Virus record (IMG/VR): IMGVR_UViG_2513020041_000001
Coordinates: 1-7,781 of that record
Length of the DNA: 7,781 nucleotides
DNA from: a virus
Lineage: Monodnaviria > Loebvirae > Hofneiviricota > Faserviricetes > Tubulavirales
Strand: one strand, 5' to 3'
Part shown: piece after piece, positions 1 to 7,781 of the stretch
How the letters are laid out: each line of letters begins with the position of its first letter
Numbering within the stretch: position 1 is the first letter of the stretch
Position numbers and translations under genes: made by a program
The notes under the pieces: model-generated
What the model saw: only the letters and a program-made list of their open reading frames with translations
What the model was told of the DNA's origin: nothing
Databases searched by the model: none

Positions 1-1269
1 ATGACTCCAACCAGTTCCGATCTGGTCAGAAATGCCGCTGAGGGCTCAGGCGGCGCAGCCGCCCTAGGTAGTATTGCGAAATGTTCTTCCCCCCCCCCTC
101 CGAAGGCAATGAGGGCCCAAAGATACCAAGCTCTTTCTCAGGCTCGGATCTGGTTAAAACCCTTGGCTGTCAAGGATCCCACCAAGCCTTACGGGTGGAA
201 ATTGCACCGCACGCAAGACTGCCGCTATAAGCGGATCGGCATCGGCGTCACCGTGCATAAAGACATCAAGCATCAGACCGCTTTTTACGGCGATGTAGCC
301 ACCTGTGGCTCCGTGTGGGCTTGTACCGTGTGCTCGGCAAAAATTCAGACTCGTCGACGTCCAGAGGTACAGCAGCTGGTCGATTGGGCTTACGAGAACG
401 ACTATCAGGTCACCATGATTACGTTCACGTTCCCGCATCTGGCATTTGATCGCCTGAAGGAACTGCTCGATGGCCAGAAACGCGCCTTTGAGATCCTCCG
501 CGGCGGTAGCCCATGGGTGAAGTTCAAGCAGCGTCACGGCCTTATCGGCTTTGTGCGCTCTCTGGAGGTCACTCACGGCGATAACGGCTGGCATCCTCAC
601 ACCCATGAGCTTTGGATCACCAAGGGGCTCACAGCCACGAATATGGCCACTTTCGAGAGCGGTATCCGCAAGCGGTGGCGGACTTCCTGCATCCAAGCTG
701 GTTTGCTCGATGAAACCTCGAAGGCGCAACTGTTCGCGTTCGATCTGCACTCGGTCGATTTTCAGTTTCAGGTGTCCACCTCTGACTACCTCGTCAAGAT
801 GGATAACGCGCGCAAATGGGGTGTCGATGCTGAGATGACGGCTCAAGCGTCAAAGGTTGGTGGTGATCGCGTCACGAAGACCATTCACCCCCATGAATTC
901 CTGATGCGTCGCGCACCTGGTGATGATGCCCGCTACCGCGAATACGTAACGGGCATGCATGGGAAAAGCCAGCTGTTCTGGTCTCAGCGCCTAAAAGACG
1001 CCTGCGGCGTAGAGCATGTGACTGACGAAGAGATTGCCAAGGAACAAACCGAAAAAGCGGATCTGCTAGCTCACCTGACCGACAGTCAATGGCGTGTCGT
1101 TCGTGGAAACGATGCCCTTGCTGAAGTGCTCGATGCTGCCGAGCTTGGTGGCTGGCCTGCTATCCGCTCCCTGCTGAAATCGCTTGGCTGCGAGATTCTC
1201 GAGACGGATTGTCATGATCCATTTTTCGAGGTCAATCGTGTTCTTTTCGCTCCAGACGAGCAGGTCTAG
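1..1269 (+). CDS. Rolling-circle replication initiator (HUH endonuclease, gII/RstA-like Rep), 422 aa
   Basis: Long ORF with the three HUH motifs in canonical order: motif 1 MITFTFP (nt ~415-435), motif 2 GWHPHTHELWI (nt ~589-621), motif 3 SDYLVKM with catalytic Tyr and Lys three residues on (nt ~784-801). It is the first gene of the unit, upstream of the ssb and coat genes as in filamentous phages. The N-terminal 36 aa are low-complexity (Ser/Gly/Ala/Pro) and include the C10 tract; the true start could be the internal Met at nt 109. Confidence 0.8.
   Translation: MTPTSSDLVRNAAEGSGGAAALGSIAKCSSPPPPKAMRAQRYQALSQARIWLKPLAVKDPTKPYGWKLHRTQDCRYKRIGIGVTVHKDIKHQTAFYGDVATCGSVWACTVCSAKIQTRRRPEVQQLVDWAYENDYQVTMITFTFPHLAFDRLKELLDGQKRAFEILRGGSPWVKFKQRHGLIGFVRSLEVTHGDNGWHPHTHELWITKGLTATNMATFESGIRKRWRTSCIQAGLLDETSKAQLFAFDLHSVDFQFQVSTSDYLVKMDNARKWGVDAEMTAQASKVGGDRVTKTIHPHEFLMRRAPGDDARYREYVTGMHGKSQLFWSQRLKDACGVEHVTDEEIAKEQTEKADLLAHLTDSQWRVVRGNDALAEVLDAAELGGWPAIRSLLKSLGCEILETDCHDPFFEVNRVLFAPDEQV
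1..1269. repeat. Direct repeat copy 1 (identical to 6513-7781): terminal redundancy of a 6512-bp unit
   Basis: Sequence 1-1269 matches 6513-7781 base for base on inspection, and the ORF track gives identical 422-aa translations and identical embedded ORFs for both copies. Confidence 0.95.
89..98 (+). repeat. C10 homopolymer tract in the 5' end of rep (encodes SSPPPP); second copy at 6601-6610
   Basis: Ten consecutive C residues counted at 89-98 and again at 6601-6610. Confidence 0.9.
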
Positions 1270-1426
1270 CAGCAGTTCTTTCGAGGACTTCGTCATATCG
1301 TTTGCTCCTTTCCAGCAGGTATTCCAATGCCTGCGTATGCGTGCAGTCCATCTCAACCTCAAGCATTTTGAGTTGAGTCCAGACTTCCTTTGAAACCGAG
1401 ATGTTTTTAAGCCGATCAGTGGCCAT
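1232..1426 (-). CDS. Ribbon-helix-helix (CopG/Arc-like) transcriptional regulator, 64 aa
   Basis: Minus-strand ORF MATDRLKNISVSKEVWTQLKMLEVEMDCTHTQALEYLLERSKRYDEVLERTAARPARLERKEHD. It has the RHH pattern of a short N-terminal beta-strand with alternating hydrophobics (RLKNISVS) followed by two helices (WTQLKMLEVEM, THTQALEYLLER), closely resembling CopG-type repressors. ATG is the rc of 1424-1426, with GGAG about 10 nt upstream on the minus strand. It is convergent with rep (38-bp 3' overlap) and divergent from the ssb gene. Confidence 0.55.
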   Translation of the reverse strand: MATDRLKNISVSKEVWTQLKMLEVEMDCTHTQALEYLLERSKRYDEVLERTAARPARLERKEHD

Positions 1427-1465
1427 GGGCCATTATCTCCATTTTTGTCCGATGAGTGGTGCGCA

Positions 1466-1571
1466 ACCCGACCAACGATCCGTAAAGGTCGGGTATTGAC
1501 CGGGTGTGTATTCGTGTTATCGTGTTTTCGTGTTGACGAACCATTCCCTTACACGATCCCGCGAAAACACG
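1466..1571. promoter_or_regulatory. Divergent regulatory region between the minus-strand RHH gene and ssb: hairpin, CGTGTT repeats, 10-bp inverted repeat
   Basis: 8-bp stem acccgacc (1466-1473) / ggtcgggt (1487-1494). Three CGTGTT direct repeats at 8-bp period (1513-1518, 1521-1526, 1529-1534). Perfect 10-bp inverted repeat cgtgttttcg (1521-1530) / cgaaaacacg (1562-1571) bracketing -35-like ttgacg (1533-1538), ending just before the ssb RBS aaagga (1575-1580). Confidence 0.4.
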
Positions 1572-1588
1572 CGAAAGGATACAACTCC

Positions 1589-1861
1589 ATGTCAGAAAAT
1601 ATCGTCGCAACCATTGAATTTACCGGCCTGAACAAGACCGGCACTTCCATGAAGTCCGGCACACCTAAGCCATGGTGGCGGCTTGGCGCGTACGTGAAAG
1701 TCCCCGGCCTGCTCCATCCGCAAGCTATCGAATTTTTCACCTCGGAAGTGACTCAGGTTCAGCCTGCAGGCAAGTACGAGGCTCCCTGCATCACTCGAAT
1801 TCAGGACGGAAAAATCACTGTTGAGCCTGATCTTTCTCAGCTCAAAGCGGTTCGCGCCTGA
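1589..1861 (+). CDS. ssDNA-binding protein (gV-like), 90 aa
   Basis: ATG at 1589 preceded by RBS aaagga (1575-1580). Small (90 aa) basic/aromatic-containing protein placed between rep and the major coat gene, the canonical gV position. The ORF-track extension back to 1445 lacks an RBS and overlaps the regulatory repeats. Confidence 0.6.
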   Translation: MSENIVATIEFTGLNKTGTSMKSGTPKPWWRLGAYVKVPGLLHPQAIEFFTSEVTQVQPAGKYEAPCITRIQDGKITVEPDLSQLKAVRA

Positions 1862-1965
1862 TGCCAGCGCTTGCTGATATGCCCGAGCTGGTATCAGCGA
1901 TCGTGCTTCTGTGGGCCACAGCTTGGTGCCTTAAACAAATACTTAATGCCATCAAAAAATTGTGA
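1861..1965 (+). CDS. Small hydrophobic protein, 34 aa (pVII/pIX-like minor coat candidate)
   Basis: ATG at 1861 overlaps the ssb stop (tgATG). Encodes MPALADMPELVSAIVLLWATAWCLKQILNAIKKL with a single hydrophobic helix, and ends 8 nt before the major coat start. Size and position match pVII/pIX of Ff-type phages. No own SD, so translational coupling would be required. Confidence 0.35.
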   Translation: MPALADMPELVSAIVLLWATAWCLKQILNAIKKL

Positions 1966-1972
1966 GGATCAC

Positions 1973-2230
1973 ATGCAAAAAGCTCTGTTTGTTCGCGCTG
2001 GAAATACTTGGTTCCGTCGCTCTGCAACTGTTGCCACTGGTGCGGCAATCATGATCGCTTCCGGTCTCGCTTCTGCTGCTGGTGAGACTCCTGAAGGCGG
2101 TGTCGACTCGGCGGCTGTCGTCGATCTGATCAAGGCTGCCGGTGTGACTGTCGGTGTTGTAGGTGTTGCTTGTATGGGTGTCTACCTGGCGCTGAAAGGC
2201 TTCCAGTGGGCTCGCTCCGCGATCAAGTAA
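1973..2230 (+). CDS. Major coat protein precursor (pVIII-like), 85 aa
   Basis: ATG at 1973 with RBS gagga (1964-1968). N-terminal signal-like segment ending ...ASGLASA, then a mature part with acidic N-terminus (ETPEGGVDSAAVVD), hydrophobic core (AAGVTVGVVGVACMGVYLAL) and basic C-terminus (KGFQWARSAIK), which is the defining pVIII architecture. Followed immediately by a strong intrinsic terminator. Confidence 0.8.
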   Translation: MQKALFVRAGNTWFRRSATVATGAAIMIASGLASAAGETPEGGVDSAAVVDLIKAAGVTVGVVGVACMGVYLALKGFQWARSAIK

Positions 2231-2241
2231 AGGGCGTACTC

Positions 2242-2276
2242 GCTCACTAGGGGGCTCAGTGAGCTCCCTTTTTTTT
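2242..2276 (+). terminator. Rho-independent terminator after the major coat gene
   Basis: Stem gctcact (2242-2248) / agtgagc (2258-2264) with a 9-nt GC-rich loop, followed by tccc and a T8 run (2269-2276). Confidence 0.7.
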
Positions 2277-2310
2277 GAGAATTTCCTATGGAAACTACGC
2301 AGGCGATCTT

Positions 2311-3459
2311 ATGGAACATAGAGCCATCCTTGGTTTACTTGTTGGCGGTTTGTGGTGCGTTCTGGATTCTTTTTCGCAGCTAGCTTCTGCGGCAGTTGAA
2401 ATTAACGTTGTACCTTTAGCAAATGGTACCTATGGCAAAGTTGTTGGCATTACAAATATTTCGCCATCAGGAAGCGCTACCGCCGTTGTTCAAGCTAAAG
2501 ATAAATTCGGTAATCTGGTTAATCGCTCTAGGACGCTTACCGCTAATCCGGCCAAATATGGCGCTTGGGCGCGTACTGCTATGCGCAGGATTCCCGCCGT
2601 TCAAATTGCCTTAGCTGCTGCTGCTGTTGCTGCTGGTTATTTGGTTACTCAAACTACTGATGAGTTTGGACAGGTAGGTTACGATATTTATAAACCCGGC
2701 TCTTCTTTGCCCGGGCTTGATGTTGAATGTCCTACTAACTCTGTATCTGTGCCTAATCCATCTGGTGTTGGCAACGTTCAGGCTTTTATCCCTACACCTT
2801 GCTATAACACTCGTTATTCAAACTACAGAGAATATTGGACTACTGAGCCATCTGCCGAACTGCAAGTGTGGGCTGGCTCAAATAGCCCTAATGTAGTCAC
2901 TCGTTGGCAATCTACATCTGTATCAATTCCACCCACACAGAAGCCTACGTATATTTATAAGCGCGGCATTAGCGCATCAAATCCTGAGAATAAACCTACT
3001 GTTCAGCGTGTTCCTGCTACAGATAGTGATTTAACTACTTGGGGTTTTCAGTCCCCTGACTCTGTTCAAGAAGCACCTGGGAAATTTCCAGATGTTTGGA
3101 ATCCCCTCCCGTGGGAAGAAACCGCTTCTGATGATGAGGTTGTTAACCCTCCGACTCAGCCCGGAGAAAGCACAGAAGATCCTGATTACGACCCCTGCGA
3201 AGGAGATTGTGCTGATTCTTCCGACCTCGATCATTCGGTTTTAGACCTCTCTTCATATCTCAAATGGGGGGAGGGCTGGATGCCTAGGCAGTGTCCCGCA
3301 CCGGTGCTTATTTACCAGTTCAACAACACGCCGGATGGGCAAGGTTGGTTCGATTTCTCTTACATATGCAGCGTTATGACTGATTTTGTATCCCCGTTCA
3401 TGCGAATTGCTGGCTTGTTCTTTTTCGTCCGCATTGTTGTAGGAGGTATGCGTGAATAG
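2311..3459 (+). CDS. Minor coat / adsorption protein (pIII-like), about 382 aa
   Basis: First gene after the coat terminator. N-terminal signal-like hydrophobic segment (MEHRAILGLLVGGLWCVLDSFSQLASA), an acidic Pro/Asp/Glu-rich linker (EETASDDEVVNPPTQPGESTEDPDYDP), Cys pairs and a C-terminal hydrophobic anchor (FMRIAGLFFFVRIVVGG). The ORF-track start at 2275 is a TTG inside the terminator T-run; ATG 2311 is preferred, but the start is uncertain. Confidence 0.6.
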   Translation: MEHRAILGLLVGGLWCVLDSFSQLASAAVEINVVPLANGTYGKVVGITNISPSGSATAVVQAKDKFGNLVNRSRTLTANPAKYGAWARTAMRRIPAVQIALAAAAVAAGYLVTQTTDEFGQVGYDIYKPGSSLPGLDVECPTNSVSVPNPSGVGNVQAFIPTPCYNTRYSNYREYWTTEPSAELQVWAGSNSPNVVTRWQSTSVSIPPTQKPTYIYKRGISASNPENKPTVQRVPATDSDLTTWGFQSPDSVQEAPGKFPDVWNPLPWEETASDDEVVNPPTQPGESTEDPDYDPCEGDCADSSDLDHSVLDLSSYLKWGEGWMPRQCPAPVLIYQFNNTPDGQGWFDFSYICSVMTDFVSPFMRIAGLFFFVRIVVGGMRE

Positions 3460-3739
3460 CTTGCTTAAGATTTTTGGCGTTGAATCAATCCGACACCTGG
3501 TCATCAAGACAATTTCCAGTCTCGGTATTGGGGTGATGAGCTATCAGGGACTTAATATTTTGCTTGGTATGATCACTGATCAAGTCATGCAAAACTTTAA
3601 CTCTTTGCCTGTGTCTGTTCTTTCCATCATGGGACTTGGCGGTCTCGATCACTTTATCAATATTGTTCTTTCAGCTTATTCGGCCCGCTTTGCCATGGCA
3701 TCCATTAAGAAATTTAGAATGATGGGCGCTGCTACATGA
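3452..3739 (+). CDS. Minor coat / membrane protein (pVI-like), 95 aa
   Basis: GTG start at 3452 with strong RBS aggagg (3441-3446), overlapping the pIII stop. The product is highly hydrophobic with multiple predicted TM segments; size and position (between pIII and pI) match gVI. Confidence 0.55.
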   Translation: MNSLLKIFGVESIRHLVIKTISSLGIGVMSYQGLNILLGMITDQVMQNFNSLPVSVLSIMGLGGLDHFINIVLSAYSARFAMASIKKFRMMGAAT

Positions 3740-4638
3740 TTCATTTAATTACCGGCGCACCTGGAACGGGAAAATCTCTGCTTGCTGTAGAGATTATTTT
3801 GGATAATTCATTATCTGAAAATCCGCGGCCTATTTTTTCCAACATCAACGGTTTGGACTTTGAGAAGCTGCGCTGCTTTCCTCTTGATAATCCTGAGGAG
3901 TGGCATACCTATCCAGTTGGTTCGCTGCTGGTAATTGATGAATGCCAACGCTATTTCCCACCTCGACCGAACGGGAGCAAGGTTCCGCAGAACATTGCAG
4001 AATTTGAAACCCATAGACACCATGGCCTTGACATCATTCTGTTAACTCAACATCCAACGTTTATTGATGCCAATATCAGAAAGCTTGTTGATCGTCATCA
4101 GCATGGGTTTCGTCCTTTTGGTAAAAAACGTCGGACTCTTCTGGAGTGGACAGGTTGCAATGACAATCCTGAGCCTGCGAAGAATGAATCTAATTCCTTG
4201 CAGAAGCGTAAGCCTTTTGATCCAAAGCTTTTTCAATATTACAAAAGTTCATCTCAGCATACTGATAAGGACCGTACGCCTTGGGCTAAAGTTCTTTTTC
4301 CTTTTGTTATGTTGGTTTTGGTTGTAGTTGCTTTCGGATTTGCATTTTATCGCTTAAGTCCGTCAAAGCCTGAATCGGTTAATTCTAAATTTGATAATTC
4401 AGTTAAAACGGTTGATAAACAGGCAGTCATTCCTACTGCTTCTTATGTAGGTTTTTTCCGTTCTGACAATGGCTTGCCTGCAACAGTGCTTGTTAAGGAC
4501 GGTTCAAATGGTTTCTACCGCGTTGATTATGATTCTTGGAATGTTGCCGGACCTCAGGTGAGCTTTTTTAAGGCAGATTCAACAACGCCCGTGCTTCGGG
4601 TTTCTTCATTAATTTTGGCAAAACTTATACAGGAGTAG
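3736..4638 (+). CDS. Zonula occludens toxin-like assembly ATPase (pI/Zot family), 300 aa
   Basis: ATG 3736 overlaps the upstream stop (ATGA). N-terminal Walker A GAPGTGKS, Walker B-like LLVIDECQ, an internal TM helix (VLFPFVMLVLVVVAFGFAFY) and a C-terminal periplasmic domain, which is the Zot/pI architecture. Confidence 0.8.
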   Translation: MIHLITGAPGTGKSLLAVEIILDNSLSENPRPIFSNINGLDFEKLRCFPLDNPEEWHTYPVGSLLVIDECQRYFPPRPNGSKVPQNIAEFETHRHHGLDIILLTQHPTFIDANIRKLVDRHQHGFRPFGKKRRTLLEWTGCNDNPEPAKNESNSLQKRKPFDPKLFQYYKSSSQHTDKDRTPWAKVLFPFVMLVLVVVAFGFAFYRLSPSKPESVNSKFDNSVKTVDKQAVIPTASYVGFFRSDNGLPATVLVKDGSNGFYRVDYDSWNVAGPQVSFFKADSTTPVLRVSSLILAKLIQE

Positions 4639-4681
4639 ACGGGGGAGGCGGGCGCTTGCGCACGACGCGCACGTCTACTCC
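4632..4681. promoter_or_regulatory. GC-rich nested inverted repeat spanning the Zot stop codon, upstream of the secretin gene
   Basis: Perfect 10-bp inverted repeat ggagtagacg (4632-4641) / cgtctactcc (4672-4681) enclosing an inner hairpin tgcgc (4657-4661) / gcgca (4667-4671). No T-run follows on either strand, so it is not a canonical intrinsic terminator. Confidence 0.4.
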
Positions 4682-4696
4682 AACCTGCTGACATTT

Positions 4697-5932
4697 ATGA
4701 AAAAACTGATCGCATTCACGTTTTTGATACTGTCTGGATTAGCTCACGCTGAAAACCTGACGCTTTCCTATGATCAAGTGCCCGTCACTCAGCTCCTAGT
4801 CGAAACCTACCGTAATCGACTTGAGAAATCATATGTCATTGACCCCAGCGTTGTTTCCAACAACAGTCTTGTTTCTATTAATGTTCGCGATCTTCCAATT
4901 GAGAGATTGGAATCTACTGTTGATAGCATCCTTAAAACTGCTGGTATCAATAAGGTAGTTGGTTCCGATGGGCTCATTCTTTTCAGCGCTCGCTCATATG
5001 ATTATGCAAACTCTCTCCCTCCCGTTCCAGCTTCTGTTGCTTCTCCTGGTATGGCATCGCTAGGCGCTGATCTTCCACCGGATATCCCTCTTCAAAATGG
5101 GAGTATTCCGGATAACTTCACCATTTTTCTTGCTCATAATCGGCCAACTTCTTTTTTACAGCCAATTGCCAATAAATTGCTTGGTACCAATTACGAACCT
5201 TCCGACCAGGTGTTTTTGTCGGGGGATGCCAAGCAGGTTGAAAAAGTGCGGTTCATCCTGGAGCAGCTCGACACCGCTCCGAATGAAATCATGGCTCAGG
5301 CTGTTGTTCTCGAGTTCTCAACCCAGCGTGTGAAAGGGTCCAGTTTTGAGATGGCAATCTCTGCTTTGTCCGGCCACCTTAAAATCGGTGTTGATTCCTT
5401 GCTCCCTGCCGGTGGGAATTTCATCAAGTGGTCTTCCACGGATCTGACTGCCGTCCTTTCTGCCGTATCCGGTGATTCTCGTTTTCATGTTGTTTCGACT
5501 CCAACGCTGCGCGTTGTTAGTGGTGGTACTGGTCGCCTGTTGGTTGGTCAGGAAGTGCCTACCCTGTCGTCTTCGTCTCTCGATAATTCAGGCAATGCGG
5601 TGCAGTCGATTGAGTACCGATCCGCAGGTGTGATCATGGAGCTGAAGCCCACCATTCTCCGTAATCGTATTGACCTGGAGCTGAATCAACAGATTTCCGA
5701 TTTCGCTCAAAACAATCTTTCTGGCATCGATTCTCCGACGCTGACTAAGCGTGAGTTGACCACCAAAATTTCGGCCCAGCCGGGGGAGCTGATTGTGCTT
5801 GGCGGGCTCGATCAGACGAAAAAAACAGATCAGAGCCGAGGCCTGTCGTTCCTTCCGTCCTTCATGGGCGGTAGCTCTTCAACTGACGCAGATACCCAGA
5901 TCCTGCTGGTTTTGCAGGTAACGAAAATATAG
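4697..5932 (+). CDS. Secretin (pIV/GspD-like outer-membrane export channel), 411 aa
   Basis: N-terminal signal peptide MKKLIAFTFLILSGLAHA. The C-terminal half carries secretin-domain signatures (VVSTPTLRVVSGGTGRLLVGQEVP, EYRSAGVIMELKPTI, GELIVLGGLDQTKKTDQSRGLSFLPSFMG, TQILLVLQVTKI) matching the conserved pattern of phage pIV and T2SS GspD. Confidence 0.8.
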   Translation: MKKLIAFTFLILSGLAHAENLTLSYDQVPVTQLLVETYRNRLEKSYVIDPSVVSNNSLVSINVRDLPIERLESTVDSILKTAGINKVVGSDGLILFSARSYDYANSLPPVPASVASPGMASLGADLPPDIPLQNGSIPDNFTIFLAHNRPTSFLQPIANKLLGTNYEPSDQVFLSGDAKQVEKVRFILEQLDTAPNEIMAQAVVLEFSTQRVKGSSFEMAISALSGHLKIGVDSLLPAGGNFIKWSSTDLTAVLSAVSGDSRFHVVSTPTLRVVSGGTGRLLVGQEVPTLSSSSLDNSGNAVQSIEYRSAGVIMELKPTILRNRIDLELNQQISDFAQNNLSGIDSPTLTKRELTTKISAQPGELIVLGGLDQTKKTDQSRGLSFLPSFMGGSSSTDADTQILLVLQVTKI

Positions 5933-5933
5933 C

Positions 5934-5961
5934 TTTACACGGTAATTACCGGGTCTATACT
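5934..5961 (+). promoter_or_regulatory. Candidate sigma70 promoter with an embedded 12-bp perfect palindrome (operator)
   Basis: -35-like tttaca (5934-5939) and -10-like tatact (5956-5961) with a 16-bp spacer; the perfect palindrome cggtaattaccg (5940-5951) lies in the spacer. It is followed by RBS aaggagg (5974-5980) and ATG 5989. Confidence 0.45.
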
Positions 5962-5988
5962 GGAGCCATATCAAAGGAGGCCGCTACC

Positions 5989-6159
5989 ATGGCAAATCAA
6001 TCCGCATCATCCGAAAAAATGCTTAACGTGAAGGTTCCCGAGGATCTCAAGCAGTCTTTTACGCTGGCTGTTGGGGCTCAAGATCAGACCGTTTCCCATG
6101 TCATCCGCGACTTCATGCGCAAATATGTCGCCCAACATGGTCAGGGGAAGCTGCTGTGA
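5989..6159 (+). CDS. Ribbon-helix-helix DNA-binding protein, 56 aa (absent from the ORF track)
   Basis: ATG 5989 with near-consensus SD aaggagg 8 nt upstream, stop TGA 6157-6159. Translation MANQSASSEKMLNVKVPEDLKQSFTLAVGAQDQTVSHVIRDFMRKYVAQHGQGKLL shows a beta-strand (LNVKV), helix A (PEDLKQSFTLAVGA) and helix B (QTVSHVIRDFMRKYV), the RHH fold pattern. Confidence 0.6.
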   Translation: MANQSASSEKMLNVKVPEDLKQSFTLAVGAQDQTVSHVIRDFMRKYVAQHGQGKLL

Positions 6160-6323
6160 ATATACTTCCGGTCACCCCTGCTTCTGCCGTGGCAAGCGCT
6201 GTCACGTGCCCTTCGTTTTCCCTTGACCCGTCCGTGGTCGTCCTCGCCCTTTTTCTGCCCTTTGTCCTTGTAGGGGCTTACTACCTTTTCCGGCTCGCCA
6301 AGGCTGATCTTCGTGGATTGTAA
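6156..6323 (+). CDS. Small single-pass membrane protein, 55 aa (absent from the ORF track)
   Basis: GTG 6156 overlaps the RHH stop (GTGA), with SD-like gggaag (6145-6150) 5 nt upstream. Translation MNILPVTPASAVASAVTCPSFSLDPSVVVLALFLPFVLVGAYYLFRLAKADLRGL has one hydrophobic helix followed by a basic C-terminus. Stop TAA 6321-6323 is followed directly by a hairpin. Confidence 0.45.
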   Translation: MNILPVTPASAVASAVTCPSFSLDPSVVVLALFLPFVLVGAYYLFRLAKADLRGL

Positions 6324-6325
6324 AG

Positions 6326-6374
6326 CCGGTTCTAGACGCCTGAATGGCTTCATCTTTCAGGTGGCTAGAACCGG
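6326..6374. promoter_or_regulatory. Hairpin: 10-bp perfect inverted repeat with 29-nt loop at the start of the intergenic region
   Basis: ccggttctag (6326-6335) / ctagaaccgg (6365-6374). It begins 3 nt after the stop of the small membrane-protein ORF. Confidence 0.5.
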
Positions 6375-6382
6375 AATCGATC

Positions 6383-6423
6383 TTTCTGTAGACCAAATTT
6401 CGTAGACGTACTTTTTCGTAGAC
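6383..6423 (+). repeat. Three iteron-like direct repeats, TTTC(T)GTAGAC
   Basis: tttctgtagac (6383-6393), tttcgtagac (6398-6407), tttcgtagac (6414-6423), spaced about 14-16 bp apart in the same orientation, upstream of rep. Confidence 0.55.
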
Positions 6424-6447
6424 AAAAAAAAGGCCCCATGAGGGGCC
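6424..6447 (-). terminator. GC hairpin flanked by an A8 run (T8 on the minus strand): terminator-like on the minus strand, or an origin/packaging hairpin
   Basis: A8 (6424-6431), stem ggcccc (6432-6437) / ggggcc (6442-6447), loop atga. Read on the minus strand this is a 6-bp GC stem followed by T8, the canonical intrinsic-terminator shape. On the + strand no T-run follows. Confidence 0.4.
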
Positions 6448-6512
6448 CTTGACACTCGTGAAGCCCCTTTCCCGGCAAGGCGCGGAGCTTCACAACGCAG
6501 GGATATTCTAGC

Positions 6513-7781
6513 ATGACTCCAACCAGTTCCGATCTGGTCAGAAATGCCGCTGAGGGCTCAGGCGGCGCAGCCGCCCTAGGTAGTATTGCGAAATGTTCTT
6601 CCCCCCCCCCTCCGAAGGCAATGAGGGCCCAAAGATACCAAGCTCTTTCTCAGGCTCGGATCTGGTTAAAACCCTTGGCTGTCAAGGATCCCACCAAGCC
6701 TTACGGGTGGAAATTGCACCGCACGCAAGACTGCCGCTATAAGCGGATCGGCATCGGCGTCACCGTGCATAAAGACATCAAGCATCAGACCGCTTTTTAC
6801 GGCGATGTAGCCACCTGTGGCTCCGTGTGGGCTTGTACCGTGTGCTCGGCAAAAATTCAGACTCGTCGACGTCCAGAGGTACAGCAGCTGGTCGATTGGG
6901 CTTACGAGAACGACTATCAGGTCACCATGATTACGTTCACGTTCCCGCATCTGGCATTTGATCGCCTGAAGGAACTGCTCGATGGCCAGAAACGCGCCTT
7001 TGAGATCCTCCGCGGCGGTAGCCCATGGGTGAAGTTCAAGCAGCGTCACGGCCTTATCGGCTTTGTGCGCTCTCTGGAGGTCACTCACGGCGATAACGGC
7101 TGGCATCCTCACACCCATGAGCTTTGGATCACCAAGGGGCTCACAGCCACGAATATGGCCACTTTCGAGAGCGGTATCCGCAAGCGGTGGCGGACTTCCT
7201 GCATCCAAGCTGGTTTGCTCGATGAAACCTCGAAGGCGCAACTGTTCGCGTTCGATCTGCACTCGGTCGATTTTCAGTTTCAGGTGTCCACCTCTGACTA
7301 CCTCGTCAAGATGGATAACGCGCGCAAATGGGGTGTCGATGCTGAGATGACGGCTCAAGCGTCAAAGGTTGGTGGTGATCGCGTCACGAAGACCATTCAC
7401 CCCCATGAATTCCTGATGCGTCGCGCACCTGGTGATGATGCCCGCTACCGCGAATACGTAACGGGCATGCATGGGAAAAGCCAGCTGTTCTGGTCTCAGC
7501 GCCTAAAAGACGCCTGCGGCGTAGAGCATGTGACTGACGAAGAGATTGCCAAGGAACAAACCGAAAAAGCGGATCTGCTAGCTCACCTGACCGACAGTCA
7601 ATGGCGTGTCGTTCGTGGAAACGATGCCCTTGCTGAAGTGCTCGATGCTGCCGAGCTTGGTGGCTGGCCTGCTATCCGCTCCCTGCTGAAATCGCTTGGC
7701 TGCGAGATTCTCGAGACGGATTGTCATGATCCATTTTTCGAGGTCAATCGTGTTCTTTTCGCTCCAGACGAGCAGGTCTAG
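6513..7781 (+). CDS. Rolling-circle replication initiator (second, identical copy of 1-1269)
   Basis: Identical 422-aa translation to the ORF at 1-1269, with the same HUH motifs. ATG 6513 has no obvious SD upstream (gggatattctagc), which adds to the doubt about the true start (alternative Met at 6621). Confidence 0.8.
   Translation: MTPTSSDLVRNAAEGSGGAAALGSIAKCSSPPPPKAMRAQRYQALSQARIWLKPLAVKDPTKPYGWKLHRTQDCRYKRIGIGVTVHKDIKHQTAFYGDVATCGSVWACTVCSAKIQTRRRPEVQQLVDWAYENDYQVTMITFTFPHLAFDRLKELLDGQKRAFEILRGGSPWVKFKQRHGLIGFVRSLEVTHGDNGWHPHTHELWITKGLTATNMATFESGIRKRWRTSCIQAGLLDETSKAQLFAFDLHSVDFQFQVSTSDYLVKMDNARKWGVDAEMTAQASKVGGDRVTKTIHPHEFLMRRAPGDDARYREYVTGMHGKSQLFWSQRLKDACGVEHVTDEEIAKEQTEKADLLAHLTDSQWRVVRGNDALAEVLDAAELGGWPAIRSLLKSLGCEILETDCHDPFFEVNRVLFAPDEQV
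6513..7781. repeat. Direct repeat copy 2 (identical to 1-1269)
   Basis: Exact duplication of window positions 1-1269, extending to the window end. Confidence 0.95.

Follow-up and report, generated by a model that had tools for sequence, protein, structure and literature searches.

Filamentous phages of the Ff group (M13, f1, and fd) and IKe carry, in this order, replication genes, the gene for the ssDNA-binding protein (ssb), a small hydrophobic ORF, pVIII with a terminator, and then pIII, pVI, pI, pIV, and a structured intergenic region; the secretin needed for export is thus encoded by the phage. CTXphi and some Pf-like phages form tandem prophage arrays. Established plasmid examples of small ribbon-helix-helix (RHH) regulators are the CopG-RepB copy control of pMV158 and omega in pSM19035; the shared layout is a small RHH gene directly upstream of a rep for rolling-circle replication (RCR), behind a palindrome-bearing promoter of its own and with short direct-repeat arrays as likely operators. 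A characterized filamentous phage, PMBT54 (OR047306; Hille et al, 2023), was judged by its authors to be a non-integrating episome (PMC10534721). The window, that is, the whole stretch of 7,781 nucleotides analyzed here, combines elements of these systems. With high confidence, it is read as an undescribed circular phage of the Inoviridae type, 6,512 bp in size, composed of two modules of different descent, maintained as an episome, and hosted most probably by Pseudomonas. The phage is conventionally built and ordinary in kind, though clearly a hybrid, formed in nature, of two lineages. Its gene order is that of Ff and IKe, from which it differs by a Rep of an unrelated family, one minus-strand gene, two RHH regulators, and only one small hydrophobic ORF beside the coat gene.

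Self-comparison of the window confirmed the claim of the first-pass annotation that positions 1–1269 equal 6513–7781 (0 mismatches) and that the unit comprises 6,512 bp, the sole offset giving a match (neighboring offsets, ∼75% mismatches). The repeat starts exactly with the ATG of rep and ends exactly with its stop codon; gene boundaries thus determined where the window was cut, and the source may have a somewhat longer overlap. That rep occurs twice is correct for the sequence but not for the gene: the second copy (6513–7781, plus strand) is the wrap-around of a circular genome and no separate gene. In each of six independent assemblies (JGI 3300006096 and 3300003534; Logan SRR100575, SRR1518447, SRR096344, and SRR20754647), the 6,512-bp core was followed by a terminal overlap of 55, 30, or 22 bases, which is k-mer-sized, and no host flank was present. 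The six circles, each closed at 6,512 bp with one rep and differing from the window by 0–1 base, begin at six different unit positions (3699, 2506, 5722, 5248, 4593, and 3915). Thus, the window is a single complete circle written 1,269 bases past its start, with its single rep at both ends.

The earlier annotation had offered two topologies, a circle linearized past its origin or a tandem prophage array; the former is favored by the six assemblies, the latter is not supported for this phage. An array of at least two head-to-tail units in a bacterial chromosome would not be without precedent, as the structural-module relatives L019, L022, and L023 are integrated in Pseudomonas chromosomes and another, L024, is a true tandem (a 7,104-bp unit recurring without change from ∼1000 to 7500, bordered on either side by sequence outside the repeat); furthermore, apparent circles can arise when assemblers collapse tandem repeats. 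However, contigs encoding the exact Rep, pIII, secretin, or hyd55 (see below) protein were all ≤6,567 bp, and none of them contained host DNA. The six circles share no common att junction, profile searches of the genome found neither integrase nor transposase, and the dif-like junction proposed for inspection was absent within 3 mismatches. The integration-prone relatives also use another replication/repressor module (gpII-type Rep plus Xre), and PMBT54, the closest characterized owner of the present one, is deemed episomal. Taken together, the evidence favors a circular episome or replicative form, and an integrated array is very unlikely. A tandem array would likewise collapse to a circle during assembly; taken strictly, circular contigs alone are compatible with integration in some cells.

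The full inovirus gene set and order were found as previously described, and most assignments are backed by Pfam or PHROG profile matches, including those for Rep, the ssDNA-binding protein, the major coat protein, the pVI-like protein, Zot/pI, and the secretin. All virion and assembly genes lie on the plus strand. The gpV-like ssDNA-binding protein (1589–1861, plus strand, 90 aa; phrog_2866) matched PF17878 with 28.8 bits (cut-off 27) and is 88–90% identical to ssb of the PMBT54 type. Its stop codon overlaps (TGATG) the start of a 34-aa ORF with one hydrophobic segment (hyd34, 1861–1965; 88% identity in L019/L020 and 66% in a P. lundensis prophage), which from its position and size is a candidate for a pVII/pIX-like minor coat protein. 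The pVIII-like major coat protein follows (1973–2230, 85-aa precursor; PF05356, Phage_Coat_B, 24.8 versus 23.5 bits; phrog_2374, 1.6e-15), with the layout of signal peptide, acidic N terminus, hydrophobic core, and basic C terminus. Behind it, the terminator seen in the first pass is present (2249–2277, plus strand), a 9-bp stem at 2249–2269 with six GC pairs and then a T8 run.

The 382-aa product of 2311–3459 had been called pIII-like; no Pfam, NCBIfam, or GenBank-phage match was obtained for it. The location of its gene, a signal-like segment at the N terminus, a hydrophobic anchor at the C terminus (residues 359–378), and homologs at the equivalent position (84% identity in L019/L020, 67% in the P. 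lundensis prophage) suggest that it is the pIII-like adsorption protein. Next to it are encoded a pVI-like minor coat protein (DUF2523, 3452–3739, 95 aa; PF10734, 62.6 bits; phrog_1242) and the Zot/pI assembly ATPase (3736–4638, 300 aa; PF05707, 109 bits; phrog_197), in which a Walker A motif lies at residue 7, LLVIDE, resembling Walker B, at residue 64, and a transmembrane segment at ∼180–210. The pIV-type secretin with its signal peptide (4697–5932, 411 aa; PF00263, 79.8 bits) matched phrog_1012, "protein IV of M13", over its full length (320 bits), in agreement with the claim that the phage encodes its own secretin; scores against models for host GspD, PilQ, and other secretins were far under the curated cut-offs. 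Identity to any GenBank phage was at most 46% for Zot and 39% for the secretin. By homology with Ff, virions would be extruded without lysis by the coat, pIII, pVI, and small hydrophobic proteins together with the Zot ATPase and the outer-membrane secretin that the phage itself encodes, and export would need no host secretin. The spacer between zot and the secretin gene contains a GC-rich imperfect hairpin (4632–4681, 24-nt arms; minimum free energy with DNA parameters −20 kcal/mol, z = −4.3 versus shuffles). It is near-invariant in L026, L019, and L020 and retained via paired changes in the P. lundensis relatives L022 and L024; it may represent a packaging signal or another cis element of the morphogenesis module.

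Rep (1–1269, plus strand, 422 aa) was correctly recognized as an HUH initiator, but its family is the plasmid-type Rep_1 (pC194/pUB110-type), not that of Ff gpII: PF01446 matched with 36.3 bits (cut-off 33.2) and phrog_11698 with 469 bits, whereas the profile search with Phage_CRI gave no match. An alignment of 20 homologs revealed as invariant H198-P-H200-T-H202-E203, Y263-x-x-K266, and C74/C102/C108/C111. The PF01446 domain, the HUH motif, YxxK, and the Cys cluster are shared with Reps encoded on Pseudomonas RCR plasmids of 2.3–3.1 kb (including p47L, pP33-3, and pYQ39); these Reps are 43–48% identical, and the plasmids, unlike the phage, come without virion/assembly genes.

Upstream of rep, the intergenic region is structured. 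Hairpin A (6326–6374, 19-nt arms, 11-nt loop) is held in L010 by paired substitutions, and a shorter hairpin occupies the same place in other relatives. Three iteron-like direct repeats, TTTC(T)GTAGAC with a spacing of 15–16 nt (6383–6423), are confined to the window phage and L010. They are followed by an A8 run and a GC hairpin (GGCCCC/GGGGCC; 6424–6450), which reads as an intrinsic terminator on the minus strand and is present in all relatives of the Rep_1 lineage, with differing stem sequences. Finally, hairpin C (6458–6493) exposes the loop GGCAAGGC (6474–6481), which is unique in the genome; the loop motif CAAGG is invariant among relatives while the stems vary. An A-run plus a hairpin with the related loop GCTTGGCGG or GCCAACG also precedes rep in p47L, pP33-3, pYQ39, and phage L015. 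The canonical pC194/phiX174 nick motif CTTGATA, in contrast to the Rep_1 plasmids, is missing from the noncoding DNA; its single copy, in zot, corresponds to chance level. Hairpin C is proposed as the best candidate for the double-strand origin and nick site of Rep_1. By analogy with Ff phages and RCR plasmids, Rep would nick the plus strand at this intergenic origin, most probably in the loop of hairpin C, and drive rolling-circle replication of the episome; the progeny plus strands would be coated by the ssDNA-binding protein.

Not all genes reside on one strand, as had been assumed. A 64-aa RHH protein gene (RHH64, 1232–1426, minus strand) runs convergently to rep, the 3′ end of which it overlaps by 38 nt. 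Although its MatP_C match (17.4 bits) is under the cut-off, it was called by gene callers in all assemblies, corresponds to ORF2 of PMBT54, and is 72–97% identical in five relatives, with substitutions by codon position of 108:63:255, which identifies it as a real gene, putatively for a repressor. Between RHH64 and ssb lies a divergent control region (1496–1571), where three TCGTGTT repeats with 8-bp spacing (1512, 1520, and 1528) overlap a promoter-like TTGACC-16-TATCGT (1496–1523), with inverted copies at 1551–1571. The window holds 5 matches to this heptamer versus 0.96 expected. The array is kept in every relative with the minus-strand RHH gene and is missing in L012/L013, both devoid of that gene. 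RHH64, transcribed leftward, would bind this putative operator over the promoter of ssb and the structural genes.

A second promoter-like sequence, TTTACA-16-TATACT (5934–5961, plus strand; 10/12 consensus matches), carries the palindrome CGGTAATTACCG in its spacer; the two hexamers and the pattern of the spacer are maintained ahead of the RHH gene in PMBT54, L016, L017, and L018. It precedes a 56-aa CopG/omega-like protein (RHH56, 5989–6159, plus strand), which matched RHH_9, RHH_1, and RHH_5, all under the cut-offs, as is true for every RHH profile match in the genome, and phrog_28287 (2e-8). RHH56 is 49–73% identical in relatives of the Rep_1 lineage, and its counterpart in PMBT54, ORF13, is annotated as omega-like. 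As in CopG-RepB or omega, RHH56 would autoregulate this promoter, which likely feeds rep as well, and the two small RHH proteins together probably set the level of chronic infection. The plasmid systems differ in that they show no significant sequence match and in that the phage has two RHH genes, one of them antisense to and convergent with rep. The GTG start of a 55-aa hydrophobic ORF with a transmembrane segment (hyd55, 6156–6323, plus strand) overlaps the RHH56 stop codon. The sister phage L026 has a homolog of 53 aa in which the reading frame is preserved, and none was found in L010 or PMBT54; as the JGI gene callers chose a minus-strand ORF in this region instead, its coding status is probable but not certain. 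RHH56, this membrane-protein ORF, and the two-module origin of the genome had escaped the first-pass annotation.

To judge from sequence comparison, the genome is a chimera. Its replication/regulation module (∼5932–6512 plus 1–1860) comprises RHH56, hyd55, the structured intergenic region, Rep_1 Rep, RHH64, and ssb; its virion/assembly module (∼1861–5932) extends from hyd34 via the major coat, pIII-like, pVI-like, and Zot/pI proteins to the secretin. At the nucleotide level, bases 1854–5931 are 76% identical to L019/L020, and the rest of the window is 80% identical to L010 and 72% to PMBT54, two phages whose coat, pIII, pVI, and Zot genes are unrelated to those found here. PMBT54 has the replication/regulation module in equal order (Rep 70% at the aa level, minus-strand RHH 73%, ssb 90%, and omega-like RHH 60%), including the MatP_C-like ORF overlapping the end of rep, the TCGTGTT array, and the A-run hairpin and loop-conserved hairpin before rep. 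It is likewise a small circular genome with its own secretin. In contrast, its coat, pIII, pVI, Zot, and secretin are without BLAST-detectable similarity, its size is 7,320 bp, megablast-level nucleotide similarity is limited to ssb (80%), and both a hyd55 homolog and the TTTCGTAGAC repeats are lacking.

Conversely, L019/L020 possess, in equal order, the entire block that begins with the 34-aa ORF and ends with the secretin (hyd34 88%, coat 68%, pIII 84%, pVI 96–97%, Zot 86%, and secretin 82%). The same block is found in integrated inoviruses of the P. lundensis DSM 6252 type (L022, L023, and L025), with 39–76% identity to the P. lundensis prophage, and both groups conserve the Zot–secretin hairpin. 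Unlike the window phage, these relatives are chromosomal, lack Rep_1 and both RHH genes, and carry an Ff gpII-like Rep (Phage_CRI/G2P_X_C) and a divergent Xre-HTH repressor, as is the case in L019/L020 themselves. This gpII-type Rep and Xre module of the integration-prone relatives is lost from the window phage.

Metagenomes of a similar kind contain both parental-type lineages, and the contig from which the window derives turned up in none of the collections searched; the chimera could in principle stem from the joining of two co-occurring phages, or the duplication from a mis-resolved repeat. Yet, the identical 6,512-bp circle (0–1 mismatch) came from at least six assemblies by different pipelines, the duplication is simply the circular overlap, and the modules meet at gene boundaries, the ssb stop/hyd34 start overlap and the secretin stop. 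The sister phage L026 (6,465-bp circle, ∼81% nucleotide identity overall) has the same layout and junctions, from which it follows that the chimera represents a lineage. An assembly artifact can hence be given next to no weight.

A different question is where the chimeric phage came from. In at least six runs or projects, the genome departs from the window at position 6099 (T/G) only, a clonality across unrelated samples that is unusual for an environmental ssDNA phage, and Pseudomonas is a frequent contaminant of water and reagents. The phage of a contaminating Pseudomonas in laboratories or reagents would account for this, but some of the accessions are adjacent and may share projects, and the diverged relatives L026 and L010 were found in other samples, as expected of a natural lineage. 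A literature search for the run accessions returned no match. Contamination is considered possible though rather unlikely, and it bears on provenance only; the nature of the element would be unchanged.

The most probable host of the phage is Pseudomonas. The sole pIII relative among 185,579 species genomes belongs to P. lundensis DSM 6252, a protein flanking L019 shows full identity with Pseudomonas WP_254485470.1, and the Rep homologs on small Pseudomonas plasmids point in the same direction. Against this host speaks the GC content of the genome, 49.5%, which is lower than that of typical Pseudomonas chromosomes, although PMBT54 has 48.4%.

Bases 1-1269 of the window were identical to bases 6513-7781 (no mismatch when its 7781 bases were compared with themselves), and 6512 was the only offset that matched, with adjacent offsets resulting in ∼75% mismatches. 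This bears out the complete 6512-bp unit followed by a second rep gene that the first-pass annotation had described. The repeated segment coincides with the 422-codon rep ORF, from its ATG through its stop codon. As assemblers do not yield ends of such precision, the window was trimmed at gene boundaries, and the overlap in the source may be slightly longer than 1269 bases. The exact Rep protein was present on nine contigs. In six of these, the 6512-bp core is extended by a terminal overlap of 55, 30, or 22 bases, as is characteristic of cycles closed in a de Bruijn graph. Two of the six stem from JGI metagenomes and four from SRA runs assembled by Logan (SRR1518447, SRR096344, SRR100575, and SRR20754647); they start at six different positions of the unit and differ from the window at no or one base. 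No contig encoding the exact pIII, secretin, or hyd55 (a 55-aa hydrophobic ORF) protein was longer than 6567 bp.

Whether the duplicated rep reflects a circle or a tandem prophage array had been left undecided in the first-pass annotation; the six closures at 6512 bp support the circle. A phage residing in the chromosome, as a single copy or in tandem, would cause the assembly graph to branch at the attachment site, and contigs would tend to break there; the differing breakpoints speak against integration. Tandem prophages do occur in the parental lineage of its structural genes, where one relative (L024, positions 1-14920) contains a 7104-bp unit repeated without mismatch from ∼1000 to 7500, is bounded by unique sequence on either side, and is a genuine tandem array. 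The contigs of the window phage, however, share no common breakpoint, and no phage-host junction or host flanking DNA was present in any contig with the exact Rep, pIII, secretin, or hyd55 protein. Neither did Pfam, PHROG, and NCBIfam searches of the window proteins reveal an integrase, transposase, or other recombinase domain, nor was a dif-like XerCD site found (E. coli/Pseudomonas-type core, up to three mismatches). Hence the circle wraps around, and its single rep is read a second time.

The possibility that this circle is an RCR plasmid rather than a phage was rejected in view of its full set of virion and assembly genes. Profile searches backed the earlier assignments of Rep, ssb, coat, Zot, and secretin. 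The ssb gene (1589-1861, plus strand) matched PF17878, and the 85-aa major coat precursor (1973-2230, plus strand) matched Phage_Coat_B (PF05356; 24.8 bits versus a cut-off of 23.5). The latter has the layout of the small α-helical type, with a signal peptide, an acidic N-terminus, and a basic C-terminus, and its gene is followed by a plus-strand terminator (2249-2269; a stem, then a T8 run). The protein encoded at 2311-3459 (plus strand) matched no family in profile searches and no GenBank phage by tblastn; it was assigned as pIII-like because of where it lies, because it has a C-terminal anchor, and because related phages have homologs in the corresponding place. It is followed on the same strand by a DUF2523 ORF (3452-3739), which PHROG annotates as a minor virion protein, and by the Zot/pI ATPase (3736-4638; PF05707, 109 bits) with a Walker A motif at residue 7, a Walker B-like LLVIDE at residue 64, and a transmembrane segment at ∼180-210. 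The secretin (4697-5932, plus strand; PF00263, 79.8 bits) has a signal peptide, aligned over residues 1-411 of 411 with phrog_1012 (M13 protein IV), and scored far below the cut-offs of the models for the host proteins GspD and PilQ. It is a reasonable inference that the phage relies on its own secretin and not on that of the host. Searching NCBIfam with the window proteins yielded only sub-threshold secretin and antitoxin-like matches. The Zot/pI protein with its transmembrane segment, the coat layout, and a 6512-bp circle combining replication, structural, and assembly modules identify the window phage as an inovirus of the standard kind with a secretin gene of its own, comparable to Ff, IKe, and the episomal Pseudomonas phage PMBT54. 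Among the relatives, a filamentous virion with circular single-stranded DNA that is extruded without lysis has been demonstrated only for PMBT54 (PMC10534721).

Rep (1-1269, plus strand) matched Rep_1 (PF01446) with 36.3 bits over residues 107-206 (Pfam gathering score 33.2) and phrog_11698 with 469 bits; all but one of 120 Rep homologs among the matches listed carry PF01446. When 20 homologs with identities of 44-77% were compared, no variation was seen in the residues H198-P-H200-T-H202 and Y263-x-x-K266 or in a Cys cluster. Judging from these motifs, from which catalysis is predicted, Rep is a Rep_1 HUH rolling-circle initiator of the plasmid pC194/pUB110 type. Neither of the domains typical of Ff gpII, PF05144 (Phage_CRI) and PF05155 (G2P_X_C), matched Rep at E ≤ 0.1, and assignment to the gpII type was rejected on this basis and on that of the Rep_1 match. 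The nearest plasmid Reps (43-48% identical) are encoded on cryptic Pseudomonas plasmids of 2.3-3.1 kb. Rep protein scans of the collections of genome contigs and viral contigs returned no relatives, and a PDB sequence search with the Rep profile found no solved structure among the homologs. Proteins at least 90% identical to the window Rep are encoded on contigs of ∼7.25-7.4 kb (one of them, P0258, exceeding 90% identity and lying on a contig of 7.4 kb), where Rep is probably joined to yet other structural modules. In P. amygdali (GCA_046365415.1), a 6312-bp contig (L015) represents another, more distant inovirus of the Rep_1 lineage (Rep 53% identical), in which zot is directly followed by a small ORF and then by rep. 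The secretin gene is absent from this contig; thus, secretin carriage varies within the Rep_1 replication lineage.

The relatives of the window phage fall apart into two sets. The only megablast match among GenBank phages was PMBT54, with 80% identity over ssb. Rep, ssb, and two small putative regulators, RHH64 (64 aa) and RHH56 (56 aa), are 60-90% identical to their PMBT54 counterparts and 73-97% identical to those of a metagenomic circle (L010); no similarity to either was detected for coat, pIII, pVI, and Zot. The block at 1854-5931, on the other hand, is 76% identical at the nucleotide level to two metagenomic relatives (L019 and L020; coat 68% at the amino acid level; the 34-aa hydrophobic ORF hyd34, pIII, pVI, Zot, and secretin 82-97%), and 39-76% identical at the amino acid level to prophages in two P. 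lundensis genomes. These structural relatives have a Phage_CRI/G2P_X_C Rep and a divergent Xre repressor where the window has Rep_1 and RHH proteins, and they sit in chromosomes, L024 in tandem. The two modules meet at the ssb stop/hyd34 start (∼1854-1860) and at the secretin stop (∼5932). A sister phage (L026), a closed circle of 6465 bp, has the same layout, its Rep and ssb being 98.6% and 98.9% identical to those of the window, versus 75% for pIII, 78% for Zot, and 64% for coat. Rather than an artefact, the chimera represents a lineage. The fact that the structural block of the window is nearer to L019/L020 than to L026 argues for repeated exchange. A possible but doubtful scenario is that a temperate, integrating Pseudomonas inovirus had its replication/immunity cassette replaced by a plasmid-derived one comprising Rep_1 and two RHH genes, and thereby became obligately episomal, giving rise to the window phage and L026. 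Within rep, bases 1-750 are 97-99% identical to L026, compared with 56-86% for most of the genome, which suggests that this part of the gene was exchanged or converted very recently.

Megablast of the window against PLSDB gave no match, nor did an exact 45-mer of the window against metagenome contigs. The phage was likewise absent from GenBank phages, IMG/VR, and the representative genomes. The structural proteins lie far from those of any deposited phage, and the window phage would therefore rank as a new member at the species or genus level. With its complete, closed genome and that of a defined sister, it enlarges the poorly sampled group of Pseudomonas filamentous phages that encode a secretin, of which PMBT54 is the only characterized member. 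It is also an unusually clean case of integrating and episomal inoviruses having swapped an entire replication module, the junctions coinciding with gene boundaries. This makes it testable which cis elements follow which module (the origin with Rep, a putative packaging hairpin with the genes for assembly?), how chronic virus production is controlled by two small RHH proteins, and whether swapping the module alters lifestyle. Exchange of replication genes among inoviruses and plasmids has been documented before (PMC6813254), which is why current understanding is not overturned; the two-module chimerism linking an integrating to an episomal lineage, together with the near-clonal recovery from many data sets, is mildly notable. 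In L022/L023, the segment directly downstream of the P. lundensis prophage (12627-17513) comprises two tyrosine-recombinase genes in a row and an ORF of 704 aa; these may form the integration module of the prophage or an independent mobile element of the recombinase-trio type.

The notion that all genes lie on one strand does not hold, as RHH64 (1232-1426) is encoded on the minus strand, overlapping the 3′ end of rep by 38 nt. It was called by the gene callers in every assembly, corresponds to ORF2 of PMBT54 (MatP_C domain), and is 72-97% identical in five relatives. Substitutions are distributed 108:63:255 over codon positions 1, 2, and 3, a pattern indicating a translated gene. RHH56 (5989-6159, plus strand), located between secretin and rep, and hyd55 (6156-6323, plus strand) had both escaped the first-pass annotation. 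All profile scores of the two regulators were below the cut-offs (RHH56: RHH_9, 19.5 versus 23.4 bits, and RHH_1, 15.1 versus 20.5; RHH64: MatP_C, 17.4 versus 24), and a PDB sequence search with RHH56 returned nothing useful; size, pattern, and homolog annotation are consistent with ribbon-helix-helix proteins. For hyd55, the only homolog is that of L026 (53 aa, frame preserved, transmembrane segment conserved), and the JGI callers annotated a 70-aa minus-strand ORF in this region instead. Its GTGA overlap with RHH56 predicts that the two are translationally coupled; hyd55 may serve in superinfection exclusion or may be another small protein of the virion.

Between RHH64 and ssb, a promoter-like site (TTGACC-16-TATCGT, 1496-1523) is overlaid by three TCGTGTT repeats at 8-bp spacing, with inverted copies downstream. 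The array is kept in every relative that bears RHH64 and is absent from two (L012 and L013) that are devoid of RHH64 but retain the RHH56-type gene. This co-occurrence makes RHH64 the likely binder of the array, a candidate operator, from which it would repress ssb and the structural operon, and probably also its own divergent promoter. RHH56 is preceded by a putative promoter (TTTACA-16-TATACT) that is also present in four relatives and whose spacer contains a palindrome. No plus-strand terminator was found from RHH56/hyd55 to rep; the simplest reading is thus an RHH-rep operon, likened to CopG-RepB of pMV158, which RHH56 would autoregulate from the conserved promoter. In the doubtful cassette-replacement scenario, the minus-strand RHH64 transcript, which would end at a conserved minus-strand terminator just upstream of rep, could in addition act as antisense RNA and brake rep. 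To our knowledge, an antisense control layer of this kind has not been described for filamentous phages.

The intergenic region (6324-6512) contains three hairpins, which relatives keep with different stem sequences: hairpin A (6326-6374), an A8 run with a GC hairpin (6424-6450) that reads as an intrinsic terminator on the minus strand, and hairpin C (6458-6493) with the loop GGCAAGGC. Covariation was judged qualitatively from individual folds, MAFFT having put the arms of the second hairpin out of register, and Rfam produced no match in the window at E ≤ 1. The loop of hairpin C is unique in the genome, and its CAAGG core is invariant in relatives. The minimal Pseudomonas Rep_1 plasmids p47L, pP33-3, and pYQ39 and the distant phage L015 also have an A-run and a hairpin with a related loop motif upstream of rep; because they share little beyond rep and origin, hairpin C is the best candidate for the putative Rep nick site. 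The nick motif of pC194/phiX174, CTTGATA, does not occur in the intergenic regions, so the nick sequence of this Rep clade must differ; its single copy at 3883, inside zot, corresponds to chance level and was rejected as origin. Three iteron-like direct repeats, TTTC(T)GTAGAC, lie 15-16 nt apart just upstream of the A-run hairpin (6383-6423); they are common to the window phage and L010 only and are absent from PMBT54, L012, and L016-L018. The spacer between Zot and secretin contains an imperfect, GC-rich hairpin (4632-4681) that has hardly changed in L026, L019, and L020 and is kept, with paired changes, by the P. lundensis prophages; the surrounding genes are only ∼76% identical. It travels with the assembly module, which makes it a candidate packaging signal.

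All lines of evidence point to Pseudomonas as the host. PMBT54 infects P. carnis and P. lactis (PMC10534721), members of the Rep family are found on small Pseudomonas plasmids, a protein encoded next to L019 is identical to Pseudomonas WP_254485470.1, and the only relative of the adsorption protein in 185,579 species-representative genomes was found in P. lundensis DSM 6252. In the six closed circles and a partial contig (L008), which come from several projects, the sole difference from the window is at position 6099 (codon 37 of RHH56), which is T in the window and in L003 and G in the others (His37 or Gln). Near-clonality of this degree in different data sets is suggestive of a single, widely distributed strain or of a laboratory/reagent contaminant; a literature search on the run accessions returned no sample metadata. 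A near-identical genome in many unrelated data sets is a possible recurrent contaminant worth recognizing. One further contig of the phage (L007, 2053-2421; SRR096346) shows two gaps when aligned with the unit, and the 34-aa ORF and coat were called as one fused 122-aa ORF, which is probably a sequencing or assembly indel rather than a variant.

Follow-up and report, generated by a model that had tools for sequence, protein, structure and literature searches.

The window, by which we mean the whole stretch of 7781 nt analysed here, represents a 6512-nt circular inovirus genome. Positions 1–1269 are identical to positions 6513–7781, and the second rep copy (6513–7781, plus strand) is an exact wrap-around of the circle, not a biological duplication. 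The circle is supported by terminal k-mer overlaps in independent assemblies from at least four samples; the independent contigs L002, L004, L005 and L006 each reduce to a 6512-nt circle with 0–1 mismatches to the window unit. The element is a small Pseudomonas-type filamentous phage, Inoviridae-like. It carries the hallmarks of Inoviridae-type phages (Tubulavirales): a Zot/pI-family assembly ATPase (Pfam Zot, 109 bits, cut-off 20.3; PHROG 197, E=6.8e-60), a major coat protein that is small and alpha-helical, minor coat genes arranged in the order coat–pIII–pVI–pI, and a small circular genome with a rolling-circle initiator of the Rep_1 type. Circular inovirus genomes range from about 5.5 to 10.6 kb. 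The order coat–pIII–pVI–pI is the same in the window, in phage PMBT54 (OR047306; Inoviridae) and in Pseudomonas prophages. Judged by gene content and by analogy with PMBT54 (PMC10534721), the phage probably packages single-stranded DNA in a filamentous virion.

The rep gene (1–1269, plus strand) encodes the rolling-circle initiator (Pfam Rep_1, 36.3 bits, cut-off 33.2; PHROG 11698, E=2.7e-140) and has a GC content of 0.64 at four-fold degenerate sites (GC4). Its product is 70% identical to that of PMBT54, 74–76% to those of the loci L147, L148 and L150, and 99.5% to that of L011. RHH64 (1232–1426, minus strand, antisense) is a putative ribbon-helix-helix-like regulator of 64 residues with a weak MatP_C RHH match below cut-off (E=0.0056); its identity is 73% to ORF2 of PMBT54, 97% to the L011 protein and 33–56% across many Rep_1 inoviruses. 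The ssb gene (1589–1861, plus strand; GC4 0.57), the last of the GC-rich module, encodes a 90-residue single-stranded DNA-binding protein (Pfam ssDBP, 28.8 bits, cut-off 27). It is 90% identical in PMBT54, 88–89% in L147, L148 and L150 and 99% in L011, and only 34–40% in prophages with CRI-type replication proteins. At the other end of the unit, orf56 (5989–6159, plus strand; GC4 0.62) encodes a putative ribbon-helix-helix regulator (weak RHH_9 match, 19.5 bits, cut-off 23.4; PHROG 28287, E=2e-8), which is 60% identical to ORF13 of PMBT54 (‘omega transcriptional repressor’), 73% to the L150 and 91% to the L011 protein. The small orf55 (6156–6323, plus strand; GC4 0.59) matches no Pfam or PHROG family, and tblastn found no homologue in the other loci compared; several independently made assemblies of the window genome have it among their predicted genes. 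The intergenic region upstream of rep (6324–6512) contains the inverted repeat I2, a hairpin at 6326–6374 with 19-nt arms, and is only about 0.69–0.71 identical to L011. By analogy with inovirus genome organisation, it may serve as an origin, packaging or terminator region.

The assembly module begins with orf34 (1861–1965, plus strand), which encodes a small hydrophobic protein. Its size and position make it a candidate pVII/pIX-like minor coat protein. Identity is 88% in L008/L009, an element in a P. fluorescens/vlassakiae-like chromosome, 78% in L011 and 66% in the prophage of P. lundensis DSM 6252 (NZ_JYKY01000025; L013, L014 and L039; IMGVR_UViG_2663763376); the gene is absent from PMBT54. 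The major coat protein (1973–2230, plus strand; 85 residues) matches Pfam Phage_Coat_B (24.8 bits, cut-off 23.5) and PHROG 2374 (E=1.6e-15). It is 64–68% identical in L008 and L011 (68% in L008) and has no match in PMBT54. The next gene (2311–3459, plus strand; GC4 0.31) starts at ATG 2311 in a frame open from TTG 2275; its 382-residue product may, from position and size, be a pIII-like adsorption or minor coat protein, although no Pfam family was found. Syntenic homologues are 84% (L008), 75% (L011), 67% (P. lundensis) and, in marine prophages, 26–28% identical. The pVI-like minor coat protein (3452–3739, plus strand; Pfam DUF2523, E=5.2e-17; PHROG 1242) shows 96–97% identity in L008/L009, 87% in L011 and 68% in L013. 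The Zot/pI ATPase (3736–4638, plus strand; 300 residues; Pfam Zot, E=2.3e-31) is encoded by the most AT-rich gene (GC4 0.30). It is 86% identical to P0001 of L008/L009, 78% to the L011 and 59% to the P. lundensis protein, 45–49% to proteins of Thalassolituus, Bacterioplanoides and Rheinheimera prophages and only 27% to Zot of PMBT54. The pIV secretin (PHROG 1012, protein IV of M13, E=3.7e-95; 61–83% identical in relatives, 82% in L008/L009) falls into two compositional parts. Codons 1–168 (4697–5200, plus strand), for the N-terminal periplasmic part, are AT-rich (GC4 0.34), and the 243 codons of the C-terminal secretin domain (5201–5932, plus strand; Pfam Secretin, E=2.3e-22, residues 258–386) have a GC4 of 0.56. 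This C-terminal part differs from that of L011 at 2% of amino acids, yet at 64% of four-fold sites, which indicates conservation rather than a recent recombination tract.

A first-pass annotation of this DNA had described, by eye, a GC-rich part from rep through the major coat gene, with GC-rich third positions, and AT-rich pIII, pVI and Zot genes. Computed values bear this out: bulk GC is 0.542 in 1–2230 vs 0.445 in 2311–4638, a significant difference (chi2=42.6, p=6.7e-11). GC and third-position GC (GC3) are 0.557 and 0.615 in rep, 0.468 and 0.370 in pIII, 0.420 and 0.458 in pVI, 0.420 and 0.352 in Zot, and 0.485 and 0.485 in pIV. The best two-break split of the 6512-nt circle sets a low-GC arc at 2271–5200 (0.446) against 0.535 elsewhere, with a log-likelihood ratio (LLR) of 24.7; in 200 block shuffles the LLR averaged 4.9 and never exceeded 9.7. 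Tetranucleotide usage, another comparison proposed in that annotation, does not separate the modules after normalisation for base composition (r=0.46 between modules, 0.32–0.39 between halves within one module). The coat gene, also called GC-rich earlier, is so in bulk (0.53); the excess comes from codon positions 1 and 2, and T dominates at its four-fold sites (GC4 0.42, T4 0.52).

The contrast is synonymous in nature. Four-fold sites end in G or C 138 times and in A or T 79 times in rep, and 126 and 270 times in pIII, pVI and Zot together (Fisher p=3.5e-14); the change is mostly from C to T. At third positions of the assembly genes T is higher than in rep by 0.20 and A by only 0.07, a strand-asymmetric shift. 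Since the contrast persists at four-fold sites, amino acid composition is not the explanation. The low second-position GC of pVI and Zot (0.35–0.39) would fit a by-product of membrane or hydrophobic protein composition, and the metagenomic source of the sequence would fit an assembly artefact fusing two phages; we regard either as extremely improbable. The former is refuted by the contrast being largest at four-fold sites (0.64 vs 0.30), the latter by the independent construction of the circle in at least four samples and by L011, which has the same whole architecture.

Nor is the contrast between rep and Zot a general functional property of Rep_1 inoviruses. Among 24 of these the GC3 of rep minus that of Zot averages 0.02 and is positive in 12; the window has the largest value, 0.26. 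Overall heterogeneity is high, not unique, being matched or surpassed by seven of 95 inovirus-sized contigs. Within the assembly module, GC3 is uneven: sliding values reach 0.58–0.60 in the last ~100 codons of the pIII-like gene and fall to 0.17 in C-terminal codons 201–240 of Zot. They correlate with protein conservation (Spearman rho 0.65, p=2e-4, 28 windows), so part of the pattern tracks constraint, not ancestry.

Both module junctions are sharp and lie at gene boundaries. On the left (1854–1875), the ssb stop overlaps the orf34 start (TGATG). PMBT54 and L150 align as far as the ssb gene reaches and diverge beyond it; upstream, L009 is unrelated, downstream it is near-identical, and sliding identity to L011 falls from about 0.86–0.95 to 0.63–0.72 around 1875. 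Homology thus sets the boundary at about 1859–1863, not between the coat and pIII genes (2230/2311) as first proposed, which places orf34 and the coat gene in the AT-type module. The left GC3 break is compatible with this position (LLR 43.1 at 1861 and 43.7 at 2230, the likelihood being flat across 1861–2311). The right junction (5930–5960) comprises the stop codon of pIV and, after it, the palindrome ACACGGTAATTACCGGGT (5937–5954) upstream of orf56. Here L009 and L013 diverge immediately past the stop codon, and an ACGGTAA...TATACT motif and orf56 are common to L011 and L150. Blastn homology to L009 spans 1854–5931 only. The right GC3 break, however, lies at ~5200, inside pIV (LLR 44.7 vs 30.5 at the homology junction at 5932; delta-LLR 14), and so composition is no direct readout of the recombination map.

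On either side of these junctions the relatives are incongruent, as judged by pairwise identities and four-fold-site distances. The assembly block (1854–5931; orf34, coat, pIII, pVI, Zot and pIV) occurs in Pseudomonas prophages at about 59–97% amino acid identity, its closest relatives being L008, L009 and L013. The block of rep, RHH, ssb and orf56 occurs at 60–90% identity in PMBT54 and metagenomic phages, with PMBT54, L147, L148 and L150 as the closest set. L008/L009 replicate with a Phage_CRI/G2P_X_C protein unrelated to the window rep and encode an HTH repressor as well as an ssb with just 34% identity; the P. lundensis prophage (L013) shows the same split, with assembly genes at 59–76% and a Phage_CRI/G2P-type replication protein. 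Conversely, the Rep_1/ssb block is found with three mutually unrelated assembly blocks: the window type, the PMBT54 type (also in L147 and L148) and a third type in L150 (coatGP8, DUF5455). L011 carries both window cassettes in the same architecture, at about 99% identity in rep and ssb and 64–92% in the assembly genes. These sequence comparisons strongly support different evolutionary histories for the replication/regulatory and the adsorption/assembly modules. The module exchange proposed earlier therefore stands in so far as each block recurs with an unrelated partner; its boundary has moved, and the proposal of a different origin with effects on host range is not upheld as it stands: Pseudomonas elements are the nearest named relatives for each module.

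PMBT54, a similarly sized (7320 vs 6512 nt), episomal filamentous phage of P. carnis and P. lactis (PMC10534721), is the closest system for the replication side. Besides the proteins listed above, it shares about 72% DNA identity with window positions 48–1852 and has a comparable low-GC arc (2751–6850, 0.446 vs 0.532). Its assembly side is essentially unrelated to that of the window, with a distant Zot and no BLAST match for coat, pIII, pVI and pIV. The P. lundensis and L008/L009 prophages share the syntenic assembly cassette, homology (L009) ending at 1854 and 5931, but are chromosomally integrated and have Phage_CRI/G2P_X_C replication proteins, HTH repressors and ssb proteins of 34–40% identity. 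The window-type and PMBT54-type assembly modules are unrelated, and in combination with this Rep clade both are AT-rich, which under pure module inheritance is a coincidence.

We consider it probable (roughly 0.8) that the window phage is a recombinant of two cassettes circulating independently among Pseudomonas-associated inoviruses, and that the contrast was inherited with them. The replication/regulation cassette would run circularly from 5933 to about 1860 (orf56, orf55, intergenic region, Rep_1-type rep, antisense RHH64 and ssb) with GC-rich synonymous sites (GC4 0.57–0.64). The virion/assembly cassette (about 1861–5932; orf34, coat, pIII-like, pVI-like, Zot/pI and pIV secretin) would bring T-rich ones (GC4 0.30–0.42), the conserved C-terminal secretin domain excepted. 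The step in composition would be set by which assembly cassette joins the Rep_1 cassette, not by gene function as such. Its persistence may reflect repeated cassette reshuffling among backgrounds of differing composition, or a substitution equilibrium per cassette; a new import from a distant host of high AT content seems not to be involved. The window would then be an ordinary mosaic, cassette recombination being the usual route of filamentous phage evolution. In inoviruses, structural gene sets are lineage-specific, and replication and integration genes cross lineages, replication genes being exchanged most often (Roux et al., 2019, PMC6813254). The window illustrates this modular recombination cleanly; that study covers gene-content sharing, to which we add the synonymous-site contrast and exact junctions for the window lineage.

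Four-fold divergence from L011 is 0.08 in rep codons 1–250, 0.36–0.38 in the remainder of rep and in ssb, and 0.55–0.64 in the assembly genes. In both modules, four-fold sites come close to saturation when the window is compared with its relatives (p4 0.38–0.70), which leaves time enough for a change of composition. Near saturation argues that the AT-richness is not the scar of a recent import and, as each module apparently keeps its own composition, that the contrast is not that of a fresh transfer. This bears on a foreign source, in which the assembly module would have come from AT-richer gammaproteobacterial inoviruses of Oceanospirillales or Rheinheimera-like hosts, with consequences for host range. 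The next relatives of Zot, pVI and pIII outside the Pseudomonas clade are indeed prophages of Thalassolituus alkanivorans, Bacterioplanoides pacificum and Rheinheimera riviphila (Zot 45–49% identical, local GC 0.45–0.49, Zot GC3 0.44–0.50). But the nearest relatives (59–97%) all reside in Pseudomonas chromosomes or Pseudomonas-type phages, the GC3 of the window Zot (0.35) is below that of the proposed donors, and synonymous sites saturated at such distances would not retain a donor composition. A net shift of the assembly genes towards the resident composition was not found on the window lineage, from few substitutions at saturated sites: polarised third-position changes there number 22 from G/C to A/T vs 15 in the reverse direction, small counts with no net AT-to-GC flux. 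We consider such a source quite unlikely.

The same data could be read as an actively maintained contrast, a region-specific mutational or selective regime keeping assembly genes T-rich and rep and ssb GC-rich whatever the module source. The window, L011, PMBT54, L147 and L148 retain the contrast despite near saturation, and the implied equilibrium GC3 is 0.70 (95% CI 0.52–0.86) for rep and ssb and 0.38 (0.25–0.52), about the present value, for pIII, pVI, Zot and the N-terminal part of pIV, without sign of convergence; both rest on small counts and on parsimony at saturated sites. The strand asymmetry and the relation of GC3 to conservation also fit. Against this, most Rep_1 inoviruses lack the contrast, and in L150, of the same Rep clade, it is small (rep GC3 0.60; Zot, pIV and pIII 0.55–0.62). 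The same assembly module has a far higher GC3 as a chromosomal prophage (0.46–0.61 in P. lundensis), and only 9–22 substitutions per class underlie the equilibria, with parsimony unreliable at saturated sites. Nor is a mechanism obvious: in the virion, every plus-strand gene is single-stranded to the same degree, and T-richness at four-fold sites extends to the coat gene, which is highly expressed. We judge maintenance unlikely, if the least so of these alternatives. Slightly more doubtful still is the specific proposal that the two genome parts each sit at a stable synonymous equilibrium of their own (GC3 about 0.6–0.7 in rep and ssb, 0.3–0.4 from pIII through Zot to the N-terminal part of pIV), beyond mere donor inheritance. 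If true, it would imply a region-specific, strand-asymmetric C-to-T regime of mutation or selection inside a filamentous phage genome. Candidate causes would be that some regions are exposed as single strands more than others during rolling-circle replication or during assembly, or that selection acts on the translation kinetics of assembly proteins inserted into the membrane.

With Pf3 (NC_001418) no common cassette was detected at the DNA level, and the relation is distant and seen in one gene; like the window, Pf3 is a small episomal Pseudomonas inovirus, and its Zot-like protein is 38% identical over the ATPase domain.

Positions 1–1269 of the window are identical to 6513–7781, an exact 1269-nt terminal repeat whose ends are the boundaries of the rep ORF. 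The same sequence was found as independently assembled 6.5-kb contigs in 17 public assemblies, and four of these contigs, with assembly overlaps of 30 or 55 nt, yield a 6512-nt circle with 0–1 mismatches to the window unit. The terminal identity together with the independent circles indicates that the window is one circular genome of 6512 nt with rep wrapped around, which rules out a tandem duplication of rep (6513–7781). The predicted genes make up the repertoire of a filamentous phage. The replication cassette comprises a Rep_1-type rolling-circle initiator (rep, 1–1269), an antisense RHH-like ORF of 64 residues (1232–1426, minus strand), an ssDNA-binding protein (ssb, 1589–1861), the RHH protein orf56 (5989–6159) and the small orf55 (6156–6323). 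The assembly cassette runs from the hydrophobic 34-residue orf34 (1861–1965) through the major coat protein (Phage_Coat_B, 1973–2230), a pIII-like protein (2311–3459), a DUF2523/pVI-like protein (3452–3739) and the Zot/pI ATPase (3736–4638) to the pIV secretin (4697–5932). Within rep lies an antisense ORF of 230 residues (154–846, minus strand). It is probably a compositional artefact, as long stop-free antisense stretches (132–372 residues) occur in rep of all GC-rich relatives.

The first-pass annotation had described the region from rep through the coat gene as GC-rich and the pIII, pVI and Zot genes as AT-rich. This contrast was confirmed, with a GC content of 0.542 for 1–2230 and 0.445 for 2311–4638 (chi2 = 42.6, p = 7e-11). 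Unbiased circular segmentation with two breaks delimited a low-GC tract at 2271–5200 (0.446 versus 0.535 elsewhere) with a log-likelihood ratio (LLR) of 24.7, the maximum among 200 block shuffles being 9.7. GC at third codon positions (GC3) is 0.615 in rep, 0.370 in pIII, 0.458 in pVI and 0.352 in Zot. The contrast is largest at four-fold degenerate sites (Fisher p = 3.5e-14), where GC (GC4) is 0.64 in rep, 0.57 in ssb and 0.62 in orf56, and 0.42 in coat, 0.31 in pIII, 0.30 in Zot and 0.34 in pIV codons 1–168. This excludes protein composition as the cause. The shift is mainly from C to T on the coding (plus) strand: third-position T rises from 0.26 to 0.45–0.46, third-position A only from 0.12 to 0.19. 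In the coat gene, high GC is confined to first and second codon positions, and the four-fold sites are T-rich (T 0.52). A further departure from the first description is the C-terminal secretin domain of pIV, which returns to a GC4 of 0.56. The proposed k-mer comparison was uninformative at this length: composition-normalised tetranucleotide usage separated the modules no better than halves of one module. Among 95 inovirus-sized contigs collected, seven had heterogeneity at least as large as that of the window, which is thus marked, not unique.

Single-protein locus queries in IMG/VR (Rep, Zot) returned no loci, and alignment-based queries were required there. Searches with the whole unit (megablast and blastn) identified the Pseudomonas filamentous phage PMBT54 as the sole GenBank phage with DNA similarity, confined to the rep–ssb block (48–1852, 72% identity). 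At the protein level, PMBT54 resembles the window in rep (70% identity), the antisense RHH ORF (73%), ssb (90%) and orf56 (60%); in contrast, its Zot is only 27% identical, and coat, pIII, pVI and pIV have no match. According to its published description (PMC10534721), PMBT54 has a modular genome with 48.37% GC and is probably episomal; a term search of that paper on GC content, mosaicism and recombination yielded the whole-genome GC value alone and nothing on intragenomic heterogeneity. The Rep clade of 70–78% identity (ssb 88–90%) is paired with three unrelated assembly cassettes: that of the window and contig L011, that of PMBT54 and contigs L147 and L148, and that of contig L150 (coatGP8, DUF5455), which beyond the rep block is tied to the window only by pIV (57%) and orf56 (73%). 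On these comparisons, the Rep_1/ssb clade is promiscuous in its assembly partners. L011 has the whole architecture of the window, but at mosaic distances. Four-fold divergence is 0.08 in rep codons 1–250, 0.36–0.38 in the remaining rep and ssb, and 0.55–0.64 in the assembly genes; sliding DNA identity drops at about 1875. The first ~750 nt of rep (1–750) are 97–100% identical, indicating an additional, probably very recent recombination tract inside rep.

The closest Zot in a large protein database (P0001, 86%) is located in L008 and L009, two loci of an element syntenic with the window (orf34 88%, coat 68%, pIII 84%, pVI 96–97%, Zot 86%, pIV 82%). Their replication protein is of the Phage_CRI/G2P_X_C type and is accompanied by an HTH repressor, and their ssb is only 34% identical to that of the window. 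L008 sits between two genes, and the exact or near-exact matches to these in a P. fluorescens genome bear consecutive accessions, which makes L008 a Pseudomonas prophage. A P. lundensis prophage, found in two assemblies, shows the same arrangement at 59–76% identity. The genome is thus an undescribed relative of PMBT54 in its replication cassette and of Pseudomonas prophages in its assembly cassette. Outside the Pseudomonas clade, the next Zot, pVI and pIII relatives occur in Thalassolituus, Bacterioplanoides and Rheinheimera prophages (Zot 45–49% identical, local GC 0.45–0.49). Four such more distant relatives of the coat–pIII–pVI–Zot block (L040, L041, L042 and L068, from these prophages and an IMG/VR contig) gave no tblastn match to the window pIV. 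L150 has pIV in common with the window but none of the remaining assembly genes. Together these results suggest that the secretin gene moves as a unit of its own. An ENA scaffold of 14,920 nt (L015) contains two tandem P. lundensis-type inovirus copies, each complete from the HTH repressor gene through pIV, which would fit either a tandem prophage or a replicative form that is concatemeric.

One Rep_1/ssb cassette is hence seen with three virion/assembly cassettes, and one assembly cassette with two replication systems, one of episomal type and one in integrated prophages. Cassette exchange is textbook knowledge for inoviruses, and the finding is confirmatory rather than surprising. It agrees with the general pattern published for inoviruses, in which each lineage has its own structural genes and replication genes are exchanged most often (Roux et al., 2019, PMC6813254), and adds a clean case, resolved to coordinates, for small Pseudomonas filamentous phages. 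The arrangement is of use to inovirus taxonomy, where single-gene markers will mislead, and can help to predict the lifestyle and receptor use of phages of dairy and food-spoilage Pseudomonas.

Homology to L009 by blastn covers exactly 1854–5931. Alignments of the junction regions place the left switch at the overlap of the ssb stop with the orf34 start and the right switch immediately after the pIV stop codon. Segmentation on third positions alone gave a low tract at 1932–5200 (GC3 0.379 versus 0.594, LLR 45). On the left the likelihood is flat over 1861–2311, which agrees with a break at the homology junction; on the right, the break clearly falls within pIV (LLR 44.7 at 5200 versus 30.5 at 5932). 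The first-pass reading of module exchange is supported in substance, but its left boundary and the right compositional break, inside pIV, need correction, and its link to a different host is unproven. Composition follows the cassettes largely, not exactly. A step in GC along a phage genome is a sign of mosaicism; it neither maps junctions exactly nor identifies a foreign host.

DNA identity to L011 rises to 0.80–0.86 past ~5100. A recent recombination tract over the C-terminal half of pIV and orf56 was rejected, as four-fold divergence there (0.64) is the same as elsewhere, so that the higher identity reflects protein conservation. In the C-terminal 243 residues of pIV (5201–5932), 2% of amino acids and 64% of four-fold sites differ from L011; the N-terminal 168 codons show 17% amino acid difference at similar synonymous divergence. 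The secretin domain is thus under extremely strong purifying selection, and the break inside pIV is not a recombination scar. Across L008, L011 and the P. lundensis-type L013, GC3 in 40-codon windows of the assembly cassette (2311–5200) correlates with protein conservation (Spearman rho = 0.65, p = 2e-4). The fast-evolving N-terminal parts of pIII and pIV and the C-terminal domain of Zot are the most AT-rich, Zot codons 201–240 being the extreme (GC3 0.17, mean identity 38%).

Among 24 Rep_1-encoding inovirus genomes, GC3 of rep minus that of Zot averages 0.02 and is positive in 12, so the contrast is no general consequence of gene function. The largest differences are those of the window (0.26), PMBT54 (0.23) and L011 (0.19). 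L147 and L148 show the contrast; in L150, of the same Rep clade, it is small (rep 0.60, Zot, pIV and pIII 0.55–0.62). The contrast depends on the attached assembly cassette. The next-nearest Zot, pVI and pIII relatives, at local GC 0.45–0.49, hint at a lower-GC deep ancestry of this cassette, and would fit retention of a donor composition. The evidence argues against such retention: both cassettes have Pseudomonas elements as their nearest relatives, Zot of the window has a lower GC3 (0.35) than the putative donors (0.44–0.50), the same cassette in the P. lundensis chromosomal prophage has a GC3 of 0.46–0.61 next to host genes at 0.69–0.77, and at these distances four-fold sites are almost saturated. 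Uniform C-to-T deamination of ssDNA fits the T-enriched assembly genes but leaves the escape of rep and ssb on the same strand unexplained.

A first count of polarised substitutions gave small, non-significant numbers. A refined count, at third positions along the lineage of the window, showed no sign of convergence of the two modules, and implies an equilibrium GC3 of 0.70 (95% CI 0.52–0.86) for rep plus ssb and 0.38 (0.25–0.52) for the AT-rich genes; with small counts, and parsimony weak at saturated sites, these values are suggestive only. Saturation, Pseudomonas relatives and lack of convergence together mean that the contrast is old and tied to the modules rather than a recent scar. Its persistence could be due either to continual exchange of cassettes between backgrounds or to a substitution regime that differs by region. 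The sole less ordinary reading, in which an ssDNA genome of 6.5 kb maintains a synonymous-site equilibrium specific to each region, is unlikely. The suggested host-range implication, whose sole basis is the linkage of the pIII-like adsorption gene to the AT-rich cassette, is unproven.

Two hairpins may represent a terminator, packaging signal or origin. One, GC-rich and with arms of 24 nt, lies between Zot and pIV (4632–4681); the other has arms of 19 nt and lies just past orf55 (6326–6374), in the intergenic stretch 5' of rep. Directly 3' of the pIV stop lies the palindrome ACACGGTAATTACCGGGT (5937–5954), inside a motif, ACGGTAA...GT.TATACT, whose conservation extends to the region 5' of the RHH gene in L011 and which occurs twice in L150; it looks like a putative operator/promoter of the RHH regulator.

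Follow-up and report, generated by a model that had tools for sequence, protein, structure and literature searches.

The stretch of DNA that was analysed (the window, 7,781 nt) is a complete circular filamentous phage genome of ~6.5 kb (6512 bp), with positions 1-1269 recurring at 6513-7781. Its products match the Pfam families Rep_1, ssDBP, Phage_Coat_B, DUF2523, Zot and Secretin, a gene set which, in a small circular genome, places the phage in the Inoviridae. On the plus strand, rep (1-1269), encoding a Rep_1-family initiator, is followed by ssb (1589-1861), encoding a gV-like protein of 90 residues (Pfam PF17878 ssDBP, E=5.5e-7; PHROG 2866), and by the genes for the major coat protein (1985-2230), an adsorption-like protein (2275-3459), a DUF2523 protein (3452-3739), a Zot-like ATPase (3736-4638), a secretin (4697-5932) and RHH-2, an omega-like protein (5989-6159), which is the second of two proteins linked to the ribbon-helix-helix (RHH) fold. 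The first, RHH-1, is a putative RHH repressor of 64 residues, encoded by an ORF on the minus strand (1232-1426) that is divergent from ssb and overlaps the 3' end of rep in antisense with its own 3' end (1232-1269). Between the RHH-1 gene and ssb lies an intergenic region of 162 nt (1427-1588), the ssb ATG being at 1589. A terminator is present at 2249-2269, at the end of the run of ssb and coat genes, and another, on the minus strand, at 6450-6429.

The sole related phage record is that of Pseudomonas phage PMBT54, to which only a stretch of 362 nt, made up of the end of the intergenic region and ssb, reaches 80% identity. In the report on PMBT54 no promoter or operator is mentioned, the RHH-1 homologue (ORF2) is given as a protein of unknown function with a guessed role in replication, and PMBT54-like phages are said to be episomal (PMC10534721). 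A protein search with RHH-1 returned 28 homologues (66-94% identity); 12 contig look-ups and one metagenome scan yielded 22 loci, most of them on contigs of 6.4-7.6 kb, which together with PMBT54 provide 17 distinct intergenic sequences, 14 of them taken into the alignment A2. The comparison of DNA boxes with the RHH-1 strand described below was made for RHH-1 lineages other than P0009, P0010, P0014, P0017, P0023, P0026 and P0027. Queries of IMG/VR with ssb, with the RHH-1 alignment and with a DNA pattern of the right half of the region returned no relatives, a peptide scan of genome contigs with RHH-1 gave no match, and the pattern TCGTGTTNTCGTGTTNTCGTGTT found only unrelated simple repeats in genome and viral contigs.

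The predicted promoter of the ssb operon, P_ssb, consists of a -35 element, TTGACC (1496-1501), and an extended -10 element (1515-1523) made up of TG (1515-1516), T and TATCGT (1518-1523). The arrangement TTGACC-16-TATCGT, with the TG at -15/-14, matches the sigma-70 type at 9 of 12 positions and is the top-scoring PWM site in each of the 15 lineages, with scores of 10.5-12.8 compared with at most 7.5 elsewhere in the intergenic region. In the alignment the -35 element reads TTGAC(C) and the -10 element has TGn in front of it; the -10 element is held in place in all lineages as TATCGT, TATGGT or TAACAT, and the distance from the promoter to the ssb ATG is 63-66 nt, or 74 nt in two of the 15 lineages; the prediction thus has the hexamers, a spacing within 16-18 bp and the kept position of a sigma-70 promoter. 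Transcription would start near 1529-1532. The first-pass annotation had noted a -35-like element further downstream, TTGACG (1533-1538); the hexamer is there, but it is followed by no acceptable -10 element and reads TTGCAG or TTGCTG in L126 and L133, and it is probably not a promoter element. A minus-strand scan for a promoter of the RHH-1 gene gave no site with a good score or a consistent position.

The promoter shares its DNA with a tandem array of four boxes on the plus strand (1505-1532), the putative RHH-1 operator O1, which has a strict 8-bp period: TGTG (1505-1508), spacer TATT, CGTG (1513-1516), spacer TTAT, CGTG (1521-1524), spacer TTTT, CGTG (1529-1532). Across the alignment the boxes read CGTG (the first being TGTG in some lineages) and the spacers TTTT, TTAT and TTTT. 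With respect to the predicted promoter, box 1 abuts the -35 element, box 2 carries the TG of the extended -10, box 3 overlaps the -10 and box 4 lies on the predicted start. The mean column identity of the array is 0.95 (14 lineages, 28 columns; 0.98 without L128/129), and 20 of its 28 columns are invariant in the 14 aligned lineages; this is higher than for ssb codons (0.85), the -35 element (0.88) or flanking non-coding DNA (0.61-0.77). None of the 17 lineages has an indel in the array, which is also the sole perfectly phased CGTG-N4-CGTG site in the genome.

Downstream of the array there is a variable stretch of 22-32 nt, opening with TTGACG in most lineages, and then an inverted unit, ACACGAT (1551-1557), which is the reverse complement of ATCGTGT (1519-1525), has its box, CACG, at 1552-1555, and is 95% paired or matching when counted by alignment cells. 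With at least three short core motifs at a fixed period, present in direct and inverted orientation and overlapping a predicted promoter, the region has the make-up of a tandem-box operator. Next comes a CGCG-N6-CGCG element (1560-1573), in which both CGCG blocks are invariant and the spacer varies in sequence and in length, from 5 to 6 nt (AAAACA, AAAACC, AGATC, AGAATC, AGACC, TGATCC). The Shine-Dalgarno sequence of ssb, AAGGA (1575-1579), follows within a conserved AAAGGATA, which is CAAGGATA in L126, L133 and L134.

Within this region the first-pass annotation had singled out a 10-bp inverted repeat, proposing it either as an operator for one of the RHH proteins or as an mRNA stem which occludes or positions the ribosome-binding site of ssb. 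Its description of the DNA is accurate: CGTGTTTTCG (1521-1530) and CGAAAACACG (1562-1571) are perfect reverse complements (10/10) with a gap of 31 nt that contains TTGACG, the right arm stops 4 nt short of AGGA (1576-1579), and the left arm lies within a triple direct repeat of CGTGTT (1513, 1521 and 1529, 8 bp apart). The left arm, however, equals box 3, its spacer and the first two bases of box 4, and the right arm reads CGTG-TTTT-CG on the minus strand, i.e. it is an inverted copy of the array unit. The right arm is in 8-bp phase with 1552-1555 and 1560-1563, such that the right side of the region in the window reads CGTG-TTTT-CGCG-GGAT-CGTG on the minus strand, again an inverted array unit that keeps to the 8-bp phase. 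The perfect repeat thus comes about incidentally, because a box, a T4 spacer and CG are present in both orientations.

When the 162-nt intergenic region was put through 20,000 dinucleotide shuffles, 198 of them (~1%) contained a perfect 10-bp inverted repeat with a gap of at most 50 nt; for the entire genome of 6512 nt, 256 shuffles out of 1000 (26%) contained at least one, and the genome itself has three against 0.38 expected. The repeat is thus modestly above chance. Apart from the window, only L126/127 and L133/134 have perfect complementarity; the arms match at 9/10 positions in L143, L142, L145 and L146, whereas in the PMBT54, L130 and L135 types the complementarity has been lost by substitutions and an indel. 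L145 has an identical RHH-1 and 90% identical DNA, yet carries CGAAAACCCG, with AAAACC in the middle of the CGCG element, the interior of which is its most variable part and is where the right arm falls. The central pair of the 10-bp helix is broken in 10 of the 14 aligned relatives, no compensatory or double change occurs at any of its pairs, and shuffled controls do as well (500/500). Judged by these relatives, the exact 10-bp complementarity is a lineage-specific property and not itself a selected feature.

The assignment of RHH-1 to the RHH fold is tentative, the evidence being weak though consistent. Its Pfam match is to MatP_C, an RHH domain, with E=0.0056 and 17.4 bits, below the cut-off of 24; a PHROG search gave no match, and a profile search of the PDB with the RHH-1 family alignment gave nothing at E<=1. 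The AF2 monomer model (pLDDT 72) has helices at residues 13-26 and 30-53 and an N-terminal segment of low confidence, as is expected for a strand that is formed only in the dimer. The best Foldseek matches in the PDB are the MatP RHH domain and CopG (rmsd 0.9-1.7 A over 33-40 residues), with weak statistics (E 0.9-3, probability 0.6-0.9).

RHH-1 and the boxes vary together. The strand KNISVSK is invariant in 26 of the 28 RHH-1 homologues, the exceptions being P0004 (KNLGVSV) and P0020 (KNVTVSV), and the strand changes S10G, S10T, I9L/V and K13V are restricted to these two lineages, in both of which the boxes are altered. At the P0004 loci, L128/129, boxes 3 and 4 have changed from CGTG to GGTG, as at no other fetched locus, and C:G has become G:C at the corresponding base of the inverted unit, turning ACACGAT into ACACCAT. 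At the P0020 locus, L146, the boxes read CATG/CGTG/CATG/CGTG, with the inverted unit unchanged. A concerted C-to-G change in two direct boxes is not explicable by base pairing between boxes, but fits a shared reader with shifted specificity. Position 10, which is S, G or T in the three types of strand, is the central hydrophilic residue of the strand and, by analogy with the structures of Arc, MetJ and CopG, we infer that it contacts a base. The co-variation represents one or two evolutionary events, since P0004 and P0020, which share K13V and T17R, may be sister lineages. The CGCG-N5-6-CGCG element, which could be a small leader hairpin or a set of weak inverted boxes, is unchanged in L128/129 and L146, which makes it doubtful as a source of further RHH-1 boxes; read as an RNA hairpin, its sequence is invariant and so offers no covariation.

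From the anatomy of the region, its conservation, its match to a promoter and the co-variation of the boxes with the RHH-1 β-strand, we infer a transcription start, binding, stoichiometry and repression along the following lines. One RHH-1 dimer would bind per box, cooperatively, on the four CGTG boxes; the bound boxes would cover the promoter spacer, the extended -10 element and the start, and RNA polymerase would be excluded from P_ssb, throttling expression of ssb and the downstream virion and coat genes up to the terminator at 2249-2269. The inverted unit ACACGAT (1551-1557), at approximately +22 to +42, probably extends or stabilises the complex, as probably does the second inverted CGTG of the window (1568-1571), which is in the same 8-bp phase. 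We judge it reasonably probable that the region is a tandem-box operator of the ParG/omega style which represses the ssb/coat operon, with RHH-1 as the likely repressor. Of the two proposals made for the 10-bp repeat, that of an operator for an RHH protein is hence the better supported, and indeed the best supported of the readings considered here, although the unit concerned appears to be the CGTG array (1505-1532) with the inverted unit (1551-1557) rather than the 10-bp repeat. The first-pass annotation also drew a link to the change-over from replication of the double strand to production of ssDNA, which is a matter of speculation.

The left and right halves of the region are complementary well beyond the boxes, and a pure operator model does not require such pairing. 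Boxes 1-3 (~1504-1525) could pair with 1551-1573 on the plus strand as an imperfect stem-loop of three segments, either in read-through mRNA from rep or in packaged or replicating viral ssDNA, the boxes then being secondary or dual-use; possible roles of such a hairpin are in processing or stability, in recognition by ssb or Rep, or as a minus-strand origin. The RNAalifold consensus has 16 pairs, one of them compensatory (stem columns 31-34/105-108, 37-42/95-100 and 45-50/87-92). In 14 of 15 lineages the fold of the whole segment has z = -2.1 to -6.4, and in 14 of 15 the fold is more stable on the plus than on the minus strand; folded as DNA, the window segment has z of -2.2 to -2.75. Read on the plus strand, almost every non-Watson-Crick position is a G.T pair; each sequence has 2-4 of these, and 11 of 14 sequences have no further mismatch. 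Five single transitions preserve wobble pairing. No terminator is predicted between rep and ssb, hence read-through is possible.

Several observations weigh against the hairpin as the principal feature. Transcription from P_ssb is predicted to start beyond its left half, which would thus be absent from the main ssb mRNA. Three pairs are broken without compensation in L132, and likewise in L146, where the fold is lost (z = -1.3). The hairpin offers box 4 no partner, yet this box is equally conserved and changed together with box 3 in L128/129. Moreover, low fold energies arise automatically from an inverted arrangement of repeated boxes, and stronger ssDNA hairpins are found elsewhere in the genome, at 6326-6374 (z = -6.8) and 4632-4681 (z = -5.4). 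Rfam 15 gave no match at E<=1 over positions 1-6600 on both strands. We consider the hairpin an unlikely explanation of the region, albeit one that accounts for pairing which the operator model leaves aside.

That the boxes are read by RHH-2 (5989-6159), or by a host factor, rather than by RHH-1 is distinctly improbable. RHH-2 has somewhat better matches to RHH families (RHH_9 with E=9e-4, plus RHH_1 and RHH_5), and its PMBT54 homologue, ORF13, has been likened by the authors of that work to the omega repressor, a binder of repeated heptads (PMC10534721). Yet the RHH-2 strand differs widely (MLNVKV, NVNFRV, SVFFKC, SVYLKC) among lineages with identical arrays, whereas that of RHH-1 does not vary among them and is altered precisely where the boxes are; the RHH-2 gene is also ~2 kb away, beside a promoter-like site of its own.

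Less probable still is that the ~70-nt imperfect palindrome (~1504-1573) as a whole serves two purposes, acting in double-stranded form as the RHH-1-controlled promoter and in viral ssDNA as a conserved G.T-tolerant hairpin that embeds the -10 element. Host RNA polymerase would recognise this hairpin as a minus-strand origin, or else ssb or Rep would recognise it. If true, such an element would physically couple virion-gene expression to the single- or double-stranded state of the genome. It is to this reading alone that the Ff phages are relevant. In Ff, gene V exerts translational control, and the minus-strand origin has hairpins on the plus strand that can mimic promoters; the likeness lies in the balance between ssDNA and the replicative form and in the plus-strand hairpins. 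In the phage of the window, by contrast, the -35 element would be unpaired in the hairpin form, and binding of this leader by ssb is hypothetical.

Two further explanations are highly improbable. One takes the 8-bp repeats as iterons of a double-strand origin, bound by the Rep_1 initiator, with the inverted repeat presenting the nick site. Rolling-circle replicons do have bind and nic loci of a similar build, with direct repeats next to an inverted repeat, and the element is directly downstream of rep. However, the array does not track Rep identity: in L142, whose Rep shares just 26-30% identity with the others, the array and the RHH-1 strand are the same, and in L128, whose Rep is 90% identical to that of the window, the boxes are altered. 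By these sequence comparisons the boxes follow neither Rep nor RHH-2. The loop, in which the nick would be made, is among the least conserved parts (identity 0.77), and the array coincides precisely with the promoter; the matrix of Rep identities and the loop identity of 0.77 led us to reject a rolling-circle origin here. The other, the pairing of the 10-nt arms in ssb mRNA to occlude or position the ribosome-binding site, has the slenderest prospects of all: the complementarity of the arms is perfect, 4 nt separate the right arm from AGGA and the DNA fold of 1515-1577 contains a stem using both arms, but their helix lacks covariation, with its central pair broken in 10 of 14 relatives and shuffles performing equally well, the left arm lies upstream of the start predicted near 1530 and would be untranscribed from P_ssb, and the minimum-energy RNA folds (z = -1.7 for 1515-1600 and -1.2 for 1530-1610) skip the arm register, and in none of them is the Shine-Dalgarno sequence paired with an arm.

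The tandem-box operator thus preferred may be compared with that of ParG. The ParG operator OF consists of tetramer boxes, both direct and inverted, with regular 4-bp AT-rich spacers and one RHH dimer per box (PMC3130281); ParG coats its site cooperatively, with specificity residing in the β-ribbon (PMC3130281, PMC3413123), and ribbon swaps retarget ParG-type proteins to other tetramer boxes (PMC3413123). Tetramer cores, 4-bp AT-rich spacers and an 8-bp period are common to the OF/parH sites of plasmid TP228 and the phage array, as are the mixture of direct and inverted boxes and the location at a promoter. The differences are that the phage box is CGTG and the ParG box ACTC; that, unlike for ParG, the phage array has only four direct and one to three inverted boxes with a gap of ~22 bp between the groups; and that the ParG boxes lie downstream of the -10 element, whereas those of the phage extend across the promoter spacer, the -10 and +1. 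No sequence relation between RHH-1 and ParG is detectable, RHH-1 lacks a partner ATPase, and its setting is a phage regulatory region rather than plasmid partition.

More distant parallels are found in omega and MetJ. Omega (from pSM19035) and MetJ are RHH proteins that bind as dimers to short units arranged head to tail: for omega the unit is a heptad of 7 bp, direct or inverted, and for MetJ it is the 8-bp metbox. Both repress promoters through cooperative dimer-dimer contacts. Unlike the metbox, the 8-bp unit of the phage is no palindrome, omega has a period of 7 bp, and nothing points to a corepressor for the phage operator. The likeness to omega and MetJ is one at the level of design.

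Like the proposed RHH-1, Arc and Mnt of phage P22 and CopG of pMV158 are small RHH repressors of phages or plasmids with operators that overlap the core promoter, and the RHH-1 model has one of its best structural matches in CopG (rmsd ~0.9 A over 33-36 residues, with a weak E of ~1-3). Arc, Mnt and CopG bind as tetramers, each to a single pseudo-palindrome of 13-21 bp, whereas the proposed phage operator has four direct boxes in phase. In filamentous phages, RstR of CTXphi (with operators in ig-2) and Pf4r of Pf4 are small repressors encoded divergently from the phage operon that they control, with operators in a short intergenic region. The RHH-1 gene has the same arrangement, but RstR and Pf4r are helix-turn-helix proteins controlling replication genes (rstA) or the excisionase, whereas RHH-1 is putatively of the RHH type, its gene is downstream of rep and antisense to the 3' end of rep, and the promoter that it would control drives ssb and the coat genes.

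The feature is thus most likely an uncharacterised example of a well-known repressor-operator design, not yet described for the PMBT54-like group of phages; because the design is familiar, the advance is one of annotation and experimental design, not of a new principle. Under this proposal the short antisense ORF (ORF2) of PMBT54-like filamentous phages of Pseudomonas gains a testable role, that of repressing the ssb/coat operon. These are non-integrating and chronically shed phages of food-spoilage pseudomonads, in which this promoter and operator probably set the level of virion production. The natural variants, pairing S10 with CGTG, G10 with GGTG and T10 with CATG, constitute a specificity series for DNA recognition by the ribbon.

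Between the window and the related Pseudomonas phage PMBT54, the sole segment that reaches the megablast threshold of 80% identity is 1491-1852 of the window (1752-2111 in PMBT54, L001), and the putative operator together with ssb, the gene for the gV-like ssDNA-binding protein, is the most conserved DNA of these genomes. Just ahead of the Shine-Dalgarno sequence of ssb lies a CGCG-N5-6-CGCG element (1560-1573), the CGCG blocks of which are invariant, with a spacer that differs in both sequence and length. The element is unchanged in lineages in which boxes of the CGTG array, the putative operator for the ribbon-helix-helix protein RHH-1, are altered; it may act as a small hairpin in the leader or as a site for some other factor. 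On the other side, immediately upstream of the -35 of the predicted ssb-operon promoter, is a perfect 8-bp inverted repeat, ACCCGACC / GGTCGGGT (1466-1473 / 1487-1494). Other lineages also have small hairpins at this place, but different ones, and a possible role for such hairpins is as a barrier against read-through from rep, the replication initiator gene.

Because rep is present twice in the window in identical copies (1-1269 and 6513-7781), the unit length is 6512 bp; the window is a complete, circularly permuted genome. A related locus, L142 (ERR12320427 contig, 7625 bp), encodes a Rep of 562 residues (2737-4425) with only 26-30% identity to the other Reps and has the same RHH-1, box array and ssb module as other lineages. 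Such an arrangement is evidence of exchange of the replication gene as a module.

The RHH-1 gene, which lies on the opposite strand, shares 38 nt (1232-1269) with the 3' end of rep, and this convergent overlap is kept in relatives, which suggests transcriptional interference or a form of antisense regulation of rep. Three (T/C)GTAGAC direct repeats (6387, 6401 and 6417) are followed, within 6387-6454, by an A8 run, a GGCCCC-ATGA-GGGGCC hairpin and TTGACA (6449-6454). Read on the minus strand, the hairpin and the resulting T8 run (6450-6429) look like a strong intrinsic terminator; transcripts running leftward from RHH-1 could thus be antisense over the whole of rep and end at this site.

Among promoter-like sites in the genome the best is TTTACA-16-TATACT (5934-5961, 10 of 12 positions matching), located upstream of the gene for RHH-2, the omega-like ribbon-helix-helix protein, which suggests that RHH-2, a small membrane ORF (6156-6323) and rep constitute one operon. 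The genome's strongest hairpin (6326-6344 / 6356-6374; 19-nt arms, 89% complementary, DNA fold z = -6.8) belongs to the large non-coding region that precedes rep and is a candidate for a packaging signal or for the hairpin of an origin. The third perfect 10-bp inverted repeat in the genome (4632-4641 / 4672-4681; DNA fold z = -5.4) brackets a GC-rich stretch between the Zot-like and secretin genes.

Follow-up and report, generated by a model that had tools for sequence, protein, structure and literature searches.

The locus described here raises the question of how a filamentous phage with only one tiny gene between the genes for its single-stranded DNA-binding protein (ssb) and its major coat protein (coat) supplies the small proteins of the leading virion end. 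In Ff phages, pVII and pIX are present in about five copies at the leading virion tip and bind the packaging signal. An earlier note on this DNA compared the single gene with the gVII and gIX genes of Ff phages and suggested that either one protein does both jobs or the second cap protein is encoded elsewhere, with a 55-aa membrane protein as one candidate. Our comparative analysis shows that the phage encodes two tiny membrane proteins, each with a single predicted helix, and that their genes flank the coat gene. With regard to the start of assembly, many non-Ff inoviruses are said to lack gIX, and often pVII as well, and alternative packaging factors have been proposed (bioRxiv 10.1101/2023.12.30.573655; 10.1101/2024.03.19.585677).

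Genome organization and relatives

The window, that is, the whole stretch of DNA analyzed (7,781 nt), has identical ends: bases 1-1269 are repeated at 6513-7781. We therefore consider it to be one complete circular genome of 6,512 nt with a terminal overlap. The genome is that of a small non-integrating, Pseudomonas-type filamentous phage (inovirus). Every gene in the window is on the plus strand, and the gene order is Rep, ssb, p34, coat, terminator, mini-ORF2, g3p, g6p, Zot/g1p, secretin, RHH and p55, as follows.

1-1269, plus strand: Rep (Rep_1)
1589-1861, plus strand: ssb, gV-like single-stranded DNA-binding protein, 90 aa (PF17878, E 5.5e-7)
1861-1965, plus strand: p34, predicted 34-aa single-pass membrane protein (ORF; conservation in relatives; phrog_4644, phrog_9110)
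1973-2230, plus strand: coat, major coat protein precursor, 85 aa (PF05356, Phage_Coat_B, E 1.7e-5; phrog_2374, E 5.6e-16)
2249-2277, plus strand: Rho-independent terminator downstream of coat, 9-bp GC-rich stem and T8 (terminator scan and fold)
2288-2383, plus strand: mini-ORF2 (mini2), 31 aa, unannotated (ORF; kept in L003, L004 and L002; selection signature)
2311-3459, plus strand: g3p-like adsorption protein, 382 aa (conserved ATG; homologues; position upstream of the DUF2523 g6p)
3452-3739, plus strand: g6p-like minor coat protein, DUF2523 (PF10734, E 5.2e-17; phrog_1242)
3736-4638, plus strand: Zot/g1p
4697-5932, plus strand: secretin
5989-6159, plus strand: RHH protein
6156-6323, plus strand: p55, hydrophobic 55-aa ORF with a GTG start, downstream of the RHH gene (ORF)

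The stem and the T-run of the terminator are kept in the relatives. The g3p-like protein has a canonical signal peptide (MEHRAILGLLVGGLWCVLDSFSQLASA|AVEINV), and the codons of this peptide are shared with mini-ORF2. Its ATG is conserved in all relatives, where the homologues are 76-97% identical, and its identity as g3p fits the position ahead of the DUF2523 g6p, which is the partner of g3p at the terminating end.

The lineages compared with the window (L003, L004 and L002/L013/L014) were recovered via homologues of g3p and coat. The p34, g3p, g6p, Zot and secretin genes are common to the window and L002, L003, L013 and L014. The ssb gene and the replication module of L002 and L003 (Phage_CRI/G2P_X_C with an HTH repressor) differ from those of the window, and L004 is the sole relative with the RHH/Rep_1 replication module of the window. 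Near-identical copies of the genome (contigs of ~6.5 kb) are present in at least six unrelated samples, and a relative with the same structural module is located on a 78-kb Pseudomonas lundensis contig. Among GenBank phages, nucleotide similarity was found to Pseudomonas phage PMBT54 only, and there in the ssb region only (80%). When IMG/VR was scanned, the queries ssb, g6p and p34 found L002 alone. A tblastn search of p34 against phages gave no match, and phmmer of p34 against 1.84 billion representatives returned only the self-match.

A single small gene between ssb and coat

The p34 gene extends from an ATG at 1861-1863 to a TGA at 1963-1965 (34 codons; product MPALADMPELVSAIVLLWATAWCLKQILNAIKKL) and fills the 111-nt gap between ssb and coat. 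The overlap of its start with the ssb stop is exactly as described earlier (TGA at 1859-1861, junction TGATG). Its own stop sits within the Shine-Dalgarno sequence of the coat gene (GTGAGGATCACATG), the ATG of which is at 1973. The earlier claim of a single mini-gene at this position is also borne out, as the gap contains no further conserved ORF. Two further ORFs touch the gap, one that extends the coat frame to a TTG at 1871 and one with a GTG start at 1962-2054. Each is missing from at least one relative, and both were dropped as gap genes.

An ORF of 32-34 codons corresponding to p34 is kept in L003, L004 and L002/L013/L014, its ATG always being placed on the ssb stop (TGATG or TAATG). This junction is the same in L002 and L003 despite their different ssb and replication module. 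Across the lineages, variable sites are distributed over the three codon positions as 13/6/19, and all length changes comprise whole codons. Gene callers predict p34 in some copies of the same phage and not in the relatives. Judged by its conservation, p34 is a real gene and more than a chance ORF, and its translation is likely to be coupled to that of ssb, because it starts on the ssb stop.

The p34 product has one hydrophobic stretch with an acidic N-terminal flank (charge -2) and a basic, lysine-rich C-terminal tail (+3). It matches the profiles phrog_4644 (E 1.6e-4) and phrog_9110 (E 2.8e-3), and its homologue from L002 matches the same two profiles with E-values of 2.5e-8 and 1.2e-5, respectively. 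Pf3 ORF58, the founding type of phrog_9110, matches both phrog_9110 and phrog_4644 (‘tail protein’). It shares with p34 the start on the ssb stop and the position directly upstream of the coat gene, and p34 can be aligned with its C-terminal helix (LLWATAWCLKQI versus LLSATAWGIQQI; shuffle z 4.9-6.3). In contrast to ORF58, p34 has no N-terminal ectodomain of ~25-40 residues, and it covers the ORF58-type profile in the C-terminal half only. Since the alignment is confined to profile positions 37-67 of 71, p34 is a truncated form, and by its relationship to phrog_9110, phrog_4644 and Pf3 ORF58 it is a minimal variant of the slot proteins that are common among Pseudomonas inoviruses.

One gene in the ssb-coat slot is normal in non-Ff inoviruses, as exemplified by Pf3 ORF58 and PMBT54 ORF6. 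In PMBT54-like phages the slot contains a protein of 74-75 aa (phrog_4800), annotated in GenBank as a second ‘ssDNA binding protein’; the PMBT54 protein consists of an ectodomain, a helix and a basic tail, as do Pf3 ORF58 and PA0722. The Pf phages differ from the window in having two genes in this slot. In Pf1/Pf4 these are PA0721 (PfsE, 30 aa, ‘gVII’) and PA0722 (83 aa, ‘gIX’), which encode small membrane proteins between ssb and coat, as p34 does. Neither PA0721 nor PA0722 has significant similarity to p34 or mini-ORF2.

A second small gene overlapping the 5' end of g3p

The second small ORF, mini-ORF2, starts with an ATG at 2288, only 11 nt past the T-run of the coat terminator, and is the first gene after this terminator. 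It ends with a TAG at 2383 and comprises 31 codons for a hydrophobic product (METTQAILWNIEPSLVYLLAVCGAFWILFRS) with flank charges of -2/+1 and the C-terminus FRS (FR in L002). Codons 1-24 of g3p are overlapped in another frame, so that position 3 of g3p codons is position 2 of mini-ORF2 codons, and the wobble position of the mini-ORF2 frame is position 1 of g3p. L003, L004 and L002 retain the ORF, its frame relative to g3p and the TAG stop, which makes four lineages including the window. All indels among the four are multiples of three. In L002 the start is a GTG located 8 nt upstream of the g3p ATG. A search of genome and metagenome collections with a DNA pattern of the conserved overlap returned already-known loci only.

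The pattern of substitutions in the overlap is unusual. In the three closer pairs of lineages, third positions of g3p codons differ in 0/22, 1/23 and 1/22 codons within the overlap (0-5%) and in 54-57% of codons outside it (Fisher p 7.6e-8, 6.8e-7 and 5.8e-7 for the three pairs), and the variation of first positions within the overlap is raised two- to five-fold. The numbers of variable columns at g3p positions 1/2/3 are 14/4/6 of 21 in the overlap versus 110/71/295 of 352 elsewhere. Among 1,104 sliding windows of 23 codons over g3p, g6p, g1p and g4p, position 1 varies more than position 3 in 11, all of them at the 5' end of g3p.

Read in the g3p frame, the overlap still specifies a canonical signal peptide in each of the four lineages, yet amino-acid changes accumulate freely; codons 1-24 of g3p can tolerate change because they encode only this peptide. 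The mini-ORF2 frame is the dominant protein constraint in the overlap, since a constraint on the nucleic acid would not shift the periodicity. By this substitution pattern, mini-ORF2 is a classical overprinted gene on g3p. The hydrophobicity of the overlapping frame is in part an automatic consequence of the T-rich second positions of signal-peptide codons. We consider it very probable that both p34 and mini-ORF2 are real protein-coding genes. The earlier idea of a second small protein with its gene at another place in the genome is upheld, with mini-ORF2 (2288-2383) in the place of the 55-aa ORF originally proposed.

Micro-genes between the coat terminator and g3p in other inoviruses

The first example met in another phage is an unannotated ORF of PMBT54 (MEQLYVFAFFVIGASCAFATFRGW) between the coat terminator and g3p. 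In PMBT54-like loci, fetched via coat homologues, a free-standing ORF of exactly 24 codons is present between the coat terminator and g3p in every locus. Each has its own Shine-Dalgarno sequence and a stop that is contiguous with the g3p start or overlaps it (TAAGTG, TAATG, TGATATG). Synonymous changes dominate in close pairs of these ORFs (5:0, 9:1, 9:3 and 8:5), and the 24-aa protein stays conserved while the adjacent g3p ranges from 317 to 483 aa. Judging from these changes, the 24-aa family evolves as a protein under purifying selection in its own frame, as does mini-ORF2 of the window clade. ORFs in the same slot of other phages are the following.

Ralstonia p12J and PE226: ORFs of 19 aa, MEGYFVLFAIAGAGWILFS and MEGYFVMLAFLGAAWILFS
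Ralstonia RSS1: ORF6, 26 aa, annotated as ‘hypothetical’
MW202882 and blackswan219-1: similar ORFs upstream of g3p
Stenotrophomonas phiSMA9: a 49-aa coat-like protein and a 24-aa ORF

Most of the slot ORFs in these phages are preceded by a T-run and a GGAGG-type Shine-Dalgarno sequence. The ORFs of the PMBT54 type and those of RSS1 (ORF6), p12J, PE226, MW202882, blackswan219-1 and phiSMA9 all have a single hydrophobic helix and are the first ORF past the coat terminator, as is mini-ORF2. The micro-gene upstream of g3p (RSS1 ORF6-like) is characterized by a hydrophobic product, a length of 19-31 codons and a place between the coat terminator and the g3p start, and mini-ORF2 conforms to this description. 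The window clade differs in that mini-ORF2 runs over 24 codons of g3p, whereas the others end at the g3p start. Sequence similarity between the subgroups of micro-ORFs is weak or absent.

An HMM built from the four mini-ORF2 sequences of the window clade was compared with 3,093 six-frame fragments of 14 inovirus genomes. Rank 1 is the slot ORF of phiSMA9 with a marginal E-value of 0.023 (AvLWnvePSlVyLLavCGA versus SILVNIRPQLVV-MAICGA), and rank 2 is the slot ORF of p12J with a marginal E-value of 0.23 (LLavCGAFWILf versus LFAIAGAGWILF). Although the E-values themselves are marginal, these two ranks are unlikely to be due to chance, because the positions of the ORFs coincide. The 24-aa family of the PMBT54 type was not recovered with mini-ORF2 by hmmsearch of six-frame fragments, and hhalign gave a probability of 1% for this pair.

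Unconfirmed candidate micro-ORFs were also noted in Pf1/Pf4, Pf3 and NEU2023. The one in Pf1/Pf4 (25 aa, GTG start) follows coaB and is invariant in four Pf phages. In Pf3 (23 aa) and NEU2023 (24 aa) the candidates extend over the g3p start, and composition alone can make an alternative frame of signal-peptide codons hydrophobic. Mini-ORF2 of the window clade has no similarity to the Pf3 and Pf1 candidates.

Comparison with pVII and pIX of Ff phages

With 34 and 31 aa, respectively, p34 and mini-ORF2 are about the size of Ff pVII and pIX (32-33 aa), and each has one hydrophobic helix. An acidic or neutral N-terminal flank and a basic C-terminal flank are found in all four proteins; the flank charges of M13 pVII are -3/+1, compared with -2/+1 in mini-ORF2. 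The set of pVII traits (~33 aa, one helix, an acidic N-terminus and a C-terminal arginine) is resembled by both mini-ORF2 and p34, as a resemblance only. The start of p34 on the ssb stop is comparable to gVII following gV, and mini-ORF2 has no such coupling to ssb. All four genes belong to the structural gene block. Unlike in Ff phages, the genes for p34 and mini-ORF2 are not adjacent: one precedes coat, and the other lies past the coat terminator and overlaps g3p.

No match of p34 or mini-ORF2 to the pVII profiles PF19978 (Inovirus_G7P_2) and phrog_7781 was found at E<=10, and the hhalign probability was at most 1%, whereas M13 pVII as a positive control matches both profiles (1.3e-21 and 4.6e-20). 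Likewise, neither protein matches the pIX profile phrog_10143 (hhalign probability 4% for p34 and 0.8% for mini-ORF2), which M13 pIX matches with 3e-26. A hint of similarity to pIX is seen only for the 24-aa family of the PMBT54 type (P 6e-4, probability 29%, 11 columns). Direct homology of p34 or mini-ORF2 to M13 pVII or pIX was rejected, as nothing in the Pfam and PHROG scans, the Smith-Waterman comparisons with shuffles or hhalign survives multiple testing. The comparison with gVII/gIX drawn in the earlier note therefore holds for size, topology and position (p34 follows ssb); sequence homology could not be shown by profile, pairwise or hhalign comparison. The likeness to Ff pVII and pIX, taken as an analogy, is one of size, predicted topology and position only.

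Possible role of the two proteins in the leading cap

The genes for p34 and mini-ORF2 form part of the structural block and accompany it in combination with two different replication modules. In the solved Ff virions, pIII and pVI suffice for the pointy end, and two small helices are required at the round end (PMC10480500; bioRxiv 10.1101/2022.11.03.514279). Because g3p and g6p account for one end of the virion, p34 and the 31-aa protein as the pair of the leading cap seem to be the most economical reading.

We propose that p34, a shortened relative of the Pf3 ORF58-type proteins that has retained only the acidic N-terminal flank, the helix and the lysine-rich tail, could be produced by coupled re-initiation at the ssb stop. 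Mini-ORF2 is the first cistron of the low-expression g3p operon, just past the coat terminator. Both proteins, with flank charges of -2/+3 and -2/+1, are predicted to insert in the membrane with the N-terminus out and the C-terminus in. They may then serve as the pair of small helical subunits at the leading, round virion end, as pVII and pIX do in Ff phage, and their short basic C-termini could contact the packaging hairpin and lead to the start of assembly at the g1p/secretin complex. The ‘missing’ second mini-gene would thus not be lost but sit across the coat gene. By analogy with Ff phages, we consider the formation of the leading cap by p34 and mini-ORF2 quite possible, if short of probable; as an explanation of the whole locus, the combination of two real genes and a role in the cap is the best one available and, on balance, somewhat probable.

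Other explanations have to be weighed at two levels, the genes and their function. The conserved 5' part of g3p could reflect a functional element of the nucleic acid (RNA or DNA), for example a regulatory site or a structure for translation initiation, in which case mini-ORF2 would not be a gene. The conserved region is indeed at a translation start just past a terminator, and the RNA of 2228-2320 folds somewhat better than its shuffles (z -2.4). This reading is nevertheless very improbable: a constraint on the nucleic acid would suppress variation at all three codon positions, whereas the variation has instead moved, with three-base periodicity, to the wobble position of the mini-ORF2 frame, the start, the stop and the whole-codon indels of mini-ORF2 are preserved, and its free-standing equivalents elsewhere evolve as proteins. 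The candidate of the earlier note, p55 (6156-6323), has next to no likelihood of being the second cap protein. In its favour are its hydrophobicity, a GTG start that overlaps the RHH stop, its prediction by gene callers in several copies of the same phage, and an ORF of similar character in L004, the only lineage with a homologue (60% aa identity). However, p55 belongs to the replication and regulation module and is absent from L002, L003, L013 and L014, which have the whole structural module of the window. Moreover, the differences between p55 and its L004 homologue are spread over the codon positions as 14/14/19, without the periodicity seen in the adjacent RHH gene (2/0/19). The lack of periodicity and the absence from relatives with the structural module make p55 a poor candidate for the cap, for which it was rejected. 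Possibly it is an accessory membrane peptide that evolves fast.

On the side of function, p34 alone could be the leading cap and do both jobs, and the micro-gene could work with g3p and g6p, as a membrane chaperone, an assembly partner or an extra subunit of the terminating end. The micro-ORF is located past the coat terminator in the g3p-g6p-g1p operon, and in most relatives its stop codon adjoins the g3p start or overlaps it (TAAGTG, TAATG, TGATATG or TGATG), which suggests co-translation with g3p in a fixed ratio. Such coupling could equally mean work with g3p and not at the opposite end. We regard this reading as unlikely given the composition of the two Ff virion ends cited above and the conservation of the 24-aa protein next to a g3p of such variable length; in addition, termination-reinitiation coupling to g3p cannot operate in the window clade, because the stop of the micro-ORF is ~70 nt inside g3p. 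One or both tiny proteins could also be non-structural membrane peptides that act on the host (superinfection exclusion, toxic or regulatory). The precedent is PfsE (PA0721), a superinfection-exclusion protein of 30 aa: its gene takes the gVII position in Pf1 and Pf4, and the protein blocks type IV pili (PMC8764522). Small hydrophobic proteins of the structural block may therefore have more than a structural role. Other small toxic peptides are encoded by Pf phages as well (PMC12328805, PMC11769263). A host-directed function seems decidedly unlikely here, as the location of the micro-ORF is shared by phages of three host genera (Pseudomonas, Ralstonia and Stenotrophomonas), whose g3p are unrelated and whose receptors differ, and a core role in the virion or its assembly therefore fits better than a host-specific accessory one. 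The structural and host-directed roles are not exclusive, since PfsE is still labelled a minor capsid protein (PMC12328805).

Implications for the annotation of inovirus genomes

Beyond the window clade, we tentatively suggest that the micro-gene upstream of g3p could be a core structural gene that non-Ff inoviruses have in general and that has been overlooked; its product would be the leading-cap partner of the ssb-proximal slot protein. It would be free-standing in most phages and overprinted on the g3p signal peptide in the window clade. If true, this would resolve the puzzle of phages that ‘lack gIX’ (bioRxiv 10.1101/2023.12.30.573655; 10.1101/2024.03.19.585677). For the start of assembly in non-Ff phages, mini-ORF2 offers a concrete and testable candidate for the second cap subunit. 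An ORF in the slot was already known from the annotation of RSS1 ORF6, given there without interpretation; the overprinting on the g3p signal peptide, the evidence of selection and the suggestion of this slot as the source of the ‘missing’ cap partner are new.

The micro-gene is routinely missed, as it is below or near the length limits of gene callers and, in the window, is hidden inside g3p. Overlooking it affects the annotation of inovirus genomes and inferences that a phage ‘lacks’ cap proteins. It also affects the design of fusions and knockouts at the 5' end of g3p, which would damage the overlapping gene too.

Exchange of modules among related phages

Comparison of the relatives L002, L003, L013 and L014 with the window and L004 showed that one structural module, comprising p34 (the 34-aa membrane-protein ORF between ssb and coat), mini-ORF2 (a 31-aa hydrophobic ORF overlapping the start of g3p), g3p, g6p, Zot and the secretin, is found with two unrelated replication modules:

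Replication module 1: Rep_1 and the ribbon-helix-helix gene (RHH)
Replication module 2: Phage_CRI/G2P_X_C and an HTH repressor

Two types of ssb also occur, and the start of p34 remains joined to the ssb stop whichever type is present.

Candidate small ORFs near g3p in other phages

Small ORFs near g3p were found in several other phages and are listed here together with the coat-like protein of phiSMA9:

L016 (Pf1) 1073-1150, also in L019-L021 (Pf4-like, PfAC04 and PfAC11): 25-aa hydrophobic candidate, GTG start, VLWSVWLGAFFAGAFITGYRTGEFF
L015 (Pf3) 348-419: hydrophobic candidate over the g3p start, alternative frame
L018 (NEU2023) about 2864-2938: hydrophobic candidate over the g3p start, alternative frame
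L028 (Stenotrophomonas phage phiSMA9) 6016-5867, minus strand: 49-aa ORF between coat and g3p
L028 about 6207-6069, minus strand: 45-aa coat-like protein

The VLWSVWLGAFFAGAFITGYRTGEFF candidate starts 3 nt past the coaB stop, in a region annotated as intergenic in Pf1. It is 100% identical, with zero variation, across the four Pf phages, and their g3p sequences diverge completely a few bases after it. The Pf3 and NEU2023 candidates are 23-24 aa long; the former lies in the same frame relative to g3p as mini-ORF2 of the window, whereas the latter occupies the other relative frame. For both, the composition of signal-peptide codons could have produced the hydrophobic frame as a by-product.

The best match to mini-ORF2 of the window is the N-terminal half of the phiSMA9 49-aa ORF. 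The same N-terminus (MDFDSIL in one, MDYESIL in the other) and general layout are seen in this ORF and in the coat-like protein of the same phage, which suggests a coat paralogue.

In Pseudomonas phage PMBT54 (L001), the 24-aa ORF preceding g3p (2660-2734) is without any annotation. ORF6 of this phage (2132-2356), a 74-aa membrane protein assigned to phrog_4800, is annotated as 'ssDNA binding protein', which is probably an annotation carry-over.

Intergenic region and minus-strand ORF

Additional elements of the window were located near Rep:

6326-6374: imperfect 49-nt hairpin, CCGGTTCTAG...CTAGAACCGG, intergenic, before Rep
about 6388-6423: three GTAGAC direct repeats with 14-16 nt spacing, between both hairpins
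6432-6447: GC hairpin GGCCCC ATGA GGGGCC, 3' of an A8 run
1232-1426, minus strand: 64-aa ORF overlapping the 3' end of Rep

The 49-nt hairpin is nearly unchanged between the window and L004, whereas the sequence on its flanks diverges. Folded as ssDNA, the region gives a z of -4.5, and the two hairpins are candidates for the packaging signal or origin. The GTAGAC repeats look like iterons; they are not kept in L004.

The 64-aa ORF weakly matches MatP_C/ribbon-helix-helix (E 0.0056). Gene calls include it in L004, L005, L007, L009 and L011, and it has an annotated counterpart in PMBT54 (ORF2). It is probably a small regulator encoded in antisense.

Genome topology and recurrence

Positions 1-1269 of the window match positions 6513-7781 with 0 mismatches, hence the genome is a circle of 6,512 nt written with a 1,269-nt overlap, and Rep is present twice solely because of this overlap. 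Copies of the genome with 0-2 substitutions (L031-L036, L005) were found in unrelated sequencing runs and in one NCBI assembly (GCA_000252565.1). The recurring phage is either a clone of very wide distribution or a Pseudomonas phage associated with laboratories or reagents.

Follow-up and report, generated by a model that had tools for sequence, protein, structure and literature searches.

We analysed a 7,781-nt stretch of inovirus DNA (hereafter the window), which contains a complete circular genome of 6,512 bp (G+C 49.5%) with a 1,269-bp terminal overlap, positions 1-1269 being identical to 6513-7781. Genes were assigned by their Pfam matches, as follows.

1-1269: Rep_1-type rolling-circle Rep (pC194-type)
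Within 1445-1861: ssDNA-binding protein
Within 1871-2230: coat B protein
3452-3739: DUF2523/pVI-like protein
3736-4638, plus strand: Zot/pI assembly ATPase gene (Pfam Zot, E=2e-31)
4697-5932, plus strand: secretin (pIV-like) gene (Pfam Secretin, E=2e-22), outside the conserved element described below
5989-6159: RHH protein

When the genome was compared with named phages by megablast, the sole match was a short stretch of the ssDNA-binding gene in Pseudomonas phage PMBT54. This is the nearest named phage, and the part in common is confined to the Rep/ssDBP/RHH side; the Zot-secretin gap of PMBT54 is 5 bp and lacks the hairpin element. A minus-strand ORF at 4554-4694 (46 aa) was rejected as a gene, as stop codons interrupt it in two relatives (L003 and L006).

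The Zot gene ends at 4638 and the secretin ATG is at 4697, leaving a gap of 58 nt (4639-4696). As given in a preliminary description of this DNA, a perfect 10-bp inverted repeat lies across the Zot stop codon: GGAGTAGACG (4632-4641) pairs fully with CGTCTACTCC (4672-4681), with 30 nt between them, and the TAG (4636-4638) falls inside the 5' arm. The same description placed an inner 5-bp hairpin between the arms. An inner fold is indeed present, but its length needed correction, as the GCGC-TT-GCGC palindrome gives a 3-bp stem (GCG/CGC) capped by a CTTG tetraloop. This apical stem is flanked by a G.A mismatch and then by a partly paired 6-bp middle stem. The parts of the hairpin, all on the plus strand, are listed below with the evidence used to place them.

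4626-4687, plus strand: full conserved hairpin (covariance model R1, 74.9 bits, E=4e-18; the window's only match)
4632-4641, plus strand: outer stem, 5' arm GGAGTAGACG, holding the Zot TAG (direct reading, folds)
4642-4644, plus strand: internal loop, 5' side, GGG; a G-run family-wide (alignments)
4645-4650, plus strand: middle stem, 5' arm GAGGCG; 4/6 positions pair here, 5-8 bp in relatives
4650-4663, plus strand: near-invariant motif GGGCGCTTGCGCAC, with the apex as its core (alignments)
4651-4662, plus strand: apex, consisting of the G of the G.A mismatch, GCG stem, CTTG loop, CGC stem and A
4663-4668, plus strand: middle stem, 3' arm CGACGC (folds, covariation)
4669-4671, plus strand: internal loop, 3' side, GCA here and ACA in most relatives (alignments)
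4672-4681, plus strand: outer stem, 3' arm CGTCTACTCC (direct reading, folds)
4682-4696, plus strand: 15-nt spacer from the hairpin to the secretin ATG, without a Shine-Dalgarno (SD) sequence

Folded as ssDNA, the element reaches -20 kcal/mol (z=-5.6, 0/200 shuffles), and a sliding scan of both strands found it to be the most stable ssDNA hairpin genome-wide; folded as RNA, it reaches -26.4 kcal/mol (z=-2.4). Its G+C content is 72%, against the genome's 49.5%. The inverted repeat alone is not rare, since a perfect 10-bp repeat with a 3-40 nt spacer is expected 0.24 times per genome (P(>=1)=0.17), and this genome holds three such repeats with a short spacer. What rules out a chance origin is that the element is conserved and covaries in relatives. 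A search with the stem-only pattern (GGAGTAGACG-N20-40-CGTCTACTCC) matched one 43-kb viral contig, which was set aside as a chance match with an unrelated loop, apparently in coding sequence. Rfam had no match at E<=1 for the whole window on either strand. The element belongs to a structured family that had not been described before.

Relatives, both close and distant, were obtained from a Zot protein search, and three further scans added ~190 Zot-encoding loci. Searching viral contigs with the single Zot protein returned no relatives, while an alignment-based search succeeded. Phages with 86%, 78% and 59% identical Zot (the last group including Pseudomonas lundensis prophages) all have a 58-59 nt Zot-secretin gap with the same element, and their hairpins are 96%, 98% and 84% identical to the window's, respectively; the Zot and secretin genes flanking these hairpins are 63-79% identical. 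More distant relatives, with Zot 43-60% identical, come from Thalassolituus, Bacterioplanoides, Rheinheimera and metagenomes, which together with Pseudomonas make up the sources of the family (Zot identity 43-86%). Their hairpins also start at the Zot stop and keep the apex GGGCGCTTGCGCAC, and their stems are quite different in sequence yet mutually complementary. In most members the Zot stop lies inside the 5' arm; in L204/L205 it is a few nt upstream. A covariance model, R1, was built from a MAFFT alignment of 16 distinct members. It matched exactly once per genome (E=1e-13 to 1e-18), always on the coding strand and at the Zot stop, and once per locus when 15-kb chromosomal flanks were included. 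R1 gave no matches in distant long-Zot inoviruses or in PMBT54. In M13 it gave nothing meaningful, the best match (9 bits, E about 1) falling away from the packaging signal, and the family has no sequence homology to the Ff signal.

In the 16-member MAFFT alignment, 85.8% of cells pair, compared with 65% after column shuffles and 25-50% when the partners were slid by 1-3 columns. Changes on both sides were seen in 12/19 pairs of the three-tier structure, including 8/10 pairs of the outer helix and 4/6 of the middle stem (helix 2, counted with the apex stem, has 9 pairs). There were 69 double-change cells, where 25 were expected, and the covariation score of 0.514 was reached by 0/500 shuffles, with slid controls scoring at most 0.124. 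The covariation statistics of a model-guided alignment were the same as those of the MAFFT alignment, and RNAalifold independently recovered the three-tier architecture, with compensatory changes in 10/16 pairs. Wobbles among the paired cells comprised 13 G.T versus 3 A.C, and selection has therefore acted on the plus strand, not on a double-stranded palindrome.

The apex is also found beyond the family. The exact 15-mer occurs in 80 viral contigs, 79 of which lack the full fold. The only one to match the full R1 model, L248, carries a C-terminal remnant of Zot followed by the hairpin, adjoining nuclease and immunity genes. Another of the 80 is the distant inovirus L262, whose Rep is of the Rep_trans type; it bears a related long hairpin with an identical apex in an intergenic position ~40 nt upstream of rep. 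L053/L054 have a hairpin at the Zot stop with the apex GCGCA-CTTG-TGCGC. In L206, a multi-tier CTTG-capped hairpin lies in the intergenic region after the secretin gene, ~100 nt past a different hairpin that directly follows the secretin stop; this genome also has a canonical CTTGATA nick motif, which adjoins a small hairpin shortly after rep and is 4.7 kb from the CTTG-capped one. The variants in L053/L054, L206 and L262 suggest that the apex is a recognition module, and they argue against both a plus-strand origin and a Zot- or secretin-specific RNA role. Counted by strand, CTTG-capped hairpins were distributed 16 versus 4, a bias that is not independent evidence because family members dominate the count.

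The hairpin is tied to the Zot gene in every family member, and the Rep gene of the same genome differs: Rep_1 in the window and L006, Phage_CRI/pII in L003, L008 and L204, and Phage_GPA in L205 and L208. The window's second-best hairpin (6326-6374) is 100% conserved in L006 only, with which the window shares a 95% identical Rep_1 gene, and is absent from phages with a CRI Rep. As it tracks Rep_1, the 6326-6374 hairpin is counted with the replication module, and the Zot-stop hairpin is part of the assembly module. The preliminary description had read GTAGACG, present in the arms, as the core of the iterons at 6383-6423, adding that the match may be chance. The iterons, three repeats at about 6388-6423, do have a common core, but it is the shorter GTAGAC, with the full 7-mer in only 1/3 of them, and the presence of GTAGACG in both arms is a single occurrence by symmetry. 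The caveat proved apt: L008 keeps the GTAGACG arm alongside a different Rep family, and GTAGAC iterons are missing from L006, even though its Rep is 95% identical and its arm unchanged. A Rep-iteron link was therefore rejected, and chance is the better account of the match.

Downstream of the hairpin, gene content varies. Only in the window's Pseudomonas sub-clade does a secretin gene follow; most members have none after the hairpin, among them L016-L018, L204, L205, L207 and L208, and at least 12 distinct relatives lack one overall. The next gene encodes an HNH endonuclease in L016, L017 and L248 and a KorB-like protein in L208; L204 and L207 have small ORFs there, and L205 has a gene on the minus strand. 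In the secretin-less relatives the hairpin is at the stop of the last assembly gene, and in the window the secretin gene comes after it. In L203 and L206, the secretin gene abuts Zot and no hairpin lies between them. [quoted passage not shown] We tentatively infer that its action is at the level of DNA, not RNA, and that it serves packaging and not priming.

The alternatives that place the hairpin in a transcript begin with the proposal in the preliminary description that it is an attenuator or processing site limiting secretin expression. The supporting observations hold. The element is not a standard terminator, as it has no T-run (3' flank AACCTGCTGAC; most relatives likewise lack one after the hairpin) and is omitted by a terminator scan that lists 2249-2269 and others. 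The secretin start has no SD sequence either, its anti-SD pairing (+0.7 kcal/mol) being the weakest of all window genes; pVI and RHH pair at about -11.5 kcal/mol. As a primary role, however, control of secretin is not supported, because hairpins occur without a downstream secretin and the secretins of L203/L206 occur without the hairpin, so a secretin-specific function is not the reason for its conservation. There may be a secondary effect on secretin expression in the window phage. An SD sequence brought close by folding was considered and rejected, as the AGGAG of the 5' arm takes part in the pairing and most relatives lack it. We consider it unlikely that the hairpin has a more general role in the polycistronic transcript, as a CUUG-capped exonuclease barrier, a processing site or a leaky attenuator setting the ratio of Zot to downstream products. 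Such a role would fit its sense-strand position between ORFs, its RNA fold energy and z-score, its tolerance of G.U-compatible wobbles, the secretin start without an SD sequence and a scan that predicts no promoter-like site in the gap; in addition, G(CUUG)C is a stable RNA tetraloop. Against it, the window and most relatives have no U-tract, the downstream genes are unrelated between members and the z-score of the RNA fold falls well short of that of the DNA fold. With the stop codon in the 5' arm of most members, each terminating ribosome must also melt the hairpin. The conserved unpaired bases (GGG/ACA, G.A and CTTG) speak for specific recognition rather than mere stability, which also counts against an RNA element, and in L262 an identical apex stands in an intergenic region ahead of rep. 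The closest known counterparts would be the REP-type intercistronic mRNA stabiliser or attenuator hairpins (for example, malE-malF), which are likewise stable, G+C-rich, between cistrons and without a U-tract. Unlike these, the element is single-copy and phage-specific, has a stop codon in its stem and conserved unpaired bases, and is followed by varying downstream genes. A protein-binding site, the other option raised in the preliminary description, was judged plausible.

Readings in which the hairpin acts as DNA include two kinds of replication origin. As a complementary (minus)-strand origin, the plus-strand hairpin would be recognised by a host priming system (PriA-type, primase or RNA polymerase), which we also regard as improbable, if worth keeping in view. 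The plus-strand-specific fold and its high stability are as this reading would have them, and dependence on a host factor would explain both the invariant apex across genera and the free exchange of Rep modules. The CTTG-capped hairpins of L206 and L262 lie in the main intergenic region near other origin-like hairpins, and that of L206 is where the Ff positional analogy puts the complementary-strand origin. The element also recalls the primosome assembly site of phiX174, a compact ~55 nt hairpin in the F-G spacer that is similarly located on the viral strand between structural genes and independent of the phage Rep type; however, there is no known sequence relation, and nothing in phiX174 explains the linkage to the Zot stop. 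To our knowledge, PriA-type primosome assembly sites have no sequence consensus. The alignments contain no conserved -35/-10-like boxes in the duplex and no conserved CTG in the single-stranded 3' flank, and thus lend no support to an Ff-type origin (RNA polymerase) or a G4-type one (primase). Of the features of an Ff-type minus origin, we found a single hairpin only; the alignments hold no conserved promoter-like hexamers, and the scan predicts no promoter-like site. Known minus origins, of the Ff and plasmid sso types, are also larger and comprise several hairpins. Priming would also leave the strict attachment to the Zot stop codon unexplained. A plus-strand (double-strand) origin, in which the loop CTTG would be the nick site of a rolling-circle Rep (as CTTG|ATA of phiX174 and pC194), is very improbable. 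In its favour, the loop holds CTTG, the Rep of the window is a Rep_1 (pC194-type) protein, and the origin stem-loop of phiLf contains CTTG (bioRxiv 10.1101/2023.12.30.573655). However, near-identical hairpins (93-98%) occur alongside three unrelated Rep families, the loop CTTG is followed by CGC instead of ATA, the CTTGATA of L206 lies far from its CTTG-capped hairpin, and it is the 6326-6374 hairpin that tracks the Rep_1 module. A separate candidate for the Rep_1 nick site, CTTGACA at 6448, was rejected, as it is not conserved in L006. The remaining possibilities, a dsDNA palindromic operator, an attP/dif-like recombination site, a REP/MITE-like element or a stimulator of Zot read-through, were grouped and considered highly unlikely. 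They draw on the palindrome itself, the GTAG-like 5' foot and the position of the middle stem 6 nt past the stop codon. The G.T over A.C asymmetry disfavours a dsDNA operator, and a recombination site is at odds with an element that is intact and internal in the P. lundensis prophages and in a tandem copy (L008-L010) and has no dif-like core. A REP/MITE-like element is contradicted by the single copy in every genome and flank searched. Two observations led us to reject stimulation of Zot read-through or frameshifting: L016 carries two stops in tandem (TGA TAG), and relatives do not conserve the extension peptide.

Our preferred reading, held tentatively and with confidence just short of even, is that the hairpin is the packaging (morphogenetic) signal of the phage ssDNA. 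By analogy with Ff, the newly made plus-strand DNA would be coated by the phage ssDNA-binding protein, except along this G+C-rich and highly stable hairpin. Left bare, and presenting a conserved apex and a G-rich internal loop, the hairpin would then be recognised at the inner membrane by the Zot/pI complex together with the minor coat proteins of the leading tip, and this recognition would start filament assembly and set the orientation of the DNA in the virion. Being the most stable ssDNA hairpin of the genome fits such a signal, as it must stay folded on a strand otherwise covered by the ssDNA-binding protein. In Ff, the hairpin is the part that pV does not cover; the complex docks on pI/pXI, and the hairpin then prompts the exchange of pV for the pVII/pIX tip (PMC10175506). 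This hand-over to pI/pXI would provide a reason for the tight linkage to gene I. In strand, stability, size, copy number, placement at an assembly-gene stop and inheritance together with gene I, the element resembles this kind of signal. Several points weigh on the other side. The CTTG-capped hairpin of L206 is where strict Ff positions would put the complementary-strand origin instead, and the family lacks sequence homology to the Ff signal. The 14-nt apex is near-invariant despite assembly proteins at 43% identity, for which a conserved host factor, as in priming, could be a better fit than fast-evolving coat proteins, and the window hairpin sits between gene I and gene IV, not past the last assembly gene.

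If the hairpin is a packaging signal, it would offer a covariation-backed candidate, with a clear consensus and a fixed position, for phagemid/helper systems in the Pseudomonas and marine inovirus clade. It would also give a sequence handle on satellites or plasmids that hitch-hike in these virions, and make the reading of the signal by the Zot ATPase testable. For annotation, the element accounts for the recurrent 58-59 nt "gap" after Zot. Should it turn out to be a priming site or an RNA element instead, it would still be a well-defined new structured motif. A broader claim, which is possible but which we hold with more doubt, is that short-Zot inoviruses, a large and uncharacterised clade in Pseudomonas and marine Gammaproteobacteria, owe their assembly specificity to this sequence-specific, CTTG-capped three-tier hairpin as their packaging signal, fixed to the Zot stop codon and marking a cargo boundary. 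The hairpin would then bound the swapped-in cargo genes (secretin, HNH endonuclease, KorB-like and toxin genes), and the related CTTG-capped hairpins of more distant inoviruses (L053/L054, L206, L262 and L057/L060) would be packaging signals of a wider class, from which one could predict the plasmids or satellites that a given inovirus is able to mobilise.

The only packaging signals with an experimental definition are those of Ff/IKe and, as a recent addition, of Xanthomonas phages, and those of other filamentous phages are largely unknown; their position and sequence vary among lineages (bioRxiv 10.1101/2023.12.30.573655). The Xanthomonas signal is a short G+C-rich hairpin with a sequence-specific stem and loop pyrimidines, in which stem and loop bases are essential, mostly inside gII (bioRxiv 10.1101/2023.12.30.573655). 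SL4 of phiLf-UK, an example of it, resembles the window hairpin: it too is a G+C-rich hairpin of DNA, its stem bases are conserved, and the pyrimidines in its loop matter for function. [quoted passage not shown] The signals of Ff and IKe, hairpins of 54-57 nt, occupy the interval from gIV to the origin, and their G-rich ascending limb carries CGGGT...GGTG (bioRxiv 10.1101/2023.12.30.573655). They differ from the window hairpin in following gene IV, rather than lying between gene I and gene IV, and there is no detectable sequence homology. Ff tolerates changes in the loop (bioRxiv 10.1101/2023.12.30.573655), whereas the apex and internal loop of the window family are conserved in sequence, and the window hairpin is ~50 nt long versus 78 nt for the full M13 fold. 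Shared with hairpin A of Ff/IKe is a long, imperfect, G+C-rich plus-strand hairpin of similar size that is present once per genome, has a G-rich ascending limb and begins its outer stem in the stop codon of an assembly gene. In M13, where gene IV ends at 5500 and the packaging-signal region folds with -29.7 kcal/mol (z=-3.4), the outer stem starts at the second base of the TAG of gene IV, the last assembly gene, and the geometry at the Zot stop of the window is the same.

Positions 1-1269 of the window are identical to positions 6513-7781, an exact terminal overlap of 1,269 bp, and the window holds one whole genome, circular and 6,512 bp long; the Rep gene is seen twice because the ends overlap. 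Judged by sequence comparison with L003, L006 and L001 (contigs of related phages), this genome is a mosaic. Its Rep is closest to that of L006 (95% identity), followed by that of PMBT54, the nearest named phage (72%), while pVI and Zot are closest to those of L003, whose Rep is of the CRI (pII) type. Carriers of the main hairpin (the conserved element at the Zot stop, before the secretin gene) or of its apex span four Rep families: Rep_1, CRI, GPA and Rep_trans.

The surroundings of this hairpin vary among the relatives, and L262 and L206 have related hairpins at other sites; the features involved are as follows.

L016, 8065-8463: HNH_5-family endonuclease gene
L017, 8017-8403: HNH_5-family endonuclease gene
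L248, 7647-8039: HNH_5-family endonuclease gene
L262, 986-1041: hairpin, ~14-bp stem; apex CG-G-GCG-CTTG-CGC-A-CG, identical to that of the main hairpin
L206, 6074-6135: hairpin at the secretin stop
L206, 6213-6278: CTTG-capped hairpin

The HNH_5 genes (~130 aa) lie 45-100 nt downstream of the main hairpin, and a second small hairpin, TTTCG-CNAG-CGAAA, stands between the two in all three contigs; it is present in L050 and L205 as well. The HNH_5 assignment covers L016, L017 and L248; in L051, a 132-aa ORF (1085-1483) occupies the matching position. L248, a 9.9-kb viral contig, retains only a C-terminal remnant of Zot with an intact hairpin (7050-7549). On the flanks are genes resembling those of tailed phages (DUF2460, DUF7210), together with an AHH nuclease/Imm11 pair; the contig may be a decayed prophage junction. 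In L262, a distant G+C-rich inovirus with a Zot 38% identical and a Rep of the Rep_trans type, rep begins ~40 nt downstream of the hairpin. In L206, secretin overlaps Zot, a strong hairpin begins directly after the secretin stop, and the separate, multi-tier CTTG-capped hairpin follows ~100 nt beyond; CTTGATA is found beside a small hairpin just past rep, at 1474. After the P. lundensis prophage, L008/L009 carry three consecutive genes on the same strand (9627-14513): the first is a Phage_integrase gene, the second matches Phage_integrase weakly, and the third, an ORF of 704 aa, has no Pfam match. They may be a recombinase trio. Contig L010 holds the phage genome in two tandem copies.

Within the window, there are further hairpins and inverted repeats.

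1521-1571: third perfect 10-bp inverted repeat, CGTGTTTTCG / CGAAAACACG, 31-nt spacer
2249-2269: canonical terminator-like hairpin followed by T8, immediately 3' of the major coat gene
4587-4601: GCCCG-TGCTT-CGGGT, a small terminator-like hairpin with TTCTTC after it, within the Zot 3' end
6326-6374: second strongest hairpin of the window, 19-bp imperfect stem, -19 kcal/mol

The hairpin at 6326-6374 directly precedes the GTAGAC repeats and rep. L006, whose Rep is also Rep_1 (95%), matches it over 60 nt at 100% identity, and phages with a CRI-type Rep lack it; it probably belongs to the replication origin or to the origin's control region. Despite the 95% Rep identity, the three GTAGAC repeats, or iterons (6386-6423), are not kept in L006 (6325-6355 compared), and neither is CTTGACA at 6448. 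The repeat at 1521-1571, between rep and the ssDNA-binding gene, overlaps a promoter-like site (1496-1523); the genome holds three such perfect 10-bp inverted repeats, against 0.24 expected. Between the small hairpin in Zot and the main hairpin downstream of it are 30 nt, and the TTCTTC of the small one is kept in relatives. Behind the coat gene, a similar hairpin (GGGGCGC-loop-GCGCCCC with a T-run) is found in L016, L049, L204 and L208, and the one at 2249-2269 is the analogue of the strong terminator that follows gene VIII in Ff.

Follow-up and report, generated by a model that had tools for sequence, protein, structure and literature searches.

A pair of small genes between the secretin gene and rep of a filamentous Pseudomonas phage probably forms a self-limiting regulatory operon, in which a ribbon-helix-helix (RHH) protein (ORF1) would repress its own promoter, P1, through an array of short operator boxes, a coupled membrane peptide (ORF2) would be carried as cargo, and transcription from P1 would read through into rep. 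Such an operon would provide a concrete regulatory circuit for the poorly studied non-integrating filamentous phages of Pseudomonas, including the milk-spoilage phage PMBT54; it does not overturn current understanding and is a finding of an already familiar kind.

The window, that is, the whole stretch of 7,781 nucleotides analyzed here, is a complete circular inovirus genome of 6,512 bp written with a terminal redundancy of 1,269 bp, and the phage is episomal and belongs to the PMBT54 group of filamentous Pseudomonas phages. Because the genome is complete and circular and no integrase was seen in it, the "lysogens" mentioned in an initial annotation of this DNA were an assumption. That annotation placed the module after the secretin gene, in the interval from the morphogenesis genes to the origin, where we find it as well, upstream of rep, and the promoter hexamers, the palindrome, the AAGGAGG and GGGAAG motifs, and the GTGA overlap that it described are all present at the positions it gave (Table 1). 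Its view of the two genes as unannotated holds for the list of open reading frames with which it was supplied, but public gene callers call both ORFs, and homologues of the RHH gene are annotated in a P. fulva record and already in phage PMBT54.

Table 1. Features of the secretin-rep junction (positions are those of the window)
Feature	Position	Strand	Description	Basis
Promoter P1	5934–5961	+	TTTACA (5934–5939), 16-bp spacer, TATACT (5956–5961)	Sigma-70-like scan, conservation
Palindrome	5940–5951		CGGTAATTACCG, perfect over 12 bp, in P1 spacer; imperfect over 18 bp (5937–5954)	Sequence
Box 1 (putative operator)	5942–5949		GTAATTAC, core of the palindrome	Sole exact GTAnnTAC in the genome
Box 2 (putative operator)	5953–5960		GTCTATAC, overlaps the −10	11 bp from Box 1
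Box 3 (candidate)	5964–5971		AGCCATAT, around the expected transcription start	Similarity to Box 2
Shine-Dalgarno of ORF1	5974–5980	+	AAGGAGG, ends 8 nt before ATG 5989	Sequence
ORF1	5989–6159	+	56-aa bare RHH protein, predicted to bind DNA	Pfam, AF2, dN/dS
Junction element	6156–6165	+	GTGAATATAC: RHH stop, cassette start codon, and box-like 8-mer GAATATAC	Conserved before unrelated cassettes
ORF2	6156–6323	+	55-aa single-pass membrane peptide	Homologues, dN/dS, hydropathy
Hairpin	6326–6374	+	Conserved, 19-bp stem, directly 3' of ORF2 (gap of 2 nt)	Compensatory pairs
Rest of intergenic region to rep	6375–6512	+	GTAGAC three times, A8 run and GC hairpin, third hairpin, conserved block just before the rep ATG	Sequence, folding
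rep	6513–7781	+	Rep_1-family rolling-circle initiator; identical to 1–1269	Pfam PF01446

The RHH protein and the membrane peptide are encoded by genes under selection

The RHH fold consists of an N-terminal β-strand and two helices in about 45 residues, and RHH proteins dimerize through pairing of the strands. Consistent with the RHH pattern noted in the initial annotation, ORF1 has a strand at residues ∼11–16, helices at residues 18–30 and 35–50, and a conserved tail, HGQGKLL, and an AF2 model (pLDDT 79) likewise places two helices after an extended segment, which is the layout of the RHH superfamily. Across eight close relatives, Pfam family PF19839 (RHH_9) was matched by all eight (best E 6.5e-7), RHH_1 by seven, and RHH_5 by five; the window's own protein reached 19.5 bits against PF19839 (E 8.9e-4), below the gathering threshold of 23.4 bits, and scored under the cut-off for PF01402. 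The family comprises 51 members, many of which carry PF19839 in precomputed annotation, and the dN/dS of ORF1 is 0.03–0.17. Single-sequence and profile searches of the PDB returned no significant match, and a scan of IMG/VR with the RHH alignment returned no relatives. ORF1 ends six residues past helix 2, and its close relatives and most of the family likewise stop just beyond that helix; C-terminal extensions were seen in no close relative and, as short low-complexity tails, in a few distant members.

On the evidence of sequence comparison, ORF2 is also a real gene, and its description as a single-pass membrane peptide is borne out. It belongs to a tiny family of four diverged versions (the homologues are P0009, P0010, and P0055) that have kept the same architecture, and against the diverged homologues its in-frame dN/dS is 0.14 (P = 1.4e-6), 0.34, and 0.39. 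The other five frames of the region have dN/dS of about 1 or contain stops, the stop-free antisense frame giving ∼1.0–1.4, and the differences at the three codon positions number 8, 2, and 21, with third-position changes dominating. The peptide has an N-terminal tail (residues 1–26, net charge −1), one transmembrane (TM) segment (residues 27–45, hydropathy 2.49), and a basic C-terminal tail, RLAKADLRGL, and it would insert in the inner membrane with its N terminus out and its C terminus in. Conservation peaks in the juxtamembrane motifs SFSLDPSVVV and AAY..YR..KA.F, and the hydrophobic core is less conserved. Comparison of ORF2 with toxin and defense families, a search of phage and plasmid collections with ORF2, and a PADLOC search with both ORFs and the alternative cassettes described below gave no matches. 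An L016-type peptide of marginal similarity (E 0.064) was not counted as a family member. ORF2 represents a family of micro-proteins that is under clear purifying selection and is missed by standard length cut-offs.

The two genes are coupled, as annotated, by the GTGA at 6156, in which the conserved GTG start of ORF2 overlaps the stop of ORF1. The ribosome-binding site of ORF2 itself is weak (GGGAAG, 6145–6150). ORF2 would be translated from the ORF1 mRNA through termination-reinitiation at the overlap, an arrangement in which the RHH protein would clamp the level of ORF2 low and steady.

A conserved promoter carries an array of putative operator boxes

P1 is the top sigma-70-like match in the whole genome (10/12), and the same promoter lies directly 3' of the secretin stop in 10 lineages. 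The aligned spacer holds 1.15 bits per column compared with 0.62 in the flanks. The initial annotation took the palindrome in this spacer for the operator of an autorepressor. A putative protein-binding site within the promoter is backed by comparison across replicons, as described below, but the operator appears to be an array of boxes and not the palindrome alone. Perfect 12-bp palindromes are not rare per se (one in the genome compared with a mean of 1.5 in shuffled genomes); it is the position alone that is non-random, with an estimated chance of ∼1e-3 of falling within the 16-bp spacer. Further, the perfect palindrome is restricted to the clade of the window and, independently, to L034, in which a perfect 10-bp palindrome, CGTATATACG, is centered on the same spacer position.

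To judge from the aligned lineages, the operator would be an array of 8-bp GTAnnTAC-like boxes spaced 11 bp apart over the promoter, of which the 12-bp palindrome would be a clade-specific form. Box 1 is palindromic in just 2 of the 10 lineages. Box 2 reads GTATATAC in 6 of the 10 and would explain the conserved, atypical C at position 5 of the −10 hexamer, and Box 3, which is the weakest of the three in the window itself, reads GTGCATAC or ..CCATAC in relatives. The offsets most like Box 2 are those of Box 1 (5.1/8) and Box 3 (4.9/8), at exactly ±11 bp, and none outside the boxes and their ±2 echoes rises above 3.9/8. Two boxes coincide in part with promoter hexamers (Box 2 with the −10, the box at −8 with the −35), so that part of this 11-bp periodicity is mere promoter consensus. 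No clear covariation between the RHH strand residues and the Box 1 sequence was seen when the alignments were compared by eye.

Box arrays with this period reach from the −35 as far as the transcription start not only in the 10 phage lineages but also in the Psychrobacter plasmid pA27P1, an independent replicon with an RHH gene product 44% identical to the ORF1 protein. Upstream of its RHH gene, pA27P1 has GTAnnTAC boxes at −58, −47, and −25 and a 7/8 copy at −36, and three of the four exact boxes on the plasmid are found there. In a count over 15 replicons, the DNA upstream of the RHH operon held 12 boxes compared with 0.49 expected. The motif so defined (GTAnnTAC boxes with an 11-bp period) extends to the RHH family on small Moraxellaceae plasmids. 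At a spacing of 11 bp, the three boxes would lie on one face of the DNA helix, with Box 1 at the core of the palindrome, Box 2 covering the −10, and Box 3 covering the transcription start, and ORF1 dimers would bind them cooperatively, block RNA polymerase, and repress their own transcription. We infer such autorepression with good support because the same box array stands upstream of the RHH gene of the Psychrobacter plasmid.

Transcription from P1 probably continues into rep

Every phage lineage has the order RHH gene, variable stretch, and rep, including those with a different type of Rep. No plus-strand terminator was found between the RHH start and rep in the window or in seven of the nine relatives scanned, and no sigma-70-like promoter was found in the intergenic region of any of 10 genomes (the window and nine relatives). 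The A8 run with its GC hairpin is a terminator for the minus strand only, and an Rfam search of the whole genome gave no matches. With neither a plus-strand terminator nor an intergenic promoter standing between ORF2 and rep, transcripts from P1 probably extend into the initiator gene, which would make rep a probable downstream beneficiary of P1 transcription; the RHH protein would then also limit the supply of Rep, and a CopG-like control of this supply is plausible by analogy. A second promoter-like site at 6138–6166, inside the 3' end of the RHH gene and present in 7 of 10 lineages, could drive rep without any input from P1, and the three intergenic hairpins might stop or process transcripts.

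CopG of pMV158 is a 45-aa RHH protein that represses Pcr, the promoter of a joint copG–repB transcript, and its operator overlaps the −35 and −10, with ∼50 bp contacted by several cooperative dimers (PMC2724298). ORF1 resembles it in that the family alignment shows the RHH alone, without a further domain, the putative operator overlaps the −35 to −10 region, the several boxes on one DNA face are consistent with cooperative binding by multiple dimers, and the gene lies upstream of that of a rolling-circle initiator. The two systems differ in the recognition element, which here consists of GTAnnTAC boxes 11 bp apart, whereas that of CopG is a 13-bp element with TGCA repeats, and in the cassette gene and the 190-bp structured intergenic region with the origin that here separate the RHH gene from rep. 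A shared RHH and Rep module with the small plasmids was rejected, given that their Reps are not homologous to that of the phage (best E 0.12) and that the gene order differs, the plasmid RHH gene being downstream of rep and not upstream; the RHH family is therefore not universally wired in the manner of CopG.

Two homologues of ORF1 occupy the same place after the secretin gene and before rep, behind the same promoter with the GTATATAC box: ORF13 of PMBT54 (OR047306, annotated as "omega transcriptional repressor"; 59.6% identity) and the RHH gene product of P. fulva pNY5087-NR (NZ_CP132349.1; 59% identity). In PMBT54 the frame after the GTGA has only 32 codons, lacks a TM segment, and is not annotated, and in pNY5087-NR the slot holds an 82-aa ORF with two TM segments. 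Omega of pSM19035 binds arrays of contiguous 7-bp heptads, whereas the boxes here are 8 bp long and recur with an 11-bp period, and omega-type heptads, which abut, are not present. ORF1 has no significant sequence match to omega, only the fold being similar, and the omega label in the PMBT54 record goes back to this likeness alone. Arc of P22 controls an antirepressor in a tailed temperate phage; ORF1 has no sequence relationship to Arc or Mnt of P22, and no antirepressor target exists in this phage.

The slot between the RHH gene and the hairpin exchanges its contents

On either side of the slot the genomes L019 and L003 share 95–100% identity, and from the RHH stop to the base of the hairpin they are unrelated. 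Their RHH proteins differ at 2 of 56 residues, and what comes next is ORF2 in L019 and an unrelated cassette in L003. This alternative cassette likewise evolves under selection (dN/dS 0.35, P = 0.0013). In L033 the RHH gene is present without any cassette, and the slot is empty. L003 is a sister of L019 with the same structural genes, yet ORF2 is absent from its whole genome. ORF2 in turn is found with two different structural modules, and in L018 it is accompanied by g7- and g9-like ORFs and by a different coat, g3, g6, and Zot. On its left the exchangeable cassette is bounded by the junction element (GTGAATAnAC), which is also the −10 of the second promoter-like site, and on its right by the hairpin 3' of ORF2, in which five compensatory pairs were found and 98% of cells are paired (0 of 500 shuffles); this hairpin is a candidate packaging signal or origin element. 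The slot shows where the 6–8-kb genomes of these phages keep exchangeable accessory genes.

ORF2 would accordingly be read as exchangeable accessory cargo, neither a toxin partner of the RHH protein nor a part of the virion. Because its conservation lies in the juxtamembrane motifs more than in the hydrophobic core, it most likely binds a specific envelope protein and would be a modulator of the host surface or of superinfection and not a membrane disruptor. PfsE, a superinfection-exclusion peptide of ∼30 aa, carries a conserved aromatic motif, YxWGW, and binds PilC. Like ORF2, PfsE (30 aa) and PftP4 (33 aa) of the Pseudomonas Pf phages are small membrane peptides that are barely annotated or unannotated. 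The translation of PftP4 is coupled to its upstream gene by a 4-bp overlap, as is that of ORF2, and PftP4 is dispensable for phage production (PMC11769263, PMC8764522). ORF2 is nevertheless not a relative of either, having no similarity to Pf1 orf30 or to the Pf1 PftP homologue and no YxWGW motif; it is longer, with a 26-residue N-terminal tail, and it follows the RHH gene, the stop of which it overlaps, and not zot or the ssDBP gene, whereas the PftP gene overlaps the zot stop codon. Effects on pili, superinfection, and cell viability are known for small membrane peptides of Pf phages, and ORF2 may therefore reasonably be considered a candidate host-interaction factor. A bolder extension, which we put forward as a speculation with the chances well against it, is that P1 and the RHH gene form a self-limiting expression platform with the slot as a hot-swap site for small envelope-acting genes, that ORF2 founds a new family of peptides binding a host inner-membrane machine (for a superinfection block or a change of the cell surface), and that the shared transcript, by feeding rep, ties cargo dosage to copy-number control.

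Alternative explanations

The initial annotation also raised a toxin-antitoxin-like pair and an extra virion protein, neither of which fits the comparative data well. In an addiction pair, ORF2 would be a membrane-active toxin and the RHH protein both antitoxin and autoregulator, which together would stabilize the episomal phage. The RHH-first gene order and the 4-bp overlap mimic type II operons, ORF1 gives weak matches to the RHH part of the NCBIfam/Pfam RelB/DinJ models (E 0.002–0.1), and PftP4 can be toxic when overexpressed (PMC11769263). We consider such a pair very unlikely, however, given that ORF1 consists of the RHH fold alone and lacks a further C-terminal region for toxin binding, that nearly identical RHH proteins precede unrelated cassettes and that of L033 stands alone, that ORF2 resembles no toxin or defense family and is most conserved outside its hydrophobic core, and that the usual type II mechanism would not allow a cytosolic RHH protein to neutralize a peptide in the membrane. 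A virion structural or assembly accessory, for example another tip protein or an egress factor that works together with the hairpin, with the RHH protein merely a nearby regulator, is slightly less improbable but still unlikely. The layout of ORF2 (acidic-to-neutral N-tail, one TM segment, and basic C-tail) is that of a generic mature inovirus coat, its stop lies beside a possible packaging signal, and the window shows just one g7/g9-sized ORF (1861–1965). Yet hhalign comparison of ORF2 with the two coat families of these phages gave probabilities of 0.3% and 0.1%, no coat family of Pfam or PHROG matched, and ORF2 was rejected as a coat paralogue; with a sister phage dispensing with ORF2 and with ORF2 in L018 beside both g7- and g9-like ORFs and a different structural module, an extra virion protein is largely excluded. 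Least credible of all, to the point that we give it hardly any weight, is a non-functional ORF2 that is open only as a side effect of structured non-coding DNA next to the origin. The frame after the GTGA is indeed open in every relative despite unrelated content, and the first four codons are conserved DNA common to all cassettes, but purifying selection acts in this frame only, the stop-free antisense frame has the dN/dS given above, and four diverged family members keep the architecture.

For the RHH protein, the strongest competitor to the self-limiting operon is a mainly global or immunity-type regulator of the omega or Arc/Mnt kind, with its main targets elsewhere in this phage or in incoming related phages and its own promoter as a side target; we regard it as improbable, if less so than the alternatives for ORF2. 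The authors of the PMBT54 report likened ORF13 to omega and proposed a role in maintenance or copy number (PMC10534721), and a one-mismatch box, GTATTGAC (1493–1500), overlaps the −35 of the ssDBP-operon promoter. The sole exact box of the genome, however, lies in P1, and one-mismatch boxes are barely enriched genome-wide (9 compared with 4.9 expected; a count of 9 was reached in 10 of 200 shuffles). The ssDBP promoter was rejected as the site of a second operator, since the 28-mer similarity to 1485–1512 is not significant (P = 0.41), and no k-mers are consistently common to the P1 and ssDBP promoter regions across genomes. The three CGTGTT repeats at the ssDBP promoter stay the same whichever RHH variant is present and do not covary with the RHH protein, and they are adjoined by a second, separate RHH-like gene on the minus strand (1232–1426).

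The module in a complete inovirus genome

Bases 1-1269 of the window are identical to bases 6513-7781; rep is therefore present twice, and the window represents a complete circular inovirus genome of 6,512 bp with a terminal redundancy of 1,269 bp. Family scans of the window returned a standard filamentous-phage gene complement (see the table), in which ORF1, encoding a ribbon-helix-helix (RHH) protein, and ORF2, encoding a membrane peptide, lie 3' of the secretin stop and 5' of the intergenic region ahead of rep. The closest named relative is Pseudomonas phage PMBT54, with a nucleotide coverage of just 6%. A C10 homopolymer within rep, in SSPPPPK codons, may be prone to slippage; its PMBT54 counterpart is C5. 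In one public copy of the window phage (L028), both Rep and the RHH call are shorter.

Copies of the window phage (L023-L031), on at least 13 contigs, carry an identical ORF2 and have mostly unchanged gene order and product lengths. They come from unrelated runs (several SRR100xxx, SRR096344, SRR1518447, and SRR20754647) and from an NCBI assembly contig (GCA_000252565.1, JH611817.1), none of which gives protein names; either this phage is widespread or it recurs as a contaminant. In a 21.6-kb Pseudomonas mohnii contig (L013), a related phage is present three times in tandem at intervals of ~7.2 kb, one copy having a diverged cassette (83% identity); this arrangement points to a concatemer or to mixed prophages in tandem. 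The P. fulva record pNY5087-NR (L040, NZ_CP132349.1; 7,646 bp), catalogued as a non-mobilizable plasmid, is the replicative form of an inovirus, with genes for coat, TspB-like g3, DUF2523, Zot, a secretin-position gene, RHH, an overlapping small ORF, and a Rep 42% identical to that of the window.

Features of the window and of related replicons
Replicon	Feature	Position	Strand	Basis or content
Window	rep, Rep_1-family rolling-circle initiator	1-1269		family scan
Window	C10 tract in rep	89-98 (= 6601-6610)
Window	antisense gene, 64 aa	1232-1426	minus	family scan
Window	CGTGTT x3	1513-1534		exact 8-bp period
Window	inverted ACACG copies	1551-1575
Window	single-stranded-DNA-binding protein (ssDBP) gene			family scan
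Window	major coat protein, Coat_B type			family scan
Window	g3			family scan
Window	g6 (DUF2523)			family scan
Window	Zot/g1			family scan
Window	g4 secretin	4697-5932		family scan
Window	promoter P1	5934-5961		TTTACA-N16-TATACT
Window	12-bp palindrome	5940-5951		CGGTAATTACCG
P1 alignment	Box 1	spacer position 3-10		GTAwwTAy; core of the palindrome
P1 alignment	Box 2	spacer position 14-21		GTATATAC; overlaps -10
P1 alignment	Box 3	spacer position from 25		(GTG)CATAC; overlaps expected transcription start
Window	ORF1, 56 aa	5989-6159	plus	RHH protein
Window	promoter-like site	6138-6166		TGGTCA-N17-TATACT
Window	ORF2, 55 aa	6156-6323	plus	membrane peptide
Window	hairpin 1	6326-6374		19 pairs
Window	GTAGAC x3	6388, 6402, 6418
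Window	terminator	6450-6429	minus	A8 run and GC hairpin
L003; L014	slot cassette	2236-2412; 1062-1268		non-membrane family, CVPV..RPG.SVF.SPQ.AF.AYQ; under selection (dN/dS 0.35, P = 0.0013)
L007	slot cassette	6699-6887		third type
L032	slot cassette			third type; two small ORFs, one a 26-aa hydrophobic peptide
L033	slot			cassette absent
L040	slot ORF	5071-5319		82 aa, two TM segments, AF..AYQ-like motif
L014; L016; L018	extra 46-47-aa ORF	732-875; 2897-3040; 458-598		between conserved promoter and RHH gene
L039 (pA27P1)	GTAnnTAC-type boxes	886-1010		four boxes

ORF1 and the candidate operator boxes in its promoter

On its own, the ORF1 protein gave Pfam scores below the cut-off, yet for five different RHH families, and its close relatives matched RHH_9 (8 of 8, best E 6.5e-7), RHH_1 (7 of 8), and RHH_5 (5 of 8), making the RHH assignment predicted in the initial annotation firm at the family level. 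An AlphaFold2 model built on a 52-sequence alignment shows an extended segment and two helices (pLDDT 86-92). The family comprises 51 members, nearly all of 46-89 aa and mostly on short contigs, many of them inovirus-sized (~7 kb). Its members end in a conserved YVAQHGQG.LL tail directly after helix 2, with no additional domain, and ORF1 is under strong purifying selection (dN/dS 0.03-0.17).

All features described in the initial annotation were found where it had placed them, although its interpretation was supported only in part. Among sigma-70-like sites in the genome, P1 ranks first (10/12), and the palindrome, which extends imperfectly to 18 bp, occupies most of its spacer. The genome has one 12-bp palindrome, against 1.5 expected by chance at such a genome size; the palindrome is informative by its location only, not by its existence. 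P1-type promoters follow the secretin stop in 10 diverged lineages, and the spacer in their alignment is better conserved than its flanks (1.15 versus 0.62 bits per column; pairwise identity, 57% versus 35%). Three candidate 8-bp operator boxes were derived from this alignment, and the overlap of Box 2 with the -10 hexamer accounts for a conserved, atypical C in the latter. Within each promoter, the offsets most like Box 2 are those of Box 1 (5.1/8) and Box 3 (4.9/8), exactly 11 bp to either side, whereas the remaining offsets reach at most 3.9/8, except for one overlapping the -35 (4.6) and echoes of the boxes at ±2 (up to 4.5). The perfect palindrome is restricted to the clade of the window, an exception in kind being a distant lineage with a different Rep (L034), which has a perfect 10-bp palindrome, CGTATATACG, at the same spacer centre. 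The exact box occurs in the window genome as GTAATTAC alone.

The strongest support for this putative operator comes not from the phages but from plasmid relatives. Small Moraxellaceae plasmids carry members of the RHH family too, and upstream of the RHH gene of Psychrobacter plasmid pA27P1 (44% identical) there are exact GTAnnTAC boxes at -58, -47, and -25 and a 7/8 copy at -36, an array with an exact 11-bp period that includes three of the four exact boxes of the plasmid. Across 15 replicons, 12 boxes were counted within 110 bp 5' of the RHH operon, compared with 0.49 expected. An 11-bp period places successive sites on the same helix face, the geometry used by Arc and CopG in cooperative dimer-dimer binding (PMC2724298), and by this analogy autorepression of P1 through inferred RHH binding is the best-supported mechanism. 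Comparison across the 10 lineages and 15 replicons thus supports the proposed operator within the promoter and broadens it from the palindrome to an array of boxes.

ORF2 as a selected gene in an exchangeable slot

ORF2 is a real gene under selection. Codon-aligned comparisons gave dN/dS values of 0.14 (L018 versus L019, P = 1.4e-6), 0.34, and 0.39 in its frame, and values of ~1 or stops in the other five, including the stop-free antisense frame. Synonymous changes start by codon 5, which places the translation start at the GTG of the GTGA overlap. In the product, an N-tail of 26 residues rich in Ala, Ser, and Pro (net charge -1) is followed by a single hydrophobic segment (hydropathy 2.49) and then by a basic C-tail, for which the positive-inside rule predicts an N-out, C-in topology; the gene is indeed one for a single-pass membrane protein, as initially annotated. 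Besides an identical version, carried by 13 contigs, ORF2 has two diverged homologues (at 66% and 56% identity), and each of the three lies immediately 3' of an RHH gene. When 1.84 billion representatives were searched exhaustively with HMMER, only the family's own representative and one other member of the same architecture (P0055, E 4e-5) matched. Conservation peaks in the juxtamembrane motifs SFSLDPSVVV and AAY..YR..KA.F and is weaker in the hydrophobic core.

The frame 3' of the GTGA junction is open in all relatives, and its contents fall into unrelated groups. The RHH proteins of L019 and L003 are near-identical (2 of 56 residues differ), and the identity between these genomes is 95-100% on either side of this slot; from just past GTGAATA to the hairpin base they are unrelated. 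ORF2 was not found elsewhere in genomes lacking it in the slot, and it accompanies two different structural modules, with a gp8-type coat (L018) or a Coat_B type (window and L019). The additional ORF that some relatives carry ahead of the RHH gene encodes an aromatic and hydrophobic product (MSMFFLFCRVIWNDRDKSVFW..., 60-83% identity), and L018 has a second promoter copy just 5' of the RHH gene. In pA27P1, an unrelated 100-aa ORF lies 4 bp downstream of the RHH gene, extending the arrangement of an RHH gene with a variable downstream gene past the phages.

Both the exchangeable slot and the two structural modules argue against a toxin-antitoxin-like pair, one of the functions initially considered, and against an essential virion role. 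The pairing of near-identical RHH proteins with unrelated cassettes and the empty slot of L033 speak against the former, and ORF2 matched no toxin or defence family. As to a virion role, ORF2 showed no homology to coat proteins (hhalign probabilities, 0.3% and 0.1%). No similarity was found to PfsE, a Pf phage membrane peptide that blocks type IV pili via PilC (PMC8764522), or to PftP; PftP4 is membrane-toxic when overexpressed (PMC11769263). RHH or HTH regulators are already known from inoviruses, as are numerous small TM proteins and accessory genes for toxin-antitoxin or exclusion functions (PMC6813254), and the RHH homologue of PMBT54 has been likened to omega, with a proposed role in maintenance or copy-number control (PMC10534721). 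The module thus belongs to familiar kinds and its novelty is modest: what is new is the proof of selection on ORF2 as a gene, the putative box-array operator common to plasmid relatives, the sharply bounded cargo slot, and the rejection of the toxin-antitoxin and coat readings.

The region between ORF2 and rep

The order secretin, RHH, variable stretch, Rep is kept in every phage lineage, whether or not the Rep type differs. Three hairpins lie downstream of ORF2. Hairpin 1, directly 3' of the gene, has compensatory changes in 5 of its pairs, none of 500 shuffles reaching any measure; L018 and L019 share it at 100% identity, and it is missing from PMBT54-type relatives. By these sequence measures it is a selected structure, and a candidate packaging signal or origin element. 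The GTAGAC repeats are missing from L019 and L003, and a nearly invariant block, CAACGCAGGGATATTCTAGC, adjoins the rep ATG and may be the nick site.

The single canonical terminator acts on the minus strand only, and its A-run and hairpin are present in all relatives with intergenic sequence inspected. No plus-strand terminator was found from the RHH start to rep in the window or in 7 of 9 relatives scanned, and no sigma-70-like promoter in the intergenic region of any of the 10 genomes (window and 9 relatives). P1 transcripts may therefore reach rep, in which case the RHH protein may act as a CopG-like governor of initiator supply. Against this link stands a second promoter-like site, located within the 3' end of the RHH gene, which recurs in 7 of 10 lineages. 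Its -35 falls among the codons for His-Gly-Gln in the RHH tail and its -10 within the conserved GTGAATATAC junction, and its transcripts would begin downstream of the ORF2 start codon. Moreover, the small plasmids have their RHH gene 3' of rep, and their Reps are non-homologous to that of the window.

The antisense gene overlaps the rep 3' end, has weak matches to MatP_C (RHH-type), and is called at a similar size (62-64 aa) in most relatives. It would give this 6.5-kb genome a second RHH-like regulator, and its transcript could run through rep to the minus-strand terminator. Between it and the ssDBP gene lie the CGTGTT repeats, with the inverted ACACG copies downstream; the CGTGTT repeats occur in 9 of 9 genomes compared, some copies differing by a single base, irrespective of the RHH variant, and probably form the operator of another regulator.

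Follow-up and report, generated by a model that had tools for sequence, protein, structure and literature searches.

A conserved regulatory and structural region upstream of rep in a filamentous phage, with a predicted countertranscript on its opposite strand

Genomic context of the region upstream of rep

The window, the whole stretch of 7,781 nt that was analysed, is a circular inovirus genome of 6512 bp written past its start, with positions 1-1269 repeated as 6513-7781. The region considered here (6324-6512) sits between a hydrophobic ORF of 55 aa and rep, whose product gives a modest match to Pfam Rep_1 (E = 5e-9). The ribbon-helix-helix (RHH_9) gene found upstream of rep, which is present at the equivalent position in related contigs, could encode a CopG-like transcriptional repressor and is regarded as a candidate for that function. 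The promoter-like sequence that precedes it (Table 1) is probably the promoter of a transcript covering RHH_9, the 55-aa ORF, and rep; its spacer contains a perfect 12-bp palindrome, CGGTAATTACCG (5940-5951), and PMBT54 carries the same hexamers. The order promoter, RHH_9, small ORF, intergenic region, and rep is kept in the relatives, with a small ORF of similar size just before rep in L011 and L012, and CAAGGA or CAGGGA is kept 9-10 nt before the rep ATG among the relatives compared.

The comparison drew on about 50 relatives; a search of genome and viral contigs with Rep by itself gave no match, and an alignment-based query proved necessary. In addition, a pattern scan of metagenomes returned one true relative (L139) and five chance terminators.

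Table 1. Positions of the features discussed, in window coordinates
Feature	Position	Strand	Remarks
RHH gene	1232-1426	-	Downstream of rep, reads toward the terminator site
Most stable ssDNA hairpin of the genome	4632..4681	+ biased	E+ -20.0 vs E- -14.9; genome mean -6.6, sd 2.8
Promoter-like TTTACA-16-TATACT	5934..5961	+	10/12 match; 0.4 expected in shuffles
RHH_9 ribbon-helix-helix gene, 56 aa	5989..6159	+	PF19839, E = 9e-4, below the curated cut-off
Hydrophobic 55-aa ORF	6156..6323	+	Stops 2 nt before hairpin 1
Hairpin 1	6326..6374	+	19-nt arms, 11-nt loop, plus-strand-specific
TTTC(N)GTAGAC direct repeats, three units	6383-6393, 6398-6407, 6414-6423	+	Lineage-specific
Predicted countertranscript, about 75 nt	6421..6498	-	Start near 6498, 3' end in the U-run at about 6424-6427
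Intrinsic terminator of the predicted antisense RNA	6424..6450	-	Stem-loop 6450..6429, then U8 (6431..6424)
Stem-loop I of the predicted antisense RNA	6458..6493	-	11 continuous pairs on the minus strand
rep Shine-Dalgarno AGGGA (6499-6503) and start codon (6513-6515)	6499..6515	+	
Extended -10, TGcTAGAAT	6505..6513	-	Overlaps the rep start codon
Candidate plus-origin core	6561..6594 (= 49-82 in the first copy)	+	GNA-triloop hairpin, then CTAGGTAGTATTGCGAAAT

A first-pass annotation, made from the letters of the window alone, had described between the small ORF and rep an inverted repeat, three direct repeats, a GC hairpin flanked by A8 and T8, and a TTGACA hexamer. All of these features are in place and exceed chance expectation, except that T8 is absent from the plus strand, the T-run being found on the minus strand only. 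Folding of the region as ssDNA, which had been proposed as a check, gave -35.1 kcal/mol for the 189-nt plus strand (z = -3.4, 0/200 shuffles). The comparisons described below support the view that 6324-6512 is functional and conserved, with regulatory and structural roles in the replication module.

Minus-strand hairpins and the predicted antisense RNA

The GC stem is formed by GGCCCC (6432-6437) and GGGGCC (6442-6447), with A8 directly before it at 6424-6431, exactly as first described. It represents the only intrinsic terminator in 5850-6700, with a stem of nine pairs followed by T8 on the minus strand only, which bears out the earlier remark that the hairpin is terminator-shaped on that strand alone. 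A-run and hairpin occur together in 35 distinct relatives, whose stems vary, and a box directly 5' of the A-run (AGAC or AGGC) is weakly conserved. Family-wide, the non-Watson-Crick positions of this hairpin on the plus strand are 20 A.C versus 2 G.T, and its wobble cells divide into 12 that pair in the minus sense only and none in the plus sense only.

The hairpin at 6458-6493, named here stem-loop I, had been overlooked in the first pass. Its arms, GTGAAGCCCC (6458-6467) and GGAGCTTCAC (6484-6493), enclose the minus-sense loop 5'-GCGCCUUGCCGGGAAA-3' (6483..6468), which holds a CUUG (YUNR) motif; compensatory changes are found in 7 of 9 stem pairs, and the loop CCTTG(G)CC is conserved. PMBT54 differs from the window in both loop and stem. 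RNAalifold recovered both hairpins from nine minus-sense sequences, with compensatory changes in 11 of the 20 pairs. Moreover, the two-hairpin model pairs 94.9% of cells, slid controls collapse, and 0/500 shuffles match any measure, the aligned sequences being related to each other, so that shuffle statistics overstate significance. Cells that pair in one sense only number 23 for the minus sense versus 3 for the plus sense. In the single-hairpin class, the variable stems were aligned poorly by MAFFT/RNAalifold, and the hairpins were analysed sequence by sequence instead. The distant clade has a near-invariant loop, GCTTGGCGGC, and its sense loop contains TTGGCG; the loop motif lies on the rep-sense strand in that clade, but the window's clade and pYQ39/L021 have it on the other strand, with rep in the same orientation throughout.

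Upstream of these hairpins in the minus sense, an extended -10 overlaps the rep start codon. Its equivalents are TGcTAATAT in L004 and L007, TGTATTCT in L008, and TGTATGAT in L128, and in both clades its position is fixed, with the U-run following 60-75 nt later. The distant clade and the plasmids have TAnnAT in rep codons 2-4, and in the distant clade the amino acids vary whereas TA..AT is invariant. A generic two-hexamer scan made no call there and, because the -35 region (TCGGAA) is weak, the antisense promoter is predicted from the extended -10 by itself. On the other strand, the hexamer TTGACA, previously put forward as a -35 element for rep, does exist at 6449-6454, but no plus-strand promoter was found at that place and the hexamer is retained only in the closest three or four relatives.

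The minus-sense RNA delimited by these signals folds at -40.3 kcal/mol (z = -4.3, 0/200 shuffles), whereas the plus-sense leader has a z of -0.65, and a covariance model of this countertranscript (ctRNA) finds one match per class-A genome, at the same place and on the same strand. The predicted RNA (6498..6421) is complementary to the rep leader that ends at the Shine-Dalgarno sequence, and its placement opposite that leader is the same in at least 25 relatives and 5 plasmids; small plasmids with a homologous Rep that share the arrangement are p47L, pA22J1, pP33-3, POT9AD_p, and pPSEST03. No Rfam family matched, the best being ctRNA_p42d (E = 3.2), which scored 18.7 bits where the gathering score is 50. 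The comparative data, namely the terminator scan, the covariation, and the minus-sense wobbles, thus favour what had been mentioned only as an aside in the first pass, an antisense transcript terminated by the GC hairpin. The other function then suggested for the same hairpin, a minus-strand origin of the Ff type acting as ssDNA, is not supported, the stems pairing fully only in the minus sense.

Plus-strand hairpins and GTAGAC repeats

At the left end of the region, the 10-bp inverted repeat reported earlier, CCGGTTCTAG (6326-6335) and CTAGAACCGG (6365-6374), is exact, and it extends to arms of 19 nt (6326-6344 and 6356-6374) that are 89% complementary. In four genomes, this hairpin 1 folds better on the plus than on the minus strand by 5-15 kcal/mol, with 2-5 G.U pairs on the plus versus 0-1 on the minus strand. 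It ranks second in stability among the ssDNA hairpins of the genome; the first, at 4632-4681, is located between zot and the secretin gene and has GTAGAC/GTCTAC at the base of its stem. Both are stable and plus-strand-specific, which the GC hairpin and stem-loop I are not. A role in ssDNA, as a packaging signal or minus-strand origin, is therefore plausible for hairpin 1, in line with what had been supposed for the hairpins of this region, although it might also be an mRNA structure; the 4632-4681 hairpin is a second candidate for either ssDNA function. A dif/XerCD-like site was also considered for hairpin 1 and was dropped, its arms being by eye unlike those of dif. The A8/GC hairpin and stem-loop I are opposite in sense to hairpin 1, and the region appears as a composite of elements acting on opposite strands.

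Three copies of GTAGAC follow hairpin 1 in the same orientation, starting at 6388, 6402, and 6418 with spacings of 14 and 16 nt, as had been noted. Simulated genomes contain on average 0.13 same-strand clusters of three identical 6-mers in a span of 40 nt, which amounts to about 0.004 for this region, and the genome has only two, these repeats and a CGTGTT array at 1511-1534; Tandem Repeats Finder reported nothing in the region, GTAGAC repeats included. The arrangement, at least three same-orientation repeats near an initiator gene, is that of iterons. The array is lineage-specific. It is identical in L002 and L139, save for one T fewer in an L139 spacer, is degenerate and heterogeneous in L012, where two units have changed together to GCAYAC, is replaced by repeats of the GTAGC type in L001, L005, and L013, and is absent from L004, L007, L008, L011, and L128. 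It is co-inherited with the antisense block and with the termini of Rep, not with the Rep core. No clean partner emerged when repeat type was compared with variation in RHH_9, the minus-strand RHH protein, or Rep, and a scan of metagenomes for GTAGAC arrays matched only unrelated large phages. The repeats might be a lineage-specific protein-binding array, for which Rep is a possible partner.

Candidate nick site within rep

The plus-strand origin had been expected in 6324-6512, where no plus-strand sequence proved to be conserved across the Rep family; the constrained element lies instead inside the 5' end of rep. The 11-mers common to all nine class-A genomes comprise only rep-internal blocks, the IG2 array, and a T-run, with no origin-like block in 6324-6512. 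The rep-internal element consists of a GNA-triloop hairpin, GGCGGC-GCA-GCCGCC (6561-6575), followed by CTAGGTAGTATTGCGAAAT (6576-6594), and its CTTGGTA/CTAGGTA sequence is under nucleotide-level constraint in a fixed orientation across the family: GGT is used in 44/48, GCG in 45/48, and AAA in 48/48 members versus 12-16 expected, numbers to which peptide-level constraint contributes too, since the motif is translated in frame. The hairpin itself was found in only 27/48 members. This family-wide element (6561-6594) is the best candidate for the nick site, and cleavage by Rep would more likely occur there, at CTAG^GTA (6579/6580), 65 nt downstream of the region.

Sequences of the pC194/pUB110 type were also considered. 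The nick core CTTGATA is absent from the rep-sense strand of 6324-6512, where the closest sequence, CTTGACA (6448-6454; 6/7), lacks conservation: relatives whose Rep is about 70-77% identical have CTTCTGTAG, CTCTGTTTC, or CCCAAAAC in its place. In L021 and L023, a minus-strand CTTGATA that seemed to precede rep is coding sequence (YQV), as rep starts earlier there.

Proposed function and alternative interpretations

Taken together, these observations make it rather probable that the region is a composite of opposite strands, whose right half is a ctRNA gene and whose left half carries hairpin 1 and the repeats in the plus sense, with the Rep nick inside rep. That the RNA is synthesised and represses rep, and what hairpin 1, the repeats, and the nick motif do, is deduced here from sequence and its comparison among relatives. 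Transcription of the minus strand would start near 6498 from the extended -10 placed over the rep ATG, and the RNA would fold into stem-loop I (6493..6458), the loop of which could offer its CUUG as a U-turn motif, and end at the GC hairpin and U8, the complement of A8 and the GC stem. Its whole length is complementary to the part of the rep mRNA leader that directly precedes the Shine-Dalgarno sequence; loop-loop pairing with this leader would inhibit translation of rep and thereby determine how many copies of the replicative form are present. Nevertheless, because the predicted ctRNA ends just short of the Shine-Dalgarno sequence, it is hard to tell how inhibition would proceed, by a kissing complex, a structural change, or cleavage by RNase. 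The ctRNA would probably also set incompatibility or immunity between related phages; the near-invariant loop GCTTGGCGGC of the distant clade varies less than is usual for an incompatibility determinant and would be compatible as well with recognition by a protein. RHH_9 probably represses the promoter at 5934-5961 and would be the partner of the ctRNA, with the same logic as CopG and RNAII of pMV158. Hairpin 1 would work on the plus strand and most likely belongs to the signals of the packaged ssDNA, either as the packaging signal or as the origin of the minus strand.

An intergenic region of the Ff style, in which the ssDNA hairpins are the packaging signal and the minus-strand origin, and GTAGAC are Rep iterons that contain or adjoin the plus-strand nick, is unlikely, although several observations fit it. 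The position upstream of rep is that of the Ff phages, hairpin 1 is plus-specific and one of the two strongest ssDNA hairpins of the genome, and the grouping of three direct repeats with a neighbouring hairpin is reminiscent of the nic and bind layout of pMV158 (PMC1851628). GTAG is common to the repeats and the conserved GGTAGTA element in rep, and the joint change of two repeat units in L012 is of the kind expected. However, two of the three hairpins, the GC hairpin and stem-loop I, pair properly only in the minus sense, and no plus-strand sequence of the region is kept across the family. As for the repeats, they are missing in five relatives of the clade with Rep 57-77% identical and heterogeneous in L012, they are co-inherited with regulatory blocks while the Rep core diverges to 62-85%, and three tandem nick sites would presumably be unstable under rolling-circle termination.

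The same minus-sense -10 and terminator that delimit the ctRNA could also serve an RNA-polymerase-dependent minus-strand origin, in which a promoter near the rep ATG on plus ssDNA directs a short minus-sense primer that the hairpin and U-run bring to an end, as in Ff or ssoA. RNA-polymerase-primed ssoA origins are known in rolling-circle replicating (RCR) plasmids (PMC5703833), but this reading is very unlikely here, given that the promoter is outside any plus-strand hairpin that would make it double-stranded and that an intrinsic terminator needs the nascent RNA off its template, which ssDNA would be expected to disfavour. Moreover, the element is always tied to the rep leader and Shine-Dalgarno sequence, plasmids included, which fits translational control, and YUNR and UUGGCG loops are hallmarks of RNA-RNA pairing.

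It is at least as improbable that the hairpin with the conserved loop (6458-6493 here, with the GCTTGGCGGC loop in distant relatives) is the nick hairpin of a double-strand origin with a CTTG core. RCR nick hairpins typically lie just upstream of rep and combine covarying stems with a conserved loop, and CTTG is the core of pC194/pUB110; nevertheless, the strand that carries the motif differs between the distant clade and the window's clade with pYQ39/L021 under an unchanged rep orientation, the stem wobbles favour the minus sense, and the better-conserved CTTGGTA element, of fixed orientation, is inside rep. Finally, the A8/GC hairpin is hardly a mere insulating terminator for long antisense transcripts running through rep from the minus-strand RHH gene (1232-1426), with no dedicated small RNA, for although that gene would be read toward the terminator, L008-L010, which lack it, still have terminator, hairpin, and -10, small plasmids without it also keep the elements, and the -10 is conserved 60-75 nt upstream.

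Wider implications

Filamentous-phage replication control is understood mainly from Ff, with its protein control by gpV and gpX, and from repressor-controlled prophages. Origin and control are not known to have been described for the p47L/pNI10/pW11NP1 plasmid group. If the countertranscript reading is correct, inoviruses would regulate their episomal copy number like RCR plasmids, incompatibility or immunity between phages that circulate together would have a simple molecular basis, and the movement of rep with its regulatory cassette between unrelated structural modules would be explained.

A broader proposal, which is possible but tentative, is that a Rep_1-type lineage formed by inoviruses of Pseudomonas and other Proteobacteria together with small cryptic plasmids of the p47L/pNI10/pW11NP1 group shares two unrecognised cis elements, a kissing-loop countertranscript with UUGGCG/YUNR loops and a plus origin in the first 30 rep codons (a hairpin and CTTG^GTAnnAnTGCGAAAT), with GTAGAC as a specificity-determining Rep 'bind' locus. 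The phage countertranscript would then be an RNA determinant of copy control and superinfection immunity, exchanged as a cassette between unrelated structural modules, and the Rep N-terminus would have been shaped by the embedded origin sequence. The plasmid literature on this Rep group describes a novel replication system with no identified origin (PMC6015842), and candidates for origin and control could be useful for Pseudomonas vectors or phagemids.

Comparison with known systems

As in the Ff phages (f1/M13/fd), the initiator gene of the window is preceded by a non-coding region with stable hairpins, and hairpin 1 is placed like the Ff packaging signal, a plus-specific hairpin directly after the last gene. 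However, there is no sequence similarity, the initiator belongs to another family, two of the three hairpins function on the other strand, and a conserved plus-strand nick sequence is lacking in the region. The candidate nick site resembles the origin of the Xanthomonas inovirus phiLf (and phiLf-UK), located inside gII and tested by deletion: in both cases, the origin (a candidate one in the window) is in the 5' coding part of the initiator gene and has a CTTG-type sequence adjacent to a GNA-triloop hairpin, GCGNAGC in phiLf and GCGCAGC at the core of 6561-6575, beside CTAGGTA, in the window. The two differ in initiator family and in that CTTG precedes the GNA hairpin in phiLf, whereas the core predicted from the sequence of the window is CTAG.

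The plasmids pC194 and pUB110 have a Rep of the same family as the window, Rep_1, and countertranscripts have been predicted in the translation-initiation region of their Rep and proposed to block translation (PMC5703833). They are Gram-positive plasmids with no detectable shared sequence or structure with the region, and their nick site, CTTGATA, is upstream of rep, whereas that proposed for the window is inside it. ColIb-P9 Inc RNA and R1 CopA are, like the predicted RNA, stem-loop antisense RNAs directed against a rep leader through a U-turn recognition loop. The sense loop of the distant clade contains TTGGCG, exactly the target motif of ColIb-P9 Inc RNA, 5'-rUUGGCG-3', whereas the loop of the window, unlike the ColIb-P9 type, is CUUGCC on the antisense RNA. 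ColIb-P9 and R1 replicate by the theta mode and rely in addition on a leader peptide or pseudoknot, and a complementary pseudoknot partner of that type was not found in the window.

The copG-rnaII-repB system of pMV158 belongs to an RCR plasmid with a Rep of the Rep_2 family, whereas the window is a filamentous phage with Rep_1 and no sequence similarity to it; moreover, the 55-aa ORF, hairpin 1, and the repeats separate the RHH gene from the RNA gene in the window only, and the predicted RNA has two stem-loops in about 75 nt, compared with one hairpin in the 48 nt of RNAII. Nevertheless, the logic is alike: both have an RHH repressor gene (a candidate one in the window) upstream of rep in one operon and, on the strand opposite to the leader, a countertranscript, predicted in the phage, that ends in a GC hairpin and U-run and has its complement in the stretch of mRNA just before the rep translation signals.

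Genome context and related replicons

Positions 1-1269 and 6513-7781 are identical, so the window represents a circular genome of 6512 bp, and, given the gene layout of this inovirus, 6324-6512 is the 189-bp space that separates the final small ORF from rep, with which it is continuous on the circle.

Features of the circular genome considered here
Feature	Position	Remarks
rep	1-1269	Pfam Rep_1, E = 5e-9
GNA-triloop hairpin GGCGGC-GCA-GCCGCC + CTAGGTAGTATTGCGAAAT	49-82 (= 6561-6594)	inside 5' end of rep; plus-origin core/nick-site candidate
C10 homopolymer	89-98 (= 6601-6610)	in rep, encodes PPPP
Met37 codon of rep	109-111	
RHH (ribbon-helix-helix) gene	1232-1426	minus strand
CGTGTTnn octamer array	1505-1540	second intergenic region; CGTGTT at 1513, 1521, 1529 plus a degenerate copy
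Most stable ssDNA hairpin of the genome	4632-4681	between zot and the secretin gene; plus-biased
Strong promoter-like site TTTACA-16-TATACT	5934-5961	5' of RHH_9 gene
Perfect 12-bp palindrome CGGTAATTACCG	5940-5951	inside spacer of the promoter-like site
RHH_9 gene	5989-6159	
Hydrophobic 55-aa ORF	6156-6323	
Hairpin 1	6326-6344 / 6356-6374	19-nt arms
GC hairpin with A8	6424-6450	predicted terminator, minus strand
Hairpin 3	6458-6467 / 6484-6493	
ssDBP, major coat protein B, gIII-like gene, DUF2523, Zot, secretin		other genes

The sole related isolate is Pseudomonas phage PMBT54 (Rep 73% identical), whose description does not discuss the origins or the intergenic region; Rep homologues are plentiful in metagenomes, on contigs of 6-7 kb. 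The comparison covered complete genomes of the window's clade (Rep identity 57-77%), a more distant inovirus clade (42-59%), and small plasmids of 2.3-4 kb with a homologous Rep (p47L, pYQ39, pA22J1, pP33-3, POT9AD_p, pPSEST03, and pW11NP1), this plasmid group having been described as a novel replication system in which no origin has been identified (PMC6015842). When the window is set beside the related genomes L002, L008, and L012, one cassette for replication and regulation (intergenic region, rep, minus-strand RHH gene, second intergenic region, and ssDBP) accompanies either of two unrelated structural modules, Coat_B/DUF2523 or Phage_coatGP8/DUF5455, which indicates modular exchange among these inoviruses.

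A predicted antisense RNA against the rep leader

All features listed by the first-pass annotation in the region were found, and the region folds as ssDNA better than shuffled sequences (z = -3.4). Hairpin 1 is longer than had been described, a third hairpin had been overlooked, and, of the A8/T8 flank ascribed to the GC hairpin, the A8 is there but the T-run is confined to the minus strand. The interpretation offered, with ssDNA hairpin origins and Rep-binding iterons as in Ff phages, is supported in part only: the plus-biased hairpin 1 is a candidate ssDNA signal, whereas the GC hairpin is perfect only in the minus sense.

All relatives retain, directly 5' of rep, an A-run and then a GC-rich hairpin, with differing stem sequences. 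Among 35 distinct sequences, the non-Watson–Crick stem positions read A.C 20 times on the plus strand against two cases of G.T, so only minus-sense RNA, with G.U pairs, can form the stems perfectly. Within 5850-6700, the GC hairpin with its T8 on the minus strand is the only intrinsic-terminator-like site, in line with the terminator shape noticed earlier on that strand. Genomes of the window's clade carry hairpin 3 in the interval from this terminator to rep; its stems covary, and its loop, CCTTG(G)CC, is conserved on the minus strand. RNAalifold recovered both hairpins from nine minus-sense sequences, with compensatory changes at 11 of 20 pairs and 94.9% of cells pairing; none of 500 shuffles matched any measure, and sliding the partners made the signal collapse. 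Pairing possible only in the minus sense occupied 23 cells versus 3 for the plus sense. For the 78-nt minus-sense RNA the folding energy is -40.3 kcal/mol (z = -4.3), whereas the plus-sense leader is unremarkable (z = -0.65). A covariance model of the two-hairpin RNA gave one match per window-clade genome, at the same place and strand, with weak matches in homologous position for the distant clade and plasmids.

Moreover, a -10 element stands at a fixed minus-strand place across relatives: TGcTAGAAT in the window (the complement of the conserved attctagcATG), and TGcTAATAT, TGTATTCT, or TGTATGAT in others. The distant clade and the plasmids have TAnnAT instead, within rep codons 2-4, where the residues vary (DS, DD, DN, DH, HH, DC) and TA..AT is invariant; the distance to the U-run is 60-75 nt in every case. 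The promoter scan confirmed that the TTGACA previously considered for the rep promoter lacks a -10 partner; it falls in the spacer between the two hairpins of the predicted RNA and is kept only in L002, L012, and L139, which speaks against that role. At the position of the GTAGAC repeats, the distant clade carries a plus-strand extended -10 (TGtTAnnnT), from which its rep mRNA would start at the A-run.

The distant clade has one terminator hairpin only, with a nearly invariant sense-strand loop, TGCTTGGCGGCT, and a related loop motif occurs on the opposite strand in the window's clade and in pYQ39/L021. In kissing loops either RNA can carry the YUNR U-turn (PMC4485353), so a motif that changes strand between groups is to be expected of them, whereas it fits a nick site poorly. 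The GC hairpin with A8 is read here as the predicted terminator of a countertranscript, and RNA-based control of rep, a known kind of system in the countertranscripts of rolling-circle plasmids, is the best-supported mechanism. No Rfam family matched the predicted RNA, and no publication connecting antisense RNA with the initiators of filamentous phages came up in the literature search; such control has not been previously described for inoviruses or this Rep group.

A candidate plus origin inside rep

The plus-strand origin had been expected within 6324-6512, where the plus strand holds no sequence conserved across the Rep family, which argues against this location. Inside rep, the element C-T-(T/A)-GGTA-nn-A-n-TGCGAAAT is found on the rep-sense strand in 48 distinct members, with Rep identity down to 29%. 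Its codons GGT (44/48), GCG (45/48), AAA (48/48), and CTT/CTA (43/48) exceed the 12-16 expected from the same ORFs, while the two intervening residues comprise eight different dipeptides. Because codon choices, including synonymous sites, are fixed while the residues between them vary, this translated stretch is under nucleotide-level selection. Directly adjoining the element is a GC hairpin, which 27 of the 48 members have, among them all 10 of the window's clade. The element resembles the nick core of pC194/pUB110, CTTG^ATA, also on the rep-sense strand, and phage phiLf, the tested precedent, likewise has its ori inside the initiator gene (gene II), combining CTTG with a GCGNAGC hairpin, whereas the window's element is inferred. 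It is proposed as a candidate plus-origin core, although an RNA-level or peptide-level role instead of an origin is possible.

Directly 3' of the element lies the C10 run, a possible site of slippage; a C-rich run of 5-10 occupies this place in most family members but not in every one. The alignable conserved Rep protein starts at about residue 35, plasmid homologues have their NCBI rep start annotated downstream of the element, and some Rep cluster members measure 387-395 aa; an internal start giving a shorter Rep, for which Met37 is a candidate, is possible. In plasmid p47L (L125, 1875-1972), the element and its flank form a 49-bp tandem duplication, with the upstream reading frame broken, which may be a by-product of aberrant rolling-circle termination.

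Single-stranded DNA hairpins

The strand bias of hairpin 1 is opposite to that of the right half: in the four long-form genomes, the plus-sense fold is better by 5-15 kcal/mol, and the G.U(T) pairs number 2-5 on the plus strand and 0-1 on its complement. Folded as ssDNA, hairpin 1 ranks second in stability among the 70-nt segments of the genome (-19.0; mean -6.6, sd 2.8), after the zot–secretin hairpin, whose stem base is GTAGAC/GTCTAC. Both are natural candidates for the packaging signal and the minus-strand origin, with assignment either way. At the hairpin 1 position, other relatives carry a short hairpin whose loop is 5 nt long, and short hairpins suffice as packaging signals in Xanthomonas inoviruses.

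In relatives, the zot–secretin gap (L004 1055-1130, L005 6335-6405, L007 5140-5215) holds a hairpin with loop TAGCGTAGCG. TAGCGT is the CS-6 motif of ssoA-type single-strand origins. Another structured element, ggggtgtgggg...ccccgcacccc followed by CCTGGCCTCGCCGAGAGCTCCCGGAGGG, is conserved upstream of the rep region in many relatives (L001, i.e., PMBT54, 6970-7055; L015, L017, L103, L104, L110, L111, L126); it lies inside the annotated 'ORF12' of PMBT54, and the window is without it.

GTAGAC repeats and RHH proteins

Counting the GTAGAC triple repeat noted earlier, the genome has only two such clusters, against 0.13 expected. L002 and L139 retain the repeats, L012, L001, L005, and L013 have degenerate or different versions, and L004, L007, L008, L011, and L128 lack them. 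Identity between the window and L002 is 93-98% in two blocks, namely the minus-strand RHH gene and a stretch made up of the repeats, the antisense region, and the initial 79 nt of rep, as against 62-85% for the rep core. The repeats are real and probably a protein-binding array; RHH_9 subtypes follow the hairpin 1 type, not the repeats.

The CGTGTT array, accompanied by TTGACC/TTGACG hexamers, is almost identical in all relatives carrying the minus-strand RHH gene. Since the N-terminus of this protein is invariant across the clade, the CGTGTT array, and not the GTAGAC repeats, fits as its operator, and the structural operon probably has its operator and promoter in this array.

Unrelated phage contigs of 32-60 kb carry 4-5 GTAGAC repeats at similar spacing (L141 4735-4790; L142 and L143, minus strand), just past a gene end and ahead of a terminator hairpin; these are probably coincidental binding-site arrays.

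Comparison with known copy-control systems

The TTTACA/TATACT hexamers upstream of RHH_9 are conserved in PMBT54, and this site is likely an autoregulated operator. The overall layout, from a promoter with an operator-like palindrome through an RHH gene and a predicted leader antisense RNA to rep, mirrors CopG/RNAII/repB of pMV158 (PMC4485353). The 5'-rUUGGCG-3' loop motif in the Inc RNA target of ColIb-P9 corresponds to TTGGCG inside the sense loop of the distant clade. Countertranscripts are likewise predicted for the Rep_1 plasmids pC194 and pUB110 (PMC5703833).
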